Notes under the pieces: model-generated
What the model was told of the DNA's origin: nothing
Databases searched by the model: none
Seen by the model: the letters and a program-made list of their open reading frames with translations, nothing else
In this document: positions 1 through 32,000 of the stretch, piece by piece
How the letters are laid out: every line of letters starts with the position of its first letter
How positions within the stretch are numbered: position 1 is the first letter of the stretch
Translations under genes and position numbers: made by a program
NCBI RefSeq assembly: GCF_000007985.2
Contig: NC_002939.5
Location: 360,001 to 392,000 of the forward strand
Length of the DNA stretch: 32,000 nucleotides
Direction of reading: 5' to 3'
DNA from: Geobacter sulfurreducens PCA
Lineage (GTDB): Bacteria; Desulfobacterota; Desulfuromonadia; Geobacterales; Geobacteraceae

Positions 1-350
1 TTGTCGCTCAAAAGCCTCATTCCTGATTGCTTGGCTGCCGCCGTAGGAACCACCTTGTAGACCTTGCCGGCCTGTACAAGGGTGAACCCTTTCAGCTCCA
101 GAACCGATGTGAACAGGCTGAACGCCTCATCCGGCGTCAGCTTGGAGGGGGAGTAGATGGAAATCTTTCCCTTCACCCGCTCGTCCAGGACGAAATTCTT
201 GCCGGTCAGGTCGCTGATGAACTTCACCATGGTGGCGATGTCCACGTCGTTGAAGTTGAGAACCACCCCCTTGGCACTCGCCGGCAGCGGTGCAAGAAGG
301 GCGCAGGCCAGGACGGCAGCGGTCAGCAGATTCAGGAAGCGTTTCTTCAC
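1..350 (-). CDS. gspD: Type II secretion secretin GspD, N-terminal part (gene runs off the window start)
   Basis: Missing from the ORF track because it is truncated. Manual minus-strand translation from GTG 348-350 (GGAGG 6 nt upstream) gives VKKRFLNLLTAAVLACALLAPLPASAKGVVLNFNDVDIATMVKFISDLTGKNFVLDERVKGKISIYSP... This is a signal peptide followed by a secretin N0-domain pattern. It lies directly downstream of a GspC-like gene. Confidence 0.75.
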   Translation of the reverse strand, partial: MKKRFLNLLTAAVLACALLAPLPASAKGVVLNFNDVDIATMVKFISDLTGKNFVLDERVKGKISIYSPSKLTPDEAFSLFTSVLELKGFTLVQAGKVYKVVPTAAAKQSGMRLLSD

Positions 351-459
351 GGAAATCCTCCGCACGTTATCCACAATGACAAGCATCTACCGTGCGCTTA
401 CCACAGCCCCCAAAAAAGGAACTCTGCCGCGCAGCGCAAAGCGAACGCCGTCATTGTGC

Positions 460-1335
460 TTATCGTATATCGTAGCTAAACGTAGTCGGCTGGCCGTCCC
501 TGACCAGATCGAGCTTGATGCGGTTCTGCCCCTTGAGCGATGCTAGAGATTGGATGGCACGCTCAGGGGAGTCCACGGGGAGATCATTTATGCGGAGCAG
601 AATGTCACCGTTCCGCATGCCGATCATTGAAAACACACCCGCAGGCTTGACCTCTGAAATCCGGAAGCCCTCGACTTTGCCCTCTTTTACGCTCGGCAAG
701 AGGCGTGCATCGGTCATTACCTGGCCAAGATTTTCGAGGGCGGCGTTGAGAGCGCGCTGGTCAATTACGTAGCTTCCCGCCCCCACCTGAACCGCACCGG
801 TTTGTGGTGCGACAGCCGGCGGAGGAGGGGCGGATGTCGGCTCGATTCCCATGGCCAGGGGGGTTGTGAGGCGAATTTTTCGTCCGTTGGCGAGGATTTC
901 CACGCTCTCTTTCTGAACTCCCACGAGGGGGCCAATGCCGAACACGGTATCACCCAGACGAAAAACCCGTTCTTCAGGCGGCGTTGCCCGGCGGATGAGG
1001 GCGAATGTCTCCCGGAACGAACCGCGGGCCGTTCCCAGCAGGGTTAAATCTCCATGGGTCGGCGCAGGCTGCTGGGCTCCCGCCGCCCCCTGAACCGGTG
1101 CGGAGAGGGGCGTCAGTTTTCCCTGTGTCGCCCGACCGAACAGTCCCTGGTCCAGAATGGAGGCAAAACTCAGAATGTCGTCGGAAACAGCTGCGGCGGG
1201 GGCTCCGGTCGCGCCCATTGCGGTATGCGGTGCTGTCCGGGCCAGGCGATAGGAGATCAATCCGGCGGCGATCCGCGCGGCCGCCAGTGAGTTCAGCGCG
1301 ATCAAGAGTGCAGTGAGGAGATAAACCTTTTTCAT
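460..1335 (-). CDS. gspC: GspC-like type II secretion protein (N-terminal TM segment, Pro/Ala-rich linker, C-terminal PDZ domain)
   Basis: 291-aa ORF. N-terminal hydrophobic segment MKKVYLLTALLIALNSLAAA. C-terminal PDZ-like GFRISEVKPAGVFSMIGMRNGDILLRINDLPVDSPERAIQ. Sits immediately upstream of gspD. The SD is weak. Confidence 0.6.
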   Translation of the reverse strand: MKKVYLLTALLIALNSLAAARIAAGLISYRLARTAPHTAMGATGAPAAAVSDDILSFASILDQGLFGRATQGKLTPLSAPVQGAAGAQQPAPTHGDLTLLGTARGSFRETFALIRRATPPEERVFRLGDTVFGIGPLVGVQKESVEILANGRKIRLTTPLAMGIEPTSAPPPPAVAPQTGAVQVGAGSYVIDQRALNAALENLGQVMTDARLLPSVKEGKVEGFRISEVKPAGVFSMIGMRNGDILLRINDLPVDSPERAIQSLASLKGQNRIKLDLVRDGQPTTFSYDIR

Positions 1336-1444
1336 CGGGCCATTTCACGTGATTTTGACTGCTGCAATACTAGCACATCCATGGGTCGAGGCAAGAAAAA
1401 ACACCGCTGGTGCGGCATCTGCAAGGGGTTTAGCCGCCCTCTGG

Positions 1445-1473
1445 TTGACAAACAACCCCTCGATTATTACATT
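1445..1473 (+). promoter_or_regulatory. Candidate sigma-70 promoter for degP (TTGACA-17-TACATT)
   Basis: TTGACA at 1445-1450, a 17-nt spacer, TACATT at 1468-1473, about 30 nt upstream of the degP ATG. The -10 matches only 4 of 6. Confidence 0.3.
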
Positions 1474-1503
1474 TATCGGGTCAATTTTACTGAGGAGGTC
1501 CGT

Positions 1504-2898
1504 ATGAAAATGGTGTCCTTGCGGTTCCTTAAGACCATGCTCACCGTTATCTGCCTGATGGCGTTGTCGGCGGGAGAAGTCCCAGCCAAAGTCATGGCTC
1601 CCGATTTTGTCACACTTGCCGAAAAGCTGAAGCCAACCGTCGTCAACATCAGTACATCAAAGAATCCGGCCCAGACAGCTCGCCCCCGTCGCCAACCCTC
1701 TCCCTTCAATGACCCGTTCCATGATTTCTTCGATCGCTTTTTTGACGAGGCACCTCGCCGTCAGCAACGGGAACGGAGTCTCGGCTCCGGGTTCATCATC
1801 AGTGATCAGGGCTTTATCATCACCAATAACCATGTGGTTGCCGGTGCCGACGAGATCAAGGTGCGCCTCTCCGACGGCCGCGAGTTCAAGGCGGAATTGA
1901 AGGGCGCCGACGAAAAACTCGACCTGGCCCTCATCAAGATTGAGTCCAAAGATCAACTCCCCGTTGCGATTCTCGGCAACAGCGATGAAATCAAAGTGGG
2001 CGAGTGGGTGATGGCGATCGGCAATCCGTTCGGCCTTGCCCAGACCGTTACCGCCGGAATCGTCAGCGCCACCGGTCGCGTCATCGGCAGCGGGCCCTAT
2101 GACGATTTCATCCAGACCGATGCCTCCATTAACCCCGGTAACTCGGGAGGCCCCCTTTTCAGCGCCGAAGGAAAAGTCATCGGCATCAATACCGCCATCA
2201 TCGCCGGCGGTCAGGGAATCGGGTTTGCCATCCCCATCAACATGGCCAAAGATGTCATTCCCCAGCTCGAGGAAAAGGGAAAGGTCATCCGCGGCTGGCT
2301 TGGGGTGACGGTTCAGCCCATAACTCCCGATCTGGCCCGCTCGTTTGGCCTTGAGGGAGAGCGGGGTGCGCTCATCGCCGACGTGGTGAAGGATGGCCCC
2401 GCCGCCAAGGCCGGACTCAAGAGCGGGGATATCGTGCTTGAATTCGACGGTAAGAAAATCCGGGAAATGAACGAGCTCCCGCGTATCGTAGCCGCCACCC
2501 CTGTGGGGAAGGCCGCATTGGTCAAGGTGCTGCGTGATGGCAAGATGCAGGATGTCGAAGTATCTGTCGGGCGCTTGGCGGATACGGGCGATGAGTCAGA
2601 TCAGAAGAATGGTGAAGATAAACTTGGCATGGCAGTCAGGGAGCTGACACGCGATCTTGCCGCGCGGATGGGGCTTAAGGAGACTCAGGGCGTCGTTGTC
2701 ACGGGTGTCAAGTCTGGCAGTCTGGCCGAGGAAGCGGGAATCCTGCCGGGCGATATCGTTCGGGAGATAGGAGGGCGTTCCATTACTACTATGGCGGATT
2801 ACGAAACAGCGATCCGAGCCGTGAAGAAGGGAGACGTAGTCCGCTTTCTGCTGCGCCGCGGCGGTGGCAACCACTTCCTGGCAATCCGGGTCGAATAG
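1504..2898 (+). CDS. degP: Periplasmic serine endoprotease DegP/HtrA (trypsin-like domain plus two PDZ domains)
   Basis: Catalytic motifs TNNHVV (His) and GNSGGPL (Ser). Two PDZ-like segments. Signal-like N-terminus MKMVSLRFLKTMLTVICLMALSAGEVPA. ATG 1504 is preceded by GAGGAGG (1492-1498). The ORF-track start at 1381 has no SD and would add a non-signal extension. Confidence 0.9.
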   Translation: MKMVSLRFLKTMLTVICLMALSAGEVPAKVMAPDFVTLAEKLKPTVVNISTSKNPAQTARPRRQPSPFNDPFHDFFDRFFDEAPRRQQRERSLGSGFIISDQGFIITNNHVVAGADEIKVRLSDGREFKAELKGADEKLDLALIKIESKDQLPVAILGNSDEIKVGEWVMAIGNPFGLAQTVTAGIVSATGRVIGSGPYDDFIQTDASINPGNSGGPLFSAEGKVIGINTAIIAGGQGIGFAIPINMAKDVIPQLEEKGKVIRGWLGVTVQPITPDLARSFGLEGERGALIADVVKDGPAAKAGLKSGDIVLEFDGKKIREMNELPRIVAATPVGKAALVKVLRDGKMQDVEVSVGRLADTGDESDQKNGEDKLGMAVRELTRDLAARMGLKETQGVVVTGVKSGSLAEEAGILPGDIVREIGGRSITTMADYETAIRAVKKGDVVRFLLRRGGGNHFLAIRVE

Positions 2899-2918
2899 CC
2901 TGGCTTCATACTTCAGAA

Positions 2919-2954
2919 GAAGGGGCATGTCTGCGGACATGCCCCTTCTTTATT
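2919..2954 (+). terminator. Rho-independent terminator after degP
   Basis: Perfect 13-bp stem GAAGGGGCATGTC (2919-2931) / GACATGCCCCTTC (2936-2948), loop TGCG, followed by TTTATT. Confidence 0.75.
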
Positions 2955-2973
2955 GATTACAAGGAGATATCCT

Positions 2974-4464
2974 ATGGTTATTTCAGTAGAGGCTGCCGAT
3001 TATACAGCGTTTCCCTGTGCGGCGCTGCTGGTTGGCTGCCGTGAAGACAACCCCTTGGAGGACTCCCTTCTGGCACGTATCGACCAGCTTCTCCAGGGTG
3101 CCATTGCGTCGCTTGTTCAAAGCCGCGAGATTACCGGAGAGCTGAATCGGGTTACGATTCTTCATACGCTGGGGCGGCTCCCTGCTGAGCGCATTGTTCT
3201 TGTGGGGCTCGGCAACTCCGGTGCGCTGACTTCTGATCGGCTGCGCCAAGTGGGAGGGAGCGCCGTAAAAGCCTTGAAAGGTGCCGGCGTCACCCGTGCC
3301 GCCTCTGTCGTGCATCGGGCTGCTGGTGTCCCTCCCACGTCAGTAGCAGATATTGCCCAAGGATTGTCCCTTGGGGATTATTCCTTCGATATCTACAAAA
3401 CGAAGCCGGGCACTACGGTCCCCGTGACGGAACTAGTCAATCTCTTTGAGCCGGGGACGGATACTGCCGATGCCGAACGTCTGCTCGCAGCTGATGCAAC
3501 TATCTGTGAGGCTGTCTCCTTTGCCCGCGATCTCGTTTCTCAGCCCGGCAACGTGGCTACTCCCCTCTTTCTGGCGGAGAAGGCCCTTGAGTTTTCGGCC
3601 CGCCTCGGCATTGCCTGTACGGTCCTCGACCGTGACGAGATGGAGCGTCAGGGCATGGAGGGAATCCTCTCAGTTGCCAAGGGATCGCATCAGCTTCCCC
3701 GTTTCATTGTTCTCGAATATCGAGGAGGAAGTGCGGATAAGCGCCCCACGGTCCTGGTAGGAAAGGGGATCACGTTCGACTCGGGTGGTATATCGCTCAA
3801 ACCCCGCGAGGGCATGGAGCGGATGAAAGACGACATGGCAGGCGCAGCGGCCGTTATGGGGGCTGTGATGGCCGTGGCGGGGCTACGACTGCCGGTGAAC
3901 GTCATCGGGCTCATCCCGGCAGCTGAAAACCTGCCCGGGGGAGGGGCGTACAAACCGGGCGACATCGTCCGGACCATGTCCGGTCAAACCGTGGAAATCG
4001 TAAATACTGACGCCGAGGGTCGAATGATACTCAGCGATGCCCTGTTTTATGCTCAGCGCTTCAAGCCTGCCGCGGTAATCGATCTTGCAACCCTGACGGG
4101 AGCCTGCCTTGTGGCGCTCGGGAGTGCCGTATCGGGAGTCATGGGAAATGACGCCGCCCTTGTCAAGCTGCTCCGCAGGGCAGGGGAGGCGACGGGCGAA
4201 CGTTTATGGGAACTGCCCTTGTGGGACGAGTATGGCGAGATTATGAAAAGTGATGTGGCTGACCTGAAAAACGCGGGTGGCCCCCACGCAGGAACCATTA
4301 CCGCTGCATGGTTCCTGCAGCGTTTCGTGGGCAAGAGCCGGTGGGCTCATGTTGATATCGCCGGCACCGCGTGGGAGGAAAAGGGGCGGCCGTATCAGCC
4401 GAAAGGTGCCACCGGTGTCGGGGTGCGGCTGCTGGTCGAGTATCTGAAGGCAACCGTACGGTAG
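2974..4464 (+). CDS. pepA: Leucyl aminopeptidase (M17 family)
   Basis: M17 signature VNTDAEGRMILSDAL and GKGITFDSGGISLKP. ATG 2974 is preceded by AAGGAG (2961-2966). The ORF-track TTG at 2953 lies inside the degP terminator tail. Confidence 0.9.
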   Translation: MVISVEAADYTAFPCAALLVGCREDNPLEDSLLARIDQLLQGAIASLVQSREITGELNRVTILHTLGRLPAERIVLVGLGNSGALTSDRLRQVGGSAVKALKGAGVTRAASVVHRAAGVPPTSVADIAQGLSLGDYSFDIYKTKPGTTVPVTELVNLFEPGTDTADAERLLAADATICEAVSFARDLVSQPGNVATPLFLAEKALEFSARLGIACTVLDRDEMERQGMEGILSVAKGSHQLPRFIVLEYRGGSADKRPTVLVGKGITFDSGGISLKPREGMERMKDDMAGAAAVMGAVMAVAGLRLPVNVIGLIPAAENLPGGGAYKPGDIVRTMSGQTVEIVNTDAEGRMILSDALFYAQRFKPAAVIDLATLTGACLVALGSAVSGVMGNDAALVKLLRRAGEATGERLWELPLWDEYGEIMKSDVADLKNAGGPHAGTITAAWFLQRFVGKSRWAHVDIAGTAWEEKGRPYQPKGATGVGVRLLVEYLKATVR

Positions 4465-4485
4465 TCAAATCAGGGATAACGGATG

Positions 4486-4521
4486 AAAAAAGGGTGGAGC
4501 CGTCAGGCCCCACCCTTTTTG
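4486..4521. terminator. Bidirectional rho-independent terminator between convergent pepA and atpE
   Basis: AAAAAGGGTGG (4487-4497) pairs with CCACCCTTTTT (4510-4520). There is an inner GCC/GGC extension. The A-run and T-run flanks give a U-tract on either strand. Confidence 0.7.
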
Positions 4522-4541
4522 TCTCGACGGAAGGACTGTCC

Positions 4542-4817
4542 TTACTTAACGACAGCCTTGGCAAGCTCGATGGCCACATCCTTGTAGGGGTTAGCGAAGA
4601 GGATGATGAGGCACACGACGAGAACGTAGATGGCGAGGGACTCGATCATGGCCAGACCGATCATCATGGTGGTGAGGATCTTGCCGGAAGCGCCGGGGTT
4701 GCGGGAAACGCCCTCAACGGCGTTCTTAACCGCGAGACCTTGGCCGATACCGGTACCGAAAGCACCAATTGCCATACCGAAGCCAGCTGCCAGCATGCAC
4801 ATCGTGAAAAATTCCAT
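4542..4817 (-). CDS. atpE: F0F1 ATP synthase subunit c
   Basis: 91-aa two-helix proteolipid with GxGxGxG helix 1 (GTGIGQG), polar loop SRNPGASG and carboxylate helix 2 (MIESLAIYVLV). SD GGGAGG upstream. Confidence 0.95.
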   Translation of the reverse strand: MEFFTMCMLAAGFGMAIGAFGTGIGQGLAVKNAVEGVSRNPGASGKILTTMMIGLAMIESLAIYVLVVCLIILFANPYKDVAIELAKAVVK

Positions 4818-4876
4818 TGTTACTACCTCCCTTTGGTGTGTTGTATCCTAAACGGTATAGGATTCGTGTAAGCAGA

Positions 4877-5566
4877 TTAGTGTGCTTCCTCAAGCGAACC
4901 TTGGATATAGATCATAGCGAGAAGCATGAAAACAAATGCCTGGATGAATGACACCAGGACGCCCATAAGCATCATCGGCAGGGGAACAAGGAAGGGGGCC
5001 AGGGCGAAAAAAATCATGAGCACCAGCTCGTGACCATTCATGTTGCCGAAAAGACGGAGCGAGAGGGAAAGAGGGCGGCTCAGGTGCCCGATGATCTCAA
5101 TGAAGAACATCAGGGGGGCCAGCCACCAGATCGGTCCCATGAAGTGTTGGAGATAGTGGAAACCATGCTTTTTGATGCCGACAATGTGTGTCGAAAGGAA
5201 GACAATTACAGCACAGGCTGCCGTCGTGTTGAGGTTTGCAGTGGGGGGAAAGAAACCGGGAATCAGGCCGATAAGGTTTGAAACGAGAACAAAGAGTGCC
5301 AAGGTAGCAATGAGCGGGAAATACGGCTTTCCCTTTTCGCCCATGGTCTCCTCTACCATGTTTTCAATGCCGCCGATCACGACTTCCATGAAGTTCTGCA
5401 TTCCGGTCGGCACGGCCTTGAGTGCTTTTGTGGCGATGAGGGACACGATAAGCAGGCAGACAATAATGAGCCACGTGTAGGCAATGGCGTCTGCACCCGC
5501 TTCAGAGATGTGAAGCGGCTCGAGGAGTTTCCTGAAGAACTGCAGGAATAGAAGCGGATGAACCAT
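4877..5566 (-). CDS. atpB: F0F1 ATP synthase subunit a
   Basis: 229-aa polytopic protein. Carries the conserved essential Arg region [23 protein letters not shown] upstream. Confidence 0.95.
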
Positions 5567-5570
5567 GGGA

Positions 5571-5957
5571 CTAATCTCCTTTGGTGACGAACATGTAAAT
5601 CGCGAGAGCGGTTATGACAATTACGAGCAACGAGAGGCCGAGGGTGAGACCCAAGACCTCAATACCCGCGTGGACCACCAGCAGGTAAATTACAAACGCC
5701 AGAATGGCGAAACGCAGCAGATAACGCAATTGGGCAAAGCGTGCGGCCTGATGCGCATCAAGCCCCAGAGCACGCCTGATGATGCGAAACAGCCAGTAGT
5801 AGTTTGCCAGTGCCAGGATACCGCCGGCGAGAATACCACCGGCAAATTGAACAGATCCAAACAGATACCCGGCGGCCGTCATGATGGCCAGAAGCAGCCA
5901 GCTACCAACGACGACGGCTGTGAGGAGATTATTCTCGTGAATCCTTGTCGCCGTCAT
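5571..5957 (-). CDS. atpI: ATP synthase protein I (AtpI)
   Basis: Small four-TM protein immediately upstream of atpB. Start chosen at ATG 5955-5957 ([10 protein letters not shown]...). The longer ORF-track start at 6068 would overlap most of atpZ. The start choice is uncertain. Confidence 0.6.
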
Positions 5958-6174
5958 CTTTTTTAATTGCTCTTCCGGCAATGATGTAAATATTTCGAAA
6001 CCCCGCAGCGATACCAAAGAACAGAAAAATAAAGAAAAACCACGGGTGAGTTCCCAGCCACTTGTCAAGCTGTCTGCCGATCAGCACCCCGATGATGATG
6101 GCCAACGCCACCGATATTCCCATGCTCGAAACGAGACCGAGCGTTTGAATGAGTCTTCGTTTGTCGTCGTTCAT
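5929..6174 (-). CDS. atpZ: AtpZ/AtpR-type small membrane protein (ATPase_gene1-like) preceding atpI
   Basis: 81 aa with two TM helices (LGLVSSMGISVALAIIIGVLIG, PWFFFIFLFFGIAAGF). First gene of the atp F0 cluster, the typical AtpZ position. Confidence 0.6.
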   Translation of the reverse strand: MNDDKRRLIQTLGLVSSMGISVALAIIIGVLIGRQLDKWLGTHPWFFFIFLFFGIAAGFRNIYIIAGRAIKKDDGDKDSRE

Positions 6175-6270
6175 CGGCGGTTAGTGTGAGGCTGCCCGGG
6201 GGGGCCGCAAACCAAAATCACTTACCACATCCCGGACTTGCCTGTCAATCATCAAAATGGTCGACTGACG

Positions 6271-7554
6271 TTAGAGAGCGGCAAAGCATGAGCGGGCCGC
6301 AACAATCGTCTTCTCGATTTCCACCTCGGTGTGGGCGATCGAGACGAAGGCCGTTTCAAACTGCGAAGGAGCCAGATAGATCCCCTTCTCGAGCATCATT
6401 CTGAAAAAAGCGGCGAATGCCTTTGTGTCGCAGGTTGTGGCCGTGGGCCAGTCCTTGACCTCGTTGCTGGTGAAAAAGGTGCAGAACATGCTGCCGACGC
6501 GGGTCGGATAGATGGGGTACCCGGCGGATTTGGCCGCCTCGGTGATGCCCTCGGCAAGGCGGCGGCTCGTTTGCTCCAGTTGCTCATAGAACCCGTCTGC
6601 CTGAAGCAGTTTGAGGGTCTCGATACCAGCTGTCATGGCGAGGGGGTTGCCCGACAGCGTGCCCGCCTGATAAACGCCTCCGGACGGGGAGAGAAGCTTC
6701 ATGATGTCCTTTTTGCCGCCGAAGGCGCCGACGGGAAGCCCACCGCCGATGATCTTGCCGAGGGTGGTCATGTCGGGAGTTACACCGTAAAGTTCCTGAG
6801 CTCCACCATAGGCAACACGGAAGCCGGTCATTACCTCGTCGAAAATGAGGACAATTCCCTCGCTGTCGCAGATGGAGCGGAGCCCTTCGAGAAAACCTTC
6901 ACCCGGCGGAACGGTGCCCATATTACCGGCAATAGGCTCGACAATGATGCACGCGATCTCATTCTTGTTCTCATCAATAAGCTTCGAAACCGAATCAAGA
7001 TCGTTGAACTGAGCAGTGAGCGTGTTTTTTGCCACATCGACGGGAACTCCCGGCGAATCGGGCACCCCAAACGTGGCAGCCCCTGAGCCAGCCTTCACCA
7101 GGAGTGCGTCGGCATGGCCATGATAGCAGCCTGAGAATTTGATGATTTTATCCCGGCCGGTGTAGCCGCGGGCAAGCCGAATGGCACTCATGGTCGCCTC
7201 TGTTCCGGAGCTGACCATACGAACCATCTCGATTGAGGGCACCGCGTCGATGACCATTCGGGCAAGGGTGATTTCCAGCTCCGTGGGGGCGCCAAAGCTG
7301 CTGCCACTTTCGACGGCCCGCTTTACGGCTTCGACAACCTGGGGGTGGCAGTGGCCGAGAATCATGGGGCCCCAGGAGCCGACGTAATCGATATAACTGT
7401 TGTTGTCGGCGTCAGTAATTGTGCAACCAAACGCTTTTTTAATGAAAAGAGGGTCGGCGCCCACTGACTTGAAGGCGCGTACGGGACTGTTTACTCCACC
7501 GGGAATGAATTCCTGGGCTTGCGTGAAAAGATCCTTCGAGCGAGCTGTGAGCAT
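6271..7554 (-). CDS. hemL: Glutamate-1-semialdehyde 2,1-aminomutase
   Basis: 427 aa, class III aminotransferase. N-terminus [16 protein letters not shown]-lysine region [25 protein letters not shown] upstream. Confidence 0.95.
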
Positions 7555-7598
7555 TGGCGATTTCCTTGGGTGTGAAAATGTGATGAAAAATTAATGGG

Positions 7599-7628
7599 TT
7601 ATTAGCATGTTTGGTGTGTTGGTGTCAA
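7599..7628 (-). promoter_or_regulatory. Candidate sigma-70 promoter for hemL (TTGACA-18-TAATAA on the minus strand)
   Basis: Reverse complement of 7623-7628 is TTGACA and of 7599-7604 is TAATAA. Spacer is 18 nt. Lies about 45 nt upstream of the hemL ATG. Confidence 0.35.
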
Positions 7629-7720
7629 GGGGTAAAATGGCCGATTTGAGAGGTGGCCAAAAGGGTGCCGATTCGCATGAATACTGAAAAATCGCCCGGT
7701 TAAATTAGAATTTTTTTTTC

Positions 7721-7747
7721 TTGACAAAGTTTTTTAAATGGCATAAT
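7721..7747 (+). promoter_or_regulatory. Candidate sigma-70 promoter for the nuo operon, with an A/T-rich UP-like tract
   Basis: TTGACA 7721-7726. TGgCATAAT at 7739-7747 (extended -10-like). The spacer is only 15 nt to CATAAT, or 16-17 nt to the ATAATT/TAATTT registers. Preceded by TAAATTAGAATTTTTTTTT (7701-7719). Confidence 0.45.
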
Positions 7748-7760
7748 TTCCACCAAAATT

Positions 7761-7773
7761 GTATACAGTATAC
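7761..7773. promoter_or_regulatory. Perfect palindrome GTATAC-A-GTATAC just downstream of the nuo promoter (candidate operator)
   Basis: Read directly at 7761-7773. Lies 14 nt after the putative -10 element, roughly +8 to +20 of the predicted transcript. Confidence 0.3.
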
Positions 7774-7860
7774 GCAAGCTGGTAAAGCGGCTTCATAACT
7801 GCAACTAGAGTTCGAAACGCGGTAGAAAGACAACCCCAAAGAAGAGTGGAGGGATTGGAA

Positions 7861-8217
7861 ATGCTGGGTGTATACCTGCCAATCATTGTCCTGGTAGCGG
7901 TAGCGGTCATATTTGGTCTGGCTTCATTAACCTTCTCGTCGCTGATAGGGCAGAAGAAGCCGAGTGCGGTGAAGCTTGCCCCTTACGAGTGTGGCTGTGA
8001 ACCGGTCGGCTCTGCCCGGGAACGCTTCTCGGTAAAGTTCTACATTATTGCCATGCTGTTTATTCTCTTTGATATTGAAGCTGTATTTATGTATCCCTGG
8101 TCGGTTCTGTTTAAGCGGCTTGGGATATTTGGCGTTGTCGAGATGGGTCTGTTCATCGTCATTCTTTTTGTCGGTTACATCTATGTCTGGAAAAAAGGAG
8201 CTCTGGAATGGGAGTAG
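7861..8217 (+). CDS. nuoA: NADH-quinone oxidoreductase subunit A
   Basis: 118-aa three-TM protein. Contains the YECG motif ([11 protein letters not shown]). ATG 7861 lies 7 nt after GGAGGG (7848-7853). First gene of a nuoA-N series. Confidence 0.9.
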
Positions 8218-8720
8218 ATCAGCCGCTGGGAGATAACTTCATCACCACGTCCCTGGACAGTCTCGTGAACTGGGCGAGGAAGTCCTCCATCTGGCCCATG
8301 ACCTTTGGTCTTGCTTGTTGCGCCATCGAGATGATGGCCACGGGGGCTTCCCATAACGACCTCGACCGGTTTGGTATCATATTCCGGGCGTCACCCCGGC
8401 AGTCGGACTGTATTATTATTGCCGGAACCGTCACCAAGAAGATGCTGCCGGTAATTAAGACGGTCTATGAGCAGATGCCGGAGCCTAAGTGGGTTGTCGC
8501 AATGGGGGCCTGTGCCTGTTCCGGTGGGGTGTTTGACACGTATAGTGTTGTTCAGGGTATTGACACTGCGCTGCCGGTGGACGTCTATATTCCTGGCTGT
8601 CCGCCTCGTCCCGAGGCTTTGCTGTACGGTCTGCTTAAACTGCAGGACAAGATTATGAAGGACAAGAACTCGTTTGGCTCGACCATAGGGCTCGGCGAGC
8701 GCCTTGAGTCCGCAGCGTGA
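8208..8720 (+). CDS. nuoB: NADH-quinone oxidoreductase subunit B (N2 cluster subunit)
   Basis: Contains [18 protein letters not shown] and PGCPPRPE motifs. Overlaps the nuoA end by 10 nt. Confidence 0.95.
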
Positions 8721-8749
8721 CCATCTCACTTAAGTAAGGGGAACGAACG

Positions 8750-9241
8750 GTGATGGCTGAGAACAATCGTGCAGTTATAAAACTTAAGGAAAAATTTGCC
8801 GCGTCAATCCTTGATGTAAGGGAATTCCGCGGCGAGGTTACGGTTACGGTGGCACGTGAGAAGGTCGTGGATATCTGCCGTTTCCTGAAAGAGTCGTTAC
8901 AGTACAACCTCTGCACAGACGTGACGGCTGTTGACTATCTTGGGAAGCAGGAGCCGCGCTTCATGGTGGTGTATAACCTGTATTCGATTCCCAATAAGGA
9001 TCGGCTCAGACTCAAGGCTGGCGTGCCTGATGCCGACTGTTCGATCGATACGGTGTCATGTGTCTGGAACTCAGCTAATTGGCTGGAGCGTGAAGTGTAC
9101 GACCTCATGGGTGTGCAATTCAACAACCACCCTGACCTGCGTCGTATCCTGATGACCGACGACTGGGTCGGCCACCCGCTCCGCAAGGATTATCCCCTGC
9201 AGGGGCCTGATCGTGAGCCCTACAAGGGCCGGCTTTCCTGA
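8750..9241 (+). CDS. nuoC: NADH-quinone oxidoreductase subunit C
   Basis: 163 aa. Conserved ANWLEREVYDLMGVQFNNHPDLRRIL. The start could be GTG 8750 or ATG 8753. Confidence 0.9.
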   Translation: MMAENNRAVIKLKEKFAASILDVREFRGEVTVTVAREKVVDICRFLKESLQYNLCTDVTAVDYLGKQEPRFMVVYNLYSIPNKDRLRLKAGVPDADCSIDTVSCVWNSANWLEREVYDLMGVQFNNHPDLRRILMTDDWVGHPLRKDYPLQGPDREPYKGRLS

Positions 9242-9293
9242 TTTATCGGCTTGCTGAGAGAAAATAACTCCACAGGGATACAGAGGCGCACAA

Positions 9294-10466
9294 ATGGCTA
9301 GCACTGAGATAATGACAGTCAATATGGGACCGCAGCACCCGAGTACGCACGGCGTTCTGCGGATGGTCATCGAACTTGATGGAGAGGTTATCCAGAAGAT
9401 TACTCCGCATATCGGATATCTGCATCGGGGAGTGGAGAAGCTCTCCGAGCATCGTACCTATCACCAGACCATACCTCTAACTGACCGTCTCGACTACTTG
9501 GCGCCGATGAGCAATAACCTCGGCTATGTGTTGGCGGTTGAAAAGCTTTTGGGTATTGAGATTCCTGAGCGCGCTCAGACAATTCGCGTCATCATGGCTG
9601 AGCTCACCCGTCTCAAATCCCATTTGGTCTGGATTGCCTGCCACGCACTTGATATCGGAGCGATGACAGTCTTCATCTACGCTTTCCGTGAGCGTGAGAT
9701 GATCATGAGTCTCTATGAAAAGATATCCGGTGCACGGATGACCAGCAACTACTTCAGGGTCGGTGGACTTTCATCCGATGTTTATGACGGGTTCGAAAAG
9801 GATGTGCGGGAAGTCATCGACACATTCCCCGGTCACTTCGATACCTACGAAGGCCTTCTTACCAAAAACACCATCTGGGTCAACCGTACTGTTGGCAATG
9901 GCGTGATATCGGCTGAGGATGCCGTCGACTACGGGATAACCGGTCCTGCACTCCGCGGCTCGGGCGTTGATTGGGATTTGCGTCGTGACAATCCTTACAG
10001 TGGCTACGAGAAGTACTCGTTCAAGGTTCCTGTCGGTGAGAAGTGTGACACCTTTGACCGCTACAAGGTCAGGCTCATTGAAATGCGCGAAGCGGTCAAT
10101 ATCATCCGCCAAGCACTCGACTCGCTCAAGCCTGGGCCCGTGCTGGCTGACAATCCGCAGGTCACCTACCCGCCGAAGGAGAATGTTTACAACTCTATCG
10201 AAGGCCTCATTCACCACTTCAAGATAGCCAGCGAAGGTTTCCCTGTGCCAGAAGGTGAGGTGTACCAGTCGGTGGAAGCTCCCAAAGGAGAGCTTGGTTA
10301 CTACATCGTCAGCGACGGTGGCCCCAAGCCATACCGGATGAGAATAAGACCTCCTTCATTTGTAAACTTGGGGGCTATCGAGAAGATGGCTAAGGGATCG
10401 ATGATTGCCGACTTGGTTGCAGTCATCGGGACCTTGGATATCGTGCTTGGTGAAATCGACCGGTAA
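9294..10466 (+). CDS. nuoD: NADH-quinone oxidoreductase subunit D
   Basis: 390 aa. Contains NMGPQHPSTHGVLR and GYLHRGVEKL, with C-terminal LGEIDR. Confidence 0.95.
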   Translation: MASTEIMTVNMGPQHPSTHGVLRMVIELDGEVIQKITPHIGYLHRGVEKLSEHRTYHQTIPLTDRLDYLAPMSNNLGYVLAVEKLLGIEIPERAQTIRVIMAELTRLKSHLVWIACHALDIGAMTVFIYAFREREMIMSLYEKISGARMTSNYFRVGGLSSDVYDGFEKDVREVIDTFPGHFDTYEGLLTKNTIWVNRTVGNGVISAEDAVDYGITGPALRGSGVDWDLRRDNPYSGYEKYSFKVPVGEKCDTFDRYKVRLIEMREAVNIIRQALDSLKPGPVLADNPQVTYPPKENVYNSIEGLIHHFKIASEGFPVPEGEVYQSVEAPKGELGYYIVSDGGPKPYRMRIRPPSFVNLGAIEKMAKGSMIADLVAVIGTLDIVLGEIDR

Positions 10467-10493
10467 TGCCACTGCGATAAAGGAGAGGGAGTA

Positions 10494-11015
10494 ATGAGTA
10501 ACGCTCCGGCCGAAGCTACAACCACAGAGGAAGTGCCCGTTGAGGAAATAGACCTCGGGCCAGCCAACCATGTGATCGACAAGTACCTGACCCTGCCCGG
10601 TAACCTCATGCCGGTGCTGCAAGGCATTCAGGATGAGTATGGATACGTCCCCCGGCCCACCATCGATTTGGTTGCCGAGAGACTCAACGTGTATCCCAGT
10701 CAGATTTTCGGCGTACTTACGTTCTATGCTCAGTTCCACCTCAAGCCCCGCGGCCGCTTCATCATCCGGGTGTGCGTCGGAACGGCCTGTCACGTCCAGG
10801 GCGCTCCGCGAATCGTGGACACGTTCTTTGAGAAGTTGGGGATTGGTCACGCTGAGACAACACCCGACCTCCGCTACACATTTGAAAAGGTTGCCTGTCT
10901 TGGTGCTTGTGGTATGGCCCCGCTGGCAATGGTTAACGATGACACGTTCGGCAAGATGACGGTACAAAAGGTCGAAGAAATTATTGCCGAATACAATCAG
11001 AGACCGATGAAGTAA
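10494..11015 (+). CDS. nuoE: NADH-quinone oxidoreductase subunit E ([2Fe-2S] N1a)
   Basis: 173 aa. Cys pattern CVGTACHVQG ... ACLGACGMAP. Confidence 0.9.
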   Translation: MSNAPAEATTTEEVPVEEIDLGPANHVIDKYLTLPGNLMPVLQGIQDEYGYVPRPTIDLVAERLNVYPSQIFGVLTFYAQFHLKPRGRFIIRVCVGTACHVQGAPRIVDTFFEKLGIGHAETTPDLRYTFEKVACLGACGMAPLAMVNDDTFGKMTVQKVEEIIAEYNQRPMK

Positions 11016-11050
11016 CAGACCCAACCATTCACATCAGAGGATAGAGCGTT

Positions 11051-12826
11051 ATGGGCGAAGCGATAAAGATTCTGATCTGTCAGGGGACCGGTGGTGTCTC
11101 AGCGGGTGCTAAAAAGGTTGAGGCGGAGTTCCTCCGTGTTATCGGTGAAAAGGGCGTCGATGCCACCGTCGGCAAACGATGTGACGTCATCAAGACCGGC
11201 TGTCGCGGCCTGTGTGCAAACGATGTTCTTGTGGATATTGTAGATCCCGAGCTTGGGCGTGTAACTTACGATTTCGTTCTGCCAGAAGAAGTCGAAAAGA
11301 TTGTGGCCGAGCATATCGTCAACCGGACCCCCCTTGAGAAGCGCAAAGCAAAACCGTACTACAACACGTTCGTAGACCAGCAGATGAGGGTTGTTATGAC
11401 CGGGTGCGGTCAGATCGACCCGGAAAGTCTCGATGCGTATCTAGAAGAGGACGGCTTCAAGGCAATTGAAAAATGCGTTAAGGAAATGACTCCCGCTGCA
11501 GTTATCGACGAAGTCAAGAAGTCTGGACTTCGAGGTAGAGGGGGCGGTGGCTTCCCGACGGGCATGAAGTGGTCTTTCTGTGCTGCGACGCCCGGCAAAC
11601 TGAAGTATGTCATCTGCAATGCGGACGAAGGTGACCCCGGTGCTTTCATGGACCGGTCGATTCTCGAGGGTGACCCTTACTGCATCATTGAAGGAATGAT
11701 GATAGCGGCATACGCAATCGGCTGTACTGCTGGCTATGTGTACGTACGGGCAGAGTACCCACTTGCTATTGAGCGTCTGCAGAAGGCTCTCGATGTTTGC
11801 TACGAAAAGGGCTACCTCGGCAAGAACGTCATGGGCTGGGGATTCGACTTCGACCTTCGGATCAAGAAGGGTGCGGGGGCCTTTGTGTGCGGTGAGGAAA
11901 CCGCGCTCATGGCTTCGATCGAAGGCGAGCGGGGAATGCCTCGCCCTCGTCCGCCGTTCCCCGCTGTCAAAGGTCTGTGGGGGAAGCCTACCAACATTAA
12001 CAACGTTGAGACGTTCGCCAACGTGCGTCACATCATCCTGAAGGGTGCTGACTGGTACGCATCTCTCGGTACTGATACCACAAAAGGGACAAAGATCTTC
12101 GCGGTCACCGGTAAAGTAAAGCACACGGGACTTGTGGAAGTCCCGGCGGGTATGAGCGTGCGCGAAGTTATCTATAACGTTTGCGGCGGCATCGCCAACA
12201 ACCGGAAGTTCAAAGCAGTTCAGGCAGGTGGACCATCAGGCGGATGTATTCCCTCAGAAGTTCTCGATACACCGGTTGATTATGACTCGCTTATCAAGGC
12301 CGGTGCCATGATGGGCTCCGGTGGTCTCGTCGTCATGGACGAAACTACCTGCATGGTCGACGTAGCACGCTTCTTCCTTACCTTCACGCGGATGGAATCA
12401 TGCGGTAAATGCGTTCCGTGCCGCATTGGACTCAAGGCGATGTTGGACATCCTCGAACGCATCACCGAAGGAAGAGGCCAAGCTGGTGACATTGAGACAC
12501 TGCTTGAGATGGGGAGCACCATCAAAAAGGCCTCACTCTGCGGTCTGGGCCAGACAGCACCCAACCCGATCCTCTCCACGATCAAGTATTTCCGTGAGGA
12601 GTATGAAGCGCATATCAATGATCGGCGTTGCCCGTCGAACTGCTGTAAAGAGCTTCTGTTGTGGCAAGTAGTCGAGGAAAAGTGCGTTAAGTGCGGAGCC
12701 TGCTTCAAGGCATGCCCTGTTGACGCAATTATCTGGGAGAAGGGGCAAATTGCAATCCTAGATAAAGAGAAATGCACCAAATGCAAATCCTGCTACGACG
12801 CCTGCCGGTTCATGGCCATCGAGTAG
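11051..12826 (+). CDS. nuoF: NADH-quinone oxidoreductase subunit F, extended HndC/HydB-like form (extra N-terminal thioredoxin-like domain and C-terminal 2x[4Fe-4S] ferredoxin domain)
   Basis: 591 aa. FMN/NADH site GRGGGGFPTGMKW. N3 cluster SCGKCVPCRIG. N-terminal ILICQGTGGVSAG...TGCRGLC. C-terminal CVKCGACFKACP and CTKCKSCYDACR. Confidence 0.9.
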   Translation: MGEAIKILICQGTGGVSAGAKKVEAEFLRVIGEKGVDATVGKRCDVIKTGCRGLCANDVLVDIVDPELGRVTYDFVLPEEVEKIVAEHIVNRTPLEKRKAKPYYNTFVDQQMRVVMTGCGQIDPESLDAYLEEDGFKAIEKCVKEMTPAAVIDEVKKSGLRGRGGGGFPTGMKWSFCAATPGKLKYVICNADEGDPGAFMDRSILEGDPYCIIEGMMIAAYAIGCTAGYVYVRAEYPLAIERLQKALDVCYEKGYLGKNVMGWGFDFDLRIKKGAGAFVCGEETALMASIEGERGMPRPRPPFPAVKGLWGKPTNINNVETFANVRHIILKGADWYASLGTDTTKGTKIFAVTGKVKHTGLVEVPAGMSVREVIYNVCGGIANNRKFKAVQAGGPSGGCIPSEVLDTPVDYDSLIKAGAMMGSGGLVVMDETTCMVDVARFFLTFTRMESCGKCVPCRIGLKAMLDILERITEGRGQAGDIETLLEMGSTIKKASLCGLGQTAPNPILSTIKYFREEYEAHINDRRCPSNCCKELLLWQVVEEKCVKCGACFKACPVDAIIWEKGQIAILDKEKCTKCKSCYDACRFMAIE

Positions 12827-12866
12827 CGAGCTGTAAGTCATACATCCGAGGGAGACAGAGGTCGAG

Positions 12867-15347
12867 ATGGTAACTCTTACAATCGATGACAAGCAGGTAA
12901 CGGTACCGAAAGACGCTACCATATTTGATGCCGCCAAACAGGCAGGAATCAGAATTCCCATACTCTGCCACGACAAGAAGCTGCACCCCTTCGGCGGGTG
13001 CCGCATGTGCCTAGTCGAAGTCGAGCAGATGAAGGGTCGCCAGATCCCGGCTTGTACAACGCCCGTTACGGAGGGCATGATAGTCCGGACCATGACCGAC
13101 GAGATCGTCAAGGCTCGGAAAATGGTCCTTGAACTGCTCCTGCTCAAGCACCCCATAGACTGTCCTGTCTGTGATGCCGCTGGGGATTGCGATCTCCAGA
13201 ATCTGACTTATGAATACGGCGTAGATACAAACCGCTTTACTGACGAGAAGTTCAACTGGAAGATCGACTACGTGAACCCGCTTATCGAGCGGGACATGAA
13301 CCGTTGCGTTCATTGTGGGAAATGCGCGCGGATTTGTGACGAGATCGTGTCGTTTGGTGCATATTCCTTTATCAATCGCGGTATAGAAGCAAAAATCGGC
13401 ACCGAATTCGATGGTCCGCTCAACTGCGAGTTCTGCGGTTCGTGTGTCTCGGTTTGTCCCGTTGGTGCGCTGATTAGCCGTCCGTTTAAGTTCAAAGCGC
13501 GCTGGTGGGCACTGAATAAGGTAAAGACCGTTTGCTCCTACTGCGGGACTGGCTGCCAGTTGACGCTTGGTGTCAAAGACAACAAGGTCCTTACCACCAT
13601 CTATGATGAAAATCAGGGATTTCACAACGGCCAGCTCTGCACTCGTGGCCGGTGGGGATATCAGTTTGTTAACAGTTCCAAGCGCCTGACCACTCCGCTT
13701 ATCAGAAAGGGCGATACGCTCCAGCCCGCAAGCTGGGATGAGGCGTTGGGCATGGTTGCCGACCGGCTCAAGACTTCTAAAGATGCCGCAGCCACATTGG
13801 TCACCCCTCGTCTTACCAACGAAGAGCTTTACCTTCTGAAGCGAGTTGTTAAGGATGCTGTCGGGAGCGACAACCTCGACCATTCCGGCGGCTACGCACA
13901 TGAGGCTCTCACTGCTGGCGCGAGGGAGAGCCTTGGATTCCCCGGATCGCCGTCGGTCATCGCCGACATTCAGAAGAGCGAGCTTCTTCTGGTTATCAAG
14001 ACGGATGCGTACGAAACGCACCCTGTTATTGGCTTTGAAGTCAACCTAGCAGTCAAGCGCCAAGGCGTAGCGCTCCGTATTCTTTCTGACAAGAAGGGTA
14101 AGCTTTCTCGGCTTCCCGGCGCTCAGACGTATGTCCACACCCCCGGCGCAGAGTTGGTGCTCGTTAACGCACTCGCCAAGACGATAGTTGATGAAGGACT
14201 TCATGATGCCTCCAGCGTCGGAGCCATCAAGGGGTTTGACGCATGGCTTAAGAGTATTGAGAGCTGTACACCTGACCAAGCAGCTGGTCAGTGTGGTATT
14301 GCTGCGGACACCATCAAGGCAGTGGCGCGTGAGTACGCAGCAGCCGGTAAGGCTCTGATCATGCTTCCTCTCGGGATGGGGTACCCGGGGCATGGGAAGG
14401 CCCTTGCCCAAGCACTCATTAATCTCGCGCTTCTTACCGGTCGCGTGGGTAAGGAAGGCTGCGGTGTTCTGATCATGGGCGAGAAGAACAATAGCCAAGG
14501 CGCAGCAGATCTCGGGATTCATCCGACCGCTAATGGGTTGAACGCACAGGCAATCCTGGCTGGGTGCTCAGCCGGCAGCATCAAAACGTTGTATGTGGTA
14601 GGAGAGAATCCGGTGGTTTCCTACCCTAACCGTAAGCAGGTTGAAGCAGCCCTCGACGCGGTTGAGTTTCTTGTTGTTCAGGATCTGTTCCTCACGGAAA
14701 CAGCATCTAAAGCCGACGTTGTACTTCCCGCCTGCTCCTTCGCAGAAAAGGACGGAACGTTTACAAGTCTCGGTGGGGCTGTCCAACGCGTCAATAGAGC
14801 AATTACCCCTCTTGGCGACTGCCGCAGTGATTTTGACATCCTTAACATGCTCCATGCAAAGCTGACCGGTCAGGCAGCCTATACCAGCCAAAAGGAAGCA
14901 TTCGCTGATCTTGCCGCGGCCACACCCGGCTATGCGGGTCTGACTCTTGAAGGTCTAGGGGATGCTGGTGCCGTCAGAGTCAACAACTGCACGGCGTCTT
15001 TTGTCCCGGTTGCGACCAGCACTGTGACAACTGAGGCAGGGAAGTTCGCACTCCTGACGGGGAGTGCCCTGAACCACTCCGGTACACTGTCACTTTATGG
15101 TGAAGGACCGATGTTGGTCTGTCCGGAAGGGTATCTGGAGCTTAACAAGGACGACGCCGCAAAACTCTCTATAACCGAGGGTGATGCGGTAACAATGAAG
15201 TCGGCTACAGGCGAACTTCGTCTCAAGGCCAAGGTCGGCACTCGCTTGCCGCAAGGGGTCGCGTTCGCACCGTACCATTTTGCAGAAGCATCAATCAATT
15301 CGCTGACGGGCGCCACGGCTATTACGTGGATAACTATCAGTAAGTAG
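12867..15347 (+). CDS. nuoG: NADH-quinone oxidoreductase subunit G (75-kDa type, with a molybdopterin-oxidoreductase-like domain)
   Basis: 826 aa. N-terminal [2Fe-2S] region (CHDKKLHPFGGCRMCLVEV). Also HPIDCPVCDAAGDCDLQ, CVHCGKCARICDE and CEFCGSCVSVCPVGAL. Confidence 0.95.
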   Translation: MVTLTIDDKQVTVPKDATIFDAAKQAGIRIPILCHDKKLHPFGGCRMCLVEVEQMKGRQIPACTTPVTEGMIVRTMTDEIVKARKMVLELLLLKHPIDCPVCDAAGDCDLQNLTYEYGVDTNRFTDEKFNWKIDYVNPLIERDMNRCVHCGKCARICDEIVSFGAYSFINRGIEAKIGTEFDGPLNCEFCGSCVSVCPVGALISRPFKFKARWWALNKVKTVCSYCGTGCQLTLGVKDNKVLTTIYDENQGFHNGQLCTRGRWGYQFVNSSKRLTTPLIRKGDTLQPASWDEALGMVADRLKTSKDAAATLVTPRLTNEELYLLKRVVKDAVGSDNLDHSGGYAHEALTAGARESLGFPGSPSVIADIQKSELLLVIKTDAYETHPVIGFEVNLAVKRQGVALRILSDKKGKLSRLPGAQTYVHTPGAELVLVNALAKTIVDEGLHDASSVGAIKGFDAWLKSIESCTPDQAAGQCGIAADTIKAVAREYAAAGKALIMLPLGMGYPGHGKALAQALINLALLTGRVGKEGCGVLIMGEKNNSQGAADLGIHPTANGLNAQAILAGCSAGSIKTLYVVGENPVVSYPNRKQVEAALDAVEFLVVQDLFLTETASKADVVLPACSFAEKDGTFTSLGGAVQRVNRAITPLGDCRSDFDILNMLHAKLTGQAAYTSQKEAFADLAAATPGYAGLTLEGLGDAGAVRVNNCTASFVPVATSTVTTEAGKFALLTGSALNHSGTLSLYGEGPMLVCPEGYLELNKDDAAKLSITEGDAVTMKSATGELRLKAKVGTRLPQGVAFAPYHFAEASINSLTGATAITWITISK

Positions 15348-15399
15348 CAGGTAATAGCCACCAGTTTCCTAACAAAAGACAGAAGAGGAAGAGGAACAC

Positions 15400-16446
15400 A
15401 TGGGATACGAACTGTTCGGACTGCCAATGATCTACTACATCTCCATGGTAGCAAAGGTCCTTGTGGTATTCGTGTTCGTCCTGCTCACCGTTGCATATGC
15501 AACCTACGCAGAGCGGAAGATCATCGGCCACATGCAGGTGCGGCTTGGACCAATGCGAACGGGCTGGCATGGGCTTCTGCAGCCGATTGCTGACGGCCTT
15601 AAGCTTTTCTTCAAGGAAGAGATTGTCCCCAGCCAAGCGGATAAGTTTGCGTTTCTGATTGCGCCGATCATTGCGTTGGTTCCGGCCTTTATTGGATTTG
15701 CCGTCATCCCCTTCGGTGAAACTATTGAAGTGGCTGGATACAAAATTCCCCTGCAGATTGCCGGCTACTATGACACTGTCTCAGGACAGGTAGTCGACAT
15801 GAACGTCGGAGTGCTGTATATCCTCGCACTTGCGTCCATCGGTGTCTATGGAATCGTTCTGGCGGGGTGGTCTTCTAACAGCAAGTACTCTCTCCTCGGT
15901 GGACTGAGATCGTCGGCGCAGATGATCTCCTACGAATTGGCTGCAGGGTTGGCGATTATATCGGTCTTCATGCTTTCCGAGTCACTCTCGTTGCAGAAGA
16001 TCGTAGCCGACCAGGCTAATGGAGCATGGTACTGTTTCAAACAGCCGCTCGCCTTCATTCTCTTCTTCATCTGCTCTCTCGCAGAAATCAACCGGACGCC
16101 GTTCGACCTGCCTGAGGCGGAAACGGAGCTGGTATCAGGCTTCTGCACTGAATATTCAAGTATGAAGTACGCGATGTTCTTTATGGCAGAATATGCGAAC
16201 ATGGTGACCGTCTGCGCTGTGACAACCACTCTTTTCCTCGGTGGATGGCATGGTCCGGCCTTCCTTCCCGGGTGGGCATGGTTCATCGCCAAGGTCTACT
16301 TCCTGATTTTTGTCTGCATGTGGATTCGGGCGACCTATCCGCGCTACCGGTACGATCAACTGATGCGTTTGGGTTGGAAGGTCTTCCTCCCGCTTACCTT
16401 GGTGAATATTATTGTCACGGGTATAGTAGTGTCGCTCCAATCGTAA
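15400..16446 (+). CDS. nuoH: NADH-quinone oxidoreductase subunit H
   Basis: 348-aa polytopic protein. Contains AERKIIGHMQVRLGP, NRTPFDLPEAETELV and EYSSMKYAMFFMAEY. Confidence 0.95.
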   Translation: MGYELFGLPMIYYISMVAKVLVVFVFVLLTVAYATYAERKIIGHMQVRLGPMRTGWHGLLQPIADGLKLFFKEEIVPSQADKFAFLIAPIIALVPAFIGFAVIPFGETIEVAGYKIPLQIAGYYDTVSGQVVDMNVGVLYILALASIGVYGIVLAGWSSNSKYSLLGGLRSSAQMISYELAAGLAIISVFMLSESLSLQKIVADQANGAWYCFKQPLAFILFFICSLAEINRTPFDLPEAETELVSGFCTEYSSMKYAMFFMAEYANMVTVCAVTTTLFLGGWHGPAFLPGWAWFIAKVYFLIFVCMWIRATYPRYRYDQLMRLGWKVFLPLTLVNIIVTGIVVSLQS

Positions 16447-16467
16447 CTCCACTACGAGGTCACAGCC

Positions 16468-16866
16468 ATGATAATGCCGTTAATTAATGGACTCAAAATC
16501 ACGTTAAAGCATATGTTCATGAAGCCGGTAACGCTCCAGTACCCTGATGAGCGACCGACTCCATCCCCTAACTTCCGCGGTCTTCATGCGCTGAAGGTAT
16601 CGCACGATAAAGCAAAGTGCGTAGCGTGTTACCTTTGCCCGACAGTCTGCCCGGCGAAGTGCATAACGGTTGAGGCTGGCGAAGACGCAACTCATGACAA
16701 GTATGCAGAACGCTATGAGATCGACATGCTGAGGTGCATCTTCTGTGGTTACTGCGTTGAAGCCTGTCCTGTAGATGCTCTGAAGATGACTGGCCAGTTT
16801 GAACTTGCAAACTATAAGCGTGAAGACTTCATCTTTGTCAAAGAGAGACTCTTAGAAAAGAAATAA
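16468..16866 (+). CDS. nuoI: NADH-quinone oxidoreductase subunit I (2x[4Fe-4S])
   Basis: 132 aa. Contains CVACYLCPTVCP and CIFCGYCVEACP. Confidence 0.95.
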   Translation: MIMPLINGLKITLKHMFMKPVTLQYPDERPTPSPNFRGLHALKVSHDKAKCVACYLCPTVCPAKCITVEAGEDATHDKYAERYEIDMLRCIFCGYCVEACPVDALKMTGQFELANYKREDFIFVKERLLEKK

Positions 16867-16876
16867 AGGAGCAGCA

Positions 16877-17380
16877 ATGGAAACGTTCTTCTTCACGATC
16901 GTGGCAGCGGTTGCTGTACTGGCCAGCATACTGGTCATCACCTGCAAGAACCCGATCAACAGCGCGCTCTCCCTTATCCTGACGTTCTTCTGTCTTGCCA
17001 CCTTCTACGTGATGCTCGACGCTCCGTTCATGGCGGCCATTCAGGTGATCGTCTACGCTGGGGCCATTATGGTGCTAATTGTCTTCGTCATAATGCTTCT
17101 CAACGTGCGGACTGAGGCCGGGAGACGCTCCTCTCACACCGTGCTTCTCGGCTCGCTGGTCGGTATATTTACGCTTGTTCAGCTGTTCTATGTACTCAAT
17201 CGGAGCTCTCTCACTGGCAACAAGGGTGAGATCAGCCCTGAACTGATACATCGGATCGGGCACACTGAAATTATCGGCAAAGCACTCTACACGGATTTCC
17301 TTTTGCCTTTTGAGGTGACATCCATACTGTTGCTTGTTGCCATAATTGGTGCCGTAATACTGACTAAGAAAAAAATCTAA
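16877..17380 (+). CDS. nuoJ: NADH-quinone oxidoreductase subunit J
   Basis: 167-aa membrane protein in the canonical position. AAAGGAG SD upstream. Confidence 0.9.
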   Translation: METFFFTIVAAVAVLASILVITCKNPINSALSLILTFFCLATFYVMLDAPFMAAIQVIVYAGAIMVLIVFVIMLLNVRTEAGRRSSHTVLLGSLVGIFTLVQLFYVLNRSSLTGNKGEISPELIHRIGHTEIIGKALYTDFLLPFEVTSILLLVAIIGAVILTKKKI

Positions 17381-17398
17381 CCGACAGGGGTGAAGCAC

Positions 17399-17701
17399 AT
17401 GGTATCCTTGCACAGCTACCTGATAGTAAGCGCAATACTGTTTTCGATCGGCACCATTGGTGTTCTCGTCAGGCGTAATGCAATAGTTATATTTATGTGT
17501 GTCGAGATGATGTTGAATGCTGTAAACCTGACATTCATCGCACTCTCAAGGCATCTCGGCAATATCGATGGGCAAATTTTTGTCTTCTTTGTCATGACTG
17601 TGGCAGCTGCCGAAGCTGCTGTGGGTCTGGCGCTCATGATCGCGTTCTACAAAAACCGTGAGTCCATAGACGTAGAAGATGTCAAGCTCATGAAGCTGTA
17701 G
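17399..17701 (+). CDS. nuoK: NADH-quinone oxidoreductase subunit K
   Basis: 100 aa. [27 protein letters not shown] aligns from the first residue with typical NuoK. ATG 17399 follows a GGGGTGA SD-like tract. The ORF-track GTG at 17390 has no SD. Confidence 0.9.
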
Positions 17702-17754
17702 CCGAGAGAGCAGATATAAGAATTCTGAATTTCTCGCTATAAAAGGAGTCAGGA

Positions 17755-19755
17755 ATGTTCGAGTACGTATGGCTGATACCCCTGTTTCCCCTGATCGGTG
17801 TCATTATTAATGGCCTATTTGGGAAATCAATCAAGAACGAGAAGGTCATTGGTGGCATTGGCGCACTGATGGTGTTCTGTTCATTTCTCGTGTCGTGCGG
17901 AATTCTCATTCAGTTGCTTTCACTCCCTGTGGAGGAGAGGTTCTTTGAGAAGTCCCTCTTCACATGGATCGCTGCCGGTACATTTAAGACTGACATTGGT
18001 TTCCTCATCGACCCGCTCTCGACACTTATGATCATGGTGGTAACCGGTGTCGGTTTCCTGATTCACGTTTACTCCATAGGCTACATGCACGGCGAAGAAG
18101 GGTTTTACCGGTACTTTACTTACCTGAACCTCTTCACGTTCTCCATGCTTTTGCTGGTCCTGGGCAGTAACCTGCTCCTGATGTTTGTCGGTTGGGAAGG
18201 TGTCGGTCTCTGTTCCTATCTGCTCATCGGTTACTACTTCCATAAAAAATCCGCTGGTGATGCTGGCAAAAAAGCATTCGTGATGAACCGGGTCGGTGAT
18301 TTTGGCTTCCTTCTCGGTACATTTACGCTGTTCTGGTATCTTGGCCAGAACCATAATGTATGGACCATCAACTTCCGTGAGCTTTCCGCTAATGCACACT
18401 TGCTGCCCGTAGGTGGGATAGTTACGGTAATCACGCTCTGCTTCTTCCTGGGAGCCACCGGCAAATCTGCACAGATACCCCTCTATACATGGCTTCCCGA
18501 CGCCATGGAGGGTCCCACACCCGTATCAGCCCTCATCCATGCCGCAACAATGGTTACTGCGGGTGTGTACATGATTGGCCGCCTGAATTTCGTGTACATC
18601 AGATCGCATGAAACAATGATGATTGTTGCAATTATCGGTGCGGCAACCGCGATTTTCGCCGCGACCATCGGTACGGCTCAGAATGATATCAAGCGAGTTC
18701 TGGCATACTCCACGGTTTCTCAGCTCGGGTTCATGTTCCTTGCAATGGGCGTTGGTGCATTCACTGCAGGTATCTTCCACCTCATGACCCACGCCTTTTT
18801 CAAGGCATGTCTGTTCCTTGGTTCCGGTTCGGTTATCCATGCAATGCACCATGCACTCCATCATGCGCACTCTCATGATGACCCGCAAGACATGCGCAAC
18901 ATGGGCGGTCTGCGCAAGGCCATGCCGATTACCTTCCTGACATTCCTTGCTTCAACCATTGCTATTGCAGGTATTCCCGGCTTCTCCGGCTTCTTCTCAA
19001 AGGACGAGATTCTCTGGCAAGCGTTTGCCAACCCCCTGCATGGCAGTCTCAATATGATTCTGTGGGGTACTGGTGCCGTTGCCGCAGGGTTCACAGCCTT
19101 CTACATGTTCCGCTTGGTGTTCATGACGTTCACTGGCGAGTGCCGGATTAACCCGAAGGCCAAGGATCATCTCCATGAGTCACCCTTTGTTATAACGTTC
19201 CCTCTTATTGTCCTTGGCATACTCGCCGTAGTTGGAGGCTATGTGGGGATGCCCAAGGTTCTGGGCATGCTGCCCAACTACCTTGAGCACTATCTTGAGC
19301 CTGTCTTTGTTGGGTCCCACGAGTTCATGCAGCAGCAGCTGCAAGGGCATGGTGAAGCACATCACAGCCACGCACTTGAGTTTGGACTCATGGGACTGTC
19401 GGTACTCATTGCACTGGTGGGTATATCGATTGCCTATGTCCTCTATGTGATGTCTCCGTCACTGCCCGCAAAGTTTACAGCCGCGTTCCCGGCGCTCCAC
19501 AGGGCTGTATACAATAAGTGGTACGTGGATGAGCTCTATGATTTCCTCTTCGTTAATCCGTGCAAGGCTCTCGGCAATTTCCTGTGGAAAGGATTCGACG
19601 TTGTAGTCGTCGATGGTATGGTCAATGGAGTTGCCGCTGTTGTGAAAGGATTCGGGAGTGTTCTTCGGAACACCCAGACCGGTTACGTGCACAACTATGC
19701 CTTCTCCATGGCTGTTGGCGTGGTGGTGATCGTAGCGTTTTACCTCTTCCGCTAA
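17755..19755 (+). CDS. nuoL: NADH-quinone oxidoreductase subunit L (antiporter-like)
   Basis: 666 aa. Mrp/NuoL-type repeats (GWEGVGLCSYLLIGYY, KSAQIPLYTWLPDAMEGPTPVSALIHAATMV). Confidence 0.95.
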   Translation: MFEYVWLIPLFPLIGVIINGLFGKSIKNEKVIGGIGALMVFCSFLVSCGILIQLLSLPVEERFFEKSLFTWIAAGTFKTDIGFLIDPLSTLMIMVVTGVGFLIHVYSIGYMHGEEGFYRYFTYLNLFTFSMLLLVLGSNLLLMFVGWEGVGLCSYLLIGYYFHKKSAGDAGKKAFVMNRVGDFGFLLGTFTLFWYLGQNHNVWTINFRELSANAHLLPVGGIVTVITLCFFLGATGKSAQIPLYTWLPDAMEGPTPVSALIHAATMVTAGVYMIGRLNFVYIRSHETMMIVAIIGAATAIFAATIGTAQNDIKRVLAYSTVSQLGFMFLAMGVGAFTAGIFHLMTHAFFKACLFLGSGSVIHAMHHALHHAHSHDDPQDMRNMGGLRKAMPITFLTFLASTIAIAGIPGFSGFFSKDEILWQAFANPLHGSLNMILWGTGAVAAGFTAFYMFRLVFMTFTGECRINPKAKDHLHESPFVITFPLIVLGILAVVGGYVGMPKVLGMLPNYLEHYLEPVFVGSHEFMQQQLQGHGEAHHSHALEFGLMGLSVLIALVGISIAYVLYVMSPSLPAKFTAAFPALHRAVYNKWYVDELYDFLFVNPCKALGNFLWKGFDVVVVDGMVNGVAAVVKGFGSVLRNTQTGYVHNYAFSMAVGVVVIVAFYLFR

Positions 19756-19788
19756 CAAAGTATTACTAGGACTAAAGGAGCAGAGTTC

Positions 19789-21357
19789 ATGAGCCAGTTT
19801 CCGTTAATCAGCGTGATGACCTTTCTTCCACTCCTGGGGGTCGTACTGCTCTTCTTCGTCCCCAAGCAGAGCCACTCGGTGCACAGGATGCTCGCCTTGC
19901 TGGTCTCTCTGGTGACCTTTGTCGTGTCGATACCTCTGGTTACTGGATTCCAGAGTAACGCCGACTTCCAGTTCGTGGAGAAAATGCCGTGGATAGCTGC
20001 GGGTCCGTTCCAGATGAACTATCACGTTGCAATCGATGGTATCAGTCTCTGGCTCGTTCTCCTCACGACATTTATCATGCCGATCGCCATCCTCTCTACC
20101 TGGACAGCGGTAGAAGAGAAGGTCAAGGAGTACATGATCTGCCTCTTGCTGCTTGAAGTGGGAATGCTTGGAGCTTTCGTGTCGCTTGATCTCTTCCTGT
20201 TCTACATCTTCTGGGAAGTGATGCTCATACCGATGTATTTCATCATCGGGATCTGGGGTGGTAAAAATAAGATTTATGCTGCAGTCAAATTCTTCATCTA
20301 CACGATGGTTGGCTCCATGCTCATGCTGGTCGCTCTGGTTACCCTCTACTTCAAGGCAGGGGCTGGAGACTTCAACGTGCTCAGGTTCTATGAAGTAACT
20401 CTTGATCCGGCAACACAAGTCTGGATGTTCTTGGCCTTTGCCCTGGCATTTGCCATCAAAGTGCCTATGTTCCCTCTCCACACGTGGCTTCCGGATGCTC
20501 ACACCGAAGCGCCGACGGCCGGCTCGGTCATTCTGGCTGCAGTGCTCCTGAAGATGGGGACTTACGGTTTCGTTCGTTTTGCAATGCCGCTCTTCCCCGA
20601 CGCAACCGATAAATTCACCCCCCTCATTGCTACGCTTTCGGTTATTGGCATCATATACGCTGCCCTTGTTGCAATGGTCCAAGAAGATGTCAAGAAGCTT
20701 GTAGCGTACTCATCTGTTGCTCACCTGGGCTACGTTATGCTGGGTGTGTTCGCACTGAATCTTCAAGGACTTTCCGGTGGAATGCTGCAAATGCTCAACC
20801 ACGGTGTCTCAACCGGCGCACTGTTCCTCATCGTTGGCTTTATTTATGAGCGCCGCCACACTCGACTGATCACGGATTTCGGAGGGCTCGCCAAGCAAAT
20901 GCCGGTGTTCGCTACGATATTTATGATCGTCACGCTTTCCTCGATCGGTCTACCCGGCACGAACGGTTTCGTAGGGGAATTCCTTGTTCTTCTCGGTGCG
21001 TTTGAAAGTGAGCTTCGTTGGTATGCTGTAATCGGTACAAGTGGTGTTATTCTGGCAGCCGTTTACATGCTCTGGATGTTCCAGCGCGTTATGTTCGGGG
21101 AGCTCACAAACCCAAAGAACCAGACCTTGTGTGATCTGAATGCACGTGAAGTCGGGATCATGCTTCCGCTACTCGTTCTGATCTTCGTGATGGGTGTATA
21201 TCCCACTCCTTTCATTGAGAAGATGAGTCCTTCACTTGAGAAACTCATTGTTCATGTGAAGACCAAGCAGCAGGGTGCCGTTGCTCAGGTGGAGACCGTG
21301 CCTGCTGCTCCCCAGGTCATGCCTGCAGCTGCTGTTGTGCCTGCAGAACATAAGTAA
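19789..21357 (+). CDS. nuoM: NADH-quinone oxidoreductase subunit M (antiporter-like)
   Basis: 522 aa. Contains [18 protein letters not shown] and [27 protein letters not shown]. Pro/Ala/Val-rich C-terminal tail. Confidence 0.95.
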
Positions 21358-21391
21358 ATCCGTCTCAGAATAGCCACCGGAGGGATATTAG

Positions 21392-22846
21392 ATGGAAACA
21401 ATCGTACTCCCAGTCATTAACCTCGCACCCATCATGCCCGAGATCATACTTTCGGTCTTTGGCATGGCGCTGCTTCTCGTGAATGTGTTTGTACCGAGTG
21501 AGCAGAAGGCCTATCTGGGATACCTGAGCCTCGTAGGCATCATCGCAGCTGGCGTATCAATCGTCGGGGGATGGGGAGTACCACTCGACTCATTCAGCGG
21601 CTCTGTTGTGCAGGACAACTTCGCTCTCTTCTTCAAAGGGATATTCCTGCTCTCGGCCGGGCTGACGATTCTAATCTCCGATCATTACATGAAGCGCGAA
21701 GGGTGTAACCAGGGAGAACTCTATCCTCTGATTCTCTTCGCTACCATGGGAATGATGCTCATGGCATCCGGAACGGATCTCATGACGGTGTTCCTCGGTC
21801 TTGAAGTACTGTCAGTTTCGTTGTATGTCCTTGCAGGATTCAATCGGGCCAATCTCAAATCGAATGAGGCAGGGCTCAAATACTTCCTTCTCGGCGCGTT
21901 TTCGACCGGTTTCCTTCTCTATGGCATGGCATTGACCTATGGTGCTACCGGTACCACGAAAATCCCTAAAATTGCTGAGTTTGTAGCTGCCAACGGCATG
22001 GTAGCCCAATCGCCGATGTTCTATATCGGCATGCTTCTCATGGCGTCTGGGTTCGCGTTCAAGATTGCAGCGGCTCCCTTCCACATGTGGACTCCTGACG
22101 TCTATGAAGGTGCTCCGACTCCGATGACTGCCTTCATGTCCGCTGGTCCTAAAGCAGCCGGTTTTGCCGCTTTCATGAGGGTCCTGATAGTGGCATTCCC
22201 TACCCTCAAGGCCGACTGGTCTGACCTGCTGTGGGTCCTTGCAGTACTTACCATGACAATCGGCAACCTGATTGCACTCAATCAGGATAATATCAAAAGG
22301 ATGCTTGCCTACTCGTCCATTGCCCACGCCGGCTACGCACTTGTCGGTTTCACCGCCGGAAACGCTGAAGGAGCAGCCGGTATCCTGTTCTATATGCTTT
22401 CCTATGCGTTCATGAACATCGGAGCCTTTGCAATCATCATCCTTGTGGGCAAGAAGGGTGAGGAAAATAACAATGTCGCAGACTACGCTGGTTTTGCCAC
22501 AAAGCATCCGGTCCTGGCGCTGGCCATGGCGATCTTCCTGTTTTCCTTGGCAGGCATGCCCCCTACGGCTGGATTCATCGGTAAGTTTTATCTCTTCTCG
22601 GGCGCTATCAAGGCCGGTTACATCTGGCTCGCCATCATCGGTGTGCTGAACAGTGCCGCCTCTGTCTACTACTACCTCAGAGTTATGGTTTACATGTACA
22701 TGAAGAATCCGACTGAGGAATTTGATTGGATGACCCTTTCCCCGGCAGTCATGCTCTGCATTCTGATTGCCGTGGTAGGCGTCATCATTCCCGGTGTGGT
22801 TCCTTCGTATCTTCTCGAACTTGCCCAAAAAGCCGTCCTGCTTTAA
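21392..22846 (+). CDS. nuoN: NADH-quinone oxidoreductase subunit N (antiporter-like)
   Basis: 484 aa. Contains FKIAAAPFHMWTPDVYEGAPTPMTAFMS. Last gene before a strong terminator. Confidence 0.95.
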   Translation: METIVLPVINLAPIMPEIILSVFGMALLLVNVFVPSEQKAYLGYLSLVGIIAAGVSIVGGWGVPLDSFSGSVVQDNFALFFKGIFLLSAGLTILISDHYMKREGCNQGELYPLILFATMGMMLMASGTDLMTVFLGLEVLSVSLYVLAGFNRANLKSNEAGLKYFLLGAFSTGFLLYGMALTYGATGTTKIPKIAEFVAANGMVAQSPMFYIGMLLMASGFAFKIAAAPFHMWTPDVYEGAPTPMTAFMSAGPKAAGFAAFMRVLIVAFPTLKADWSDLLWVLAVLTMTIGNLIALNQDNIKRMLAYSSIAHAGYALVGFTAGNAEGAAGILFYMLSYAFMNIGAFAIIILVGKKGEENNNVADYAGFATKHPVLALAMAIFLFSLAGMPPTAGFIGKFYLFSGAIKAGYIWLAIIGVLNSAASVYYYLRVMVYMYMKNPTEEFDWMTLSPAVMLCILIAVVGVIIPGVVPSYLLELAQKAVLL

Positions 22847-22864
22847 TAACGGCATGAACCTTTG

Positions 22865-22896
22865 AAAAAAGCCCCTCCGAGGAGGGGCTTTTTTTT
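22865..22896 (+). terminator. Rho-independent terminator of the nuo operon
   Basis: AAAAAA, then GCCCCTC (22871-22877), loop CGAG, GAGGGGC (22882-22888), then eight T residues (22889-22896). Confidence 0.85.
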
Positions 22897-22948
22897 GTTC
22901 AAGTCTGTTAGACTTGATATAACACTATTATTCACAAGGAGGAGACCC

Positions 22949-23464
22949 ATGGAGGAACGAACTGGAATTATCACATTCAAGGGCAATCCCATGACGTTAT
23001 TGGGGCCGCAACTCAAGGTCGGGGATCAGGCTCCCGCGTTCACCGCGGTCGACACGTCGCTCACGGTGAGATCCCTCAGCGATTTCGGTGCAGCAATTAA
23101 GATCATCAGTGCCGTACCTTCGCTCGATACGCCGGTCTGCGATGCAGAGACACGGCGTTTCAACCAGGAGGCTGCATCGTTGCCTGCAAATGTCGTACTC
23201 CTGACCATCAGTCTTGATCTGCCATTTGCTCAGAAGCGCTGGTGTGGTGCCGCCGGCATTGACCGCGTGGTCACTCTTTCTGATTACCGGGATCGCTCGT
23301 TTGGCCTCGCCTACGGGGTGCTTATCAAGGAGCTAATGCTCTTGTCTCGTTCGGTGTTCGTGGTGGACGGTAATGGAGTGATCCGTTACCTTCAGCATGT
23401 GCCGGAGGTCACTTCCGAGCCCGACTATGCAGCGGTCCTTGATTCAGTGCGTGCCATGCTGTGA
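22949..23464 (+). CDS. tpx: Thiol peroxidase (atypical 2-Cys peroxiredoxin, Tpx)
   Basis: 171 aa. Peroxidatic Cys in SLDTPVCDAE and resolving Cys in QKRWCGA. ATG 22949 follows AAGGAGG (22937-22943). The ORF-track start at 22862 runs through the nuo terminator. Confidence 0.9.
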   Translation: MEERTGIITFKGNPMTLLGPQLKVGDQAPAFTAVDTSLTVRSLSDFGAAIKIISAVPSLDTPVCDAETRRFNQEAASLPANVVLLTISLDLPFAQKRWCGAAGIDRVVTLSDYRDRSFGLAYGVLIKELMLLSRSVFVVDGNGVIRYLQHVPEVTSEPDYAAVLDSVRAML

Positions 23465-23472
23465 TGGTATTC

Positions 23473-23510
23473 CTTCAACCCGGCAGAGGACGGGCACTGC
23501 CGGGTTGAAG
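23473..23510 (+). terminator. 14-bp perfect stem-loop after tpx (no U-tract)
   Basis: CTTCAACCCGGCAG (23473-23486) pairs with CTGCCGGGTTGAAG (23497-23510). The loop is 10 nt. It is followed by CTCTCC rather than a T-run. Confidence 0.4.
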
Positions 23511-23566
23511 CTCTCCGCCGCGGATTAAACCGAAGGATGGTAGCATTAGGGCTGGGAGGATAGTCT

Positions 23567-23596
23567 TTGACATTGATCGGCGCCTTCCGCTAATGT
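23567..23596 (+). promoter_or_regulatory. Candidate sigma-70 promoter placing the transcription start at or next to the yqaA-like ATG
   Basis: TTGACA 23567-23572, an 18-nt spacer, TAATGT 23591-23596. The ATG at 23603 is 7 nt after the -10. No SD lies between them. Confidence 0.35.
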
Positions 23597-23602
23597 CGTA
23601 CC

Positions 23603-24049
23603 ATGGAACAACAACTTGCCGCTGACGGCCTGATTGTCTTATTTGTGGTGAGTTTCCTTGCAGCCACCCTCATCCCTGTCGGTTCCGAGTGGTTACTGGT
23701 CGCTCTGCTGACCCAGGATTACAACCCGCTGGCTGTTACAACTACGGCAACTGTCGGCAACATTCTCGGCGCTTGCACCACCTGGGCCGTCGGGATGTGG
23801 GGGGGCGTGTATCTGGTACGGCGGATCCTTCGGATATCGGAGGACGCTGAGCGTAGAGCAGAGCAGTTCTATCGTCGGTACGGTTACTGGTCGCTTCTTC
23901 TGTCATGGCTTCCGATACTCGGAGATCCCCTTTGTCTGGTAGGAGGGATATTGAGAGTGGGGTTCGGCCGGTTCGTACTGTTGGTTGGAATCGGAAAACT
24001 CGCACGCTACTCGTTCATTGCTTGGGTGACGGTCCATGCAGTCAACTGA
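23603..24049 (+). CDS. YqaA-like DedA/VTT-family inner membrane protein
   Basis: 148 aa. From memory it aligns with E. coli YqaA throughout: FLAATLIPVGSEWLLVALL, ATVGNILGACTTW, RRYGYWSLLLSWLPILGDPLCLVGG, GKLARY. Confidence 0.7.
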   Translation: MEQQLAADGLIVLFVVSFLAATLIPVGSEWLLVALLTQDYNPLAVTTTATVGNILGACTTWAVGMWGGVYLVRRILRISEDAERRAEQFYRRYGYWSLLLSWLPILGDPLCLVGGILRVGFGRFVLLVGIGKLARYSFIAWVTVHAVN

Positions 24050-25226
24050 AGCTTCAGCCCATCGGGAACTCGAAAACACCATTGTACGCCTGTTGAAGCG
24101 TCGTCCCTTCTATGGTCAATTTCTGTTAGCGATGCGTCGTGAGCAGCGGCCCGGGACTTTTCCCTTGGGGGTAACGTTTCGGGACGGTGTCCCGGTCTTG
24201 ATGGTGAATCCTCACCGGCTCGAAGCCGAGTCTCCTGCAATCAGAGAAGGGTTGCTCGAGCATTGCGTCAGACATGTCATTCACCTACACATGGTGCGAC
24301 GAAAAGGGCGTAACGGCCATGATTGGGATGTGGCCTGCGATTTGGCAATTAACCCGTCCATTGAACATCTGCCCGCCGATGCGCCCCTTCCTGTTCATTT
24401 CTCCGCCGACGATGGTCTGGCTGCCGAAGAGTATTACAGCCTGCTCTCCAACCCGTTCGATGCCGGAAGCTTGGAAGGGCAGGGTACAGGACGAGCAAGT
24501 CGGGACGAAGGCGGTGCAACTGGGGATGGCTGCGACCGGGACCTGAACGTCACTACGGTTGACGACCACAGTGCCTGGGAAGAAGCTGACTCGACTCCGT
24601 TTCGACTCGCTGAGGAGGTGGTGCGCGGCATGGTGCGTGAGGCCTGGCGACAGGCCGATGGCCACGTGCCTGCCGATATCCGCCGTGTTATAGAGGGAAT
24701 GCTTGCACCCTCACCGATTCCGTGGCAGCAGGTCCTGCGGCAGTTCGTTGCGGCTGCTGGACGTACCGGCCGTGAAACGAGTTGGCTGAAAGAGCACCGG
24801 CGCTTCGTTCACATGACGCCTGGTATCCGCAAGCGAAGGCGGTTAAATCTGCTGGTCGGGATCGATGTGAGCGAATCCACCGACACCGTGGAGCTCCGGG
24901 AGGCATTTGCCCGGGAGTTAGTCCGGATATCCCGCGGTCGTGATGCACAGGTAACCGTTCTCTACGCCAACAGCCGGATACAGCAAATGGAGAGCTTCAG
25001 GGGAGCGCTGGGCTTGACTGAGGCTTACTACGGCGGTGGATTCACGGATCTTCGTCCTGTCTTTGAACATGCACGGACAATGATTCCCCGTCCCGCAGCA
25101 GTCATCTACCTGACCGATGGGGTCGGGCCCGCCCCCGAACAGATGGAGTTCCCCACCCTGTGGGTGCTGACGCGGGCAGGGGAGAAACCCGTCCCCTGGG
25201 GGGTGGAATTGAGGCTGGAGGTATGA
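24036..25226 (+). CDS. DUF2201-type protein: N-terminal putative metallopeptidase-like domain plus C-terminal VWA-like domain
   Basis: 396 aa. N-terminus RRPFYGQFLLAMRR, then LLEHCVRHVIHLH and WDVACDLAINP. C-terminal VWA region has the MIDAS-like motif LLVGIDVSESTD (DxSxS, 24864-24878). The ATG overlaps the yqaA-like end by 14 nt. Family assignment is from memory of Pfam DUF2201_N/DUF2201. Confidence 0.6.
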   Translation: MQSTEASAHRELENTIVRLLKRRPFYGQFLLAMRREQRPGTFPLGVTFRDGVPVLMVNPHRLEAESPAIREGLLEHCVRHVIHLHMVRRKGRNGHDWDVACDLAINPSIEHLPADAPLPVHFSADDGLAAEEYYSLLSNPFDAGSLEGQGTGRASRDEGGATGDGCDRDLNVTTVDDHSAWEEADSTPFRLAEEVVRGMVREAWRQADGHVPADIRRVIEGMLAPSPIPWQQVLRQFVAAAGRTGRETSWLKEHRRFVHMTPGIRKRRRLNLLVGIDVSESTDTVELREAFARELVRISRGRDAQVTVLYANSRIQQMESFRGALGLTEAYYGGGFTDLRPVFEHARTMIPRPAAVIYLTDGVGPAPEQMEFPTLWVLTRAGEKPVPWGVELRLEV

Positions 25227-25633
25227 CCATGGGAGAACTGAAACCGATGACCACGGAGTCGGTGAAAGAACTGCTGGAAGAGGCTGGGGCTAAAGCCATG
25301 GCACGCTCGGGGAGAACTGAAAGTTACAGCGCGCCCCGGGACTTTTCCTTCGAGGTCAAGGCCATCTTCCCCAATGGTATGGGACTTCACATCGTTGCGC
25401 GGCAGTTCAACTACCGCGATCCGTGGGAAGCGACAGGGCGAGTCAATGATCTGGTCGACGTTTCATTGCTGCGGGATGGCATCTACACTCCCCTTCCCAA
25501 GGGATACAAATGGTTCCAGGGGCGCGATCTGGAGGAAGGGGTGGATGAGGCACGACTGAGGGAACTCATAGCCTGTGTCCGCGACGTCAATCCGAAGCTT
25601 TATCTGCTCCAGGAATTGACAGGAGACTTGTAG
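25223..25633 (+). CDS. Hypothetical soluble protein (136 aa), translationally coupled to the DUF2201 gene
   Basis: ATGA start/stop overlap at 25223-25226 with GGAGG 3 nt upstream (25216-25220). No TM segment, signal peptide or motif that I recognise. The ORF-track start at 25160 would sit inside the upstream gene. Confidence 0.5.
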   Translation: MTMGELKPMTTESVKELLEEAGAKAMARSGRTESYSAPRDFSFEVKAIFPNGMGLHIVARQFNYRDPWEATGRVNDLVDVSLLRDGIYTPLPKGYKWFQGRDLEEGVDEARLRELIACVRDVNPKLYLLQELTGDL

Positions 25634-25747
25634 TAGTAAGACATTGCCTGTTGACAGAGTCTGAAACCTTGGGTAAAAGATAACCAATTAGGCTGTATGC
25701 ATCCATGGTGTTTCATCGGTTCCAGGGACGGAACCGCCTTTACGACC

Positions 25748-25780
25748 AAGCCGCCTCCAAGCAAATGTAGGCGGCTTTTC
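25748..25780 (+). terminator. Stem-loop with a short T-run in the convergent gap between the 136-aa ORF and the kinase gene
   Basis: AAGCCGCCT (25748-25756) pairs with AGGCGGCTT (25769-25777). The loop is 12 nt. Followed by TT (a T-run of four, counting the stem end). Confidence 0.45.
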
Positions 25781-25785
25781 CGTGT

Positions 25786-27264
25786 CTACGGCACAGTAAA
25801 ATAGAACGTTGCCCCTTCTCCGGCCATGGCGTCCGCCCATATCCTTCCCCCGTGGCGTTCGATGGTACGGCGGACCGTGGCGAGGCCGATGCCGCTTCCT
25901 TCGAACTCGCTGGAATGGAGGCGTTCAAAGGGAGTGAAGAGCCGATGAGCGCGTGACATGTCAAACCCTGCTCCATTGTCGCGGATATAGTAGACCGCTT
26001 CTCCTGTGAGTTCGCACCTCCCGAACTCGATCACGGCGGTTTCTTTGTCTCCAGTATACTTCCAGGCATTACCCACGAGATTTTCGATCACTACCCGCAT
26101 CAACCTCCGGTCACCATTTACTACTACCCCATCGGCAATAGTTGTCTTTACGTTCCGTTCGGGAAAGCGAAACCGGAATTCCTCAATTATCATCGAGGCC
26201 ATATGCGAAAGGTCAACCGGCTCGCGGCGAATCTCTTCCCGCCCGAGGCGGGCGAGGCTGAGCAATGATTCGATGAGTCGGTTCATCCGCTTGCCAGCGG
26301 TCAGAATCCGCTCCACATAGCCCCGCCCCTTATCGTCGAGACGCGAACCGTAGTCGTCCAGCAAGATTTTGCCGAATCCGTATATGGACGTAAGGGGGGT
26401 GCGCAGATCATGGGAGACCGAGTAGTTGAAGGTTTCGAGCTCGCGGTTCACTGCCTCCAACTCTGCGGTACGCTCCGCGACCCGTCGTTCCAGTTCGGTG
26501 TTGGCCAGCCGGGCGTGCTCCTCAGCTCGGCTTCGCTCGGCGATCTCACGCTTGAGTTCACCGTTCACCCGGCTGAAAAAGATGAGAACGGCAGTGGTCA
26601 GAACAAAAAAGAGGGAGTGGATGAGAACGATCTGGACCCGTACCACGGCCAGAGTTCGTCCGAACGGAGCATAGGGGAACGAGACACTGATGCCACCAAG
26701 AATTGAACCGGGGCGGCGGTGTTTCGTCATTTCATGACAGCTGAAGCAGGCTGCATCCGACTTGAGGGGCGTCATGAGTCTGAACATCTTTCCGTTATGG
26801 CCGTGCTCTACAGACCATATTTCGGGCTTTCCTTCCTCAAAGCCGCGCAGTGCCTGCTCTTCCCACTCATCGGGACGGTTCGCCGGATTCACGGGGACAC
26901 TGCTGGTGATGTGGATCGCCACGTCCTGAATTTTACGTAACTCTTCTCCCAGGAGCCGGGTCATGTAGGCGGGGTTGATCTTGGTCAGTTTCAGGCCATC
27001 CGTGGTCTCCACGTCGCGCCTGGGGTCCTTCAGGTAAGGGTTGGGGCGGATCGTATCGGAGACCGGCAGATAGAAGCCGCCATGCTCTGCATTCCACTGC
27101 CGGGTAGCGATGATCGAGCGCAGGATGGAGCGACCCATCTGTGCCGCCAGTTCCTCGTAGTGCTCAGCTGCCAATCGAAGGTTAAACCAGAGGGATAGGC
27201 CCGTCACTACCATGAGGAGGGCGAGAATCAGATAACTGTATGAGACAATGCTGTTGCGATGCAT
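25786..27264 (-). CDS. Sensor histidine kinase with a periplasmic DUF3365/Tll0287-like haem-c-binding domain
   Basis: 492 aa. TM1 YSYLILALLMVVTGLSLWF. Periplasmic domain with RQWNAEHGGFYLP, NPYLKDP, KINPAYMTR and a single CXXCH (CFSCH). TM2 VQIVLIHSLFFVLTTAVLIFF. Coiled coil, H-box SVSHDLRTPL, and HATPase N/G boxes (NAWKY, DNGAGFD, GSGIGLA). Confidence 0.85.
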   Translation of the reverse strand: MHRNSIVSYSYLILALLMVVTGLSLWFNLRLAAEHYEELAAQMGRSILRSIIATRQWNAEHGGFYLPVSDTIRPNPYLKDPRRDVETTDGLKLTKINPAYMTRLLGEELRKIQDVAIHITSSVPVNPANRPDEWEEQALRGFEEGKPEIWSVEHGHNGKMFRLMTPLKSDAACFSCHEMTKHRRPGSILGGISVSFPYAPFGRTLAVVRVQIVLIHSLFFVLTTAVLIFFSRVNGELKREIAERSRAEEHARLANTELERRVAERTAELEAVNRELETFNYSVSHDLRTPLTSIYGFGKILLDDYGSRLDDKGRGYVERILTAGKRMNRLIESLLSLARLGREEIRREPVDLSHMASMIIEEFRFRFPERNVKTTIADGVVVNGDRRLMRVVIENLVGNAWKYTGDKETAVIEFGRCELTGEAVYYIRDNGAGFDMSRAHRLFTPFERLHSSEFEGSGIGLATVRRTIERHGGRIWADAMAGEGATFYFTVP

Positions 27265-27281
27265 GAGACAAATGGCCTGTT

Positions 27282-27327
27282 CCGGCAGAAAGCCCGGACT
27301 GCGGGAGCAGACCGGGCCTTCTGCCGG
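27282..27327 (-). other. Long intercistronic stem-loop between the octahaem cytochrome gene and the kinase gene
   Basis: Plus-strand CCGGCAGAAAGCCCGG (27282-27297) pairs with CCGGGCCTTCTGCCGG (27312-27327). That gives 16 bp with one mismatched position, which is a G-U wobble in the minus-strand mRNA. An inner CTGC/GCAG pairing caps a four-base loop (GGGA on the plus strand, UCCC in the minus-strand mRNA). No U-tract on the coding (minus) strand. Confidence 0.55.
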
Positions 27328-27348
27328 AGGACAACGGGAAGAAAATGG

Positions 27349-28950
27349 TTACTTCTTGGGTTCCATGGCGTCGTTCAGGAGCTTAACCCCTGCCTTGGAT
27401 GCCGCGATGGAGGAGGTCAGGCTGTCGCGGGCCAGTTCGGGATTGTGGAAACCGTCGCTGTTTTCAGCGGTCCAGTACTCCCACAGTACATGGGCTTCCT
27501 CATGCTTCTCCCGTGCCTTGGCCAGGACATCTTCACCGATTCCCATCCGCTTGGCGGCGGCGTAGGTGTCGATCAGTTGGCCGAGCCAGTATTCCGCCTT
27601 GCGCATCTTGCCGCGGATGTAGTTACGGGTTCCCTCGATCTGGTAGGACTTCTGCTCCACGGTGCTCTTGGGATGGCAGCCGAGACAGGCTTCTTTCACA
27701 TGGTGAGCGGGACGAATCACGCCGTGGGATTTAAACATCTTGCCGTCTTTGCCCTTCATGCGCGGCATGTGGCAGTCGGCGCAGCCGACGCCGGCCCGGT
27801 CATGGACACTGCCCGCGTAGGTTTCGGCTTCCGGGTGCTGCAGCTTGACGAGGCGTGCCCCTGTGATCGCGTGCTTGAAATCGTAGAAATCGAGCTTCTT
27901 GTAGTGTGCGAGGAGATCCTTTGCATTTTTGAGGGGGAAGTGGTTGGTGCGCTGGTCGTCGTAGCCCACTTTCTGGCCGTCTGACCACTGGGAGCCCGCG
28001 TTGCAGTTGTACTCAACGTGGCACTGGGCGCACATGAGCCGGGAATCGGTCTTTTCCATGACGCCGATCTTGCGGAAACCGTCGCGGAAAGAGATAACTT
28101 TCAGGTCGGTCTTGCCGTTCTTGGCGAAAATATTGGCGGTCGGGTCCTTCTCAATTGCCTGGATCAGGCCGTCACGCACCACGCGGGGTTGGGTGCCATG
28201 GGGGTCGTGACAGTGGATGCACCCCACCGGATTCTGGGTGTCCTTGGCCACTGCAACGATGTCGGAACTCCGGTCCCACGTGGCCTTGGGGTCCTTGTCC
28301 CCCATAAACTTCCATTTGAGGATGTGATCGGACGTCTTGCACTGGATACAGGTGGGATTTCCCGCCATGGCCGTTTCCGGTAGCTTCTTGCCCGTGTCGG
28401 TCAGGATGTCCCATGCCTTGCCGGTGGCGTCCATTCCCCAGGCGCCCTTCTTGTACTGAAAACGCCCTCCCTGGAAACGGTCGACGATGAATTGGTCAAC
28501 CACCATGAAGGCGTGTCCCCGGGGTTCGTTGTGCTCGAAGGTGAAACCGTGGCCGGCCAGGAGCTTGTCCTGCATGGGGGAGCGCCCGGTGGGAATCCCT
28601 TTCTCCTTGCGCGGTTGGGCGTCGTAGTTGACCGTGAAGAAACTGCTGTATTCATTTTTGTGGCACGAACCGCACTTGGCCGGATCCAGATTGGTGCCCG
28701 GCTTGGTCTCGTAGTTGGCCAGGTGCTCCTTGAGTTTGTCGTGGCAGGAATCGCAGGCAAGACGGGCGTGCTTTGATCCTTCCTTGAGGGCCTTGACCTC
28801 CTCGTGACAGCCGTAGCATGTCTCCCGTCCGTCACCCTTGGCACCCGTGGCAGCAGGCTTGCCCTTTGCCGCCGTGGAGAGTGCCGGGATCGACAGGGCA
28901 ACTGCCGCTCCCGCGGCCACCGCCAGTACAGCCAGTCGTTTCTTCCACAT
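27349..28950 (-). CDS. Octahaem cytochrome c, TvNiR/ONR-type (NrfA-related) putative nitrite/hydroxylamine/sulfite reductase
   Basis: 533 aa with a Sec signal peptide. Seven CXXCH motifs (C45, C66, C93, C244, C307, C390, C422) and one CXXCK (CIQCK, residues 201-205, nt 28336-28350) as the fourth motif. NrfA-like CAQCHVEY followed by N-C (Y314-N-C316, nt 28003-28011). AAAGGAG SD upstream. Confidence 0.8.
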   Translation of the reverse strand: MWKKRLAVLAVAAGAAVALSIPALSTAAKGKPAATGAKGDGRETCYGCHEEVKALKEGSKHARLACDSCHDKLKEHLANYETKPGTNLDPAKCGSCHKNEYSSFFTVNYDAQPRKEKGIPTGRSPMQDKLLAGHGFTFEHNEPRGHAFMVVDQFIVDRFQGGRFQYKKGAWGMDATGKAWDILTDTGKKLPETAMAGNPTCIQCKTSDHILKWKFMGDKDPKATWDRSSDIVAVAKDTQNPVGCIHCHDPHGTQPRVVRDGLIQAIEKDPTANIFAKNGKTDLKVISFRDGFRKIGVMEKTDSRLMCAQCHVEYNCNAGSQWSDGQKVGYDDQRTNHFPLKNAKDLLAHYKKLDFYDFKHAITGARLVKLQHPEAETYAGSVHDRAGVGCADCHMPRMKGKDGKMFKSHGVIRPAHHVKEACLGCHPKSTVEQKSYQIEGTRNYIRGKMRKAEYWLGQLIDTYAAAKRMGIGEDVLAKAREKHEEAHVLWEYWTAENSDGFHNPELARDSLTSSIAASKAGVKLLNDAMEPKK

Positions 28951-28982
28951 ACGTTGATTTCTCCTTTCGTGATAGGTTACGG

Positions 28983-29486
28983 CTAGCCGTTCAACGGCTC
29001 AATACTCATCGCGTTCGGCTTTGCCGGGCAGACATGTCTGCAGCCGCCGCAACCGGTACATTTTCGTTTGCTCACCCGGATGGTTCTGCCGAAGATGAGG
29101 GTGAGCGCTCCCTCGGGACAGCGCTCAATGCAGACGGAACACCCTTCGCGAACCAGGCAGCGGTCACGGATTAACCGGGCTCTGCCGATCACCATGCGTT
29201 CCCCTTCGTTTGGCAGTGTCAGAATGCCCTTGGGGCAAGCCCCGGCGCAGAGGTAGCAAAAGGTGCAGCGCCCCTGGAAAAAGTCGAGGTGCGGTCCCTT
29301 TCGGGCAAAGTCACGCACGATAATTGCTGAGGGACAGGCATCCCGGCAGGCGGTGCAATCGCCGCAGGAGCCAGATGCGGTTTCCTTGAATCGCGGCGGT
29401 CGGCACACGGGGGTAGCCGCGCCGATGTTCCGCGCCGCACTCCAATAACCGGACAAGAATCGGAACAGAAACCAGCGTCCTGCCAT
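28983..29486 (-). CDS. NapF-like ferredoxin with four [4Fe-4S]-type Cys motifs
   Basis: 167 aa. N-terminus GRWF...RPPRF resembles E. coli NapF (GRWRK...RPPW, from memory). Motifs CGDCTACRDACP, CTFCYLCAGACP, CLVREGCSVCIERCP and CTGCGGCRHVCP. Lies 32 nt upstream of the cytochrome gene. Confidence 0.7.
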   Translation of the reverse strand: MAGRWFLFRFLSGYWSAARNIGAATPVCRPPRFKETASGSCGDCTACRDACPSAIIVRDFARKGPHLDFFQGRCTFCYLCAGACPKGILTLPNEGERMVIGRARLIRDRCLVREGCSVCIERCPEGALTLIFGRTIRVSKRKCTGCGGCRHVCPAKPNAMSIEPLNG

Positions 29487-29660
29487 TGCCCCGCCTTTGC
29501 TTATCTGTTAGGCATCTTGCGGTGTCGGAAGTGTCCGGGAATTCTCTCTGCAGAGATGCTGTCTATTAAATTAGCAAACATTCTAGAACATGCAACGCGT
29601 GGAGAGGGATACACTGCTTATGGTCAGCCGTGTGTCCTGAGAAACTGTCTGGCAGGGAAG

Positions 29661-29676
29661 AGCAGGTTGCGTACCA
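29661..29676 (-). promoter_or_regulatory. Candidate sigma-54 (-24/-12) promoter upstream of the NapF-like gene
   Basis: The minus strand reads TGGTACGcaacCTGCT against the consensus TGGCACG-N4-TTGCW. GG-to-GC spacing is the canonical 12 nt. A sigma-54 activator gene lies immediately upstream. Confidence 0.5.
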
Positions 29677-29805
29677 ACCATGGCTCAGAAGTGCAATGTT
29701 GTCTAATTAGCCGTAATTGTTGGTGGTAGGAGATGGCGGCGGCGACGGTTTGCGCTTTAGAATGTGGCGAAGTGTTACTTTGAGGTAACGTATGTGTGGT
29801 GGGCG

Positions 29806-31182
29806 TTACGTGCGCTCCATCTGTTTAAGTTTTTCCCAAAGAGTCTTGCGGGAGATGCCGAGGAGTTTTGCCGCCACCCCCTTGCGGTTGCCGGTTGTCT
29901 GCAGCGCTTCGCGGATGGCCTCCTGTTCGGCGACGGATACCGCCCGGGAGAGGGTTGCCGTCGGTGGCTCCTTGGGGAGAGCGGCACCAGCCGGCGCCGC
30001 AGATGCTCCCGTTACGAAGTAGGGGGCAAGATCGGCCAGGGTGATGGTCTCGCCCATCGACAGGGCCACGCCTCGCTCAATGGCATTCTCCAACTCCCGG
30101 ACGTTCCCCGGATAGTCATAGTCCAGGAGTGCCTTGCGGGCGTCTGGGGCGATGCAATGGACCGGTTTGCGCATCCGCTCTGCGTAGACGGACAGAAAGT
30201 GCTCGGCCAAGGGGAGAATGTCTTCACGGCGCTCCCGGAGCGGCGGCAGATGGATGGGAATGACGTTGAGGCGGTAAAAAAGGTCTTCCCGAAAGGCCCC
30301 GCGCTCGACTTCCCTGCGCAGATCTTTGTTGGTGGCAGCGATGATCCGCACATCAACGGCGATCTCGCGGTTGCCTCCGATCCGCTCCAGGGTCTTTCCC
30401 TGGATTACGCGCAACAGCTTTGCTTGGGCGGCCAGGGGCATCTCGCCGATTTCGTCGAGGAAAATGGTTCCCAGGTGGGCCTGTTCGAATTTCCCCTTGC
30501 GTTCCCGCACCGCCCCCGTGAATGCTCCCCGCTCGTGGCCGAAAAGTTCCGATTCCAGAAGCGTTTCCGGGAGGGCGGCGCAGTTTACCTTGACGAAGGG
30601 ATTCTTGTGGCGCGGGCTCATCTGGTGAATGGCACAGGCCACCAGTTCCTTGCCTGTCCCGCTTTCGCCGGAGATGAGGATGGTGGAATCAAGGGCTGCC
30701 GTAGCCCTGATCATGTGGAACACCGGTTCCATGGCATGACTTTTTCCGATCATTCCGCCGCAGGCGAAGTCGGCGCGTACCTGCTCCCTCAAGGAGTTGT
30801 TTTCCTCCTTGAGGAGCTCTTTCTCGGTGATGTCCCGCGAGATCAGGAGAGTCCCCTCGTAGATCCCGTTCTCGTTTCGGATGGGGTAGTAGCTGTTTTC
30901 GAAGATCTTTTCCCTTACGTGGATCACTCGGGTGGAAAAAGGGATGTCACCCCCCTTGAGCCCGGCGATGAGCCGACGGATGCGCCCTTCGGACGCGGGT
31001 GAGTGAATGGAGACGATGCTCCGCCCCAGATAGTTGCCGGCGATGATTCCGCGGATATCCTCGGCGGCCGCATTGATATAGCGGATTCTGTCGTCTGCGT
31101 CGGCGAAGATGATCCCCTCTCCCATGCTGGCGAGAATTGCCCGAAAAACGGGCAAATGAAGCGGCTGTGGTTCAGTGCGCAC
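29806..31182 (-). CDS. Sigma-54-dependent transcriptional activator (PAS sensor domain, AAA+ domain, Fis-type HTH; no receiver domain)
   Basis: 458 aa. PAS-like N-terminus (FRAILASMGEGIIFADADDRIRYINAAAEDI ... YEGTLLISRDITEKE). Walker A GESGTGKE. GAFTGA loop (ERGAFTGA). ESELFGHE. C-terminal HTH AAKLLGISRKTLWEKLK. GTG start with GGGAGGA SD. Confidence 0.9.
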   Translation of the reverse strand: MRTEPQPLHLPVFRAILASMGEGIIFADADDRIRYINAAAEDIRGIIAGNYLGRSIVSIHSPASEGRIRRLIAGLKGGDIPFSTRVIHVREKIFENSYYPIRNENGIYEGTLLISRDITEKELLKEENNSLREQVRADFACGGMIGKSHAMEPVFHMIRATAALDSTILISGESGTGKELVACAIHQMSPRHKNPFVKVNCAALPETLLESELFGHERGAFTGAVRERKGKFEQAHLGTIFLDEIGEMPLAAQAKLLRVIQGKTLERIGGNREIAVDVRIIAATNKDLRREVERGAFREDLFYRLNVIPIHLPPLRERREDILPLAEHFLSVYAERMRKPVHCIAPDARKALLDYDYPGNVRELENAIERGVALSMGETITLADLAPYFVTGASAAPAGAALPKEPPTATLSRAVSVAEQEAIREALQTTGNRKGVAAKLLGISRKTLWEKLKQMERT

Positions 31183-31285
31183 GGTAAGTCCTCCCGAATG
31201 TTACTTGATCGTAACACGGCAACGATTTCGACTCCACTATTTTCCCGTGATTAGGGACGAGAAAGTCGCGGCAGCCGCCTGTCGG

Positions 31286-31313
31286 TTGACATTGACCCCT
31301 CGTGGCGTATAAT
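31286..31313 (+). promoter_or_regulatory. Near-consensus sigma-70 promoter (TTGACA-16-TATAAT) for the OmpA-like gene
   Basis: TTGACA 31286-31291 and TATAAT 31308-31313, both 6/6. The spacer is 16 nt. Lies about 128 nt upstream of the ATG at 31442. Confidence 0.6.
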
Positions 31314-31441
31314 TGTGCCCAATCAATGAACAGTAGTCACATCACCATGTCATGAGCAGCGACTGTACGGTTCAGGGCTGTGTCGTTCCGACGCGGGCAG
31401 TGAGCCGTCACGCAGCATCTACTACTCAAAGGAGGTCATCA

Positions 31442-32000
31442 ATGAAGCAACGAATCGTGCCCGGACTGCTTGCCTTGGCCGCGATAGCCGTCACGGCCGC
31501 GCCAACACTCGCCGAAAACAGGAGCGGAGCAGGGTACATCTCTCCCTTTGTGGGCGGCTACACGTTTGACGGCGCACAACACCTGAAAACCCGTCCGACT
31601 TTCGGCCTGAGAGGCGGCTACAACCTGGACAAGAACTGGGCCGCTGAACTGCTCTTCGGGTATGTCCCCACCAAGCAGAGCAGGGGGCAGGGAAATGACG
31701 CGGATGCTTACCGTTACGGTCTCGACGTCCTCTATAACTTCATGCCCGACAGCGCTCTGGTGCCGTTCCTCGCCGTAGGCGGCGGCGCATCCACCATCGA
31801 TCACTCCGAAGGGGTGAGCGACGAGCACGAGCAGTATGTGAACTACGGTGGCGGCCTCAAATACTTCCTGACCGATAATTTCGCACTTCGTGGCGACGTG
31901 CGGCACATCTACATGCTCGGCCCCGAAAACCACAATTTTGAGTACACGGTGGGACTCAACTACCTCTTTGGCGGTGAGCGCCCCGCGCCGGCCAAGGTTG
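31442..32000 (+). CDS. Outer-membrane beta-barrel protein, OmpA-like N-terminal domain (gene runs off the window end)
   Basis: Missing from the ORF track because it has no stop in the window. Manual translation: MKQRIVPGLLALAAIAVTAAPTLAENRSGAGYISPFVGGYTFDG...FGLRGGYNLDKNWAAELLFGY...YRYGLDVLYNF...VPFLAVGGG...YGGGLKYFLTDNFALRGDVRHIY...YTVGLNYLFGG. This is a signal peptide plus alternating aromatic beta-strand pattern. AAAGGAGG SD lies 6 nt upstream. Confidence 0.7.
   Translation, partial: MKQRIVPGLLALAAIAVTAAPTLAENRSGAGYISPFVGGYTFDGAQHLKTRPTFGLRGGYNLDKNWAAELLFGYVPTKQSRGQGNDADAYRYGLDVLYNFMPDSALVPFLAVGGGASTIDHSEGVSDEHEQYVNYGGGLKYFLTDNFALRGDVRHIYMLGPENHNFEYTVGLNYLFGGERPAPAKV

Follow-up and report, generated by a model that had tools for sequence, protein, structure and literature searches.

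A sigma-54-linked ferredoxin and octahaem nitrite reductase operon in Geobacter sulfurreducens, most likely a nap-less remnant of the Trichlorobacter Nap-octahaem ammonification module

The window analysed here is a stretch of 32,000 nucleotides of the Geobacter sulfurreducens PCA genome (contig NC_002939.5, positions 360,001 to 392,000). Within it we investigated the locus GSU0356 to GSU0359, whose four genes are all already annotated; gene lengths and promoter coordinates match GSU0357, GSU0358 and promoter 48 of this strain exactly. As the initial annotation had described, the four genes lie together on the minus strand, and domain and motif searches on all four proteins agreed with the identities it had assigned. 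The genes and associated features, with the basis of each assignment in brackets, are the following.

25786-27264, minus strand: GSU0356, an orphan sensor histidine kinase with a Tll0287-like haem-c domain, a neighbour of the operon (Pfam, topology)
27281-27328, minus strand: terminator-like hairpin between the cytochrome and kinase genes, a GC-rich stem followed by UUUCU (folding energy)
27349-28950, minus strand: GSU0357, octahaem cytochrome c nitrite reductase of the TvNiR type, predicted to be Sec-exported (haem motifs, similarity to homologues of solved structure)
28983-29486, minus strand: GSU0358, NapF-like 4x[4Fe-4S] ferredoxin, predicted to be cytoplasmic, first gene of the operon (Cys motifs, NCBIfam, synteny)
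29661-29677, minus strand: sigma-54 (-24/-12) promoter TTGGTACGCAACCTGCT of the ferredoxin-cytochrome operon (10 of 12 consensus positions match)
29774-29809, minus strand: candidate activator-binding site GTAAC-N15-GTTAC-N6-GTAAC (first half-site overlaps the GSU0359 stop codon)
29806-31182, minus strand: GSU0359, PAS-AAA+-HTH sigma-54 enhancer-binding protein, proposed activator of the downstream operon (Pfam, motifs, orthologues)

The partners that might be expected beside such genes, and that had been listed as missing, are indeed absent: none of the genes in the 32 kb window encodes NrfH, NrfBCD, CymA, NapA or a response regulator, and no REC-domain protein was found either in the window or within 10 kb past its high-coordinate end. 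The remaining genes of the window are the nuo operon, ATP synthase a and I subunits, proteases, Tpx, DedA and a DUF2201 protein. Assemblies of the G. sulfurreducens type contain the exact activator protein, with a c7-cytochrome pair flanking.

GSU0357 begins with a signal-like hydrophobic segment and matches Cytochrom_C552 (PF02335, E 1e-62). Its eight haem motifs start at residues 45, 66, 93, 201, 244, 307, 390 and 422; the fourth, CIQCK, is the CXXCK of the catalytic haem, as in the TvNiR/TaNiR type. The similarity to solved enzymes of this type extends over the full length, with 69% identity to PDB 8rv0 (deposited as 'octaheme nitrite reductase') and an E value of 1e-163 against Thioalkalivibrio TvNiR. 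The enzyme of Thioalkalivibrio nitratireducens (PDB 2ot4 and others) likewise has eight haems, CXXCK at haem 4 and the same domain order, and its catalytic Arg, Tyr-x-Cys pair and His align with those of GSU0357 (motifs EPRGHAF, CHVEYNCN and LQHPEAET), although it is less identical to GSU0357 than 8rv0 is, judged by bit scores of 548 versus 794. With the pentahaem NrfHA and NrfABCD systems GSU0357 shares a homologous core of five haems, which includes the active-site haem with CXXCK; it matches PF02335, and NCBIfam NrfA models match with scores below cut-off. GSU0357 differs from them in its three extra N-terminal haems and in having no NrfH, NrfB, NrfC or NrfD gene nearby. A separate NrfA/NrfH pair has been reported elsewhere in G. 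sulfurreducens (GSU3154, GSU3155).

The initial annotation held the physiological substrate of such octahaem enzymes in metal reducers to be unresolved. According to two papers citing Sorokin et al. 2023, a close homologue from T. ammonificans was purified and is an ammonifying nitrite reductase, and one citing paper states the in vivo function as proven; the question is therefore less open than the initial annotation held. By analogy, GSU0357, once exported, would form ammonium in the periplasm from nitrite and probably also from NO and hydroxylamine. Electrons might enter from the general periplasmic cytochrome pool through the N-terminal c7-like trihaem domain, an entry that would take the place of a dedicated NrfH- or CymA-type partner.

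Could GSU0357 instead have been redirected to sulfite, to hydroxylamine or NO only, or to pure electron storage, with no part in nitrite ammonification? Reports say that G. sulfurreducens has no nitrate reductase and does not respire nitrate and that NrfA-family enzymes take NO, hydroxylamine and sulfite as substrates, and proteomics detected GSU0357 in Fe(III)-citrate cultures, the passages on which mention no added nitrite. However, the active site retains all the residues of a nitrite reductase, the nearest homologues with a known function form ammonium from nitrite, and the same regulator and promoter architecture is found on nap-containing clusters of relatives, so that we consider a redirection extremely improbable. 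The proteomic detection, together with the entry of 1.24 that Leang et al. 2009 give for GSU0357 in their RpoN transcriptome table, was all that our literature search returned on expression or biochemistry of this locus.

GSU0357 is preceded, across a 32-nt gap with a GGAG ribosome-binding site, by the ferredoxin gene. GSU0358 contains four CX2-5CX2CX3CP motifs and lacks both a hydrophobic segment and a twin-arginine (RR) motif, consistent with a cytoplasmic four-cluster protein. Its start differs among annotations, one caller giving 111 aa; the first cluster motif and the RPPRF motif common to orthologues are part of the 167-aa form. The best NCBIfam match is NapF (TIGR00402), with model positions 4-145 of 149 aligned. 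Because the score of 61.9 bits lies below the curated cut-off of 102.2, we call the protein NapF-like and not a certified NapF. Like GSU0358, the NapF proteins of E. coli, Rhodobacter sphaeroides and Wolinella succinogenes are cytoplasmic in character and have four [4Fe-4S] Cys motifs, an RPP(W/RF) motif and, near the N-terminus, a degenerate Tat-like motif; we used the E. coli NapF sequence and the Wolinella nap gene order for comparison, and the latter matches the position of the NapF-like gene after napB. In contrast to NapF, GSU0358 has no NapA to serve, there being no nap gene in the window. Orthologues do occur in nap operons, in G. pickeringii, FeAm09 and 24 other loci. Most Geobacterales relatives of GSU0358 are shortened two-cluster forms with an SRKDFFK motif.

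Pfam assigned PAS_4/PAS_10, Sigma54_activat (E 9e-74), AAA_lid_14 and HTH_8 domains to GSU0359, with Walker A at residue 172 and GAFTGA at residue 219, and detected no receiver (REC) domain. Thus the kinase cannot phosphorylate GSU0359 in the ordinary way, a point that the initial annotation had made. NrfR, the sigma-54 activator of nrf in Desulfovibrio vulgaris, does carry a receiver domain. The NrfS-NrfR system of that related lineage, listed in a review table as a two-component pair, also places a sigma-54 activator over a nitrite reductase operon; its activator should therefore be kinase-driven, whereas GSU0359 has a PAS input.

The proposed sigma-54 link is supported by the -24/-12 element, by its published prediction and by its conserved position beside an orthologous activator. 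The supplement of Leang et al. 2009 gives the same site as RpoN 'Promoter 48' (389663-389679, PromScan score 84) and assigns it to GSU0358-GSU0357, the only two genes in the operon predicted there. Equivalent elements matching 9-11 of 12 positions lie 110-140 nt past the activator stop codon in all nine activator-bearing loci examined. The pattern GTAAC-N15-GTTAC-N6-GTAAC occurs once in the window, versus 0.07 expected. Across 2.75 Mb of loci, counting both strands, it was found 13 times, in seven cases no more than 6 nt from the stop codon of an orthologous activator gene. All nine loci examined combine an activator orthologue, a -24/-12 element and, at the activator stop codon, a half-site element; seven have the three-half-site pattern and two (L064 and L073) a variant arrangement. 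Where the activator is missing, neither element was found in L086 or L090, and L087 has no half-site element and a weak -24/-12 match (9/12). At the level of sequence, the locus combines a GAFTGA AAA+ protein with a C-terminal HTH, a -24/-12 promoter and a candidate site upstream of it. The comparison suggests that GSU0359 recognises the GTAAC/GTTAC half-sites at the stop codon of its own gene and opens the promoter about 120 nt downstream.

We compared 75 informative Geobacterales loci carrying the octahaem cytochrome. A NapF-like ferredoxin gene lies directly upstream of the cytochrome gene in 40, and in 24 of these 40 it is itself preceded by napD-A-(G-H)-B; the ferredoxin is present in every nap-adjacent locus (24/24). 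NCBIfam confirmed NapA (1057 bits), NapG and NapH in the loci of relatives. The other 16 ferredoxin-cytochrome loci have no adjacent nap genes, six following nar genes and ten neither nap nor nar. In about nine genomes the first gene of the cluster encodes a PAS activator: GSU0359 orthologues with 56-59% identity stand before nap-ferredoxin-cytochrome clusters in L004, L016, L044, L073 and L076 and before the ferredoxin-cytochrome pair in L029, and the same domain architecture heads the nap cluster in L088. At the syntenic position in G. pickeringii, beside the same OmpA-like and DUF2201 flanking genes, the order is napD-A-B-ferredoxin-cytochrome, and the gene between napB and the cytochrome gene encodes a protein 55% identical to GSU0358. 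FeAm09 has the order activator, napD-A-B, ferredoxin, cytochrome. Loci linked to nap appear in all major branches of a rough neighbour-joining tree of the cytochrome.

Although the pairing of ferredoxin and cytochrome had been thought not to be described, it is published in T. lovleyi, where a PAS sigma-54 regulator of the GSU0359 architecture (Glov_1054) is followed by napDAGHB, Glov_1060 ('NapF?') and the octahaem nitrite reductase Glov_1061. The best KEGG match of Glov_1060 is GSU0358, and expression of nap and of the nitrite reductase gene in T. lovleyi increases by about 5.6 log2 units in nitrate ammonification. This Trichlorobacter module (T. ammonificans, T. lovleyi; Sorokin et al. 2023; Glov_1054-1061) and the window have three things in common: orthologous octahaem nitrite reductases, the NapF-like gene immediately before the reductase gene, and a PAS sigma-54 regulator at the head. 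Unlike the module, which has NapA, NapB and NapD, with or without NapGH, just upstream, the window has no napD, napA, napG, napH or napB, and the ferredoxin gene directly follows the activator gene. No nap remnant was detectable in the 319-nt activator-ferredoxin spacer or in the 165-nt leader. Because the nap genes are missing, the sigma-54 promoter here would drive only the ferredoxin and the nitrite reductase. A NapGH quinol dehydrogenase route to the octahaem nitrite reductase has reportedly been proposed for Trichlorobacter; such a route cannot apply to the window.

The window most likely holds a nap-less remnant of this published ammonification module. The ancestral module would have comprised the activator, napD-A-(G-H)-B, the NapF-like gene and the octahaem nitrite reductase gene; in G. 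sulfurreducens the nap genes would have disappeared, leaving regulator and promoter, the final gene of the nap operon and the nitrite reductase. The direction of evolution, loss and not gain of nap, is argued from parsimony and the neighbour-joining tree. We therefore think it probable that GSU0358-GSU0357 is a sigma-54 operon, driven by GSU0359, that represents the reduced form of a Geobacterales nap/octahaem module, with the kinase as a lineage-specific neighbour. The partners that seemed to be missing would then reflect gene loss and not a new pathway. The pairing of a cytoplasmic with an exported protein, which the initial annotation found topologically puzzling, would have a simple origin, the ferredoxin gene being the last nap-operon gene that happened to precede the cytochrome gene.

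Retention of the ferredoxin gene in the 16 loci without adjacent nap genes, and the restriction of GSU0358 differences among G. sulfurreducens-type strains to synonymous ones, are not what one expects of a pure relic. Both observations would also suit a ferredoxin that is a dedicated partner of the nitrite reductase, either as a redox- or NO-sensing Fe-S protein that modulates the PAS activator or as a protein required to make the haem enzyme. The gene just before that of the ferredoxin often encodes the PAS activator or a small FixL-like PAS protein, and a supplementary table of the T. lovleyi paper places a 4Fe-4S ferredoxin, Glov_0210, before the pentahaem NrfA-2 within a nar cluster; a second supplementary table, however, calls Glov_0210 a molybdopterin molybdotransferase. 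The strain comparison involves only 2-4 substitutions, the closest curated family is NapF, and the ferredoxin is present at every nap-adjacent locus, as a nap gene would be. It is missing from 35 of the 75 Geobacterales cytochrome loci and from all four gammaproteobacterial loci sampled, where no activator or kinase gene was found either; in these TvNiR-type loci, unlike the window, FccAB-like genes precede the cytochrome gene and the haem-lyase genes for CcmF, CcmH and CcmI follow it. We found no precedent in the literature for such a role of a ferredoxin, and we judge a dedicated partnership unlikely. A related idea is that the NapF-like polyferredoxin was co-opted as a cytoplasmic Fe-S sensor or co-regulator that acts with PAS proteins and gates sigma-54 expression of periplasmic nitrite reductases; the PAS partners would be the activator in the window and the small FixL-like proteins in relatives. 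This would explain why the ferredoxin gene stays beside the nitrite reductase gene after loss of nap or its replacement by nar, but we consider it quite improbable.

Returning to the nap-less remnant, we asked whether the kinase belongs to it. GSU0356 consists of a Tll0287-like haem-c sensor domain, HisKA and HATPase (Pfam). Its single CFSCH, at residue 173, lies between hydrophobic segments 4-33 and 203-233, which places the sensor domain in the periplasm, and no cognate response regulator lies nearby. The hairpin between the cytochrome and kinase genes has a folding energy of -48.8 kcal/mol (z-score -5.9; 0/200 shuffles fold as well), and its structure is kept, with a different sequence, in L085 and L048; its imperfect U-tract kept it from being picked up by a simple terminator scan. 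Transcripts from the sigma-54 promoter would end mostly at this hairpin, as its conservation suggests.

It has been suggested that all four genes form one module, and in one version this would serve sensing and detoxification, with the haem-c kinase detecting periplasmic NO, nitrite or redox state and controlling the operon either by way of a response regulator encoded elsewhere or by some unconventional signal to the PAS activator. Kinase and cytochrome both have a periplasmic c-type haem, and the kinase start codon comes just 16 nt after the hairpin, so that read-through may express the kinase and tie it to the operon. However, besides G. sulfurreducens itself the two genes adjoin only in its close relatives L048 (71% identity) and L085, and not at the other 79 genome loci. 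Conserved linkage, then, holds for activator, ferredoxin and cytochrome, and fails for the kinase. Moreover, the activator lacks a REC domain, the published operon prediction stops at GSU0357, and the kinase differs between strains by 26 synonymous and 20 non-synonymous codon changes, versus no non-synonymous change in the other three genes. We strongly doubt the single sensing and detoxification module. Limited adjacency, the conserved hairpin and the different substitution pattern together indicate that the kinase is probably not part of the core unit; it may signal to some regulator elsewhere. GSU0356 has been listed as cobalt-induced, in a paper whose main text does not include GSU0357.

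The initial annotation had described four minus-strand genes as one sigma-54-linked redox module with missing partners. All four open reading frames are real and lie where they had been placed:

25786-27264, minus strand: GSU0356, the kinase, with a Tll0287-like domain, HisKA and HATPase
27349-28950, minus strand: GSU0357, the cytochrome (Pfam Cytochrom_C552), with eight haem motifs (CIQCK at haem 4) and an N-terminus that resembles a signal
28983-29486, minus strand: GSU0358, the ferredoxin, with four [4Fe-4S] motifs and no export signal
29806-31182, minus strand: GSU0359, the activator, with PAS, AAA+ (containing GAFTGA) and HTH domains

The cytochrome is 69% identical to PDB 8rv0, an entry named 'octaheme nitrite reductase', and it matches TvNiR, the Thioalkalivibrio octahaem nitrite reductase, with an E value of 1e-163; the active-site Arg, Tyr-x-Cys pair and His all align. 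For the ferredoxin the top curated family is NapF, at 61.9 bits, short of the 102.2-bit cut-off. The E. coli NapF row of our ferredoxin alignment is illustrative only. Because the one CFSCH motif of the kinase lies between two hydrophobic segments, its haem domain is predicted to be periplasmic. As had been proposed, a domain search with the activator yielded PAS in place of a receiver domain, and the window encodes neither an Nrf partner nor NapA nor a response regulator; the 10 kb past its high-coordinate end likewise encode none of them. The exact activator protein is present in G. sulfurreducens-type assemblies, where the locus is flanked on one side by a c7 cytochrome gene pair and an OmpA-like gene and on the other by the nuo operon. 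As a whole, the observation in the initial annotation was confirmed, and its interpretation was supported in part.

A genome scan gave 80 Geobacterales loci with a cytochrome 68-78% identical to that of the window, and their neighbourhoods were compared by tblastn and ORF clustering; identity to PDB 8rv0 was at most 76% in all 80. Seventy-five loci, the window included, were informative, with 700 nt or more of sequence 5' of the cytochrome gene. A NapF-like ferredoxin gene lies immediately 5' of the cytochrome gene in 40 of the 75, preceded in 24 by napD-A-(G-H)-B, in 6 by narGHJI and narK, and in 10, among them the window and L029, by neither; it is present in every nap-adjacent locus. In the NCBIfam search NapA scored 1057 bits, NapG and NapH were over their cut-offs, and NapD and NapB matched weakly. 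Orthologues of the PAS activator, 56-59% identical along their whole length, stand at the cluster head in L004, L016, L044, L073 and L076; one is present in part at a contig edge in L064, and L029 and Geobacter sp. FeAm09 (L088) also have an orthologue at the head of the cluster. The T. lovleyi cluster is headed by Glov_1054, a PAS activator by its annotation. Thus, of the conserved linkage suggested for the four genes, the ferredoxin and activator parts hold and the kinase part does not: outside G. sulfurreducens, only L048 (71% identity) and L085 (a 96%-identical relative) have the kinase gene next to that of the cytochrome. Ferredoxin, activator and kinase are all absent from the four gammaproteobacterial TvNiR-type loci (L091-L094).

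A -24/-12 element was found at 29661-29677 independently of Leang et al. (2009). The entries for this locus in the supplement of that study place GSU0357 at 387351-388952, the end of GSU0358 at 389488, and RpoN 'promoter 48', TTGGTACGCAACCTGCT, at 389663-389679; the operon predicted there comprises GSU0358-GSU0357 only. With 360002 subtracted, these coordinates coincide exactly with those of the cytochrome gene, the start of the ferredoxin gene and the -24/-12 element. Therefore, the genes are GSU0356 to GSU0359, the element is promoter 48, and the sigma-54 link, which the initial annotation had also drawn, was predicted already in 2009.

When loci were scored against the sigma-54 consensus TGGCACG-N4-TTGCW (12 positions), a 9-11/12 match was present 110-140 nt past the activator stop codon in all nine activator-bearing loci. 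A three-site GT(A/T)AC pattern, which in the window reads GTAAC-N15-GTTAC-N6-GTAAC (29774-29809, minus strand), overlaps or directly follows the activator stop codon in seven of the nine; in L064 and L073 the half-sites are in a variant arrangement. In 2.75 Mb of sequence this pattern was counted 13 times, 7 of them at the activator stop-codon position; the window has it once, vs 0.07 expected. Two of the three activator-less loci lack both the half-site element and the promoter; in the third, that of G. pickeringii (L087), there is no half-site element and the promoter match is weak (9/12). This comparative evidence argues strongly that the activator would drive the downstream operon, and we infer that it binds the GTAAC/GTTAC half-sites. 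The PAS-type sigma-54 activator of the GSU0359/Glov_1054 family, the conserved candidate site and the -24/-12 promoter would then constitute a candidate regulon. During nitrate ammonification by T. lovleyi, its genes for Nap, the NapF-like protein and the nitrite reductase go up by ~5.6 log2, and the signal for the activator system is therefore likely to be nitrate, nitrite or a derived signal. No discussion of this activator was found in the literature searched.

We also considered whether the activator PAS is a fused copy of a small FixL-like PAS protein, and rejected this, as the only similarity is weak and covers 42 residues. Stand-alone PAS proteins of 145-190 aa, similar to the haem PAS domains of FixL and DosP, are encoded directly upstream of the ferredoxin in the nar-linked loci L019, L025, L034, L043, L068 and L074, and in L019 a 10/12 sigma-54 element lies just 5' of this gene. 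An Rfam search of 25000-32000 (E <= 1) gave a sole, chance-level match, on the hairpin described below, and no known riboswitch or leader RNA in the 165-nt leader. Divergent from the activator gene, an OmpA/OprF-like gene starts near 31442 (plus strand) and runs past the window end; ahead of it, at 31286-31313 (plus strand), is a perfect sigma-70 consensus, TTGACA-16 nt-TATAAT.

The initial annotation had noted that the NapF-like gene has no napA and the NrfA-type enzyme no quinol dehydrogenase, an apparent paradox. Both absences are probably explained by reduction of a known nitrate-ammonification module. In G. pickeringii, napD, napA, napB, ferredoxin and cytochrome genes adjoin the same OmpA-like and DUF2201 genes, and the ferredoxin there, 55% identical to that of the window, likewise has four clusters and the RPPRF motif. 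The complete series of activator, napD-A-B, ferredoxin and cytochrome gene is present in FeAm09, and nap-linked loci occur across all major branches of a rough, neighbour-joining cytochrome tree. G. sulfurreducens is reported to have no nitrate reductase and no nitrate respiration. The simplest reading is that the lineage of G. sulfurreducens lost its nap genes, so fusing the promoter to the ferredoxin-nitrite reductase pair. Searches of the 319-nt activator-ferredoxin spacer against G. pickeringii and FeAm09 (blastx and blastn-short) gave no traces of napD, napA or napB; the sole match was the shared half-site region, so the deletion junction cannot be located.

The locus is a nap-less variant, in a model organism, of a published module, with a sigma-54 promoter already predicted; new here are the conserved candidate site for activator binding, the joint occurrence of activator and promoter, and the explanation by gene loss. 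It is a warning that gene loss can pass for a new pathway. The module carrying this regulon is currently regarded as important to how Geobacterales retain nitrogen. G. sulfurreducens, which naturally lacks nap and is amenable to genetics, offers a convenient system in which to ask how the ferredoxin functions without NapA and which periplasmic carriers feed the octahaem enzyme.

In 16 of 40 loci the ferredoxin gene persists with no nap genes beside it, and its strain differences are all synonymous, with only 2-4 substitutions to compare. According to one supplementary table of the T. lovleyi paper, a 4Fe-4S ferredoxin gene, Glov_0210, precedes that of the pentahaem NrfA-2 in a nar cluster; a second table annotates Glov_0210 differently. 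Given the nap-less retention, the synonymous changes and the Glov_0210 listing, the ferredoxin may have a role tied to the nitrite reductase. Electrons would reach the cytochrome from the periplasmic c7 cytochrome pool, via its N-terminal trihaem domain. Elsewhere, among short two-cluster ferredoxins encoded 5' of the cytochrome gene (L008, L016, L029, L035, L046, L049, L059, L061 and others), many share a Tat-signal-like N-terminus, M-x-(I/L)-S-R-K-(D/E)-F-F, and a C-terminal tail ending P-x-K-G-E-(S/T)-x-C; shorter relatives end before the tail.

Between the cytochrome and kinase genes, folding revealed a hairpin at 27281-27328 (17+4 bp, -48.8 kcal/mol, z -5.9) that a simple terminator scan of the minus strand, which found nothing, had missed. 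The structure is kept with different sequence in L085 and L048, and a U-rich stretch follows. Since the kinase gene starts only 16 nt beyond the hairpin, it may be expressed at a low level by read-through. Compared with the G. sulfurreducens-type loci L082 and L083, 26 codons of the kinase gene differ synonymously and 20 non-synonymously, the first of the latter being codon 159; between strains, the activator, ferredoxin and cytochrome genes have no non-synonymous changes. This pattern suggests a recombination tract or relaxed constraint in the kinase gene. GSU0356 has been reported as cobalt-induced, in a paper whose main text makes no mention of GSU0357.

A DUF2201 (metallopeptidase/VWA-like) gene at 24036-25226 (plus strand) is followed by a small conserved protein gene at 25160-25633 (plus strand), with no Pfam family (134-136 aa by gene callers; longest ORF 157 aa). 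Although there are local inversions, the pair stays with the cytochrome locus in G. sulfurreducens, in G. pickeringii and in L048. In FeAm09 the orthologous activator (L088:2679-4048) is called as two genes, of 419 aa and a 37-aa HTH, which may reflect a frameshift or assembly error. FeAm09 also has a ResB/CcsA-type (system II) gene pair for cytochrome c biogenesis (L088:14027-16260), about 4.4 kb downstream of its nitrite reductase gene; this pair has no counterpart in the window and might encode a lyase dedicated to the CXXCK haem. In L091-L094, genes for CcmF, thioredoxin, CcmH and CcmI downstream of the nitrite reductase gene look like an NrfEFG-like lyase set for that haem, and in three of these four loci flavocytochrome c sulfide dehydrogenase genes lie upstream, which hints at sulfide oxidation coupled to nitrite reduction.
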